Shown here: piece after piece, positions 1 to 64,000 of the stretch
Position numbering within the stretch: position 1 is the first letter of the stretch
Layout: every line of letters begins with the position of its first letter
From: Lysobacter sp.
GTDB lineage: Bacteria > Pseudomonadota > Gammaproteobacteria > Xanthomonadales > Xanthomonadaceae
Direction of reading: 5' to 3'
DNA: 64,000 nt
Assembly: GCA_050737695.1 (NCBI GenBank)
Contig: JBOHYB010000019.1
Coordinates: 77-64,076, forward strand
Translations under genes and position numbers: made by a program
The notes under the pieces: generated by a model
Database searches by the model: none
Told to the model about the DNA's origin: nothing
The model's input: the letters and a program-made list of their open reading frames with translations, nothing else

Positions 1-2
1 CG

Positions 3-2381
<2,379 letters not shown>

Positions 2382-2406
2382 CGCATCGCCACAGCCCCGT
2401 CGCACC

Positions 2407-2482
2407 TGTAGGAGCGGCTTCTGCCGCGATCTGGAATCGTCGGCCGAACCGGTTTCAGATCGCGGCTGAAGCCGCTCCTACA
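2407..2482. repeat. REP doublet (REPIN-like) 1
   Basis: TGTAGGAGCGGCTTCTGCCGCGATC...GATCGCGGCTGAAGCCGCTCCTACA inverted pair. Confidence 0.92.
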
Positions 2483-2514
2483 AAGAGCCATGCCGTCGCG
2501 AGGGCCGTGCGCGC

Positions 2515-3495
2515 ATGACGCTCGACTGGCAACCCACCGCAAGCTTCGACACCCTGCGCCTGCGCGCCGCGCTCAACGCGCGCATCCGCATCTTCTTCGC
2601 CGAGCGCGACGTCACCGAAGTCGAGACCCCGGTCATGTCAGTCGCCGGCAACACCGAGCCCAACATCGCCTCGTTCTCGTTGCAGTTCAGCGGCCGCACC
2701 GACGGCGCCTCGCGCACGCGCTGGTTGCGCACCTCGCCCGAATACCCGCTCAAGCGCCTGCTTGCGGCCGGCTTCGGCGATTGCTACGAGCTCGGCCGGG
2801 TGTTTCGCGATGGCGAGGCCGGCGGTCGCCACAATCCCGAGTTCAGCATGCTCGAGTGGTATCGGGCCGGTTGGGACCATCGGCAACTGGTCGAGGAAAC
2901 CGCGGCGTTGGTGAATGCCGCGCTGGCGCTGGTCGGGCGTGAAGCAGGACTGGAACAGACCCGCTATCGCGATCTCTATCGCGAGCGCCTCGGCCTCGAC
3001 CCGATGACCGCCAGCGACGAGCAACTTCGCCTGGCGTTGGGCGATACCGCCATCGACCCGGAAGGGTTGACCCGCGACGACTGGCTCGACCTGCTGATGA
3101 CCCACCGTCTGCAGCCGCAGTTCCGCAGCGACCAGATGCTCGCGATCCACGACTACCCCGCCAGCCAGTGCGCGCTCGCGCGCCTGCGCGACGATGGCGA
3201 GGGCACGCCGGTGGCCGAGCGGTTCGAGTTGTACCTCGGCCCGTTGGAGTTGGCCAACGGCTACCACGAGCTGACCGATGTGGTGGAGCAGGGCGCCCGT
3301 TTCGAGCGAGATGGTGAGCGACGTCGGGAACGTGGCGATGTCGTCCCGCCGGCCGACGATCGCCTGCTTGCCGGCCTCGCCGAGGGGCTGCCGGACTGCG
3401 CCGGCGTCGCTCTCGGCGTCGACCGCCTGATGATGGCGATGCTGCAAACCGACCGCATCGCCGACGTCCTCGCCTTCGATTTCTCCCGCGCCTGA
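2515..3495 (+). CDS. epmA: EF-P lysine aminoacylase (GenX/PoxA)
   Basis: Class II LysRS catalytic-domain-only protein: EVETP, LRTSPE, FRDGE..GRHNPEF, ELANGY, GVALGVDRL. Confidence 0.95.
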   Translation: MTLDWQPTASFDTLRLRAALNARIRIFFAERDVTEVETPVMSVAGNTEPNIASFSLQFSGRTDGASRTRWLRTSPEYPLKRLLAAGFGDCYELGRVFRDGEAGGRHNPEFSMLEWYRAGWDHRQLVEETAALVNAALALVGREAGLEQTRYRDLYRERLGLDPMTASDEQLRLALGDTAIDPEGLTRDDWLDLLMTHRLQPQFRSDQMLAIHDYPASQCALARLRDDGEGTPVAERFELYLGPLELANGYHELTDVVEQGARFERDGERRRERGDVVPPADDRLLAGLAEGLPDCAGVALGVDRLMMAMLQTDRIADVLAFDFSRA

Positions 3496-3551
3496 AACCC
3501 GCAGGCCTTTGCGTCTCCTTGGCTGTCGTCCGACTGGACTTCCTTTGTTGT

Positions 3552-3629
3552 TGTAGGAGCGGCTTTAGCCGCGATCTGAAAATCGTTCGCCCGCGCCGAC
3601 TCCAGATCGCGGCTGAAGCCGCTCCTACA
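3552..3629. repeat. REP doublet 2
   Basis: Same 25-nt arms; spacer in reverse orientation relative to copies 3, 4, 6 and 8. Confidence 0.92.
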
Positions 3630-3671
3630 GAAGGCACAAGAAGCTCGAGGCCAGGAGGGCCGCGGCTCGAT

Positions 3672-3677
3672 TAGAAT
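3672..3677 (+). promoter_or_regulatory. Putative -10 box (TAGAAT) for a leaderless mtnA mRNA
   Basis: TAGAAT 7 nt before ATG 3685; no Shine-Dalgarno. Confidence 0.5.
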
Positions 3678-3684
3678 CGCCCGC

Positions 3685-4746
<1,062 letters not shown>

Positions 4747-4845
4747 TTGCGCGTGGGGCGGGCCCAGCGCCTGCCACACGCTCGAAAAATCCAGCTAAGT
4801 CGTTGTTTATGCGTGGAAATCGGGGCGCGGTGAGACCCCGTTCCG

Positions 4846-4854
4846 TGCTATCAT
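4846..4854 (+). promoter_or_regulatory. Putative extended -10 promoter of gyrA (TGcTATCAT)
   Basis: TGn-TATCAT about 105 nt upstream of the gyrA ATG. Confidence 0.35.
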
Positions 4855-4960
4855 TTCACGTCTTTTTCATCTGTTCCGAAATCGCCTCGGAATGCAGCCG
4901 CCACGCGGCTTTCCGGGCGCTTCCGGGAGCAGCATCGACCTTGCCCAAGACGGAAACCCG

Positions 4961-7591
<2,631 letters not shown>

Positions 7592-7612
7592 GGATGGCGG
7601 TACCGCTCAAGC

Positions 7613-7646
7613 AGAGCGCCGCCTTTCAAGGCGGCGTTCTGTTTTT
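7613..7646 (+). terminator. Intrinsic terminator of gyrA
   Basis: AGAGCGCCGCC-tttcaa-GGCGGCGTTCT followed by GTTTTT. Confidence 0.75.
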
Positions 7647-7647
7647 C

Positions 7648-7724
7648 TGTAGGAGCGGCTTTAGCCGCGATCCGGAGTCGGCGCGGGCGAACGATTCCCG
7701 ATCGCGGCTAAAGCCGCTCCTACA
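7648..7724. repeat. REP doublet 3
   Basis: Perfect inverted arms TGTAGGAGCGGCTTTAGCCGCGATC between convergent genes. Confidence 0.93.
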
Positions 7725-7743
7725 AGAGCGCAATTGCCAAGTA

Positions 7744-8223
7744 TCACGTCAGCTGCGACAGCACATGCTCGGCCGACGACACTCGGTACTCGCCCGGCGC
7801 TTCGACATGCAATTGCTTGACCACGCCCTGCTCGGCGTACAGCGCGAAGCGTTTGGCCCGGATGCCCATGCCATAGCCGCTGGCGTCCAGCTCCAGTCCC
7901 AGCGCGCGGGTGAACTCGGCATTGCCGTCGGCCAGCATCATCAACTCCTCGGGCACGTCCTGGCTCTTGCCCCAAGCCTGCATCACGAACGGATCGTTGA
8001 CCGACACGCAGGCCACATCGATGCCCTTGTCGCGGAACTGCGACAGATGCTCGACGAAACTGGGCAGGTGCCGCTCCGAGCAAGTGGGGGTGAACGCGCC
8101 AGGCACGGCGAAGATCACCACCTTGCCATCGCCGAACAATGCCCGGGTATCGACGGTTTCGACGCCGTCGCTGATGCGTTGCAACGGAACTTCGGGCAGG
8201 CGATCGCCAACCTGGATGCTCAT
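7744..8223 (-). CDS. Peroxiredoxin, Prx5-like
   Basis: Start MSIQVGDRLP (8223), 159 aa; PGAFTPTCS peroxidatic motif, VNDPFVM, LADGN. Confidence 0.92.
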   Translation of the reverse strand: MSIQVGDRLPEVPLQRISDGVETVDTRALFGDGKVVIFAVPGAFTPTCSERHLPSFVEHLSQFRDKGIDVACVSVNDPFVMQAWGKSQDVPEELMMLADGNAEFTRALGLELDASGYGMGIRAKRFALYAEQGVVKQLHVEAPGEYRVSSAEHVLSQLT

Positions 8224-8367
8224 GGAATTCTCCTGTGTGGTTCGGCAGTCTATTGGGTATCGTTTAAACAGTGTGTCAACGCGGTGGCTTGCTACCCTTG
8301 TATCGAGGCGCCCCGCGTCCCCTGTTTGCCTGGCGTGTCGCTTGCCGCACGCTTCCTGGAGTGATCG

Positions 8368-9288
8368 ATGCAGTTCAAGGACTATTACGAAACCCTCGGC
8401 GTCGAGCCGAGCGCCGGCGACGCCGAGATCAAGACGGCCTACCGTCGACTGGCGCGCAAATACCATCCCGATGTCAGCAAGGAAGAGGGGGCCGAGGAAC
8501 GGTTCAAGGCGGTCAATGAAGCCTACGAGGCTCTGCGCGACCCCGAGAAGCGCGCGGCCTACGACCAGTTGCGCGCACGCGGTTACCGGCCCGGCGACGA
8601 CGTGCAGCCACCGCCGGGCGGTTTCGGCGCCGGCCATGGCGGTGTCGACTTCGAGGAGATCTTCGCCGGCGGCGGCGCCGGTGGCGGTTTCAGCGATTTC
8701 TTCGAAAGCATGTTCGGTCGCGGACGCGGTGGTCCGGGCGCGGCCGGCGGCTACGGCCAGCATCCCGGCGCCCGGCCGGGCCCGCGGGGGCGCGCCGATA
8801 CCCGCGCCAAGCTGGCGGTGCCGCTGGAGACCATCTACGCCGGCGACAGCGTGCGCATCGGCCTCAATGGCAAGACCCTGGACGTGCGCGTGCCCAAGGG
8901 CGTGCGCGAGGGCCAGGTGATCCGCTTGGCGGGGCTTGGCAACAACGGCGGCAACCTGTTGCTGGAAGTCGAGTATGCGGCGCACCCACAGTTCGAAGTC
9001 GACGGCCGCAACGTGATCCACATGCTGCCGGTGGCGCCGTGGGAAGCGGCGCTGGGCGCCACGGTCAGCGTGCCGACCCTGGGCGGCGCGGTGGAGCTGA
9101 AGATACCGGCGAATTCGGAAGCCGGGCGCAAGCTGCGGCTGCGCGGTCGCGGCTTGCCCGGCAAGCCCGCGGACGGCGACCAGATCGTCGAATTGGAGGT
9201 GCTGGCGCCGAGTCCGCAGGACGATGCGCAACGCGCGGCCTACGAGGCGATGCGCGATGCGTTTGGCGACGGCTGGCGCCGGGCGTAG
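8368..9288 (+). CDS. cbpA: DnaJ class II chaperone / curved DNA-binding protein
   Basis: J domain with HPD, G/F-rich linker, no zinc finger, DnaJ_C (PWEAALG). Confidence 0.85.
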
Positions 9289-9323
9289 GCTCGGCGCCTA
9301 CAAAAACAAAACTCGCCGCAGGT

Positions 9324-9689
9324 TCAGCCCGGCAGCAACTGCCCGATCACCTCGGCCAGGTCGTTCTCGTCGAACGGCTTGGTCATGTAGGCCTTGGCGC
9401 CTTGGCGCATGCCCCAGACGCGATCGGTTTCCTGGTCCTTGGTGGTCACCAGTACCACCGGGATGTGCTTGGTGGTGTCGCCGCGACAGATCGACCGTGT
9501 CGCCTGGAAACCATTGAGGTTCGGCATCACCACATCCATCAGGACGAGGTCGGGGAGCTCGCGCTTGGCGGCTTCGACACCGGCCGCGCCGTCCTCGGCG
9601 GTAACAGCCTCATGGCCGAGTTTCTCGACGATGCGACGGATGCCCATCAGTTGTGAAGGCGAGTCGTCGACGATCAGGATGCGCGCCAT
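9324..9689 (-). CDS. pilH: Single-domain response regulator, PilH-like
   Basis: Start MARILIVDDS (9689); LMDVVMP..NGFQATR, TTKDQETDRVWGMRQGA, KPF. Confidence 0.85.
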   Translation of the reverse strand: MARILIVDDSPSQLMGIRRIVEKLGHEAVTAEDGAAGVEAAKRELPDLVLMDVVMPNLNGFQATRSICRGDTTKHIPVVLVTTKDQETDRVWGMRQGAKAYMTKPFDENDLAEVIGQLLPG

Positions 9690-9779
9690 GTGTTTCCCCC
9701 GGGAAGTGCGACTGGTACCGCTGCGCGTCGATTGTAGCCGCGCCGCGCGCCGCCGCAAACCGGCCGCGCGACGGTCGGG

Positions 9780-10772
9780 TCAGAACGTCACCAGGGTCCG
9801 GCCGAGCGAGCCGCCGCCAAGCATCGTCGGGAATACCTCCGGCAGCCGGGCCAGCGGCACTTCGCGGGTGCAGATGGTGTCCAGGTGTGCCGGCTTCCAG
9901 TCGCTGGCGAGGCGTTGCCAGACCGCTTCGCGGATGTCGCGGGCGGTGCCGGCCGAGGCCACGCCCAGCAGCGAGACGCCCCGGATGATGAAGGGCATGA
10001 CGGTGGCGTCGAGATCGTGCGAGGCGGCCAGGCCGGCGCTGGCGACGTTGCCGTAGGGCGAGGTCTGGGCGAGCAGGCTCGACAGCATCGGGCCACCGAC
10101 GTTGTCCAGGCCGCCGCCGAAACGCGCCGATTCCAGCGGTCGCGCGGTCGCCAGTGCGTCGCGACCGAGTACCTGACTGGCGCCGATCGACTTCAGGTAA
10201 GCGTGCTGGTCGGCCTTGCCACTGATGGCGGCGACCTCGAAGCCGGCGCGGCTGAAGATGTCGATCGCCAGCGATCCAACCCCGCCGGTGGCACCGGTGA
10301 CCGCGAGCGGGCCGAGGTCGGGCACCTGCCGGTTGTCGAGCATGCGATACAGCGCCAGCGCGGCGGTGAAGCCGGCGGTGCCGAGGGTCATGCTTTCGCG
10401 CAGGCCCAGGCCGGCCGGAAGGGGAATGGCCCACTGTGCTTCGAGACGTGCGTACTCGCTGTAGCCGCCGTCGCGGGTTTCGCTCAGGCCACACCCGGTA
10501 ACCAGCACCGCGTCGCCTTCCCGGAATTTCGGGTCGGTGGAGGCGACCACGTGGCCGGCGACGTCGATGCCGCCGACCAGCGGGAACCGGCGCAGGATCT
10601 TGCCCTGGCCGGTGCCGGCGAGGGCGTCTTTGAAGTTGATCGACGAGAACGCGGTCTTGATGACGACTTCACCGGGCGCGAGGTCGTCGAGCGCGACCTG
10701 CTCGATCCCACTGCGATAGCCGGCGTCGTCATGGTGGATACGGAAGGCATCGAAGAGGGCGGGTACGGTCAT
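9780..10772 (-). CDS. YhdH/YhfP (AcuI-like) NADPH quinone/acryloyl-CoA reductase, MDR family
   Basis: SINFKDALA, PLVGGIDVAG, VTGATGGVGS, PFIIRGVSLLG. Confidence 0.88.
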   Translation of the reverse strand: MTVPALFDAFRIHHDDAGYRSGIEQVALDDLAPGEVVIKTAFSSINFKDALAGTGQGKILRRFPLVGGIDVAGHVVASTDPKFREGDAVLVTGCGLSETRDGGYSEYARLEAQWAIPLPAGLGLRESMTLGTAGFTAALALYRMLDNRQVPDLGPLAVTGATGGVGSLAIDIFSRAGFEVAAISGKADQHAYLKSIGASQVLGRDALATARPLESARFGGGLDNVGGPMLSSLLAQTSPYGNVASAGLAASHDLDATVMPFIIRGVSLLGVASAGTARDIREAVWQRLASDWKPAHLDTICTREVPLARLPEVFPTMLGGGSLGRTLVTF

Positions 10773-11362
10773 CGCGGGTCGCTCCGGCGTTTTTCGTCAA
10801 GCCATTTGTCGGCATGCGCGGGTTGGTAGGACGACATCCAGGTCAGCATCGCCTCGATGTCGTCGCCATGCCAGAGGTCGCGTCGCTGATCGGCGTGCAG
10901 GAACCGTTCGGCGACCATGCGATCCATCATCGCGATCAACGGCTCGAAGAAGCCCGCGACATCGAGGAACGCGCACGGCTTGTCGCCGATACCGAGCTGG
11001 CGCCAGGTCAGCATCTCGAACATCTCGTCGAGTGTGCCGAAGCCACCGGGCAGGGCGACGAAACCGTCGGACAGGTCGAACATGTGCGCCTTGCGTTCAT
11101 GCATGTTGGCGACTACCTCGAGCCGGCTCAGACCGGTGTGCGCGACTTCCCAGCCGACCAGTTGCTCCGGGATCACGCCGATGACGTCGCCGCCGGCGGC
11201 CAGTGCCGCGTCGGCAACCACGCCCATCAGGCCGACGTTGCCGCCGCCGTAGACCACCGCGGTCCCTTGTCGCGCGAGACGCGAGCCCAGCGCCGCGGCG
11301 CGCTCGGCGTAGAGCGGGTTCGACCCGGGGTTGGAACCGCAGTAGACGCAGATAGAACGCAT
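10769..11362 (-). CDS. LOG family nucleotide phosphoribohydrolase (TIGR00730-like)
   Basis: CVYCGS, YGGGNVGLMG, MHERK, PGGFGTLDE; start taken at MRSICV. Confidence 0.9.
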   Translation of the reverse strand: MRSICVYCGSNPGSNPLYAERAAALGSRLARQGTAVVYGGGNVGLMGVVADAALAAGGDVIGVIPEQLVGWEVAHTGLSRLEVVANMHERKAHMFDLSDGFVALPGGFGTLDEMFEMLTWRQLGIGDKPCAFLDVAGFFEPLIAMMDRMVAERFLHADQRRDLWHGDDIEAMLTWMSSYQPAHADKWLDEKRRSDPR

Positions 11363-11372
11363 GGCAGGCAAC

Positions 11373-12470
11373 TCAGGGCACGAAGCTGAGGAAGAGATAG
11401 GCCGCGAACATCACCAGGTGGACCAGCCCGAGCAGGATGTTGGTGCGGCCGGTACGAAGCGACAGCGATGCGACGAACAGGGTCATCACCAGCAACAGCA
11501 TCGATTTGTCGTCGAGCCCGAGCACCAGCGGCCACCCCATCGCGAGCGACAGAACCGCCACGGTCGGCACGGTGAGCCCGATGCTGGCGATGGCCGAGCC
11601 GATGGCGAGGTTGAGGCTGGTCTGCAGACGGTTGTGGATGGCCGCGCGCACCGCGGCGACGCCTTCCGGCAGCAGCACGATGCCGGCGATGAGGATGCCG
11701 AGCGTGGCCGCAGGCGCGCCAAGCACGCCAAGCAGGTATTCGATGGAGGGCGAGATGCCCTTGGCGCTCAGCACCACCGCGACCAGCGCCACCAGCAGCA
11801 TCGCGAGACTGGCCAGTGCCTCGCGGTTGGTTGGCGGTTCCGCGTGCTCGTCGGGGTTGCCGTCGCCATCGTCGTCGACGGGCAGAAAGTATTCGCGGTG
11901 GCGCACCGTCTGGATGAAGGTGAAGCCGCCAAACAGCACCAGTGTCGCGATCGCGATGAAGATCAGCTGGCTGGACGTGAAGGCCGGGCCGGACACGCTG
12001 GTCGCGTAATTGGGCAACACCAGCGTGAACATGACGATGACGGTCAGCGTGGCCAGCCCCGCGGTAACACCCTTCAGGCCGAAACCCTGTTCGTGGTGGC
12101 GTCGCCCGCCCGCGAGCAGGCTGAGGCCGATGATGCCGTTGAGGATGATCATCACCGCGGCAAACACGGTGTCGCGGGCAAGCGCGCTGGTGGCCTCGCC
12201 GCCGGAAATCATCATCGACACGATCAGCGCGACCTCGATCACCGTGACCGCGAGCGCGAGCACGATTGTGCCGAAGGGTTCACCGACGCGGTGTGCGATG
12301 ACCTCCGCATGGTGGACGGAGGCGATGACGCTGCCGCCAAGTCCCAGGACCAGCAGCGGCACCAGGCCCGGCAATCCGGGCACAAGCCAGGACAGCAACA
12401 GGATCAGGACGCTCGCCAGAGGCACCGCCAGCGTCCATGCGGGGTTGTGGTCGATTGCGTGGGCGGTCAT
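11373..12470 (-). CDS. chaA: Ca2+/H+ antiporter, ChaA family
   Basis: HHAEVIAHRVGEPFGT, LLPEGVAAVRAA..NRLQTSLNLAIGS alpha repeats; many TM helices. Confidence 0.85.
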   Translation of the reverse strand: MTAHAIDHNPAWTLAVPLASVLILLLSWLVPGLPGLVPLLVLGLGGSVIASVHHAEVIAHRVGEPFGTIVLALAVTVIEVALIVSMMISGGEATSALARDTVFAAVMIILNGIIGLSLLAGGRRHHEQGFGLKGVTAGLATLTVIVMFTLVLPNYATSVSGPAFTSSQLIFIAIATLVLFGGFTFIQTVRHREYFLPVDDDGDGNPDEHAEPPTNREALASLAMLLVALVAVVLSAKGISPSIEYLLGVLGAPAATLGILIAGIVLLPEGVAAVRAAIHNRLQTSLNLAIGSAIASIGLTVPTVAVLSLAMGWPLVLGLDDKSMLLLVMTLFVASLSLRTGRTNILLGLVHLVMFAAYLFLSFVP

Positions 12471-12549
12471 GCGGGGTCTCCGGTGTGCGCGTCAAGGCAC
12501 GACGCACCGGGGCGGCCGCAGGGATCCCGACGGAGGGCAGGGTTGTCGA

Positions 12550-14007
12550 TCAGTTCGCCTTGTGGATGGCGCGCTTGCTGACCGCCATCGCGGCATCGTG
12601 GATCGCCTCCGACAACGTCGGATGGGCGTGGCAGATGCGGGCGAGATCATCGGCCGAGCCGTTGAACTCCATCGTCAGCACGCCTTCGTGCACGAGTTCG
12701 GACACGCCGACGCCGACCAGGTGCAGGCCGAGCACGCGGTCGGTTTCCTCATGCGCGATCACCTTGACGAAGCCGGCCGGCTCGCCCATCGCGACCGCGC
12801 GGCCGATCGCCGCGAACGGGAAGCTGCCGACCTTGTACGGCGTACCGGCTTCCTTGAGCTGCTGCTCGGTCTGACCGACCCAGGCGATCTCGGGCTCGGT
12901 GTAGATGACCCACGGGATGGTGTCGAGGTTGACGTGGCCGGGCAGGCCGGCGATCAGCTCGGCGACGGCGATGCCTTCCTCGAAGCCCTTGTGCGCCAGC
13001 ATCGGGCCGCGCACGCAGTCGCCGACCGCCCACACGCCATCGACGCCGGTGTGGCAGTGCTCGTCGACCTCGATCCGGCCGCGGTCGTCGAGCTTCACCC
13101 CGGTGCCGTCGGCCAGCAGGTTCTTGCTGGCGGCCTTGCGGCCCACGGCGACCAGCAGCTTGTCGACCACGATCGACTGCTCGCCGTCCTTGTCGTTGTA
13201 GGTCAGGTGGACTTCCTTCGACTTGCCCTTGCCCCCGCTCTTGGAAGACACGACCTCGGCCTTGGAGACCTTGGCGCCGAGCTTGATGTCCAGGCCCTGC
13301 TTCTTGAATTCCTTGGCTGCGGTCTTCGCGACCTCGGCGTCGGCCGCGGCAAGGAAGTCGGGCAGGGCCTCGAGTATCGTGACCTCGCTGCCCAGGCGCT
13401 TCCACACGCTGCCCAGCTCCAGGCCGATCACGCCGGCGCCGATCACGCCCAGACGCTTGGGCACCGACTCGAAGTCGAGCCCGCCGGCGTTGTCGACGAT
13501 GGTCTCGCCGTCGAATTTGGCGAACGGCAACTCGATCGAGTCCGAACCGGCGGCGATGATGACGTTGGTGCCTTTCAGCTCGACTTCGCTGCCGTCGTGC
13601 TGCTTGACCTTGACCAGGTTGCCCTTGTGCAGGGTGCCGAAGCCGTAGAACGCGGTGATCTTGTTCGCCTTGAACAGCATCGCGATGCCGCCGGTGAACT
13701 GCTTCACGATCTTGTCCTTGCGGCCGACCATCTGGCCGACATCCATCTTTGCGTCCTTGAAGCTGATGCCGTGGTCGCCGAACAGGTGGCCCATGTTCCA
13801 GAACTGGCGCGAGGAATCGAGCAGCGCCTTGGACGGGATGCAGCCCACGCGCAGGCAGGTGCCGCCGAGCGCCGGCTTGCCGTCCTTGCCCAGCGCGGCG
13901 TCGATGCACGCGGTCTTCAGGCCCAACTGGGCGGCGCGGATCGCCGCATGGTAGCCGGCCGGACCGGCACCGATCACGACGACGTCGAAGTTCTGCTGTT
14001 CGCTCAT
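12550..14007 (-). CDS. lpdA: Dihydrolipoamide dehydrogenase (E3)
   Basis: GAGPAG, GGTCLRVGCIPSK redox disulfide, HAHPTLSE; follows sucB. Confidence 0.97.
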   Translation of the reverse strand: MSEQQNFDVVVIGAGPAGYHAAIRAAQLGLKTACIDAALGKDGKPALGGTCLRVGCIPSKALLDSSRQFWNMGHLFGDHGISFKDAKMDVGQMVGRKDKIVKQFTGGIAMLFKANKITAFYGFGTLHKGNLVKVKQHDGSEVELKGTNVIIAAGSDSIELPFAKFDGETIVDNAGGLDFESVPKRLGVIGAGVIGLELGSVWKRLGSEVTILEALPDFLAAADAEVAKTAAKEFKKQGLDIKLGAKVSKAEVVSSKSGGKGKSKEVHLTYNDKDGEQSIVVDKLLVAVGRKAASKNLLADGTGVKLDDRGRIEVDEHCHTGVDGVWAVGDCVRGPMLAHKGFEEGIAVAELIAGLPGHVNLDTIPWVIYTEPEIAWVGQTEQQLKEAGTPYKVGSFPFAAIGRAVAMGEPAGFVKVIAHEETDRVLGLHLVGVGVSELVHEGVLTMEFNGSADDLARICHAHPTLSEAIHDAAMAVSKRAIHKAN

Positions 14008-14035
14008 TTCAAATGTCCTTGTGGCTCGTTGCGTA

Positions 14036-14058
14036 AAGCCCCGCGCAGGGCGGGGCTT
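14036..14058. other. Stem-loop between sucB and lpdA
   Basis: AAGCCCCGC-gcagg-GCGGGGCTT; only a short T run on the minus strand. Confidence 0.5.
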
Positions 14059-14067
14059 CGGCGGGCA

Positions 14068-15303
<1,236 letters not shown>

Positions 15304-15379
15304 GGGGCTGGCATCCTGGATTGCATGAAATTGTGGGCGTGAAGTCGGGACTTGATCGGGGAGAACGAGGCGGACCGGA

Positions 15380-18202
15380 TCACTCCGGGCAGACCTCGCC
15401 CTGCAGCGGGTTGACCAGGGCGTCGGCGACCAGCTTGGTCTGCTCGGCGACGTGGTCGGCGAAGTGACCGGCGGCCGGCGACGGCGAGCGCGCGCGCCCG
15501 GCGTAGTGCAGGGCCTGCTTGCCCTGCAGGCAGGCGCTCAGGTGGTGGCGGATCTGGTACCACGCACCCTGGTTCTGCGGCTCTTCCTGGCACCAGACCA
15601 CGTCCCTGGCCGCGGAGTAGCGCTTCAGTTCGGCCGCGAGCGCTTCCCGCGGGAACGGGTAGAGCTGTTCGACGCGGACGATCGCGACATCTTCGGCGCC
15701 ACGCTTGCGGGCATCCTCGACCAGGTCGTAATAGACCTTGCCCGAGCAAGCCACCACCCGCTTGACCTTCTTCGGTTCGGCCTCGGCATCCGGGATCAGG
15801 TGCTGGAAAGTGCCGCTGGCCAGTTCGTTGAGGCTGGACACGGCGAGCTTGTGGCGCAGCAACGACTTCGGCGTCATCACTACCAGCGGCGTGCGGGTGG
15901 CCATGCGCATCTGGCGGCGGATCATGTGGTACGCCTGCGCCGGCGTGGTCGGCACGCAGACCATCATGTTGTCGAGCGCGCACAGTTGCAGGAAGCGTTC
16001 GAGGCGCGCGGAACTGTGTTCCGGGCCTTGCCCTTCGTAACCGTGCGGCAGCAGCAGCACGAGGCCGCACAGGCGGCCCCACTTGGCCTCGCCGGACGAC
16101 AGGAACTGGTCGATCACGACCTGCGCGCCGTTGGCGAAGTCGCCGAACTGCGCTTCCCAGATGTCGAGCACCTGCGGGTCGGCGGTCGAGTAGCCGTACT
16201 CGAAGCCCATCACCGCTTCCTCGCTGAGCAGCGAGTCGATGATGGTGACGTCGATCGGGTCCTTCACCAGCTGCCGCAGTGGCAGGTAGTAATCGTCGGT
16301 CGCCTGATCGTGCAGGATCGCGTGGCGATGGAAGAAGGTGCCACGGCCGCTGTCCTGGCCGACCAGGCGCAGCTTGTAGCCTTCGCTCAGCAGGGTCGCG
16401 TAGGCCAGGTTCTCGGCGAAGCCCCAGTCGCCGGCCTGCTCGCCGGCGGCCATCTTGCGGCGGTCGTCGTAGATCTTGCCGACGCGCGCGTGCAGCTTGA
16501 CCTCGTCGGGGATCGCGTTGATCGCGATGGCCAACTGGTCGAGGCTGGCGCGGTCGAAGGTGGTGTCGACCTTGTCAGCCAGCGTGCCCTTGAGGTACTT
16601 CGACCAGTCGATGGTGAACTCGTCGGGCTTGACCTCGACCAGCTCGGTGGTGACCACGCCCTCGTCGAGCTTGTCGCGGTAGGCATCGGCCAGCGCCTGC
16701 GCGTCCTCGTCCTTGATCGCGCCTTCGGCGACCAGTTGCTCGGCGTACAGCGCACGCGGGGTCTTGTGCTTGCGGATCACCTGGTACATCAGCGGCTGGG
16801 TCGCCGCGGGCTCGTCGGCCTCGTTGTGGCCGTGGCGGCGGTAGCAGACCAGGTCGATGACCACGTCGCGGCCGAATTCGTTGCGGAAGTCCAGCGCCAT
16901 CTCGGCGCAGAACGCCACCGCTTCCGGGTTGTCGCCGTTCACGTGCAGGATCGGCGCGCCGACCATCTTGGCCACGTCGGTGCAGTACAGGGTCGAACGC
17001 GCGTCCTGGCGCTCGCTGGTGGTGAAGCCGACCTGGTTGTTGATGACGATGTGCACGGTGCCGCCGACCGCGAAGCCACGGGCCTGCGACATCTGCAGCA
17101 GTTCCATCACCACGCCCTGGCCGGCGAACGCGGCGTCGCCGTGCATCAGGATCGGCAGCACCTGGCCACGGCCGCCTTCGCCGCGACGGTCCTGGCGCGA
17201 GCGCACGCTGCCGGCGACCACCGGGTCGACGATCTCCAGGTGCGACGGGTTGAACGCCAGCGCAAGATGCACCGGGCCGCCCGGCGTGGCGACATCGGCG
17301 GAAAAGCCGAGGTGGTACTTGACGTCGCCGGTGTGGGCGAAGTCGTGCTGGACGTGCTCGAACTTGCCCTCGAACTCGTCGAACAGCTTGCGCGGCGGCT
17401 TGCCGAGGATGTTGACCAGCACGTTGAGGCGGCCGCGATGGGCCATGCCGATCACCACGTCCTTGACGCCCTGTTCGCCGGCGCGGCGGATGGTGGTGTC
17501 GAGCAGCGGGATCAGCGAGTCGCCGCCTTCCAGCGAGAAGCGCTTCTGGCCGACGTACTTGGTGCCGAGGTAGCGCTCCAGGCCGTCGGCCGCGGTCAGG
17601 CGCTCGAGGATGCGCTGCTTGTCTTCGGCGGTGCGGCCGTAGTTGCCGCCGGCTTTTTCCAGCCGCTCGTACACCCAGCGACGCTGTCCGGCATCGGAGA
17701 TGTGCATGAACTCGGCGCCGATCGGGCCGGTGTAGGTGGCCTTGAGCAGGGCGAGCAGGTCGCCGAGCTTCATCCGGTCGTGTCCGCCGACGCCGCCGGT
17801 GCTGAACTCGGCGGCGAGGTCGTTGCCGGACAGGCCGTGGAACCCGAGGTCGAGGTCGGGAGCCGGCGGGCTTTCGAGCAGGCCGAGCGGATCCAGGTCG
17901 GCACCCAGGTGGCCGCGCGAGCGGTAGGCGGTGATCAGCTTGCCGACCCCGCGCTCGCGCTCGTCGCCGGTGGTAGCGGCCATGGCCGAGCCGGCGCGCT
18001 TGCGGGCGTCGGCAATGCTGTCGATCACGGCCGAGTGCGGGATGTCGCCGGCTTCGCGGCCCTTGAAGCCGTCGAAGTAGGTTTTCCATTTGGGCCCGAC
18101 GCTGTCGGGGGCAACCAGGTACTGCTCGTACAAGTCTTCGATGTAGGCGGCGTTGGCGCCGAGCTGCGAGGACTGGGAGAACTGCTTCAGGAGACTGTCC
18201 AC
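15380..18202 (-). CDS. sucA: 2-oxoglutarate dehydrogenase E1
   Basis: Start reassigned to GTG 18202 (VDSLLKQF); [17 protein letters not shown] ThDP motif, [16 protein letters not shown]. Confidence 0.97.
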
Positions 18203-18284
18203 AATGGTCAACGTGCACTCAAATGGGAGGGCGGGGCACCCCAACTGAGCCGACTGGCGGCTATTCAGGCGCTCAAGAAACCGA

Positions 18285-18290
18285 ATTATA
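18285..18290 (-). promoter_or_regulatory. Consensus -10 (TATAAT) upstream of sucA
   Basis: Perfect TATAAT on the minus strand about 80 nt upstream of the start; no clear -35. Confidence 0.5.
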
Positions 18291-18413
18291 GCCCCCTCGC
18301 ATGGCCCACCGGCCAGCAAATCCGGGGGAAAAACGCTGTGTCGCGCAAATATCGATCAAACCGGGTTCGTTGCAGTTCAGATCCCGGTCCGAATTCCGCT
18401 CCGGCGCGCCCGG

Positions 18414-19316
18414 CTACAACTCCAATGCGCGGTACTCGGTGCAACTGCGGGCGCGCTCCCAGACCGGGTCGAAGCTGGCCCGCAACTGGCGTGCCCGGCC
18501 GCTGCCGTCGAGCCGGGTTTCGCCGTCGAAACGGTGGCCGAGCGGGCGGAAGTAATAGGCGCCGAGGTCATTGACCACGTAGGCAGAGGGATAGGAGCGG
18601 TCGGCCGGTTCTTCGATCGCGCGAAACGCGAACGCGCTCGGCAGGCGCTGGGCCAGGCCGATCAGAGGGGCCAGTGCGCGCTGTGGTTCGGCCGGGTCCT
18701 GCAACAGCACGCGGACCTCGCCGCCGGCGACGGCGAGGCGGCGCAGGGTCGCGACGACTTCCGGGGCGTCGAGCAGGCCGGGGTCGAGCTCGCGGCTGTA
18801 GATCTGCAACTGGTGGCGGGTGCCGGCGGCGATCCCGAGCACCGCCGCGATCGCGGCCTCGCGGGTTTCGACCGGATTGACCGCGCCGGACAGCAGGCGC
18901 ATCGACTGGTGGTCGATGCCGGCCTCCTCGAAACGTTCGCCGATCGGCAGGAATCCATGGCGGGCGTAGAACTCGATCGCCGAGGCTTGGGCATGCAGGG
19001 ACACCTCATGCCAGCCCAGTTCGCGCGCCTGGGTCAGCAGTGCCAGGAGCATCGCGTCGCCGACGCCTCGGCCGCGCCAGTCGGGCAGCACCGCCATCCG
19101 GCCGATCGTGTGTTTCGGGGTCAGGCGCCCGGTGCCGATCGCTGCGCCGCGCCCATCGCGAGCGACGACGTGGTGGCACAGCGGGTCCAACTCGCCCCAT
19201 TCCAGCGCCAGCGGTACGCCCTGTTCCTGCACGAACACGCTCTCGCGCACGCGTCGCAGGTCGGCCAGGCCGGTCTCGTAGCCAATGCCTTCGATGGTGA
19301 AGGCGGACGCGCTCAT
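18414..19316 (-). CDS. ElaA-like GNAT acetyltransferase fused to an uncharacterised C-terminal domain
   Basis: Start MSASAFTI (19316, ATGA overlap with roxA); VRESVFVQEQGV, IGRMAV..WRGRGVG acetyl-CoA motif, LHAQ..FY; extra domain of about 150 aa. Confidence 0.85.
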   Translation of the reverse strand: MSASAFTIEGIGYETGLADLRRVRESVFVQEQGVPLALEWGELDPLCHHVVARDGRGAAIGTGRLTPKHTIGRMAVLPDWRGRGVGDAMLLALLTQARELGWHEVSLHAQASAIEFYARHGFLPIGERFEEAGIDHQSMRLLSGAVNPVETREAAIAAVLGIAAGTRHQLQIYSRELDPGLLDAPEVVATLRRLAVAGGEVRVLLQDPAEPQRALAPLIGLAQRLPSAFAFRAIEEPADRSYPSAYVVNDLGAYYFRPLGHRFDGETRLDGSGRARQLRASFDPVWERARSCTEYRALEL

Positions 19317-20557
19317 TCTTCTACTCCGTCTCCGGTGTCGAGACGGTAGTGTCCGGCCTGCAGCAGCTCGAACACCTCGTCGCGGCCGGCGTCCGACAAC
19401 GCGGCGTAGCTTGCGCCGTCGAGCACCGCGACATTGGCGAGGCGCCTGGCATCGCGCACCGGCAACGCGTGTTCCTGGCCATTGACGTACAGCCGTGCGC
19501 CGCGGCCGGCCTTGCGCCAGGCCATCCGCGAATACGGATGGCGCCAGAGGCTCGCGCCATGTTGCAGGTCCCACTCGATCTCGATCCGCGAACGCGGGGC
19601 CTCACCCGGCGCCGTGGCCGCGGGCATCACTTGACCGGCACTGCGGTAGACGGTGATGAAGCGGCCGAACCAGTCGCCGAGACGCTCCGGGTCGTTCATC
19701 CGCAGCAGGTTCAGCGCCTCGACCACGCGGGCCATCGAGTTGGCGTCGATCTCGGCGGGGTCGGCCGGCGGCTCCAGGTCGGGGTCGTGGTAGCGCAGCG
19801 CATCGTCGGCCTCGGCGGCGAGGGTGTCGACGAAATCGCCGAGTAGTTCGGCGGCCGATGGCGCGCGCATGCCGACCGAGTAGGTCAGGCAGGCGTCCGC
19901 GGCGACGCCGTGGTGCGGCACGCCGGGTGGCAGGTAGAGCATGTCGCCGGGACCCAGTACCCACTCGTGGCTCGGGCTGAAGCGTTGCAGCAGCCTCAGG
20001 TCGACGTCGTTGCGGAATTCCAGCGGGGGATCTTTCGAGTCGTCGATCTGCCAGCGCCGGTGGCCCTGTGCCTGCAGCAGGAACACGTCGTACTGGTCCA
20101 CGTGCGCGCCGACCGAGCCGCCGGGCGCGGCGAACGACACCATGATGTCGTCGATCCGCCAGCGCGGCAGGAAGTCGAAGGCGTCGATCAGCGCGGCGAC
20201 GTCGGCGTCCCATTTGTCGACGTCCTGCACCAGCAGGGTCCAGTCGTGGTCGGGCATGCCCGGGAACATCTCTTCCGGGAACGGGCCGTGGCGCAGCAGC
20301 CAGCGATCGTGTTCGCGCTCGTGGGCGACGATGCGCGACAGCGCGCTGTCCTCGCAGGCGAGGCCGGCGAGGTCCTCGGGCGAGATCGGCGGGACGAAAT
20401 CCGGCGCCGCGAAAGCGGGGAACGCATTGCGGATCAGCAGCGGACGCTTCTGCCAGTAGTCGCGCAGGAAATCCGCCGGCGGCATGCCAAGCGGCGGCAG
20501 GCCGCCGGCATCGATCTCGATCGGCGGAGCGATGGGTTTCTTGCGCGGTCGGCTCAT
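19313..20557 (-). CDS. roxA: JmjC/cupin ribosomal oxygenase (YcfD/RoxA)
   Basis: YWQKRPLLIR, WRIDDIMVS, GAHVDQYDVF (HxD), PPGVPHHG; downstream of purB as in E. coli and Pseudomonas. Confidence 0.85.
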   Translation of the reverse strand: MSRPRKKPIAPPIEIDAGGLPPLGMPPADFLRDYWQKRPLLIRNAFPAFAAPDFVPPISPEDLAGLACEDSALSRIVAHEREHDRWLLRHGPFPEEMFPGMPDHDWTLLVQDVDKWDADVAALIDAFDFLPRWRIDDIMVSFAAPGGSVGAHVDQYDVFLLQAQGHRRWQIDDSKDPPLEFRNDVDLRLLQRFSPSHEWVLGPGDMLYLPPGVPHHGVAADACLTYSVGMRAPSAAELLGDFVDTLAAEADDALRYHDPDLEPPADPAEIDANSMARVVEALNLLRMNDPERLGDWFGRFITVYRSAGQVMPAATAPGEAPRSRIEIEWDLQHGASLWRHPYSRMAWRKAGRGARLYVNGQEHALPVRDARRLANVAVLDGASYAALSDAGRDEVFELLQAGHYRLDTGDGVEE

Positions 20558-20572
20558 GGCGTCATCGCTCGC

Positions 20573-23532
<2,960 letters not shown>

Positions 23533-23542
23533 CCGCGGAGAA

Positions 23543-24313
23543 TCAGTCTTCCCCGGGCAGGTCGTGCGTACCGGCCACGCGATGGTGGTCGACGTCGCCG
23601 CTGCCGACGCTGCGCACGCGCAGATCGCCGCTGACGGTATCGACGTCCAGGCTGCCCGAGCCGATCGTGCCGACCTCGACGCTGCCTTCCACCCGGGCCA
23701 GGTCGATGTCGCCGGAGCCGATGCTGCCGACCCTGACGTCGCCGGCCACGTCGCGGGCATCCAGGTCGCCGGAGCCCACCGAGCCGACTTCGAGCGGCCC
23801 GATGTCGGCCAACTCGGCGCCACCCGACCCGACCACCACGCTCACCGGTCCGGGAACGCCGCGCACATCGGCATCGCCGGAACCGACCACCAGATCGAGG
23901 CTGGCCACGCCGTCGATGTTGGCATCGCCCGAGCCGGCATCGACCTGTACCGCAACGTCATCGGGCAGGGTGGCCGCCAGGTGCATGTAGTTGTAGTTGT
24001 CGCCGAAGAGGTTGAAGTCCCAACCGTCCTTGTCGCGTTCCATCGACACCACCAGCCGGTCGCCGCGGCGCTCGTGCCGGACCTCCAACTGCTCCAGCTT
24101 CTTCACGCTGGATGCACAGGCCTTGCCCTGCATATCCGCCGATGCACCGGCCGTGGCCTTGACGTCGAGGTCGAAGCCGCCAACCTCGAACACGACCGTC
24201 TCGATGCCAGTCAGGTCGGGGCTCAATTCGAACGACCGGGTGTACTCGCACTTCTGTTGGGCGAACGCCGCCAGCGGCAGCATCAGCACGCAGCCAAACA
24301 GGAACTTGCGCAT
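23543..24313 (-). CDS. Exported beta-solenoid protein (DUF4097/DUF2807-like)
   Basis: Start MRKFLFG with signal peptide (AAFA|QQ); repeated GSGD units spaced about 19-20 aa apart. Confidence 0.7.
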   Translation of the reverse strand: MRKFLFGCVLMLPLAAFAQQKCEYTRSFELSPDLTGIETVVFEVGGFDLDVKATAGASADMQGKACASSVKKLEQLEVRHERRGDRLVVSMERDKDGWDFNLFGDNYNYMHLAATLPDDVAVQVDAGSGDANIDGVASLDLVVGSGDADVRGVPGPVSVVVGSGGAELADIGPLEVGSVGSGDLDARDVAGDVRVGSIGSGDIDLARVEGSVEVGTIGSGSLDVDTVSGDLRVRSVGSGDVDHHRVAGTHDLPGED

Positions 24314-24359
24314 GTTCTCTCCTTCGGAATCAAACCGGGCCGTGAGGCCCGGGTGGTCT

Positions 24360-24974
24360 TCATTGCCTGGAGTAGTGGCCGTCGCCGTCGCGGCAGTCAT
24401 CGATGTCGGACTGGGTGATGTCGGCGTAGGGAGCGAACTCCGGTAGCGACGCGGCGAGCTGTTGCTGGGTCTGCATCATCGCGGGCATCCGGCCGCACAG
24501 CTCGGTCACGGCTCGCTGCGCGATCTTTTCCGCCTTGGCCTCGATCTCGGCCTCCATCTTTTCGGTATCTCCGGAGAGCACGCTGGCGAACGCCTGGCCG
24601 ATCGCATCGGTGGCCAGGCTCGCGCCCTGCATGCCGATGGCGGCGCCGGTCTCGGCCATGTAGGCGATCTGGCCGCGGTACTCCAGCACCAATGCGCGCT
24701 GCTCGGCGGTGATGTCGACCTTGCGGCCGTCGATCAGCAGGTCGCCCTGGGGAGTGATCTCGGCGGGAGTTTCGTCGTTGTCGGCGATGTCGATGTTCTC
24801 GGTGGCCATCGCCTCGCGTACTTCGAGGGATACGCCCTCCATCTCCTTGCGGATCTCGGCGTTGACTTCGGCGAGCAGGCCGGGCTCGGGTTGCGCCGGC
24901 TCATCCTTGCCACAGGCGCTCAACCAGGGGATGTATGCGAGGAGGAGCAGGGTCGGAAGAAATTTGCTGTTCAT
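24360..24974 (-). CDS. Lipoprotein, DUF2884/YggN-like
   Basis: Lipobox WLSA-C; AEITPQGDLLIDGRKV..T.EQRAL..YR core recalled from DUF2884. Confidence 0.7.
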   Translation of the reverse strand: MNSKFLPTLLLLAYIPWLSACGKDEPAQPEPGLLAEVNAEIRKEMEGVSLEVREAMATENIDIADNDETPAEITPQGDLLIDGRKVDITAEQRALVLEYRGQIAYMAETGAAIGMQGASLATDAIGQAFASVLSGDTEKMEAEIEAKAEKIAQRAVTELCGRMPAMMQTQQQLAASLPEFAPYADITQSDIDDCRDGDGHYSRQ

Positions 24975-24985
24975 GACAGGTCTCC

Positions 24986-26032
24986 TCAACCTTCATCGCG
25001 CCAGCGGCGCAGGCGGATCGCGCCGGTGATCATCGCGGCGCCGGCCACCACGCCGACCCACAGGCTGGGGCTCAGCACCGCCGACCAGGAGGCCTTCAGG
25101 CCAAGCAGGCTTGCCAGTTGGCCGGCCCCCTGAAAATCGGTGCCTTCCAGGTGCGCCACGTCGACCCAGGTGCCGGGCACGACGCTGAACAGCATGCGGG
25201 CGACGATGTTCTTCCAGAACCAGCTCGATTCCAGGTCGAACACCTGCATCAGGTCGAACCAGCTGACGAAGATGCCGGCGAACAGCGGGATCATGATCGC
25301 CCACAGGAACGGCTTGCTGCGCGCCCAGGCCGAGCACAGCAGCAGCCAGCCGACCGTCGGCAAGGCCCACAGCGCATACACCGGGATCGATGCCACCAAC
25401 TGCAGTGCGACCGAGAGCGGGCTGCCCGGCCCCCAGATCAGGGTCATCGGGCTGCCGTTGTGCAGCAGGGCGACCACGCTGATCAGCAGCAGGAAGGCGA
25501 ACATCGTCACCAGCGCCGCGCCGACGGCGAGCGCCGGGGCCACCAGGGTCGCACTGGCGACCTTGGACAGGACCGTGTCGCGGTCCGACAGCGGCAGCGA
25601 CTTCCAGAACAGCACGCTGCGGTCCTTGCGCTCGTCGTACAGCGCGCCGAGGCAGTAGAAGAACACGACGAAGGCCAGCACGATGAAGGGCCAACTGGCG
25701 GCCATCAACATGCTCAGGTCCATCGCCCCCGCAAGCTCGGCCAGCTCGCTGGGGCCGAGCTTGTCGCTGAGGTAGCCCAGGTCCAGGCCGTTGATCATGA
25801 CCCGGCCGTCGAACTCGCCGTCGGCAAGCGCGCGCCGGGCGGCGACCTCGCCGACGATGAGTGCCATGAGCGTCAGCAGCAGCGATACGCCGCCGGCGAT
25901 CAGCGGGGCCCAGAAGAAGCCGCCCTTGTGCTCCCAGAACTCGCGCTTGAGCAGCAGCTTGAACTTGTGGGTCGGGTGCGCCGGCGCGATCGAGCGCGGT
26001 GCGGCGGGCAGGGTGGTGTCAAGGGCGTTCAT
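24986..26032 (-). CDS. ABC-2 type permease
   Basis: LLKREFWEH, ALYDERKDRSVLFWKSLP (EAA-like loop), multiple TM helices; overlaps the ATPase stop. Confidence 0.85.
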   Translation of the reverse strand: MNALDTTLPAAPRSIAPAHPTHKFKLLLKREFWEHKGGFFWAPLIAGGVSLLLTLMALIVGEVAARRALADGEFDGRVMINGLDLGYLSDKLGPSELAELAGAMDLSMLMAASWPFIVLAFVVFFYCLGALYDERKDRSVLFWKSLPLSDRDTVLSKVASATLVAPALAVGAALVTMFAFLLLISVVALLHNGSPMTLIWGPGSPLSVALQLVASIPVYALWALPTVGWLLLCSAWARSKPFLWAIMIPLFAGIFVSWFDLMQVFDLESSWFWKNIVARMLFSVVPGTWVDVAHLEGTDFQGAGQLASLLGLKASWSAVLSPSLWVGVVAGAAMITGAIRLRRWRDEG

Positions 26033-26946
26033 GCGTAGGTCCCTTTCATGGTGGCGACAAACAGGTCGGCCAGGCCCGGGGTGCGGGTCTCGCCGAAACC
26101 GGCCAGTTGCTCGCGCGGCACGCCGTCGAACAGCATCACGGTCTTGCCGAATGGCAGGGCGCGTTCGTCCAGCGGCTTCAGGGCGCGGGCGGCCTCGGCC
26201 TGGTCGGCATTGACCAGCACTTCGGTGAAGCGCGCGCCGACCGCGTCCATCTCGCCGTTGAGGACGACCTTGCCGTCGCGGATGAACATCACGTCGGTGA
26301 GGATGTGCTCGACCTCCTCGACCTGGTGGGTGGTGATCAGGATGGTCTTGTCCTCGTCGAAGTAGTCCTCCAACAGGCGCTGGTAGAACTGCTTGCGATA
26401 GAGGATGTCGAGGCCGAGGGTCGGCTCATCGAGCACCAGCAGGCGGGCGTCGATCGCCATCACCAGGGCCAGGTGCAGCTGCACGATCATGCCCTTGGAC
26501 AGCTCGCGCACGCGCATCTTCGGCTTGAGCTGGGTGCCTTGGAGGAAGCGCTCGCAGCGTTCGCGGTCGAAACGCGGGTGCACGCCGGCGACGAACTCGA
26601 TCGCCTCCGATACCCGGATCCAGCGCGGCAGCACCGCGACGTCGGCGATGAAGCAGACATCGCGCATCAGCTCGTCGCGGTCGGTGCGCGGGTCACGGCC
26701 GAGCACGCTCATGTGGCCTTCGAACGGGATCAGCCCGAGCATCGCCTTCAGTGCGGTGGTCTTGCCGGCGCCGTTGGGGCCGATCAGGCCGACGATGCGG
26801 CCGGCCGGGATCTCGAACGCGGTGTCGTCGAGCGCGACCTTGTTCTTGTAGGCCTTGCGCAGGTGGCTGGCGCTGACCACGCTGCCGCTGGTCGCGGCGG
26901 TGTCGAGGTTGGTGTCACGGTCGGCGGTGAGGGTCGCGGCGTTCAT
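26029..26946 (-). CDS. ABC transporter ATP-binding protein (YtrB-like)
   Basis: Start MNAATL (26946); Walker A GPNGAGKT, signature LSKGM, Walker B LVLDEPT, TTH switch. Confidence 0.93.
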   Translation of the reverse strand: MNAATLTADRDTNLDTAATSGSVVSASHLRKAYKNKVALDDTAFEIPAGRIVGLIGPNGAGKTTALKAMLGLIPFEGHMSVLGRDPRTDRDELMRDVCFIADVAVLPRWIRVSEAIEFVAGVHPRFDRERCERFLQGTQLKPKMRVRELSKGMIVQLHLALVMAIDARLLVLDEPTLGLDILYRKQFYQRLLEDYFDEDKTILITTHQVEEVEHILTDVMFIRDGKVVLNGEMDAVGARFTEVLVNADQAEAARALKPLDERALPFGKTVMLFDGVPREQLAGFGETRTPGLADLFVATMKGTYA

Positions 26947-27317
26947 CGTGCACCCGCCTGGGCCGGGGCGGCGGCCAGCAGTTCCTCGGTGCTCAGGCCC
27001 AGGCGCAGGATGCGTTCCAGCACCAGCGGCCATTCCTCGGTGAGGAAACGTTCGCGTTCGCTGACCAGCAGTTTCTTTGCGGCTTCTTCGGTCACGTACA
27101 TGCCAAGCCCTCTGCGTTTTTCGACGAGCGCCTCGTCCGCCAACTCCTGGTAGGCGCGCGAGACGGTGATTGGATTGAGCTGGTACTCGGCGGCGACCTG
27201 CCGGACCGAGGGCAGGGCATCACCCGGCTTGAGCACGCCGTCGAGCATCATGGCGACGACGCGTTCCTTCAGCTGGCGGTAGATGGGAGCGCCGTCGCTC
27301 CATTGAATAGCGGACAT
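26943..27317 (-). CDS. GntR-family regulator, YtrA subfamily
   Basis: 124 aa; PIYRQL, GDALPSVR.VA..Y.LNPITV.RAY, RRGLG; short C-terminal helix; directly upstream of ABC genes. Confidence 0.92.
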   Translation of the reverse strand: MSAIQWSDGAPIYRQLKERVVAMMLDGVLKPGDALPSVRQVAAEYQLNPITVSRAYQELADEALVEKRRGLGMYVTEEAAKKLLVSERERFLTEEWPLVLERILRLGLSTEELLAAAPAQAGAR

Positions 27318-27320
27318 GGG

Positions 27321-27620
27321 TCAACCCCGCGGCAAGAATGAGAAGTACGGCATGACGAGGGTCTGCCGGCGGTTGTGCGTACTCGTCCCTGTGGAGCGCG
27401 GTATTTCGGTGGAGCCGGTTTCGATGGTCTGGGCCGCTGCGGTTCCGATGGCGTCGACCAGTGCCTGGGCGGTGCTCAGTTCGGTCGCGATCGGTGTCGC
27501 GCCGGTGAAGGCGGGTGCGGCGTTCGGGCCCGACATCGGGGCCGCGGCGATCAGGCTCACTACCAGCAAGGCGCCGCTGGCCGTGAGGGCGGAAAGCGTG
27601 TTGTGGAGCTTGCGGTTCAT
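27321..27620 (-). CDS. Small exported protein (99 aa) of unknown function
   Basis: Start MNRKLH after AGGA; signal-like N-terminus, Ala/Thr-rich body, C-terminal RRQTLVMPYFSF; stop 3 nt before the GntR start. Confidence 0.75.
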   Translation of the reverse strand: MNRKLHNTLSALTASGALLVVSLIAAAPMSGPNAAPAFTGATPIATELSTAQALVDAIGTAAAQTIETGSTEIPRSTGTSTHNRRQTLVMPYFSFLPRG

Positions 27621-27646
27621 CTGAACGTCCTGCTCGTTGGTAGGCC

Positions 27647-27687
27647 GGTGTTGTATGTAACTATAACACCAAAACACATGCGGTCAA
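27647..27687 (-). promoter_or_regulatory. Sigma70 promoter (TTGACC-16-TATAGT) overlapped by a 24-bp YtrA-type operator
   Basis: -35 at 27682-27687, -10 at 27660-27665; imperfect palindrome GGTGTT-N12-AACACC at 27647-27670. Confidence 0.7.
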
Positions 27688-27865
27688 GTCCCTCGAACCC
27701 AACTAAAGACCTATGCGCGAGTGGCCCCGGATCGCGCCCGCGACCCCGGATTCCGCGGGTTGCCGCCCCCGGAGGTGACTGGGCTGGGAGATTGCCGGCA
27801 TCGCCCGGGGCCGCGACAATGGCGGCTTCGCGCCATGACTGGCGACCCGACAGGAGCGGTTCCGG

Positions 27866-28810
27866 ATGAAGGTTTTGTTGCGCGGCGTTGCCGTGATGTT
27901 GACCACCGTGGTGCTCGCTGCGGTCGTGGCGGTTCCCGCCGCCGCGCAGGAGGCTGCTCCGCTGGAAACCGAGCGCGCCAGGACCAGCTATATGGTCGGC
28001 CATGATGTCGCCCGATCGATCGGCGCCGCGGCGCCGGATATCGACCTGGCGGCGTTCGACCGCGCCGTCGCCAATGCCGTGCAGGGTGGCGAGCCGCTGA
28101 TCGAAGACAGCCAGGTGCCGGTCACCGGCCGCGCGCTGATGATGCGCATCGCCGCGCGTGCCGGCCGGGCACCGGAGGACGCCGAGGTGCCGGAGGTGAA
28201 CAAGGAGCAGGTCGGGTATCTGGTCGGTTCGGACGTCGGCCGCTCGTTGCTGCCGATGAAGGATGAACTCGAATTGCCGATCCTGCTGCAGGCAGTGCGT
28301 GCCGCTCTCGGCGGCGGCGAGTTGCGGATGACCGAGGCCGAACTCGATGCCACCCGTGAAGCGTTCGCCCGGAAGATGCGCGGCCAGTTCGAGGCCCGCA
28401 TGAACGCCGAGGCCGAAACCAACAAGGCCGAGGGCGCGAAGTTCCTCGCCGCCAACAAGCAGCAGAAGGGCGTGTTTACCACGCCGTCGGGCCTGCAGTA
28501 CCGGGTGCTGCGCCAGGGCTCGGGTCCGCGCCCGCGGCCGGGCGCCCGGGTCCGGGTCAACTACGAAGGCAAGCTGCTCGACGACACCGTGTTCGACAGT
28601 TCCTACGAGCGCGGCGAGCCGACCGAGTTCGGCCTCGACCAGGTGATCGCGGGTTGGACCGAAGGCCTGATGCTGATGCCGGTCGGTGCCAAGTACCGCT
28701 TCTGGATTCCCGGCGACCTGGGATACGGTGCCAAGGGCGGCGGTGGCGGCCAGATCGGTCCCAACGCGACCCTGGTGTTCGACGTCGAGTTGCAGGCAAT
28801 CGTCGAGTAA
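27866..28810 (+). CDS. FKBP-type PPIase (Mip/FkpA family) with duplicated N-terminal domain
   Basis: Signal peptide; two SY.VG.DV.RS segments; C-terminal FKBP (VNYEG.L..FDSS..VIAGWTEGL..YG). Confidence 0.92.
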   Translation: MKVLLRGVAVMLTTVVLAAVVAVPAAAQEAAPLETERARTSYMVGHDVARSIGAAAPDIDLAAFDRAVANAVQGGEPLIEDSQVPVTGRALMMRIAARAGRAPEDAEVPEVNKEQVGYLVGSDVGRSLLPMKDELELPILLQAVRAALGGGELRMTEAELDATREAFARKMRGQFEARMNAEAETNKAEGAKFLAANKQQKGVFTTPSGLQYRVLRQGSGPRPRPGARVRVNYEGKLLDDTVFDSSYERGEPTEFGLDQVIAGWTEGLMLMPVGAKYRFWIPGDLGYGAKGGGGGQIGPNATLVFDVELQAIVE

Positions 28811-28957
28811 GCCGGCCGCAAGGCCCGTCCCGCAGTTGCGGCCGGGCCGCATTCACGACGCGCCGATACGGCGCCGTTCAGGCTGCCGTCGACACAGTGG
28901 CGCGCTGGCGTCCGGCGCTGTCGAGCGCATCCACCATCCACAGGAGCTCCACCTCTC

Positions 28958-29764
28958 ATGAAGTCCGATTTGATGAAGCCTGCCACCCGAACCGTCGCGC
29001 TGCTGGCCGTGGCCACCCTGTCGCTTGCCATCGCCGCCTGCCAGCCGGGCGACAAGACCGCCGACGCCGACAAGGCTGACGCGACCGCCGACACCGCGGC
29101 GTCGGCCGAAGACGGTTTGAAGATCGAGGGGTTGGCGAACGAGAAGGAGCAGGTCAGCTACATGATCGGCCGCGACATCGCCCGTTCGCTGGAAGAGGTC
29201 AAGGACGAGATCGACGTCGCGACCCTGTCGAAGGCGATCACCGCCGGCCTGGCCGGCGAGAAGTCGCTGATGACCGACGAGCAGGCCACCCAGGTGCGCG
29301 AGACGTTCGCCCAGCGGATCCAGGCCGAGCGCATCGCCGAGATGATGGCGACGGCGAAGACGAACCAGGAAGAAGGCGCCAAGTTCCTCGCGGACAACGC
29401 CAAGAAGGAAGGCGTCAAGACCACCGAGTCCGGCCTGCAGTACCAGGTCATCACCGAAGGCAAGGGAGCCAAGCCGGACGGCGACGACGTGGTGCGCGTG
29501 CACTACAAGGGCACCCTGCTCGACGGCGAGACCTTCGACAGTTCATACGATCGCAATGAACCGGCGGTATTTTCGCTGCAGCAGGTCGTGCCGGGCTGGC
29601 AGGAAGGCATCGCCTTGATGCCGGTGGGCAGCAAGTACCGCTTCTGGATTCCCAGTGAGCTCGGCTATGGCGAGAAGGGCACCCCGGGTGGCCCGATCGG
29701 ACCGAACGCGGTGCTGGTGTTCGAGGTCGAGCTGCAGGACATCGTGCAACCGCCGACCGAATGA
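28958..29764 (+). CDS. FKBP-type PPIase, lipoprotein (Mip-like)
   Basis: Lipobox IAA-C; single SYMIG N-domain; VHYKG..FDSSY..VVPGWQEG FKBP domain. Confidence 0.92.
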   Translation: MKSDLMKPATRTVALLAVATLSLAIAACQPGDKTADADKADATADTAASAEDGLKIEGLANEKEQVSYMIGRDIARSLEEVKDEIDVATLSKAITAGLAGEKSLMTDEQATQVRETFAQRIQAERIAEMMATAKTNQEEGAKFLADNAKKEGVKTTESGLQYQVITEGKGAKPDGDDVVRVHYKGTLLDGETFDSSYDRNEPAVFSLQQVVPGWQEGIALMPVGSKYRFWIPSELGYGEKGTPGGPIGPNAVLVFEVELQDIVQPPTE

Positions 29765-29783
29765 TCCGGTTCTGATGCAGTGG

Positions 29784-29843
29784 TTTTGACGTGGCGATTT
29801 TGACGTGGCGATCATCGAGGTAAGTGATCATCGCGGTAAGTGA
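29784..29843. repeat. Compound tandem repeat (14-mer x2, then 16-mer x2)
   Basis: TTTTGACGTGGCGA x2 (29784-29811), then TCATCG(A/C)GGTAAGTGA x2 (29812-29843). Confidence 0.9.
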
Positions 29844-29852
29844 TTCCCCGGG

Positions 29853-29907
29853 TACGGCGGCTGTCCGGTTTGACGGAAAGCCGCCGTATCGAGGGGTCGA
29901 GCGACCC
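29853..29907. other. Two stem-loops in the ugd leader
   Basis: TACGGCGGCT-g-TCCG-gtttga-CGGA-a-AGCCGCCGTA (29853-29888) and GGGTC-gagc-GACCC (29894-29907). Confidence 0.7.
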
Positions 29908-29930
29908 GCCACCCAGCACGGATCAACCCT

Positions 29931-31289
29931 ATGCGAGTCACCATCTTCGGCACCGGCTACGTCGGCCTGGTCACCGGTACCTGCCTGGCCGAAGTCGGCC
30001 ATGACGTGGTCTGCGTCGATATCGACCAGGGAAAAGTCGACGCTCTCAATCGCGGCGAGGTGCCGATCTTCGAACCGGGGCTGGCGCCGCTGGTGCAGGC
30101 CAACCGCGAAGCGGGGCGCTTGCGCTTTACCAGCGACCCGATCGAATCCATCGGCCATGCCGAACTGATCTTCATCGCCGTCGGCACGCCGCCCGACGAG
30201 GATGGCAGCGCCGACCTGCAATACGTTCTGGCGGTGGCCAGGACGATAGGACGTCACCTTGAGGCCCCCGTCGTGGTGGTCGACAAGTCGACGGTGCCGG
30301 TCGGGACCGCCGACAAGGTACGCGCGACCATTGCCACCGAGTTGGCCGCGCGCGATGCCCAGGTCGAGTTCGAGGTGGTCGCCAATCCCGAGTTCCTGAA
30401 GGAAGGCGACGCGGTCAACGACTGCATGCGCCCGGATCGGATCATCATCGGCTCCAGCAGCGACGAGGCGATCGACGCGCTGCGTCGGCTGTATGCGCCG
30501 TTCAACCGCAACCGCGACCGCATCGTCGAGATGGACGTGCGTTCGGCGGAACTGACCAAGTACGCGGCCAACGCGATGCTGGCGACCAAGATCTCCTTCA
30601 TGAACGAGATCGCCTGCATCGCCGAGCAGGTCGGCGCCGATGTCGAGATGGTGCGCCAGGGCATCGGCTCCGACCCGCGCATCGGCTGGCACTTCATCTA
30701 CCCGGGCGCCGGTTATGGCGGCTCCTGTTTCCCCAAGGACGTGCAGGCGCTGTCCCGGATGGCGCGGCAGGGCGATTGCGACACGCACCTGCTGGACGCC
30801 GTCGAGACCGTCAACCGGTTGCAGAAGGGCCACCTGTTCGAGCTGGTGCAACGTCACTATGGCGGTGACATCGCGGGCAAGACGTTCGCGCTGTGGGGAT
30901 TGGCGTTCAAGCCCAATACCGACGATATGCGCGAGGCGGCCAGCCGCCGTGTGCTGGAGCAACTGTGGGCCGCCGGTGCCCAGGTGCGCGCCTACGACCC
31001 GGAAGCCAGTGCCGAGGCCCGCCGGATCTATGGCGAGCGTGACGACCTGGTCTACTGCGATTCCGATCGCGAAGCGCTCGAAGGTGCCGATGCGCTGATC
31101 GTGGTCACCGAATGGAAGCAGTTCCGCAGCCCCGACTTCGCGCGCCTGCACGCGGCGTTGGCGGATCGGGTGATCTTCGACGGCCGCAACCTTTATCATC
31201 CGGACCAGGTCGAAACGGCCGGCATCGCGTACTACGGCATCGGCCGTGGGCGATCGATCCGATCGCCGAAGACGCAAGCGGATAAGTAA
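29931..31289 (+). CDS. ugd: UDP-glucose 6-dehydrogenase
   Basis: [39 protein letters not shown]. Confidence 0.95.
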
Positions 31290-31519
31290 TGAGCAATGAA
31301 CTGGAACACCGCCTGGTCGAACTGGAAACGCGAGTCTCGTTCCAGGAGCACACGATCGGCGAGCTGAGCGATGCGCTGGCGGCGGCACGCGACGAGGAGG
31401 CGCGCAACGCCTTGCTGTTGCATCGCGCGCTGGACGAGCTGAAGCAACTGCGCGGGGCCCTGTCCGCCAACCCGATGTCGGCCGATGCGGCCGCCGAGCC
31501 ACCACCCCCCCACTACTGA
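31289..31519 (+). CDS. slyX: SlyX family protein
   Basis: RLVELETRVSFQE coiled coil and C-terminal EPPPPHY. Confidence 0.9.
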   Translation: MSNELEHRLVELETRVSFQEHTIGELSDALAAARDEEARNALLLHRALDELKQLRGALSANPMSADAAAEPPPPHY

Positions 31520-31563
31520 CAAGCCGGGGCCGCAGCGCATGCGCGGCCACGGTGACGATGGAC

Positions 31564-32253
31564 ATGAGCAACGACACCCTTCGCAACCAGCTTCTCGGCC
31601 TCGGCTTCAAGCCGCCGGCGCCCGAACCCAAGCGCGCCGATGGCGCGAAACGCGGCGGCCGGCCCGGTGCCGGTTCGCCGGATCGGCGCGGTGAACGCGG
31701 CAAGCCCCGCTCCGAACAGACGCGACCCGACCAGACGCGACCCGGTCAACCGCGCCCCGCCGCCGGCAAGCCCGGCGCCGGCAGGCCCGGTGCGCCGCGC
31801 CCCGGACGAGGCCGGGCCAAGCCGCGCGAGGACATCGATCTCGCCAAGGCCTACGCCATCCGCTCACAGCGCGAGAAGGACGAGCGGATCGCGGCCGAGC
31901 GCGTGAAGCAGGAAGAAGCCCGCCTGCGCCGCGAAGCGCGTGCGAGGCTGGCGGCGCTGGTCAAGGACAAGGGGCTGAACGTCTCCGATGCCGACATCGC
32001 CCGGCACTTCCCGTATGGCGGCAAGATCAAGCGCATCCACGTCACCGCCGACCAGCTGAAGGCGCTCAACGCCGGCGAGCTGGGCGTGGTGCAGGTGGAC
32101 GGGCGCTACCTGTTGGTGACCGCCGAGGTGCTGGCGCAGGCCGAACAGGTGTTCGCCCCGGCGGTGGCGTTGAAGGTCGACCCCGACGCGCCGGTCGCGG
32201 ACGAGCCGTACTCCGATCCGCAATACCAGGTGCCGGACGACCTGGTCTGGTAG
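31564..32253 (+). CDS. DUF2058 (YaiL-like) protein
   Basis: LRNQLLGLG N-terminus, RHFPYGGKIKRI, C-terminal YQVPDDLVW; start at MSNDT is uncertain. Confidence 0.8.
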   Translation: MSNDTLRNQLLGLGFKPPAPEPKRADGAKRGGRPGAGSPDRRGERGKPRSEQTRPDQTRPGQPRPAAGKPGAGRPGAPRPGRGRAKPREDIDLAKAYAIRSQREKDERIAAERVKQEEARLRREARARLAALVKDKGLNVSDADIARHFPYGGKIKRIHVTADQLKALNAGELGVVQVDGRYLLVTAEVLAQAEQVFAPAVALKVDPDAPVADEPYSDPQYQVPDDLVW

Positions 32254-32277
32254 GGCTGGTTTCGCTGGACTCTCCGT

Positions 32278-32354
32278 TGTAGGAGCGGCTTTAGCCGCGA
32301 TCGGGAATCGGACGAGCAACCAAACATCCGATCGCGGCTAAAGCCGCTCCTGCA
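32278..32354. repeat. REP doublet 5
   Basis: Inverted arms between convergent genes; right arm ends CCTGCA (one mismatch). Confidence 0.9.
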
Positions 32355-32374
32355 AAAGCTCGGGCAGACGTAAT

Positions 32375-36189
<3,815 letters not shown>

Positions 36190-36211
36190 GACGGGTTCCT
36201 GCATCGGTGGT

Positions 36212-37159
36212 TCATGCGCGATTGCGGGCTGCCTTCTTGCGGGCGATCAGGGCGATCACCGCGAAGTGCGGCGGACGGCGCTCGCGGGTGACGGTCTCGC
36301 AACTGACGATCTCGAAACCGGCCTTGGTCGCGAATCGCGACAGCTCCTTCTCGCTGAAGCCGAGGTTGACGTGGCCGTAGGCTTCCACCACCGACCGGTG
36401 CTCGTGACTGGCCAGGCTGGTCAGCAGCAGCCGACCGCCGGGGCGCAGCACGCGCGCGGCCTCGGCAACGGCCTTGGCCGGCTCGTCGGCATAGGTCAGC
36501 GCGTGCATCAGCGCCACCAGGTCGAAATGGGCATCGTCGAAGGGCAGGGCGTGCATGTCGCCTTCGCGCACCTCGACGTTCTTGAGCTTGCGCAGGCGCT
36601 CGGACGCCGCCAGCACGACCTTGGTGCTGGAATCCAGGCACACGTAGCGGTGCGAATGCGGCGCCAGCAGTTCGGCCAGTACGCCGTCTCCGGACGCGAT
36701 GTCGAGCACGTCGCCGGGTTCCAGCAACGGCAGTGCCGAGCGCGCCATCGCCTCCCAGGTACGGCCGGGCGAGTAGTGGCGCTCCATGTCGCCGGCCACC
36801 GAGTCGGCCCAGTTCTGGTCGGCCGCGCGCATTGCCAGCACCGCCGGCACGCGCTCGGCGTCCTGGCGCAGCAGCGGGTCGTCGCTGCCTTCGCGCAGGG
36901 TGGTCCACAGCGCCCGCTGGGCGTGGTCGAGGGCGGCGTCCTCGAAGCGGTAGTAGGCCGACACGCCGGCGCGGCGATCGCGCACCAGGCCGGCGTCCTT
37001 GAGCTTGGCCAGATGGGTCGACACCCGCGGCTGGGCGAGACGGGTGATCGCCGAGAGTTCCGCCACGGTCAGTTCCTCGCGCTCGATCAGGGCGAGCAGG
37101 CGCACCCGGGTGGCATCGGCAAACACCTTGAGCCGTGACGACCAGCCTTCCAGATCCAT
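36212..37159 (-). CDS. ArsR HTH + SAM-binding methyltransferase-fold regulator (SahR/SamR type)
   Basis: N-terminal ArsR ([16 protein letters not shown]), motif I LDIASGDG; first gene of the metH operon. Confidence 0.88.
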
Positions 37160-37182
37160 GTTTCCACCCAGCCTTTCATGCG

Positions 37183-37204
37183 CTTATCGCGATACAGAGA
37201 TAAG
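37183..37204. promoter_or_regulatory. Candidate SahR/SamR operator
   Basis: CTTATC-N10-GATAAG inverted repeat 23 nt upstream of the regulator ATG. Confidence 0.6.
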
Positions 37205-37344
37205 TGTGCTGTCCGGGCACGCGATGGTCAAGCCGGAAGGTCGCGAAGCCCCGTCGTGAGGTTCGGTTACGGGTTCGGTTATTGCCCACGCAGGGCTACA
37301 ATTGCCCGATTGCTGCCCCATTCGCGACCAACCGAGGTGCCGAC

Positions 37345-38493
<1,149 letters not shown>

Positions 38494-38691
38494 CCATGCA
38501 TCGCTCGAGCTGCCGGTTCACCGCGGCCTGCCATGCGCAGCGCGGCTGCGATCGCCGCGATATCCCGATCGCTGCGGGCGACGCGACGGCCCTGGCCGGC
38601 CGCGTCGCCCGCATGCCCTTCCACCTGCACTGAAACCTGGCCATGGCCCGCGCAAACGCGCGGGCCTCACTGCATTGGACACCCCGTTCAC

Positions 38692-41600
38692 ATGAGCACC
38701 AAGCCCAAATCCAAGCCCGCCGCGCGTGCCGGCGCCAAGACCGCCGCCGCGAATCCGCCGAAGACGGCCACCCCGAAGAAGGCCGCGGCGCGCAAGCGCG
38801 CACCGGTGGTGTTCCCGGCGAGCAACGCCAGCAAGAGCGACGTGGTGTCGCTCAAGCCGATCCTCGATGCCGTCGGCAAGCGTTTCCCCAAGGCCCGCCA
38901 GGCGGATGGCGAGGCCTTCGTCAAGGCGTTCTACAAGCGCATGGGCGAGGACGAGCTGCCCAAGCATTCGCCCGAAGGCTGGGCGGCGCTGGCCTGCGAC
39001 TTCCTCGACTTCGCCCGGACCCGCAAGCCGGGGACCGCGCAGGTGCGGCTGTTCAACCCGACCCTGAAGACCCATGGCTGGGAATCGCCGCACACCGTGC
39101 TGCAGATCGCCAACGACGACATGCCGTTCCTGGTCGACTCGGTGACCATGGCGCTGGCCGAGCAGGACATCGGCGTGCACGTGCTGGGCCACCCGGTGGT
39201 GCCGTTCAAGCGCGACAAGGCCGGCAAGTTGGCCAAGGTCGGCGAGGGCGAGCCGGAATCGCTGATGCACCTGGAGATCGACCGGTTGCCGGCCGAGGCG
39301 ATGCCGAAGGTCGAGAAGGAGGTACTGGCGGTGCTGGACGACGTGCGCGCGATGGTGCGCGACTGGTCGGCCATGCAGGGCAAGATGCTGGGCGTCGCCG
39401 ACGAGCTGGGCGAGCGCAAGTTGCCGGTCAGCAAGGAAGGCCGCAAGGAGGCGCAGGAGTTCCTGCGCTGGGCGGCCGACAGCCATTTCACCTTCCTCGG
39501 CTACCGCGAGTACGAGGTGGTCAAGAAGGACGGACAGGAAGTGCTGTGCGCGGTGAAGGGCTCCGGCCTGGGCCTGCTGCGCGGCCAGGACACCCGCAAG
39601 CCGCGGCCGCTGGCTTCGCTGGCGGCGCACTACATGCCGCACTCGGGCTCGGTCGACGCGCTGATCCTGACCAAGACCAACGCCCGCGCCACCGTCCATC
39701 GTCCCGGCTACATGGACTACATCGGCATCCTCAGCTTCGACGCCAAGGGCAAGCCGGTACGCGAGGAGCGTTTCCTCGGCCTGTATACCTCCAGCGCGTA
39801 CAACCGTCGTCCGTGGGACATCCCGCTGGTGCGCGAGCGTCACAATTACGTGATGGAGAAGTCCGGCTTGCCCGGCGACAGCCACAGCGGCAAGGCGCTG
39901 CGCCACATCCTGGAAACCCTGCCGCGCGACGAGCTGTTCCAGTCCAGCGGCGAGGAGTTGCTGAAGACCGCGACCGGCATCCTCGGCCTGCAGGAGCGCG
40001 TGCGCAGCAAGCTGTTCCTGCGCCGCGACCGCTATGGGCGGTTCTTCTCCGGCCTGGTCTACATCCCGCGCGACCGTTTCAACACCGACGTGCGCCTGCG
40101 CATCGAGGCGATGCTCAAGCGCGTGCTGCACGGCGAGCACATCGATACCACCGTCGTACTCGGCGAGTCGCCGCTGGCGCAGTTGCACCTGCTGGTGCGG
40201 CCGAAGTCCGGCGAGGCGATCCAGGTCGACAATGCCGCGATCGAGGCCGAGTTGGCCGAGATCGTGCGCAACTGGCGCGACGACCTGCGCGAGCTGCTGG
40301 TCGAGCGCCACGGCGAGCAGCGCGGCCTGGCGCTGGCCAACGGTTATGGCCGCGCGCTTCCGGCCGGTTACATCGAAGACGTATCGGTGGCGATCGCCGC
40401 CGATGACGTCGAGCACCTGGCGGCGTTGGAAGGCCCGGACGACCTGCGCCTGAGCCTGTACCGGACCCGCCCGGGCGTGGGCGGCCTGCGCTTCAAGTTC
40501 TATCGCCAGAACGACGACATCCCGCTGTCGGATGCGTTGCCGACGATGGAGAACATGGGCCTGCGGGTGATCTCCGAGCATCCGTACCGCCTCTACGCGC
40601 ACAGCAGCCTGCTGTACATCCAGGATTTCGAGGTCGAGATCGCCAACGCCGAGGCCGACATCGCCGACATCGATGAGAACTTCGTCGAGGCGTTCGCGCG
40701 GATCTGGCGCGGCGATGCCGAGAACGACCGCTTCAACCAGTTGGTCCTTGCCGCCCACCTGTCGTGGCGCCAGGTCGCGATGCTGCGCGCCTACAGCAAG
40801 TACCTGCAGCAGGTCGGCGTGCCGTTCTCGCAGGCTTACGTCGAAGACACCTTCATCCGCTATCCGGTGCTGGCGCGGCTGATGGTGGAATTGTTCGAGG
40901 CCCGTTTCGATCCGGCCACCGGCAAGGAGAGCAAGGCCGAGGTCAAGGCCGGGATGGAGCGGCTGTCCGCCCAGTTCGCCCGTATTTGCGCGGGCGACGA
41001 GGCGTTGCTGGCGGCCCTGAAGCCGGCCATCGCCTCGCGCAGCGGCAACCGCGAGGTTCAGATCGCCGCGACCCGCAATACCCTCAAGAGCCTGCTCGAC
41101 CGGGTCTCCAGCCTCGACGAGGACCGCATCCTGCGCAGCTTCATCGGAGTGATCGAGGCGACCCTGCGCACCAGCTACTACCAAGCCATCGAGGCCGACG
41201 GGAGCAAGGGCTACGTCAGCTACAAGTTCGATTCGACCAACGTGCCGGACCTGCCCAAGCCGCGTCCGTACCGTGAGATCTTCGTCTACGGCCCGCGCGT
41301 CGAAGGTATCCACCTGCGTTTCGGTCCGGTCGCCCGCGGTGGCCTGCGCTGGTCGGACCGTCGCGAGGACTTCCGCACCGAGGTGCTGGGCCTGGTCAAG
41401 GCGCAGATGGTCAAGAACACGGTGATCGTGCCGGTTGGCTCCAAGGGCGGCTTCATCAGCAAGCGTCCGCCGGCCGGCGGCGAGCGCGACGCGGTGTGGG
41501 CCGAGGGCGTGGCCTGCTACAAGATGTTCATCAACGGCCTGCTCGACATCACCGACAACCTGGTCGACGACAAGGTCGTGCATCCGGCCAACGTGGTCCG

Positions 41601-43743
41601 CCACGACCAGGACGATCCGTACCTGGTGGTCGCTGCCGACAAGGGCACCGCGACCTTCTCCGACATCGCCAACGGCATCGCCCGCGAGCACGGCTACTGG
41701 CTCGACGACGCGTTCGCCTCCGGCGGTTCGGTCGGTTACGACCATAAGGGCATGGGGATTACTGCGAAAGGCGCTTGGGAGTCGGTCAAGCGCCACTTCC
41801 TGGCGATGGGACGCAACAGCCAGAAGCAGGATTTCACCGCGGTCGGCATCGGCGACATGTCCGGCGACGTGTTCGGCAACGGCATGTTGTTGAGCAAGCA
41901 CATCCGCCTGGTTGCCGCATTCGACCACCGCCACATCTTCCTCGACCCGAACCCGGATGCCGCAGTGACGTTCAAGGAACGCCAGCGGATGTTCAAGATC
42001 CCGCGCTCGAGCTGGGAGGACTACGACAAGTCGTTGATCAGCAAGGGCGGCGGTATCTTCCCGCGCTCGGCCAAGTCGATCCCGTTGTCGCCGCAGGTGC
42101 GCGAGGCGCTCGGCATTGAAGGCGACGTGGCGGCGCTCAGCCCCGCCGAGCTGATGAGCGCCGTCCTCAAGGCACCGGTCGACCTGCTGTGGAACGGCGG
42201 CATCGGTACCTATATCAAGGGCAGCAGCGAGAGCCATGCCGACGTCGGCGACCGCGCCAACAATGCCTTGCGCGTGGACGGCCGCGACCTGCGCTGCAAG
42301 GTGGTGGGCGAGGGCGGCAACCTCGGCATGACCCAGCTCGGGCGGATCGAGGCGGCGCATTGCGGTGTGCTGCTCAACACCGACTTCATCGACAACTCCG
42401 CCGGTGTCGACACCTCCGACCACGAGGTCAACATCAAGATCCTGCTCAACTCGCAGGTGCAGGCGAAGAAGCTGACCCTGCCGGCGCGCAACAAGCTGCT
42501 GGCATCGATGACCAACGAGGTCGAGTCGCTGGTGCTGACCGACAACTACCGGCAGAACCAGGCGATCAGCCTGATGGAGCGGATGTCGGTGCCGCGGCTG
42601 GGTTCCAAGCTGCACTTCATCCACACCCTGGAATCGCAGGGCCTGCTGGACCGCCAGATCGAGTACCTGCCCAGCGACGCCGAGATCGCCGAGCGCAAGA
42701 CGCGCGGTCAGGGCCTGACCCGGCCGGAACTGGCGGTGCTGCTGTCGTACAGCAAGCTGGTGCTGTTCCAGCAGCTGGTCGATTCCGACGTGCCGGAAGA
42801 CCCGTACCTGTCGAAGGAACTGGTGCGCTACTTCCCGCAGCCGCTGCAGAAGAAGTACGCCGATGCGATGGAGAACCACCGCCTGAAGCGCGAGATCATC
42901 GCCACCGCTGTGACCAACTCGATGGTCAACCGGATGGGCGCGACGTTCACCCTGCGCATGCAGGAAGACACCGGCCGCAGCGCCGGCGAAGTCGCCGAGG
43001 CCTACACCATCGCTCGCGAAGCGATCGATGCACGCGGGCTGTGGGCGCAGATCGACGCGCTCGACGGCAAGGTGCCGGAAGCCGTGCAGATCGATGCGTT
43101 GCAGACGATCTGGCAGCTGATGCGCTCGATGTCGCGCTGGCTGCTGTCGCGCCCCGGGGCGATGCCGGAGATCACCACCGCGATGGCGCGTTACGGCGAC
43201 GGTCTCAAGGCGGTGCGCGAAGCGTTGCCGAGCACGATGTCGGATGTCCGCCGCGAGGAGTTCGAGGCCAGCCTCAGGGACTGGAAGGCCAAGGGCCTGC
43301 CTGATGCACTGGCCGAAGAGCTGGCCGGGCTGCCGATGCTCGAGTTCGGCTGCGACATCGTCGAGATCGCCCACGCCCGCAAGCTGTCGCCGGTCGAGGT
43401 GACTCGTGCGTACTTCAGCCTGGGCGCGGCGCTGCACCTGCCCTGGCTGTATGCGCAGATCGAGACGCTTCCGGTCGACGGGCGCTGGCAGGCCTTGGCC
43501 CGCGGCGCCCTGCGCGACGAGCTGGGTGCGCAGCAACGAAGCCTGGTCGGGCAGATCCTCGCCACCGGCGGCAAGAAGCCGGCCGGCGAGAAGGTGGCGG
43601 CCTGGGTCAAGCGCGACGAGCCGACCCTGCGGTTCACCCAGGCGATGCTGACCGACCTGCTGAACCAGAAGACGCTGGACTATCCGACCGTGTCGGTGGC
43701 TGTGCGTCGGTTGGCCCAGGTCGCCTCGGCCGGGACGGCGTAG
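38692..43743 (+). CDS. gdhB: Large NAD-specific glutamate dehydrogenase
   Basis: Start MSTKPK (38692), 1683 aa; [46 protein letters not shown]. Confidence 0.95.
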
Positions 43744-43780
43744 CCGCGACGCTCGCAACGGGTCCGGCAACACCAGTGAG

Positions 43781-43810
43781 CGGCGATCCGGGGAAAGTCC
43801 CAGGTCGCCG
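43781..43810. terminator. Stem-loop after gdhB (possible terminator)
   Basis: CGGCGATC..GGGG-AAAG-TCCC..GGTCGCCG followed by T-rich tracts. Confidence 0.4.
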
Positions 43811-43856
43811 TTCGCACTTTTGCCTGTCCGTTTTTGTCCTGCGCTATCCTGCGGCC

Positions 43857-44651
43857 ATGACCCCGCAACCCACGATCGGCGACTCGCCACGCATCGCCTT
43901 CCTCGCCAGTGCCGCCGACGAGGCGCAGGCCGCGCGCGCGCAACTGCTGGCCCGCCACCATGAAGACCATCCGCCCGAGGATGCCGACGTGCTGATCGCG
44001 CTCGGCGGCGACGGCTTCATGCTGCAGACCCTGCATCGCCACGGCGGCCTCGGCAAGCCGGTGTACGGGATGAAGCTGGGCACGATTGGTTTCCTGATGA
44101 ACCACCTCGCGTTCGATGGCCTGCTCGAGCGCATCCATGCCGCCGAGCCGGCGGTGCTGCGACCGCTGGAGATGCTGGTGCAGACCGAGTCCGGCACCAC
44201 CGTCGGGTCGCTGGCCTACAACGAAGTGTCGCTGCTGCGCCAGACCCGCCAGGCCGCACACGTCTCGATCGAACTCAACGGCCAGGTCCGGCTCGACGAG
44301 CTGATCTGCGACGGCGTGCTGGTCGCCACCCCAGCGGGCAGCACCGCCTACAACTTCTCCGCACACGGACCGATCCTGCCGCTGGGCACCAATGTCGTTG
44401 CGCTGACCTCGATCGCCGCGTTCCGCCCCCGGCGCTGGCGCGGCGCCGTGCTCAAGGCCGACACCGAGATCCGCTTCCGCGTGCTCGATCCCTACAAGCG
44501 CCCGGTCAGCGCCACCGCCGATTCGCACGAGGTCCGCGACGTGGTCGAGGTCATGATCCGCGAGTCGCACGACCGCACCGTGACCCTGCTGTTCGACCCC
44601 GAGCATAATCTTGAGGAGCGGATGCTGGCGGAGCAGTTCACCAGCGGCTGA
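43857..44651 (+). CDS. nadK: NAD kinase
   Basis: Start MTPQP (43857); [14 protein letters not shown] motifs. Confidence 0.92.
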
Positions 44652-44688
44652 GTCATTGGGTCTCCGTGCCCTTGGATCTTCGGGCTTT

Positions 44689-44766
44689 TGTAGGAGCGGC
44701 TTCAGCCGCGATCTGAAGTCGGCGCGGGCGACCGATTACCCGATCGCGGCTGAAGCCGCTCCTACA
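44689..44766. repeat. REP doublet 6
   Basis: Perfect inverted 25-nt arms. Confidence 0.93.
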
Positions 44767-44827
44767 AAAGTCCAGCATTCCTGGGCGCGTCGCAGTCGAT
44801 GCGACCACAACCGGGCAAAATGGGTCC

Positions 44828-45754
44828 ATGCCGGACAGCCAAGCCAATCCGCTGATCGTCGCGATTTCCTCGCGCACCCTGTTCGACCTGGAGGACAGCC
44901 ATGCCCTGTTCGAACGCGAGGGGCTGGATGCCTACGCCGCATTCCAGCGCAGCCACGAGGACGATTTGCTGCAGCCGGGCATCGCCTTCCCGCTGGTGCG
45001 CAAGCTGCTCGGCCTCAACGACGGATCGCCACCGGAAGCGCCGCGGGTCGAGGTGATCCTGATCTCGCGCAACTCGGCCGACACCGGCCTTCGCATCTTC
45101 AACTCGATCGCCCACCACGGGCTGTCGATCAAGCGCGCGGCATTCAGCAACGGGGCGCCGCCGTTCCCCTACATCCGACCGTTCGGCGCCGACCTGTTCC
45201 TGTCGACCCACGGCGAGGACGTGCGCAGCGCGCTGGCCGCCGGGGTGGCGGCGGCGACATTGTTGCCCGGCGCGCTCCTCTCACCACGCGCGCCGCATCA
45301 TCGACCCGACCAGCTCCGCATCGCCTTCGACGGCGACGCAGTGATCTTCGGCGACGAAAGCGAGCGGGTTTCGCGTGAAGGCGGCCTGGCGGCATTCTCG
45401 GAATACGAGCGCAGCCACGCCGGCGAGCCGTTGTCGGGCGGACCGTTCCGCGGTTTCCTCGATGCCCTGCATCTGTTGCAGGCGGCGTTCCCGACCGGCG
45501 AGGATTCGCCGATCCGCACCGCGCTGGTCACCGCGCGTTCGGTGCCGGCACACGAACGGGTGATCCGCACCCTGCGCGAGTGGGGGATCCGGCTGGACGA
45601 GGCGCTGTTCCTCGGCGGGCGCTCGAAAGGGCCGTTCCTGGAGGCATTCGGTGCCGACATCTTCTTCGACGACTCCGAGCACAACATCGAGTCGGCGCGT
45701 GGCCTGGTGACCGCCGGGCATGTGCCGCACGGGGTGGCGAATCCCAAGAAGTAG
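44828..45754 (+). CDS. 5'-nucleotidase (cN-I-like family)
   Basis: AISSRTLFDL, SRNSADTGLR, IAFDGDAV, LVTARS, FFDD (HAD-like). Confidence 0.88.
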   Translation: MPDSQANPLIVAISSRTLFDLEDSHALFEREGLDAYAAFQRSHEDDLLQPGIAFPLVRKLLGLNDGSPPEAPRVEVILISRNSADTGLRIFNSIAHHGLSIKRAAFSNGAPPFPYIRPFGADLFLSTHGEDVRSALAAGVAAATLLPGALLSPRAPHHRPDQLRIAFDGDAVIFGDESERVSREGGLAAFSEYERSHAGEPLSGGPFRGFLDALHLLQAAFPTGEDSPIRTALVTARSVPAHERVIRTLREWGIRLDEALFLGGRSKGPFLEAFGADIFFDDSEHNIESARGLVTAGHVPHGVANPKK

Positions 45755-45771
45755 CGCGGAAGCCAAGCTCT

Positions 45772-45848
45772 TGTAGGAGCGGCTTTAGCCGAGATCTGAA
45801 ACCGTCGGTCCGAACCGATTCCCGATCGCGGCTAAAGCCGCTCCTACA
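45772..45848. repeat. REP doublet 7
   Basis: Inverted arms between convergent genes. Confidence 0.92.
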
Positions 45849-45860
45849 GAAGCGATGCCG

Positions 45861-46421
45861 TTACCGATGGGGATTTGGTTCATCGCCCAGCGGCAAGCGG
45901 ATATCCGTCAGCTTCCACTCCAGCCCCTGGCGGCTCAGGACAAAGGTGACGGGGTCGCCATCCTCGTCCTCGATGGTGGCGGTGAACCGCGACAGCGATT
46001 CGAACCCATAGCTGGCGTCGCGCAGGCGGTCCGGCGTCGGGGCCGTCTCGTAGGTGTTGTCGGTGATGCCGCCGCCGCTGGTCCGGTGCCAGATCGAACG
46101 GCCCTCCATCAAGGCACCAATGCCCGCGGGCGTCACCATCGTGTCGACCATGCCGCCGGCGATCCCGCTGGCAATCCGCACCGCGAACGCGCCGAGCAGG
46201 CTCGACTGCACGTCGACGCCCGCCTTGCGGATCACGTAGTCGTCGATCTGGAGCTTGAGGTTGCCGCGCAGCGTCGGGAAGTCCACGTGCTCCGCCAACT
46301 CGGCGGTGTCCTGCGCCTGCACCGCCTCGCGGATCGCGTTGTAGGCGATGAACGGACCGGCGGCGACGTAGCCCAGCAACAACACCGCAACGAGGGCGGT
46401 CAAGGCGATCCACTTCTTCAT
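45861..46421 (-). CDS. DUF2939-like membrane-anchored protein
   Basis: N-terminal TM, then AGPF....I..A....D...L..HVDFP.LR.NLK; C-terminal WKLTDIRLP. Confidence 0.75.
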   Translation of the reverse strand: MKKWIALTALVAVLLLGYVAAGPFIAYNAIREAVQAQDTAELAEHVDFPTLRGNLKLQIDDYVIRKAGVDVQSSLLGAFAVRIASGIAGGMVDTMVTPAGIGALMEGRSIWHRTSGGGITDNTYETAPTPDRLRDASYGFESLSRFTATIEDEDGDPVTFVLSRQGLEWKLTDIRLPLGDEPNPHR

Positions 46422-46422
46422 C

Positions 46423-47109
46423 TCAGAACTCCAGGTCGAGCGCCGCGCAGAGGTAATCGACGAACGGGGCGAGGGTGGCGAGGTCGGTCTGCAGTGTTTT
46501 CAGCAGGCGCGGCCCGGTCACCAGGGTGTCGTCGAGGAGGCGGGTCGCGACGAAGTTCTTGCGTCGCAGGTCGTCGGCGAATTCGAACTCGGGCGGGAAG
46601 CCGCGCGGCATCCGCACCAGCATCTCGCTGTCGTCGAGATCGAAGCGGCGGCGCAGGCGCTGGCCGTGTGCGGCGGCGTCCCAGCTGGCCGGGTTGTCGA
46701 GGATGAAGTGCCGCACCCGCCGCACGGTATCGGCCCCCGGGTGCCACAGGCCGGCGCCGACGAAGCAGTTGCCGCCTTGCAGATGCAGGTAGAACGACGG
46801 AGCCTCGACCTCGCGTCGGCGCTCGTGGAACAGGCGCGCGCCCTGCCAGGACTTGTAGGGCGACTTGTCGTTGGCGAAGCGGGTGTCGCGCTGGATCCGG
46901 AACAACGAGCCGCCGATGGCTTTCGGGTCGGCGCGGAAGTGCGGACTGACCCCGGCGACGATCGGTTGCAGGTCGGTCAGCAGGCGTTGGAACGGGCCGC
47001 GCACATGGGCTTCGTAGTCGGCCTTGTGGGCGTGGAACCAGTCGCGGTTGTTGTTGCGTGCCAGGCTGCGCAGGAACTTGAAGCTGGCGGGGGTGAAGTA
47101 GGTCGGCAT
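46423..47109 (-). CDS. DUF2461 (TIGR02453-like) protein
   Basis: FLRSLARNNNRDWF, FRIQRDTRF..DKSPYK, GAGLWHP. Confidence 0.85.
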   Translation of the reverse strand: MPTYFTPASFKFLRSLARNNNRDWFHAHKADYEAHVRGPFQRLLTDLQPIVAGVSPHFRADPKAIGGSLFRIQRDTRFANDKSPYKSWQGARLFHERRREVEAPSFYLHLQGGNCFVGAGLWHPGADTVRRVRHFILDNPASWDAAAHGQRLRRRFDLDDSEMLVRMPRGFPPEFEFADDLRRKNFVATRLLDDTLVTGPRLLKTLQTDLATLAPFVDYLCAALDLEF

Positions 47110-47146
47110 GGGACTATCGTAGCGCGGCCTCGCAGGACTGTTTTTC

Positions 47147-47224
47147 TGTAGGAGCGGCTTCAGCCGCGATCTGGAATCGGCGCGGGCGACCGACTCTCCG
47201 ATCGCGGCTAAAGCCGCTCCTACA
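47147..47224. repeat. REP doublet 8
   Basis: Inverted arms 13 nt from the sbcB stop. Confidence 0.93.
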
Positions 47225-47237
47225 ACAGCCCGAGGCC

Positions 47238-48680
47238 TCAGGCGAGGCTGTGTTCGATGTCGCGGCGCCAGCTGTCAAGCTGCTTCAACAGGGTGAGTCG
47301 GACCGGATCGTTGGCGTGGGTTACGCGCAGCTCGGCCAGCTCGGCGTCGAAGCGGGCAAAGCCATACTCGGCCAATCCATCGTCGCCACGCAGGCGCTGG
47401 CGTCGATAGTCGTCCCAGCGGGCGTGCTCGCTGGTCGACAGCGTCCCGGGCCAGTTGCGGGCCCGGTAGCGGAACAGCAGTTCCGGCAGGCGCGCGTCAC
47501 GGAAGCCGAATGTGGCCGCGCCCAACGCTTCGGGCGGGGTGCTGCGTACGCTCGGGAACAGGCGCTTGTCGCTGTCGCCGATGAAGGCATCGTAGAGGCT
47601 GGCGTCGACATCGCCGGGGCGATGCTCGCGTTCGCGGGCGAATACCTGGCGGACCTTCTCGACCAGCGACGGCCCTGCGGCGCGCAGGCGGGCGGCGTTG
47701 GCTTCGGCCTGCACCGGGTCGATCCCGAGCCGTTGGAAATCCTCGCTGCGCAGGTGTTCCCAGGCCGACAGCGCCGGGCTGCGGTTGAGGTGAACCTCTT
47801 TCAGCGCCACGCGTTCCTCGCCCTCGGCAAGGTCGGCGGCGCGCACATACAGGCGCGCGGCGATGGCTTCCGCATCGAGGTCGAGCAGGGCCCGCGGGTC
47901 CTGGGTCAGGTCGAACACGATCACCCGGTTGTCGATATGCGGGTGTCGCGCCAGCGGGATCACCGGCGCGGCGCACATGCGACTGGCGGGGAAACGTTGT
48001 GAGACGTTCAGCACCGGCGTCATCGCCACGGTGTCGAGCAGGCTGGCGGCATGGCGCTTGTCGCGCAGGCGCAGCGCGTAATCCCACAGCTTCGGTTGTG
48101 CCGTCTTGAGCTTGCGGGCGAGCCCGATCAGGGCACGTACGTCCGACAACGCCTCGTGGGCATCGCCTTCACGCACGTCGTTGGCCTCAGCCAGGTGTTC
48201 CAGCTTGAACGATGGCGTTCCGTCCTCGCGTTTCGGCCAGACCAGTCCGTCCGGGCGCAGGGCGTGGGCGAAGCGGAGTACGTCGAGCAGGTCCCAGCGC
48301 GAGTTGCCGCCGCGCCATTCGCGTTCGTAGGCGTCGAAGAAGTTGCGAAACAACCCGTAGCGGACGAATTCGTCGTCGAAGCGTAGCGAGTTGTAGCCGA
48401 GGCTGCAGGTTTCCGGTCGCGACATCTCGTCGAAGATCAGTGCGAACGCGGCGGCTTCGGTCACGCCCTCGCGCTGGGCATGCTGCGGGGTGATACCGGT
48501 GATCAGGGTCGCGGTCGGCGAGGGCAGCAGGTCGTCGGCCGGCTTGGCGAAGATGCTGATCGGCTCGTCGACCGGGTTGAGGTCGGTATCCGTGCGGATC
48601 GCGGCGAACTGGGCGATGCGGCTGGTGCGCGGGTCGGTGCCGAAGGTTTCGAGGTCGTAGAACAGGAAGCTGGCGGGCAT
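47238..48680 (-). CDS. sbcB: Exodeoxyribonuclease I
   Basis: FYDLETFG (Exo I), GYNSLRFDDE (Exo II), SFKLEHL, HEALSDV (Exo III), LNRSP. Confidence 0.95.
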   Translation of the reverse strand: MPASFLFYDLETFGTDPRTSRIAQFAAIRTDTDLNPVDEPISIFAKPADDLLPSPTATLITGITPQHAQREGVTEAAAFALIFDEMSRPETCSLGYNSLRFDDEFVRYGLFRNFFDAYEREWRGGNSRWDLLDVLRFAHALRPDGLVWPKREDGTPSFKLEHLAEANDVREGDAHEALSDVRALIGLARKLKTAQPKLWDYALRLRDKRHAASLLDTVAMTPVLNVSQRFPASRMCAAPVIPLARHPHIDNRVIVFDLTQDPRALLDLDAEAIAARLYVRAADLAEGEERVALKEVHLNRSPALSAWEHLRSEDFQRLGIDPVQAEANAARLRAAGPSLVEKVRQVFAREREHRPGDVDASLYDAFIGDSDKRLFPSVRSTPPEALGAATFGFRDARLPELLFRYRARNWPGTLSTSEHARWDDYRRQRLRGDDGLAEYGFARFDAELAELRVTHANDPVRLTLLKQLDSWRRDIEHSLA

Positions 48681-48715
48681 GGCGCGATCCTTCGATAACG
48701 GGAGGTATGGCCCTC

Positions 48716-48791
48716 CGTAGGAGCGGCTTTAGCCGCGATCTGGAACCGTGCGCCCATCCGACTTCAGATCGCGGCTAAAGCCGCTCCTACA
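48716..48791. repeat. REP doublet 9 (overlaps the kmo stop)
   Basis: CGTAGGAGCGGCTTTAGCCGCGATC...GATCGCGGCTAAAGCCGCTCCTACA. Confidence 0.92.
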
Positions 48792-50181
48792 AATGCGTGC
48801 CGGATTCGGCGGGCAGCGGCGGGAGGCGGGCGCGGATGACGGCATCGACAGCATCCCAGTCCAGGCTGTCGAGGCTTTCGTGCCCGCGGGTCAACTCGAC
48901 CAGCAACTCGCGCTGCAGGTCGCCGCGCTGCAGGGCGACGGCGTAGGGCAGGTGGCGGAAGGTGACCATCGCGTAACGCGGGACGAAGCGGTCCGGGTGG
49001 CGGTCGGCGAGCTTGTGCTCCAGTTCGCGCTGCAGCAGGTAGTCGTCGTCGTCGACGCGGTCGCGCATTTCCAGGTAGTTTTCCAGCGCCATGTGCTGGA
49101 TCGCGCGGGCGTTGGGCAGGCGTTCGGCCTGGAACGCGGCGAACGCGGCGGCGCGGTCAGGGGTCTTGTCTAGGTGCTCGGCCAGCGCCACGCAGTCCTC
49201 GAACGCGCAGTTCATGCCCTGTCCGTGGAACGGCACCATCGCGTGGGCGGCGTCGCCGACCAGCACGGCGCGGTCGTCGAGGTGCCAGCGGTCGAGATAC
49301 AGGGTGCCGAGGATTCCGGTCGGGTTGTGGTCGAAATCGCGCTCGAGATCGGGGATCAATCGCGAGGTGTCGGGGAATTCGCGATCGAACAAGGCGCGCG
49401 CCTCCACGCCGGTGCGCACGGTGTCGAACCCTGGAACGCCGGCGTCCGGTTCGGCCCGGTTCGGAAGAAACAGCGTGACGGTGAAGGTCGATTCGTCGTT
49501 CGGCAATGCGATGCACATGTAGCGGCCGCGCGGCCAGATGTGCAGCGCGTTGGCTTCCATCCGGAAGCTGCCGTCGGAGGCCGGCGGGATCTCCAGTTCC
49601 TTGTAGGAATGATCGAGGAAATCGGTGCGGCCGTCGGTTCCGGTCTCGCGCGCCATCGCGCCGCGCAGCACCGAACCGGCGCCGTCTGCACCGACCAGGG
49701 TCTGGAACGACACCGCGCGTTCGCTGCTGTCGTGCTCGTCGCCGAAATGGGCGATGCGCCGGTCGAAATCGACGCGATCCAGGCGATGGTGGAAATGCAC
49801 TCTGGCGCCGGCCCGCTCGGCGATATCGAGCAGCACCTGGTTGAGTTCGCCGCGGTGGACCGACCAGATCACTTCGCTGTCGTCGCGTCCGTAGCGTTGC
49901 AGGTCGGTGCGGCCGTCGGCGAAATGGACCATGCGTCCGCGCATCATCACCGCCTGCGCCATTACCGCGTCGTCGGCATCAGCCTGGCGCAGGGCATGGC
50001 GACCGCGCTCGGCCAGGGCGAGGTTGATCGATCGGCCGCGTTCGAGGTCCCGCTCGCGCGGGTCGCTGCGCTTTTCGTGGACGTCGACCTGCCAACCGCG
50101 GCGGGCCAGCAGGGTGGCGAGCAGGGCGCCCGCGAGGCCGGCGCCGATGATGGTGAGGTGCCTGGGATTGTCAGCCTGCAA
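48787..50181 (-). CDS. kmo: Kynurenine 3-monooxygenase
   Basis: GAGLAG, GRSINLALAERG, YKELEIP, LHIWPR, GDAAHAMVPFHGQGMNCAFED; TTG start. Confidence 0.93.
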   Translation of the reverse strand: MQADNPRHLTIIGAGLAGALLATLLARRGWQVDVHEKRSDPRERDLERGRSINLALAERGRHALRQADADDAVMAQAVMMRGRMVHFADGRTDLQRYGRDDSEVIWSVHRGELNQVLLDIAERAGARVHFHHRLDRVDFDRRIAHFGDEHDSSERAVSFQTLVGADGAGSVLRGAMARETGTDGRTDFLDHSYKELEIPPASDGSFRMEANALHIWPRGRYMCIALPNDESTFTVTLFLPNRAEPDAGVPGFDTVRTGVEARALFDREFPDTSRLIPDLERDFDHNPTGILGTLYLDRWHLDDRAVLVGDAAHAMVPFHGQGMNCAFEDCVALAEHLDKTPDRAAAFAAFQAERLPNARAIQHMALENYLEMRDRVDDDDYLLQRELEHKLADRHPDRFVPRYAMVTFRHLPYAVALQRGDLQRELLVELTRGHESLDSLDWDAVDAVIRARLPPLPAESGTHL

Positions 50182-50218
50182 TGACGTTCGCCTTTTCAGT
50201 CAGCGGGAGCTGGGCGGT

Positions 50219-51499
50219 TCAGAGGGTATCGCGCCAGGTCATGGTCGCCTGGACGAAGCGCAGGACATCCTCGTGGGTGTTGTACAGCGGCGCGGGCGAG
50301 ATGCGGATCACGTCTGGCTCGCGCCAGTCGCCAAGCACGCCGTTGTCGGACAGGTATCCGAACAGCGCGCGGCCTTGTTCGTGGCCGCCACGGACCCGGA
50401 TCGACAACTGGCACCCGCGGTGTTCCGGGGCCTTCGGCGTCAGCACTTCGAGGATGTCGCCAAGGTGTTGCTCGATCAGCGCCTCCAGGTAGCCAGTCAG
50501 GCGCAGCGACTTGGCCCGCAATGCCGGCATGCCGATGCGGTCGAACAGGTCGAGCGAAGCGCGCAACGGGGCGAGGGCGAGGATCGGCGGGTTGCTGAGT
50601 TGCCAACCCTCGGCACCGGGGGTTGGAACAAACTTCGGGCCCATCTGGAACCGGGTGGCGGCGTCGTGGCCCCACCAGCCGGCGAACCGCGGAACCTCGC
50701 TCGTTGCATGGCGCTCGTGGACGAAGCAGCCGGCGACTGCGCCCGGGCCGCTGTTGAGGTACTTGTAGTGGCACCAGACCGCGAAGTCGGCGCCGCTGTC
50801 GTGCAGGTTCAGTTCGGTGTTGCCGACCGCATGGGCGAGGTCGAGTCCGCACAGTGCGCCGGCGTCGTGCGCCAACCGGGCGATTTCGGCGAGGTCGAAG
50901 GCCTGGCCGGTGCGGTACTGCACGCCGGGCCACAGCACCAAGGCGAGGCGCGGACTGTGCTCCGCGATCGCCGCCGCGATCGCCTCCATCGAGAACAGCC
51001 CGCCGGGCTGGTCGGGCGCGAGTTCGATCAGGTCGGTGGCCGGGTCGAAGCCGTGGAACGCGATCTGCGATTCGACCGCATACCGGTCCGAGGGAAACGA
51101 GCCGGCCTCGACCAGGATCGCCGGACGTTCGGAGGTCGGCCGATAGAAACTGACCATCATCAGGTGCAGGTTGGCGGTGAGCGAGTTCATCGCCACCACT
51201 TCCTGTGGTTGCGCACCGACCAGTCGGGCCAGCGATTCGCTCATCAGGTGGTGGTAGCTCATCCACTGCGAATTGCCGCGGAAGTGGCCCTCGACCGCCT
51301 CCATCGACCACTTGTCGAGCACGTCCTCGACCTGGGCGCGGGCACCGCGCGGTTGCAGGCCCAGCGAGTTGCCGACGAAGTAGGCCTGCTCGCCGTCCCC
51401 GTGGCGCGGGACGTGGAACTCGTCGCGCAGGGTCGGCAGTGGATCGGCGGCATCGAGCGCGCGGGCATGGTCGAGGTTGAGAGAGTTCGGGTCGGTCAT
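50219..51499 (-). CDS. kynU: Kynureninase
   Basis: Start MTDPNSL (51499); GNSLGLQP, MNSLTANLHL, DLAHAVGN, WCHYKYLNSGPG, DWREPDVIR. Confidence 0.95.
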   Translation of the reverse strand: MTDPNSLNLDHARALDAADPLPTLRDEFHVPRHGDGEQAYFVGNSLGLQPRGARAQVEDVLDKWSMEAVEGHFRGNSQWMSYHHLMSESLARLVGAQPQEVVAMNSLTANLHLMMVSFYRPTSERPAILVEAGSFPSDRYAVESQIAFHGFDPATDLIELAPDQPGGLFSMEAIAAAIAEHSPRLALVLWPGVQYRTGQAFDLAEIARLAHDAGALCGLDLAHAVGNTELNLHDSGADFAVWCHYKYLNSGPGAVAGCFVHERHATSEVPRFAGWWGHDAATRFQMGPKFVPTPGAEGWQLSNPPILALAPLRASLDLFDRIGMPALRAKSLRLTGYLEALIEQHLGDILEVLTPKAPEHRGCQLSIRVRGGHEQGRALFGYLSDNGVLGDWREPDVIRISPAPLYNTHEDVLRFVQATMTWRDTL

Positions 51500-51530
51500 G
51501 GAGTCTCGTTCTTGATGATGGCGATGCGCG

Positions 51531-52541
51531 TCAGGCAAAACGCGCCTTCGACAGCCCGAGCCAGTCCAGCGCGGTGCCGTGGTACAGCCGCGCCTGCGCG
51601 GTCTCGTCCAGTTGCAGCGAGGCGATGCCGGCGCCGGGCGCCTGCTCCCCGAGCGGGAACGGATAGTCGGTGCCGAGCATCACCCGGTCGACCCCGCAGG
51701 TGTCGAGCAGGTAGCGCAACGCGGCGTCGTCGGCGACCCAGGAATCGAAATACAAACGGTCCAGGTACTCGCGCGGATTGCGCGGATTGTCGGTCGCGAC
51801 CAGGTCCGGGCGCATGTTGAAGCCATGCTCGATCCGGCCGATGGTGTAGGGGAAGCTGCCACCGCCGTGGGCGAGGCAGATTTTGAGTTTCGGCAGCCGT
51901 TCCAGCACGCCGCCGAAGATCAGGCTGCAGGCCGCGCGCGATTGCTCGGCCGGCATCCCGACCAGCCACGGCAGCCAGTACTTGGGCATGGTGTCGGTGC
52001 CCATCATGTCCCACGGATGCACCAGAATCGCCGCGCCCAGCTCGCTGGCAGCCTGGAAGAATTCGAACAGCTCCGGTGCGTCGAGGTTCCAGTCGCCGAC
52101 ATGGCTGCCGATCTGCACGCCCTGCAGGCCGAGCTGGTCCATGCAGCGCTCCAGCTCCTGGATCGCCAGTCGTGGCGACTGCAGCGGTACGGTGCCGATC
52201 CCGGCGTAGTTGCGCGGATAGTCGCGGCAAGCCTGGGCCATGTGGTCGTTGAGCGCCTGGTGCAGCTCCAACGCGTGGTGCGGCCGCGCCCAGTAGCAGA
52301 ACATCACCGGCACCGTGCTCAGCACCTGGACCTGCACATCGAACTTGGCGTAGTCGTCGATGCGCTCCTGCGGGTCCCAGGTCTTCGACCAGATCTCGCG
52401 GAAGAACTTGCCGTCCTTGTAGATGCGGTGGCGCCCATCCTCGGTGTGGTGGATCACCGGGAAACGCAGGTCGCCGTACTTGCGCGCCAGGTCGGGCCAG
52501 TCGCGCGGCAGGCAGTGGGCGTGGGTGTCGATCTTGAGCAT
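51531..52541 (-). CDS. nbaD: 2-amino-3-carboxymuconate-6-semialdehyde decarboxylase (ACMSD)
   Basis: Start MLKIDTHAH (52541); HPWDM, WLVGMPAE, AHGGGSFP, GTDYPFPLGE. Confidence 0.93.
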   Translation of the reverse strand: MLKIDTHAHCLPRDWPDLARKYGDLRFPVIHHTEDGRHRIYKDGKFFREIWSKTWDPQERIDDYAKFDVQVQVLSTVPVMFCYWARPHHALELHQALNDHMAQACRDYPRNYAGIGTVPLQSPRLAIQELERCMDQLGLQGVQIGSHVGDWNLDAPELFEFFQAASELGAAILVHPWDMMGTDTMPKYWLPWLVGMPAEQSRAACSLIFGGVLERLPKLKICLAHGGGSFPYTIGRIEHGFNMRPDLVATDNPRNPREYLDRLYFDSWVADDAALRYLLDTCGVDRVMLGTDYPFPLGEQAPGAGIASLQLDETAQARLYHGTALDWLGLSKARFA

Positions 52542-52679
52542 TCGTTTCTGTGAGCCTTGTGCTGCAAGGGTTTCCGGTCGTGGTCGGCGCCGGTCCTTCA
52601 ATTTCACCCGCATTGCCACCCCTGTTTGCTGCTCGCTGCCCCGGGGCGCTCGTACGATAACCGACGCCGCCGGGGCGCA

Positions 52680-52760
52680 CGCCTCGCCGATGACCTCGAA
52701 CTGGCGCCCCACCACCGCGCTTTGCACATCGAACGGGCATTTGGCCGACTCAAGCCGCGT
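52680..52760 (-). pseudogene. HEPN/HepT (DUF86-like) toxin remnant
   Basis: (ACG)RLESAKCPFDVQSAVVGRQFEVIGEA resembles MRLE..YL.D..A and AVERQFEIIGEA; start codon appears lost; no RxxxxH motif. Confidence 0.65.
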
Positions 52761-52879
52761 AGATCGCCTCCCGGTGCGCCTGCACCGACAGACGGAAGTA
52801 CGTGGTGGCGGGTGCACAGCGCACCGAGTTGGGTGTGAAGCACGTGCAGGTGTTGCAAAGTGGGCACGGTGGCGTTCAT
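52750..52879 (-). pseudogene. MNT (minimal nucleotidyltransferase) antitoxin remnant
   Basis: N-terminal ..QLGALCTRHHV joined out of frame to C-terminal YFRLSVQAHREAIYAA*; the GS/DxD core is missing; 130 nt. Confidence 0.65.
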
Positions 52880-52932
52880 GGCGTCAAGGGTACGCGGGCT
52901 CAGTGGACGGGCGCGTTTACGACCGCGGCTGC

Positions 52933-53340
52933 TCATGCCGCATCCGGCGTAATCAGTTCAACGGTTGGAAAGTACCCACGGTACCTGCGGGTATCCCGGG
53001 TCAGCAGCGGCCAGCCCATTACGGCCGCATGGGCGCCGATGAAGAAATCCGCCAGCACGTTCTGGCGCGTGCCGCCTTTTCGTCGATAACGCACGAACGC
53101 CTTGCCGGCCAGGAAGAGGGCGGGGCGGGGCAAGTCGGCCAACTGGATTGCCATGCCGGCGAGCGCCTCGTCCAGCGCGTCGTGGCTGTTGAAGGTGAGC
53201 GAGAGCTCGGCATAGATCACTGGGTTGATCGACAAGGCATGCAACTGTGACTGCGCGCGCAACTGGGCGATGGACCAGTCCGCCCAGCTCGGATCGTTCT
53301 CCAGCACGTCGACCAGTACGTTGGTGTCGACCAGCAACAT
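52933..53340 (-). CDS. vapC: PIN-domain toxin
   Basis: LVDTNVL, YAEL, ADFFIGAHA, LLTRD..Y acidic tetrad pattern; 135 aa. Confidence 0.92.
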   Translation of the reverse strand: MLLVDTNVLVDVLENDPSWADWSIAQLRAQSQLHALSINPVIYAELSLTFNSHDALDEALAGMAIQLADLPRPALFLAGKAFVRYRRKGGTRQNVLADFFIGAHAAVMGWPLLTRDTRRYRGYFPTVELITPDAA

Positions 53341-53343
53341 GGC

Positions 53344-53580
53344 TCAGTCGCGCAGCAGGGCCATCAGTTCGTCGCTGCGCCACTTGACCTGTGCCTTGCC
53401 GCGGGCGGTTTCAAAACGGTCGGGACGCTTGCCCGCACGGCGGGTGCCAGCCTTGCGCACCACGATATCGCCGGCCGCGTTGACCGCGAACTCCACCGGA
53501 CTGCCAGGCTCCAGATGGAGGGCATCACGTACCAGCTTTGGGATCGTGACTTGACCCTTGATCGTCATCGTAGTGGCCAT
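53344..53580 (-). CDS. vapB: AbrB/MazE-type antitoxin
   Basis: Start [15 protein letters not shown] (53580) after GGAG; 78 aa; 3 nt before vapC. Confidence 0.9.
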
Positions 53581-53594
53581 GACGGTGCTCCATA

Positions 53595-53638
53595 GTATTA
53601 CTTGCAAAAATTATGTAATACATCGTGGCGCGACGCAA
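53595..53638 (-). promoter_or_regulatory. vapBC promoter and palindromic operator
   Basis: TTGCGT (53633-53638)-17-CATAAT (53610-53615); GTATTAC-N13-GTAATAC (53595-53621) overlaps the -10. Confidence 0.7.
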
Positions 53639-53674
53639 CTGCGGCGCTCATGTGGCGCGAACAAAGTGCCTGGC

Positions 53675-54205
53675 TCAGGTATCGGCCGTGACGTACTTGT
53701 CGGGCGCCGGGTTGAGGTGGCCGCAGGACTGGCATGTCCGGTGATCGCGCGAGGCGTAGAAACGATCGAACACCGGCGGGAAGTCCTGCTCGATGTCCTG
53801 CAGGTGGAAGAACTCCTCGTACAGCTTGTGGTTGCACCGTTCGCAGAACCACAACAGGCCGTCCTCCTCGTGCGGCAGGCGGCGACGCTCGATCACCAAT
53901 CCGACCGAACCGGGCATGCGCTGCGGCGAATGCGGCACGCGTGGCGGCAGCAGGAAGATCTCGCCGGCGCGGATCGGGATGTCGCGGACCTTGTCGTCCT
54001 CCTGGATCCGCAGGACCATCTCGCCCTCGATCTGGTAGAACCACTCGGGGCCTTCATCCCAGTGGTAGTCGGTGCGCGCGTTGGGACCGCCGACCACCAT
54101 CACGATGAAGTCGCCGTCGTACACCACCTTGTTGCCGACGGGTGGCTTGAGCAGGTGACGATGTTCCTCGATCCATGCCTGCAGGTTGAGCGGGTTCGGC
54201 AACAC
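53675..54205 (-). CDS. nbaC: 3-hydroxyanthranilate 3,4-dioxygenase
   Basis: [28 protein letters not shown], rubredoxin-like CERC and CQSC; GTG start. Confidence 0.96.
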
Positions 54206-54208
54206 GGG

Positions 54209-54634
54209 TCACTCCTTCACGACGGCAACGCACTTCAGTTCGATGGCGATCGGCGTGGGCAGCGCGCTGATACCGATCGTGGTCCGGCAGGGCGCGTGGT
54301 CGATGTCGGGGAAATACTCGGCCCAGACCGCGTTGTAGCGCGCGAAGTCGGCGTCCATGTCGGTCAGGTAGACAGTCACGTCGACCAGGTCCTCCCAGCC
54401 CGCTTCGCTGGCTTCCAGCACCGCACGGACATTGGCGAACACCGCGCGCGTTTGGGCGTCGATGTCGTAGCTCAGCAGGCGGCCGTCGGCATCGTGGACA
54501 TTGCCGACGATGGCATTGGTGTCGTGGTCGCGCGGGCCGATGCCGGAGAGGAACAGCAGGTTGCCGACGCGCCGTGCATGCGGATAGCTGCCGACCGGCC
54601 GGGGCGCGCTGGAAGCACGGATCGCGTCGCTCAT
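54209..54634 (-). CDS. nbaF: RidA-family 2-aminomuconate deaminase
   Basis: YPHARRVGNLLFLSGIGPR, RTT, PTPIAIELKCVA; pathway context. Confidence 0.8.
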   Translation of the reverse strand: MSDAIRASSAPRPVGSYPHARRVGNLLFLSGIGPRDHDTNAIVGNVHDADGRLLSYDIDAQTRAVFANVRAVLEASEAGWEDLVDVTVYLTDMDADFARYNAVWAEYFPDIDHAPCRTTIGISALPTPIAIELKCVAVVKE

Positions 54635-54635
54635 C

Positions 54636-55298
54636 TCAGCGGTCCTCGCGATCGACCTGGATTCGCGAAAGCGCGTCGGCGTAGATGTCCGGCAGCGATT
54701 CGGCAGAGCTTACGTTGGCGCGGAGGTCATGCACACGGCCGTCGCGCAGGGTGTAGACCCAGCCGTGCACGGACAGCGGTTGGCCGCGGCTCCAGGCGTC
54801 GCGGACGGTGGTGGTGTGGCAGACGTTGACCACCTGCTCGAGCACGTTCAACTCGCACAGGCGGTCGTGCTTCAGTTCGTCGTCCTCGAACGCACGCAGG
54901 CTGGCGGCGTGCTTCTCGGCGACGTCGGTGACGTGGCGGACCCAGTTGTCGGCCAGACCCAGGCGCTTGCCGTGCAATGCCGCATGCACGCCGCCGCAGC
55001 CATAGTGGCCGACTACCAGGATGTGCTTGACCTTGAGCACGTCGACCGCGAACTGGATCACCGACAGGCAGTTGAGGTCGCTGGTGACGACGACGTTGGC
55101 GATGTTGCGATGGACGAATACTTCGCCCGGCGACACGTCGATGATCTGGTTGGCCGGCACCCGCGAATCCGAACAGCCGATCCAGAGGAATTCCGGCGCC
55201 TGCTGGCGCGACAGGCGTTCGAAGAATCCGGGATCCTCGGCGTTGACCCGGTCGGCCCATTCGCGGTTCTTGTGCAGCAGCTCTTTCAGTGAATTCAT
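54636..55298 (-). CDS. can: Beta-class carbonic anhydrase
   Basis: WIGCSDSRVP, HRNIAN, GHYGCGG zinc ligands, LCELNV. Confidence 0.95.
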   Translation of the reverse strand: MNSLKELLHKNREWADRVNAEDPGFFERLSRQQAPEFLWIGCSDSRVPANQIIDVSPGEVFVHRNIANVVVTSDLNCLSVIQFAVDVLKVKHILVVGHYGCGGVHAALHGKRLGLADNWVRHVTDVAEKHAASLRAFEDDELKHDRLCELNVLEQVVNVCHTTTVRDAWSRGQPLSVHGWVYTLRDGRVHDLRANVSSAESLPDIYADALSRIQVDREDR

Positions 55299-55304
55299 GC
55301 AGGG

Positions 55305-56729
55305 TCATCCAATGTGGAGGCCGACGTTCTTGGCGTCGGTGAAGAATCGCATCGCTTCGATGCCGCCTTCGCGGCCGAGGCCGGAGCTGCCCGCGCCGCC
55401 GAACGGCGTGCGCAGGTCGCGTTGCAGCCAGGTGTTGATCCAGATCATGCCGGCGCGCAGCTGCGCGGCCATGCGGTGGGCGCGGTCGAGATCGCGTGTC
55501 CAGAGTGAGGCGGCCAGGCCGTAGTCGCCGGCATTGGCGAGGGCGAGGGCATGGTCGTCGCTGTCGAACGGTTGCAGGGTGACGACGGGACCGAAGATCT
55601 CCTCGCGGTTGCTGGTGCAGTCCGGGCCGAGGTTGTCGATCACGGTCGGGGCGACGAACCAGCCGGGACGGTCGAGCGCGGTGCCGCCGCAGAGGACGTT
55701 GCCACCTTCGTCGCAGGCACGATCCAGGGCCGCCACGACCTTGTCGAAATGCGCCTGCGATACCAGCGGACCGAGCTGGTTGTCCTCGTCGATCGGGTCG
55801 CCGACGCGCAGTGCCAGCGCCCGCTCGACCAGCGCATCGCGGAACTCGTTGTAGATGCCGCGCTCGACCAGCATCCGCGAGCCGCACAGGCAGATCTGCC
55901 CGGAATTCTGGAACGCGGAACGGACCAGGGTGTCGAGCTGGTCGCGCCAGTCGCTGTCGGCGAATACCAGGGTGGGGTTCTTGCCGCCGAGTTCGAGCGA
56001 GAGCTTCTTCAGCAGCGGCGCGGTCAGCCCGGCGATGCGGCGACCGACCGCGGTGCTGCCGGTGAACGACACCGCCTTGACCTGCGGATGGGTCACCAGA
56101 GGTTCGCCAACCTCTGGGCCGGGGCCGTGGACGACGTTGAACACCCCGGCGGGGAAACCGATCTCTGCCGCCAACTCGGCCAGCATAGTCGCGGTGACCG
56201 GTGTCACCTCGGAGGGCTTGGCGACCACGGTATTGCCGGCGGCCAATGCCGGGGCGATTTTCCAGGTCAGCAGGTACAGCGGCAGGTTCCACGGCGAGAC
56301 GGTGGCGACCACGCCGAGCGGCGGGCGCAGGGTGTAGTTGAGTCCGGCTTCGCCGTGGTGGGATTCGCTGGCGAACTGGGTGGCGGCGTGGGCGAAGAAA
56401 CGCAGGTTGCTGATCGCGCGCGGGATCTCGACTTCGCGGGCAAGCTTTATGGGTTTTCCGCCATCGCGCGACTCGGCGTGGGCGAAGTCATCGAGTCGTG
56501 CTTCCAGCGCCTCGGCCAGCTTTTCCAGCCAGCGGGCGCGCTCGCTGTTGCGCAGTGCGGACCAGTTGGGGAACGCGGCTTGCGCGGCGGCGACGGCGGC
56601 TTCCGCGTCGGCGGCGTTACCGTCGGCCACTTCGGCGAACGCGCGGCCGGTGGCGGGATCGAAGACGTCGAGCCAGCGACCCGAGGCCGCTTCGCGTGCT
56701 TTGCCGTCGATCCAGTGGGTCAGGCGCAT
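55305..56729 (-). CDS. 2-aminomuconate-6-semialdehyde dehydrogenase (ALDH8-like)
   Basis: PWNLPLYLLTWK, FTGST, LELGGKNP, NSGQICLCGSR, EEIFGPV; adjacent to HAO and ACMSD genes. Confidence 0.88.
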   Translation of the reverse strand: MRLTHWIDGKAREAASGRWLDVFDPATGRAFAEVADGNAADAEAAVAAAQAAFPNWSALRNSERARWLEKLAEALEARLDDFAHAESRDGGKPIKLAREVEIPRAISNLRFFAHAATQFASESHHGEAGLNYTLRPPLGVVATVSPWNLPLYLLTWKIAPALAAGNTVVAKPSEVTPVTATMLAELAAEIGFPAGVFNVVHGPGPEVGEPLVTHPQVKAVSFTGSTAVGRRIAGLTAPLLKKLSLELGGKNPTLVFADSDWRDQLDTLVRSAFQNSGQICLCGSRMLVERGIYNEFRDALVERALALRVGDPIDEDNQLGPLVSQAHFDKVVAALDRACDEGGNVLCGGTALDRPGWFVAPTVIDNLGPDCTSNREEIFGPVVTLQPFDSDDHALALANAGDYGLAASLWTRDLDRAHRMAAQLRAGMIWINTWLQRDLRTPFGGAGSSGLGREGGIEAMRFFTDAKNVGLHIG

Positions 56730-56778
56730 CCGCCAAGCTTAGCGCGAGCGCCGTGGATACGTCGCCGTCCGGTGCCGA

Positions 56779-57564
56779 TCAGATCGACTGCATCCGGCCG
56801 CCGTCGACGGCCAGGCTGACGCCGTTGATGTAGGCGGCGGCGGGCGAGCACAGGAACGCGATGGCGGCGGCGACTTCCGCTGGCTGGGCAAAGCGTCCCG
56901 CCGGCACCGTCTTGCGCATGCCGTCGGCGACCTGCTCCTCGCTTTGGCCGGTTGCCTTGGCGCGATCGGACAATATCTGGGCGATGCGGCCGGTCTCGGT
57001 GAAGCCGGGCAGCACGTTGTTGACGGTGATGCCATCGCCGGCGAGTTCGCGCGACAGCGTCTTGGCCCAACTGGCGACGGCGCCGCGGGTGGTGTTGGAC
57101 ACGCCGAGGTTGGCGATCGGTTCGCGCACCGAGGTCGAGATCACGTTGACCACGCGGCCCCAGGCATCGGTCTGCATTCCGGGCAGCACGGCTTGCAGCA
57201 GGGTGTGGTTGGCGACCAGATGCTTGTTGAACGCGTCCAGGAACGCCGCCGTATCGGCGCTGTGCGCGGCGCCGCCGGGTGGGCCGCCGGTGTTGTTGAC
57301 CAGGATATGCACCGGCTTGCCGGCGACGAGCGCCTCGACCTGGGCACGCAACGCATCGGTATCGGCGACGTCGGCGGCGATCCAGCCGTGGCGCTGGCCG
57401 TCGGCGCGTGGCAGGGCCTCGGCAACCGAGCGCAGGGCTTCTTCGCGCCGTGCCAGCACGGTCACATCGGCGCCAAGCAACGCAAGTTCATGGGCGGTGG
57501 CGCGGCCGATGCCTTCGGAGGCGCCGCAGACCAGGGCATGTCGGCCGGCGAGGTTGAGATCCAT
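56779..57564 (-). CDS. Atypical short-chain dehydrogenase/reductase
   Basis: CGASEGIG Rossmann motif, NNTGGP, SNTTR in place of YxxxK, VDGG. Confidence 0.9.
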   Translation of the reverse strand: MDLNLAGRHALVCGASEGIGRATAHELALLGADVTVLARREEALRSVAEALPRADGQRHGWIAADVADTDALRAQVEALVAGKPVHILVNNTGGPPGGAAHSADTAAFLDAFNKHLVANHTLLQAVLPGMQTDAWGRVVNVISTSVREPIANLGVSNTTRGAVASWAKTLSRELAGDGITVNNVLPGFTETGRIAQILSDRAKATGQSEEQVADGMRKTVPAGRFAQPAEVAAAIAFLCSPAAAYINGVSLAVDGGRMQSI

Positions 57565-57566
57565 GT

Positions 57567-58202
57567 TCAGTCTCCTGCAATTGGGCGGGACATGCGCTCG
57601 CGCATCAGCCGCGCGACCGCCTGGCCGTTGTCGCCGCCGAGGGCGTCGAGGCGGCTGGCGACGGCGGCGCGGTTGTCCTGCGGGTGGTTCTGGTTGAGCT
57701 TGAACTTCAGGTCTGCCTGGCCCACCCGCAGACGAAAGCCGATGATGCCGCGCAACTGCACGCGCTGGTCGGCCCGCTCGGGTTCGAAACGCCAGTCGCT
57801 GCCGACAGCCGTCTCGTGGCGGTCGCTGAGCTCGCCAACCAGCGCCGACAGCGACGGTTCGTCATCGAAGGTCTGCAGCTCGCCCCGCAGGTGCGCCACC
57901 GCGTAGTTCCAGGTGGGCACGCGGGCCTCGGCTTGCTTGTCGAGATACCAGCTCGGCGAGACGTAGGCGTGGGGTCCATGCACGATCGCGGTGGCGGAGC
58001 CGACATGGCGCGCCTGCGGGTTCGGCCGCGCGAAGTGGCCTGCAAGTTCGATCGTGTCGCCCTCGCGCCGATACAGCACCGGCAGGTGACTTACCGTCGG
58101 CACGTCATCACGCACGGTGATCAAGGTAATGAAATTGTCGTCAGCCAGCAGCGCGTCGAGTGCAGCCAGGTCGGTTTCGACAAATGCGGACGGCCGGTAC
58201 AT
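57567..58202 (-). CDS. PaiB-family (FMN/heme-binding split barrel) protein
   Basis: Start MYRPSAF (58202); HFARPNPQ, GPHAYVSPSWY, VPTWNYAVAH, KLNQN. Confidence 0.88.
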   Translation of the reverse strand: MYRPSAFVETDLAALDALLADDNFITLITVRDDVPTVSHLPVLYRREGDTIELAGHFARPNPQARHVGSATAIVHGPHAYVSPSWYLDKQAEARVPTWNYAVAHLRGELQTFDDEPSLSALVGELSDRHETAVGSDWRFEPERADQRVQLRGIIGFRLRVGQADLKFKLNQNHPQDNRAAVASRLDALGGDNGQAVARLMRERMSRPIAGD

Positions 58203-58210
58203 GGAGGGGC

Positions 58211-58519
58211 TCAGCGCTGCAGCGGCAGCTTCCGCGTCATCTGCTCGCGCAACCGGCTGTCGTCGTCGGCTTGCGGCGGCACCAGTTCGTCGAGGCTGAA
58301 ACCACGGGCGGCGGCGTCGTCCTCGTCCAAGCCGTCGAGCGCGGTGAACTCGGCATCCATCAGCGCGGCGCGGGCGCTGTCCTCGCTGTCGTAGGGCAGG
58401 GTGTTGCCGTCGCTGTCGAACACCTCGGCGGTGCCTGCGTCGAGCACCCGCATGCGCGCCCAGATGACGGTGCGGCCGAGGGTGGCGAGCCACCATTGGC
58501 TGTTGTCGTTCGCACTCAC
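58211..58519 (-). CDS. Small acidic hypothetical protein (102 aa)
   Basis: GTG start overlapping the upstream TGA; GC3-rich codons; WWLATLG..WAR. Confidence 0.7.
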   Translation of the reverse strand: MSANDNSQWWLATLGRTVIWARMRVLDAGTAEVFDSDGNTLPYDSEDSARAALMDAEFTALDGLDEDDAAARGFSLDELVPPQADDDSRLREQMTRKLPLQR

Positions 58520-58821
58520 GAGGCCACCAGCGACAGCAGGTACAGCAGGCCGGCGCCGACCAGGCCGGCGATGATGACCCACAGCGATATCCGTGCCGGT
58601 GTGGCCAGGCCGTCGAGGTTGCGGTCGCCTGCGGCGCGGTAGCCGCCGCGCAGCAGCCACAGCCATGCCGAGGGCCGCGCGAAGGCATTGGAGCCGAGAT
58701 CCGACTGCAGGACGGGGTGGCGGTCGCGCACATGTATCAGCATCAGCGGCCAGAAGATCACGAACGCGGTCGCGCCGGAGATGGCGAGGGCGAGGAACAG
58801 CAGGGCGAGAAACAGGATCAC
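58516..58821 (-). CDS. Small two-TM membrane protein (101 aa)
   Basis: Hydrophobic N- and C-terminal helices; 4 nt after the asnS stop. Confidence 0.7.
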   Translation of the reverse strand: MILFLALLFLALAISGATAFVIFWPLMLIHVRDRHPVLQSDLGSNAFARPSAWLWLLRGGYRAAGDRNLDGLATPARISLWVIIAGLVGAGLLYLLSLVAS

Positions 58822-58825
58822 CGGC

Positions 58826-60226
58826 TCAGAACTCCGCGTTGCCGGGGGCGCGCGGGTAGGGGATCGCGTCGCGGATGTTGCTCAGGCCGCAGACGTAGAC
58901 CACCAGCCGCTCGAAGCCGAGGCCGAAGCCCGAATGCGGCACCGTGCCGTAGCGGCGGAAATCGCGATACCAGCCGTAGTGCTCGGTATCCAGGCCGAAC
59001 TGCGCCATGCGCGCGTCGAGCACGTCGAGGCGCTCCTCGCGCTGCGCGCCGCCGATGATCTCGCCGATGCCCGGCGCCAGCACGTCCATCGCCGCGACCG
59101 TCTTGCCATCGTCGTTGAGGCGCATGTAGAACGCCTTGATGTGCTCGGGATAGTTGGTGACCACCACCGGGCGGCCGACGTGCTGCTCGGTCAGCCAGCG
59201 CTCGTGCTCGGTCTGCAGGTCCAGGCCCCATTCGACCGGGAACTCGAATTTGTGTTTGGAATCCTGCAGCAGCTTGATCGCATCGGTGTAGTCGATCCGC
59301 TCGAACGGCGCATTGATGAATGCATCCAGCCGCGTCACCGCGTCCTTCTGCACGCGCTCGGCGATGAACGCCATGTCGTCGCCGCGCTCGTCGAGCACCG
59401 CGCGGAACAGGTACTTGAGGAAGTCCTCGGCGACGCTGGCGGTCTGCAGCAGGTCGGCGAAGGCGATCTCCGGCTCGACCATCCAGAACTCGGCCAGGTG
59501 GCGGGTGGTGTTGGAGTTCTCGGCGCGGAAGGTCGGGCCGAAGGTGTAGACCTTGCTCAACGCCAGGCAGTAGGCCTCGACGTTGAGCTGGCCGGACACG
59601 GTCAGGAAGGTTTCCTTGCCGAAGAAATCGCGGCTGAAGTCGACCGCGCCGTCCTTGCCGCGCGGCAGGTTGGCCATGTCCAGGGTCGAGACCCGGAACA
59701 TCTGGCCGGCGCCCTCGGCATCGCTGGTGGTCACGATCGGGGTGGTGATCCAGTAGTAGCCCTGCTCGTGGAAGAATCGGTGCACCGCCTGCGCTAGGCA
59801 GTGGCGGATGCGGGTGACCGCACCGAACAGGTTGGTCCGCGGGCGCAGGTGGGCGACCTCGCGCAGGAATTCCAGCGAGTGCGCCTTGGGCTGGATCGGA
59901 TAGGTTTCCGGATCGTCGACCCAGCCGACCACCTCGACCTTGCTGGCCTGGATCTCGAAGCCCTGGCCCTGGCCCTGCGAGGCGACCAGCTCGCCGGTGG
60001 CGATCACCGAGCAACCGGCGGTCAGGTGCTTCACCTCGTCCTCGTAGTTGGGCAGGGTGTTGGGCGCGACCACCTGGATCGGCGCGAAACAGGAACCATC
60101 ACTGACATTGACGAAGCTCAGGCCGGCCTTGGAGTCGCGCCGGGTGCGTACCCAGCCGCGGACCGTGACTTCGCCTCCGGCGGGCAACTTGCCTGCGAGC
60201 GCATGTTCGACGCTGACCACCGTCAT
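58826..60226 (-). CDS. asnS: Asparagine--tRNA ligase
   Basis: Start MTVVSV (60226); [48 protein letters not shown]. Confidence 0.97.
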
Positions 60227-60340
60227 GCCTTGAATCCTTGCCTGTTCGGGCCGATATGGGGAGGGCCGGAGTTTACCGGAGTGGTTAAGCCTCCGTCCGC
60301 ATGCCATCGGTATGATGGACCGTAGAAACCTGGAGCTTGC

Positions 60341-60679
60341 ATGAGCATCACCCTGACCCCCGCCGCGCTGGCCCGCGTACAGCGCTTCCTCGCCGAGACC
60401 CCCGACGCGATCGGGCTGCGCTTCGGCGTGACCAAGACCGGTTGCTCGGGCTGGCAGCATGTCGCCGACCTGGCCAAGGACGAGCGCGCCGGCGACACCG
60501 TGTTCGAGCAGGACGGCGTGCGCATCTACGTCGACATGCTGAGTCTGCCGCAGGTCGACGGCACCGAGATCGACCTGGTCAAACAGCGCCTCGGCGAGCA
60601 GTTCCTGTTCCGCAACCCGAACGCCAACGCCGAATGCGGCTGCGGCGAAAGCTTCACCACTGACGCCGACGCGGCGTAA
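60341..60679 (+). CDS. A-type Fe-S carrier (HesB/IscA family)
   Basis: GVTKTGCSG and C-terminal CGCGESF. Confidence 0.93.
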
Positions 60680-60790
60680 GCCCACCGCTGCCGAAACCGC
60701 GACGCAGCGCACCCGCGCCCCGACTTTCGTCACGCCCGTGGGAGGGCCGGCCGACGCTAGACTCCGAGGCTGTCCTGCCGGAGTCTCGTC

Positions 60791-62611
<1,821 letters not shown>

Positions 62612-62641
62612 TTGCTTCCCGGACCCCGATCCTGCGATAAT
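62612..62641 (+). promoter_or_regulatory. Putative sigma70 promoter of rpsF
   Basis: TTGCTT-18-GATAAT. Confidence 0.5.
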
Positions 62642-62670
62642 TGGCGGCTTCCTCCGGCTCGACCCGGGGA

Positions 62671-62746
62671 ACCTTGCCCCACCGCGCTCGCACAGGTCGC
62701 AGGGGGCTGACCCGGCCGCGAGGCCGATATCCACAAGGACAACACC
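62671..62746 (+). ncRNA. S6:S18 ribosomal protein leader (cis-regulatory RNA)
   Basis: CCTTGCCCC...GGGGGCTGA...TCCACAAGGA matches my recollection of the E. coli rpsF leader (CCTTGCCTCC...GGAGGCTGA...TCCGTAAGGA); CCR triplet next to the SD. Confidence 0.65.
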
Positions 62747-63202
62747 ATGCGTCATTACGAAGTCGTGTTCCTGGTCCATCCGGACCAGAGCGAGCAGGTC
62801 CCGGCCATGATCGAGCGCTACAAGGGCTTGATCGAGGCGGGCGAGGGCAAGATCCACCGTCTCGAGGATTGGGGCCGCCGCCAGCTGGCCTACCCGATCG
62901 TCAACCTGGTCAAGGCCCACTACGTGCTGCTGAACATCGAGTGCAGCCAGGCCGTGCTCAACGAGCTGGTCGACGGTTTCCGTTTCAACGACGCCGTGCT
63001 GCGTCACCTGGTCATGCGCCGCGACGAGGCCGACACCGAGCAGTCGCTGATCATGAAGTTCAAGGACGAGAAGGGCGACAAGCCCGATCGCGGTGACCGT
63101 GGCGATCGCGGCGACCGTCCGCGTCGTGACGACGACCGTGCCGAAACGAAGGCCGATGACGCCGACGCCAAGCCCGCCGACGACACCGCCGAAACCGCCT
63201 GA
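62747..63202 (+). CDS. rpsF: 30S ribosomal protein S6
   Basis: [28 protein letters not shown]. Confidence 0.99.
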
Positions 63203-63225
63203 TCGCGAATTCCAGGAGCACTCCC

Positions 63226-63456
63226 ATGTCCAAGTTCTTTCGCCGCCGCAAGTTCTGCAAGTTCACCGCCGAGGGCGTCAAGGAGATCGATTACAAGGAT
63301 CTCAACACCCTGCGCCAGAACCTCACCGAGACCGGCAAGATCGTGCCGAGCCGCGTGACCGGCACCAAGGCCAAGTACCAGCGCCAGTTGGCGACCGCGG
63401 TCAAGCGCGCGCGTTTCCTCGCGCTGATCCCGTACACCGACAACCACAACGCCTGA
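63226..63456 (+). CDS. rpsR: 30S ribosomal protein S18
   Basis: [32 protein letters not shown]. Confidence 0.99.
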
Positions 63457-63537
63457 GCAAGTGAGGGCGTCAGCCCCATTCGGACAGCGCACCCCGCTGC
63501 GGGCCTCCAGGCCCGCTAACGAAACCGGAGCAACACC

Positions 63538-63990
63538 ATGCAACTGATCCTCCTGCAAAACGTGCAGAACCTCGGCAAGCTCGGCGACAAGGTCGACGTC
63601 AAGCCGGGCTACGGCCGCAACTTCCTGGTGCCGCAGGGCAAGGCCACGCCGGCGACCGCCACCAACCTGGCCGAGTTCGAGGCGCGCCGCGCCGAGTACG
63701 AAGCCAAGGCCAAGGCCACCCTCGATGACGCCGAAGCCCGCCAGGCCAAGCTGGACGACGTGTCGATCACGATCCGCGCCAACGCCGCCACCGAAGGCAA
63801 GCTGTACGGCTCGATCACCACCCGTGACATCGCCGAAGAGCTGACCAAGGCCGGCCACCCGGTCGAGAAGTCCGAGGTGATCATGGGCGAGGGCGCGATC
63901 CGCCGCACCGGCGAGTACGACGTCGTCATCCACCTGCACGCCGACATCGAGAGCACCGTCAAGGTGATCGTCGAGGGCGAAGTGGTCTGA
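63538..63990 (+). CDS. rplI: 50S ribosomal protein L9
   Basis: [24 protein letters not shown]. Confidence 0.99.
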
Positions 63991-64000
63991 GTTCCAGCGA

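Follow-up and report, generated by a model that had tools for sequence, protein, structure and literature searches.

A YtrA-type repressor and ABC transporter operon of a Lysobacter genome is very probably the counterpart of the Xanthomonas hpaR1/ytrA operon

Introduction

Does a gene cluster encoding a small membrane protein, a GntR repressor, an ABC transporter and two periplasmic proteins in a Lysobacter genome represent a new envelope system, or a member of a known one? The cluster is located in a 64,000-nt stretch of DNA, here called the window. The first-pass annotation, made from the sequence of this DNA, regarded it as an uncharacterised system without a known functional study in the lineage. 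In crop pathogens of the genus Xanthomonas, HpaR1 is known to regulate virulence and exopolysaccharide globally, and it also activates distant genes (gum and engXCA), so that the term local repressor covers only part of its role. Our analysis indicates that the locus, which comes from a Novilysobacter, is very probably orthologous to the hpaR1/ytrA operon of Xanthomonas (XAC1545-type), self-repressed via GGTG-N16-CACC and encoding an ABC-2 transporter and accessory proteins.

Results

Organization of the operon

As shown by the ORF coordinates and the sequence, all six ORFs of the locus were located on the minus strand, from 27620 down to 23543 (Table 1). The gaps of 3, −4, −4, 11 and 46 nt between these same-direction genes, as given in the first-pass annotation, proved exact when re-read from the sequence, and both −4 overlaps (gntR/ATPase and ATPase/permease) consist of ATGA. 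The six-gene locus is a genuine operon. Profile matches in Pfam and NCBIfam upheld the families assigned earlier (GntR, ABC ATPase, permease, lipoprotein and DUF4097), the permease match being weak. A long inverted repeat, situated where the operon and fumC converge, is a possible two-way terminator, judging from its sequence. A riboswitch or leader RNA was unsupported, as an Rfam scan of 23000-28200 matched no RNA family.

Table 1. Features of the operon and its flanks, with positions in the window.
Feature	Position	Strand	Description
Sigma-70-like promoter	27687-27660	-	−35 TTGACC (27687-27682), 16-nt spacer, extended TG, −10 TATAGT (27665-27660)
24-bp operator	27670-27647	-	GGTGTTATAGTTACATACAACACC, GGTG-N16-CACC palindrome; left half holds −10 box
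Small ORF	27620-27321	-	99 aa, first gene
GntR repressor gene	27317-26943	-	124 aa; PF00392
ABC ATPase gene	26946-26029	-	305 aa; start overlaps gntR stop
Permease gene	26032-24986	-	348 aa; start overlaps ATPase stop
DUF2884 lipoprotein gene	24974-24360	-	204 aa; PF11101
Hairpin	24325-24352	-	CCGGGCC-UCAC-GGCCCGG then UUUGAUU; 7 G-C pairs; between lipoprotein and Toastrack genes
DUF4097 (Toastrack, LiaG-like) gene	24313-23543	-	256 aa; PF13349
Long inverted repeat	23486-23534	.	GGCTATTGG.GGATCCCGC...GCGGGATCC.AATAGCC; between convergent operon and fumC ends

The repressor

Residues 13-75 of the GntR protein form a winged helix-turn-helix domain (PF00392, E 5.4e-15). Members of the YtrA subfamily are about 120-130 aa long, have a two-helix C-terminal part of about 50 aa and are without a ligand-binding domain (PMC6746942). 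The GntR protein is of that length, and full-length matches were obtained to the short GntR structures 3TQN (E 2.5e-32), 4R1H, 3NEU, 6SBS and 2DU9/2EK5. The operator, a palindrome of about 24 bp with distant half sites, is also of the kind typical of the subfamily. Subfamily members are encoded in one operon with an ABC transporter that they repress; here the gene is co-located with ABC transporter genes with overlapping stop and start codons, and its product would repress them as the X. campestris ortholog does. The best NCBIfam match was PmtR (56.2 bits, cut-off 200).

For comparison we used a genome (G194) recognised as X. campestris because 31 nt of it are identical to the gumB promoter site in the literature. 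The GntR protein shared 85% identity over 111 aa with HpaR1 (XC_2736), whereas the runner-up X. campestris matches reached at most 33% and the other GntR proteins of its own genome at most 42%. In both genomes the operon is flanked on one side by fumC and on the opposite side by an FKBP isomerase gene together with ugd. Sequence and gene order thus identify the GntR protein as the ortholog of Xanthomonas HpaR1/YtrA. A second YtrA-type module, on contig C24 of the same genome, was set aside as a paralogue outside this system because its operator differs and the small ORF is absent.

Promoter and operator

The single promoter/operator proposed earlier ahead of the operon was borne out as a sigma-70-like promoter with a 24-bp palindrome over its −10 box. 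The promoter agrees with the consensus at 10 of 12 positions and is the sole promoter-like site within 23300-28000 (shuffled sequence mean, 0.4). TTGAC(N)-16-TATAGT is also present in Novilysobacter antarcticus and X. campestris, and each of the two boxes is at least 90% conserved in 69 aligned loci. An exact GGTG-N16-CACC occurs at the same place in 68 of 86 related loci, across which its distance to the −35 box is fixed; the X. campestris operator has one mismatch. The extended form GGTGTT-N12-AACACC is found once in the 3.28-Mb genome. According to Zhou 2017, as quoted in PMC6746942, GGTG-N16-CACC is the X. citri YtrA motif determined by ChIP-exo, and the operator of the window fits the motif as quoted there. 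Because the operator contains the −10 box, a bound repressor would block RNA polymerase.

Results from Xanthomonas bear directly on this point. PMC4730234 describes HpaR1 as autorepressing. RNA-seq of a hpaR1 deletion mutant of X. campestris showed increases of 15.0-fold for XC_2737, 13.3-fold for XC_2738, 15.0-fold for XC_2739 and 13.8-fold for XC_2740, and of 2.3-fold for XC_2741 (PMC6430473, Table S1). The derepression that the first-pass annotation expected on deletion of the GntR gene has therefore already been obtained in a relative, with the four downstream genes of the ortholog up 13-15-fold (PMC6430473). Autorepression of the window operon from one promoter/operator, as predicted, is well supported by the operator itself and by these ortholog data.

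The claim that the lineage lacks a functional study does not hold, since deletion mutants, RNA-seq, footprints and ChIP-exo are on record for HpaR1/YtrA of the same family (PMC4730234, PMC6430473, and Zhou 2017 via PMC6746942). The word uncharacterised was likewise overstated: a neighbourhood of GNTR-HTH, ABC ATPase, permease, Toastrack and DUF2884 genes has been catalogued with X. citri XAC1545 as type (Ravi et al. 2024, PMC11237479). All five protein families of the XAC1545 type were found in the window operon, the last two in swapped order.

ABC transporter

The ATPase matched ABC_tran (E 1.6e-19) and, as its best NCBIfam match, PmtA (136.5 bits, cut-off 350); its identity across family loci is 76-95%. 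The permease gave a weak ABC2_membrane_5 match below the Pfam cut-off (E 5e-4), and a PDB sequence search with it matched nothing. Its AlphaFold2 model (pLDDT 83, pTM 0.81) had as best fold matches only ABC-2 permeases (CcmB, NosY, ABCA4, PmtD and ABCG), and these matches were weak, with E of at least 0.15 and TM-scores of 0.3-0.47. This modest evidence from the model suggests a transporter of the ABC-2 (type V) exporter kind. The permease was found in 40 of the 41 genomes searched of the Xanthomonas/Lysobacter order, in which the operon module is therefore nearly universal.

Accessory genes

The lipoprotein belongs to DUF2884 (PF11101, E 3.5e-16); its lipobox is LSAC, with Gly at +2, and two of its Cys residues form a conserved pair. 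Ravi et al. (PMC11237479) suggest that DUF2884 is the solute-binding lipoprotein of an ABC importer. However, the AlphaFold2 model (pLDDT 85) consists of three long helices and a small beta hairpin in place of the two-lobed alpha/beta fold of such proteins, and it matched no PDB fold with E below 0.7; a PDB sequence search also matched nothing. As modelled, the lipoprotein would not be a classical solute-binding protein. Nearly all family loci have the gene, frequently in the form of two paralogues.

The last gene encodes a DUF4097 Toastrack protein (PF13349, E 1.5e-6; NCBIfam LiaG 34.5 bits, below the cut-off), predicted from its sequence to be a secreted beta-solenoid with a signal peptide ending LAAFA/QQ and a conserved Cys pair. 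About one third of family loci carry its gene, which precedes the lipoprotein gene in some species and follows it in others. In loci outside the family neither accessory gene was detected, while the core was kept. The two accessory genes are accordingly variable components of the module, and comparison of loci shows their rapid turnover from one species to another.

The operon may comprise genes 1-5 only, the Toastrack gene being a recently shuffled neighbour that is expressed separately. The 46-nt gap before it carries a strong hairpin with a short U tract (−23.7 kcal/mol, z −3.2, for a 62-nt stretch), and the presence and position of the gene depend on the species, the closest one lacking it. 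However, no promoter-like site was found before the gene, and in X. campestris the Toastrack gene lies inside the operon and is derepressed 15-fold with the others. We consider a five-gene operon unlikely. No hairpin was found at the matching place in N. antarcticus or X. campestris. Since the hairpin resembles a terminator, co-transcription of gene 6 is less certain than that of genes 1-5, and expression of gene 6 may, from the sequence, be weaker or separate.

Alternatively, the transporter might carry no substrate across the membrane. As in NosDFY(L) or LolCDE, ATP hydrolysis could drive work on periplasmic partners, here the Toastrack protein, the DUF2884 protein or both, which the small protein would tether. 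One of the best permease fold matches is NosY (match probability 0.92-0.97), Nos also joins an ABC-2 permease with a periplasmic beta-helix protein and a lipoprotein, according to structure entry titles, and the lipoprotein as modelled would not have a solute-binding fold. Yet TM-scores to NosY are only 0.38-0.47, the Toastrack gene is absent from about two thirds of family loci, and outside the family the core persists where neither accessory gene is found. An essential partner would therefore have to belong to the four-gene core, and we regard a non-transporting complex as rather improbable.

The small first-gene protein

The small ORF matched no Pfam or NCBIfam profile, and in relatives it is annotated only as hypothetical or secreted protein. 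It looks coding because its GC3 is high (0.85, against 0.57 and 0.60 at codon positions 1 and 2) and its position is conserved in 69 of 69 family loci, where it stops 2-4 nt before gntR (8 nt in one locus). Within the Xanthomonas/Lysobacter order the small protein is universal. Its basic N-terminus (MNRKLHNT) is followed by a single hydrophobic segment and then by a linker, acidic/Ala-rich and variable, that leads to the conserved C-terminal RRQTLVMPYFSFLPRG, with the motif RxxLxMPYFSF. P-[YF]-[FY]-S-F is invariant in the 69 family loci with many synonymous codon changes, and comparison of these sequences shows the C-terminal end to be under strong selection at the protein level. As no further real ORF in this genome contains MPYFSF, the idea of a general sorting signal was rejected.

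All homologues share the basic N-terminus and the hydrophobic segment, the topology being predicted. In most of them a Pro follows this segment directly. As the Pro occupies the would-be signal-peptidase site, an uncleaved membrane anchor is the more likely state of the protein, as far as its sequence tells.

The first-pass annotation had seen in the small protein an exported cargo or signal. A secreted peptide exported by the ABC transporter, within a Pmt- or Ytr-like response to antimicrobial peptides or cell-wall stress, would suit a hydrophobic N-terminus encoded by the first ORF of an operon whose repressor and ATPase have PmtR and PmtA as best NCBIfam matches, and lipid II cycle inhibitors do induce B. 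subtilis ytr (PMC12772383). However, the scores for PmtR and PmtA fall well short of the cut-offs (56 vs 200 and 136 vs 350 bits), the hydrophobic segment of the protein itself would lead to Sec insertion, for which an ABC exporter is unneeded, and the Pro argues against cleavage. B. subtilis YtrG, moreover, is a protective membrane protein, neither toxin nor cargo (PMC13729164). This reading of the system thus appears very unlikely.

The same small ORF lies upstream in X. campestris, where it encodes 82 aa ending in ...SLSMPYFSFAQVLRPRS. It is missing from the 8004 gene numbering, from Ravi's scheme and from published operon descriptions. Among the parts of the operon, comparison of the loci shows the highest conservation for the operator and the small first gene, which are also the least studied.

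Discussion

The window operon is the Lysobacter-group counterpart of a known and studied Xanthomonas locus, and only the small first-gene membrane protein is poorly described. The two share the repressor (85%), the promoter and operator, the flanking genes and five protein families. They differ in that the lipoprotein gene precedes the Toastrack gene in the window whereas this order is reversed in X. campestris, where there is also an additional lipoprotein gene (149 aa) and, upstream, btuE in divergent orientation. The organism of the window is not a known plant pathogen.

At the level of design the operon also resembles ytrGABCDEF of B. subtilis, a much-used reporter operon inducible by lipid II cycle inhibitors or cold, as both combine, in this order, a small single-pass membrane protein, a YtrA repressor, an ATPase and an ABC-2-like permease; the self-repression of ytr is predicted for the window operon too. 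The likeness drawn earlier, of a YtrA-type GntR and ABC module that starts with a small membrane protein and includes periplasmic accessories, agrees with this design (PMC13729164), and its domains were confirmed. B. subtilis has two transporter modules, YtrB2CD and YtrE2F2, and its YtrG, of 45 aa, spans the membrane once (PMC13729164). The window operon is without the second transporter (YtrE/YtrF) and has one ATPase gene, and a single permease gene where B. subtilis has YtrC and YtrD; its small protein, with 99 aa, a long outside tail and a conserved end motif, resembles the 45-aa YtrG in design, and the periplasmic DUF2884 and Toastrack proteins are additions.

More distant systems gave weaker likenesses. 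S. aureus pmtR-pmtABCD also joins a YtrA-type repressor to an ABC-2 exporter, and PmtD is among the permease fold matches; however, Pmt has two ATPases and two permeases with cargo peptides encoded elsewhere, and the scores of the repressor and ATPase lie far below its cut-offs. NosDFYL and CcmABCD gave the best permease fold matches, Nos having a beta-helix protein and a lipoprotein and Ccm the small single-pass CcmD, but similarity is weak and no accessory families are common, so that the analogy is architectural only. A GntR-ABC efflux system of A. baumannii, compared by its description, was rejected as a relative: it is an activator system, the available text mentions no lipoprotein or DUF accessory genes (PMC13104710), and nothing in it links the system to the window operon.

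Taking the locus as an hpaR1/ytrA operon, we propose that a GntR dimer would sit on the 24-bp operator, blocking RNA polymerase and repressing its own operon, as shown for the ortholog. When a signal lifts repression, one transcript would supply the small protein, the repressor (whose start lies 3 nt past the small-ORF stop), the transporter and the accessories. The ABC-2 (type V) transporter would probably be assembled from two ATPase and two permease copies, and the helical DUF2884 lipoprotein and the Toastrack beta-solenoid would be its periplasmic companions. The small protein, repressor, ATPase and permease would form the conserved four-gene core, with accessories differing by lineage. 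Most likely the small protein would be an integral partner of the permease, like CcmD or YtrG, and the transporter would act in export or extraction of some compound of the membrane or envelope instead of importing a solute.

The small protein might also serve as the missing signal input for a repressor without a ligand-binding domain. With its invariant RxxLxMPYFSF tail outside, it would contact the permease or monitor the envelope, and through its short head in the cytoplasm it would inform HpaR1 of the condition of transporter or membrane, perhaps by keeping the repressor membrane-bound. Such a role is distinctly unlikely; if true, it would give a general logic, valid for YtrG of Bacillus as well as for Xanthomonas, to operons of small membrane protein, YtrA and ABC transporter.

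While nothing in the window amounts to a new system, it points to a probable shared control of an RND efflux pump. An operator-like site is located in the same genome, at position 6020 of contig C2, 75 nt upstream of genes for an MFP and two RND proteins (an MdtABC-like pump, C2:6095-13869), and the X. campestris RND ortholog has GGTG-N16-CACC about 50 nt upstream. Judging from these sites, the same repressor probably also controls the pump. The X. campestris locus would correspond to XC_1970-1972 (czcB, acrD and acrD), which were up 292-fold, 222-fold and 14-fold in the hpaR1 deletion mutant (PMC6430473, Table S1).

Organization of the operon and its promoter

The operon is an ordinary orthologous member of an operon type already described and partly studied, whose gene neighbourhood appears in the catalogue of Ravi et al. 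2024 (PMC11237479). The first-pass annotation had reported six co-oriented genes, and the gaps of 3, −4, −4, 11 and 46 nt match the sequence exactly. Its interpretation stood in part: the GntR-ABC derepression design was borne out through the Xanthomonas ortholog, while the term 'uncharacterised' was an overstatement. Modest new leads were a conserved small membrane protein and an operator-marked RND link.

Features of the operon and its surroundings in the window
Feature	Position	Strand	Evidence or remark
fumC	21994-23532		flank
DUF4097 protein (Toastrack)	24313-23543	minus	DUF4097/LiaG-like by Pfam/NCBIfam
lipoprotein	24974-24360	minus	DUF2884 by Pfam/NCBIfam
permease	26032-24986	minus	weak ABC2_membrane_5, below cut-off
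ABC ATPase	26946-26029	minus	ABC_tran by Pfam/NCBIfam
GntR	27317-26943	minus	Pfam/NCBIfam
small ORF	27620-27321	minus	ORF read in sequence
palindrome	27670-27647		GGTGTTATAGTTACATACAACACC
promoter-like site	27687-27660		TTGACC-16-TATAGT, extended TG
upstream element	27697-27715	minus	CATAGGTCTTTAGTTGGGT
FKBP genes (two)	27866-29764	plus	flank
ugd	at 29931		flank

The promoter-like site was the only one in a scan of 23300-28000. The palindrome across its −10 box fits exactly the GGTG-N16-CACC motif reported as the recognition motif of X. citri YtrA (PMC6746942). The X. campestris promoter is TTGACT-16-TATAGT, with GGTGTTATAGTTGAATACAAAACC as operator. Exact GGTG-N16-CACC was present in 68 of 86 loci (consensus GGTGTTATAGTTGCATACAACACC) at a constant spacing from the −35 box, and promoter and operator were much more conserved than the surrounding coding sequence. 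Most Lysobacteraceae loci, the window included, and X. campestris share a further conserved element some 10 nt ahead of the −35 box, (C/T)TATG(C/A)C(A/T)T(C/T)AGTTGGGT; it could be the site of a second regulator or an UP-like element.

Orthology with the Xanthomonas hpaR1/ytrA locus

The GntR protein is a YtrA-type mini-regulator of 124 aa with full-length matches to short GntR crystal structures. Its Xanthomonas counterpart has been studied in X. campestris under the name HpaR1 (XC_2736) and in X. citri under the name YtrA; HpaR1 is reported to be an autorepressor (PMC4730234), and its binding to DNA is strengthened by ppGpp (PMC12976361). Of 401 family genomes searched, one, G194, contained an exact match to the 31-nt HpaR1 site published for the gumB promoter of X. 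campestris, and it was identified as X. campestris by this match. The best GntR match in G194 was 85% identical to that of the window, in a locus reading fumC, 149-aa lipoprotein, DUF2884 lipoprotein, Toastrack, permease, ATPase, HpaR1, 82-aa ORF, divergent btuE, FKBP isomerase and ugd. The fumC, FKBP and ugd flanks common to both indicate positional orthology. A btuE glutathione peroxidase gene separates the FKBP gene from the operon in X. campestris, whereas the window lacks it there. The two tandem FKBP-type (Mip-like) peptidyl-prolyl isomerase genes of the window are divergent from the operon, and both carry export signals.

Deletion of the GntR gene, expected in the first-pass annotation to derepress the operon, had already been made in this close relative, with the expected outcome. 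Gene order assigns XC_2737-2740 to the ATPase, the permease, Toastrack and DUF2884, respectively.

Expression changes in delta-hpaR1 (PMC6430473 Table S1)
Gene	Annotation	Change
XC_2735	btuE	2.9 down
XC_2737	ABC ATPase 'nodI'	15.0 up
XC_2738	hypothetical	13.3 up
XC_2739	hypothetical	15.0 up
XC_2740	hypothetical	13.8 up
XC_2741	hypothetical	2.3 up

The same table lists XC_0220 (hypothetical) as 4177-fold up and the adjoining XC_0217-0219, including an MFS transporter and a methyltransferase, as 6-32-fold up, far exceeding the derepression of the hpaR1 operon.

Core and accessory genes

The comparison took in 80 named loci of Lysobacteraceae and, from the order's other families, 17 genomes. The core common to all loci comprised the small ORF, GntR, ATPase and permease; within the family, identity to the window was 82-97% for GntR, 77-95% for the ATPase and 60-93% for the permease. 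Permease relatives were closest in Novilysobacter, Lysobacter, Luteimonas and Thermomonas, and 40 of the 41 genomes drawn from across the order contained the permease. Nearly all family loci carried DUF2884, often as a tandem pair of paralogues, and about one third carried Toastrack, on either side of the lipoprotein gene; in the 17 genomes of other families neither was detected. In the nearest species, Novilysobacter erysipheiresistens (L013:7078-8593), the permease is 93% identical to that of the window and is followed by two tandem DUF2884 genes just 40% identical to the window's; Toastrack and an adjacent fumC are absent and the downstream neighbours differ. Gene turnover has a hotspot at the accessory end of the operon. 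In the window, a hairpin in the gap between genes 5 and 6, not conserved in the relatives compared, may reduce or uncouple expression of the Toastrack gene.

A paralogous YtrA-type module in the same genome (C24:11086-14344) encodes a 136-aa GntR protein (35% identical) together with an ABC ATPase and a permease of 619 aa. It differs in its promoter palindrome, CTGTAC-N11-GTACAG, and has no upstream small ORF.

Structure models and proposed mechanism

The permease model was confident (pLDDT 83, pTM 0.81). Its best PDB matches were all ABC-2 permeases (CcmB, NosY, ABCA4, PmtD and ABCG), with no close solved relative among them; the matches were weak (E at least 0.15, TM 0.3-0.47), and the fold class is likely ABC-2. 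The DUF2884 model (pLDDT 85) has three long helices and a small hairpin and gave no match in a PDB fold search; this predicted architecture argues against a classical solute-binding protein.

In the proposed mechanism, the repressor would occupy its site over the −10 box and repress its own expression, and the four downstream genes would be derepressed in coordination, as shown for the ortholog. The transporter would be a homodimeric ABC-2 exporter or extractor partnered by the small protein, the accessory proteins would act in the periplasm, and membrane or envelope perturbation would be the inducing signal.

The small first gene

The small ORF belongs to no Pfam or NCBIfam family, and its database relatives are named 'hypothetical'. 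It is missing from the scheme of Ravi et al. (PMC11237479) and from the strain 8004 annotation, since no number falls between XC_2735 and XC_2736. Its codon-position G+C (0.85 at position 3 vs 0.57/0.60 at positions 1/2, in a 67% G+C genome) is as expected of a real gene. In 69 of 69 family loci the ORF ends 2-4 nt (8 nt in one) before gntR. The protein (55-164 aa) begins with MNRKLHNT. After a single hydrophobic segment, with Pro usually next to it, come a variable linker, the end motif R-x-x-L-x-M-P-Y-F-S-F and then 4 or 8-10 residues. Three Pro, four Ser and two Tyr codons are used in the motif, and its retention through synonymous changes indicates selection at the protein level. The motif did not recur elsewhere in the same genome. 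Since the variants MPYYSF and LPYFSF occur in families of the order lacking DUF2884 and Toastrack, any partner of the motif should be in the core and would most plausibly be the permease. The design parallels that of YtrG in B. subtilis (45 aa), which has a basic head in the cytoplasm and a single membrane helix; recent work showed that YtrG is a functional component of the ytr operon with a protective role (PMC13729164).

The first seven codons showed almost no synonymous variation in 36 loci (window 27597-27620, minus), which suggests an added constraint on DNA or RNA. Within the first codons, CACAACAC (27605-27598) is similar to the right half of the operator, ACAACACC, and may be an auxiliary half-site or reflect a constraint on translation initiation.

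Candidate further targets of the repressor

Only two close operator-like sites were found elsewhere in the same genome, on contigs C2 and C42. The first, GGTGATATACCTATATACAACACC (C2:6020-6043), lies 75 nt upstream of MdtABC-like genes for an MFP and two RND proteins (C2:6095-13869). In X. campestris, the ortholog of this MFP gene has GGTGTTGTAGGCAAGTAAACCACC, of the form GGTG-N16-CACC, about 50 nt upstream (L116:2656-2679). No other transport genes were as strongly derepressed in the hpaR1 mutant as XC_1970-1972 (czcB, acrD, acrD), up 292-, 222- and 14-fold (PMC6430473 Table S1), and by gene content and position we infer that these three are this X. campestris operon. Together these findings suggest that the RND operon is a conserved direct target, and efflux is probably part of the regulon. 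The second site, GGTGTTGTACTTTACCAACACACC (C42:9728-9751, one mismatch), is placed 36 nt ahead of a low-complexity ORF of 69 aa, after which comes a PaaI-type thioesterase gene; the locus could be another regulon member.
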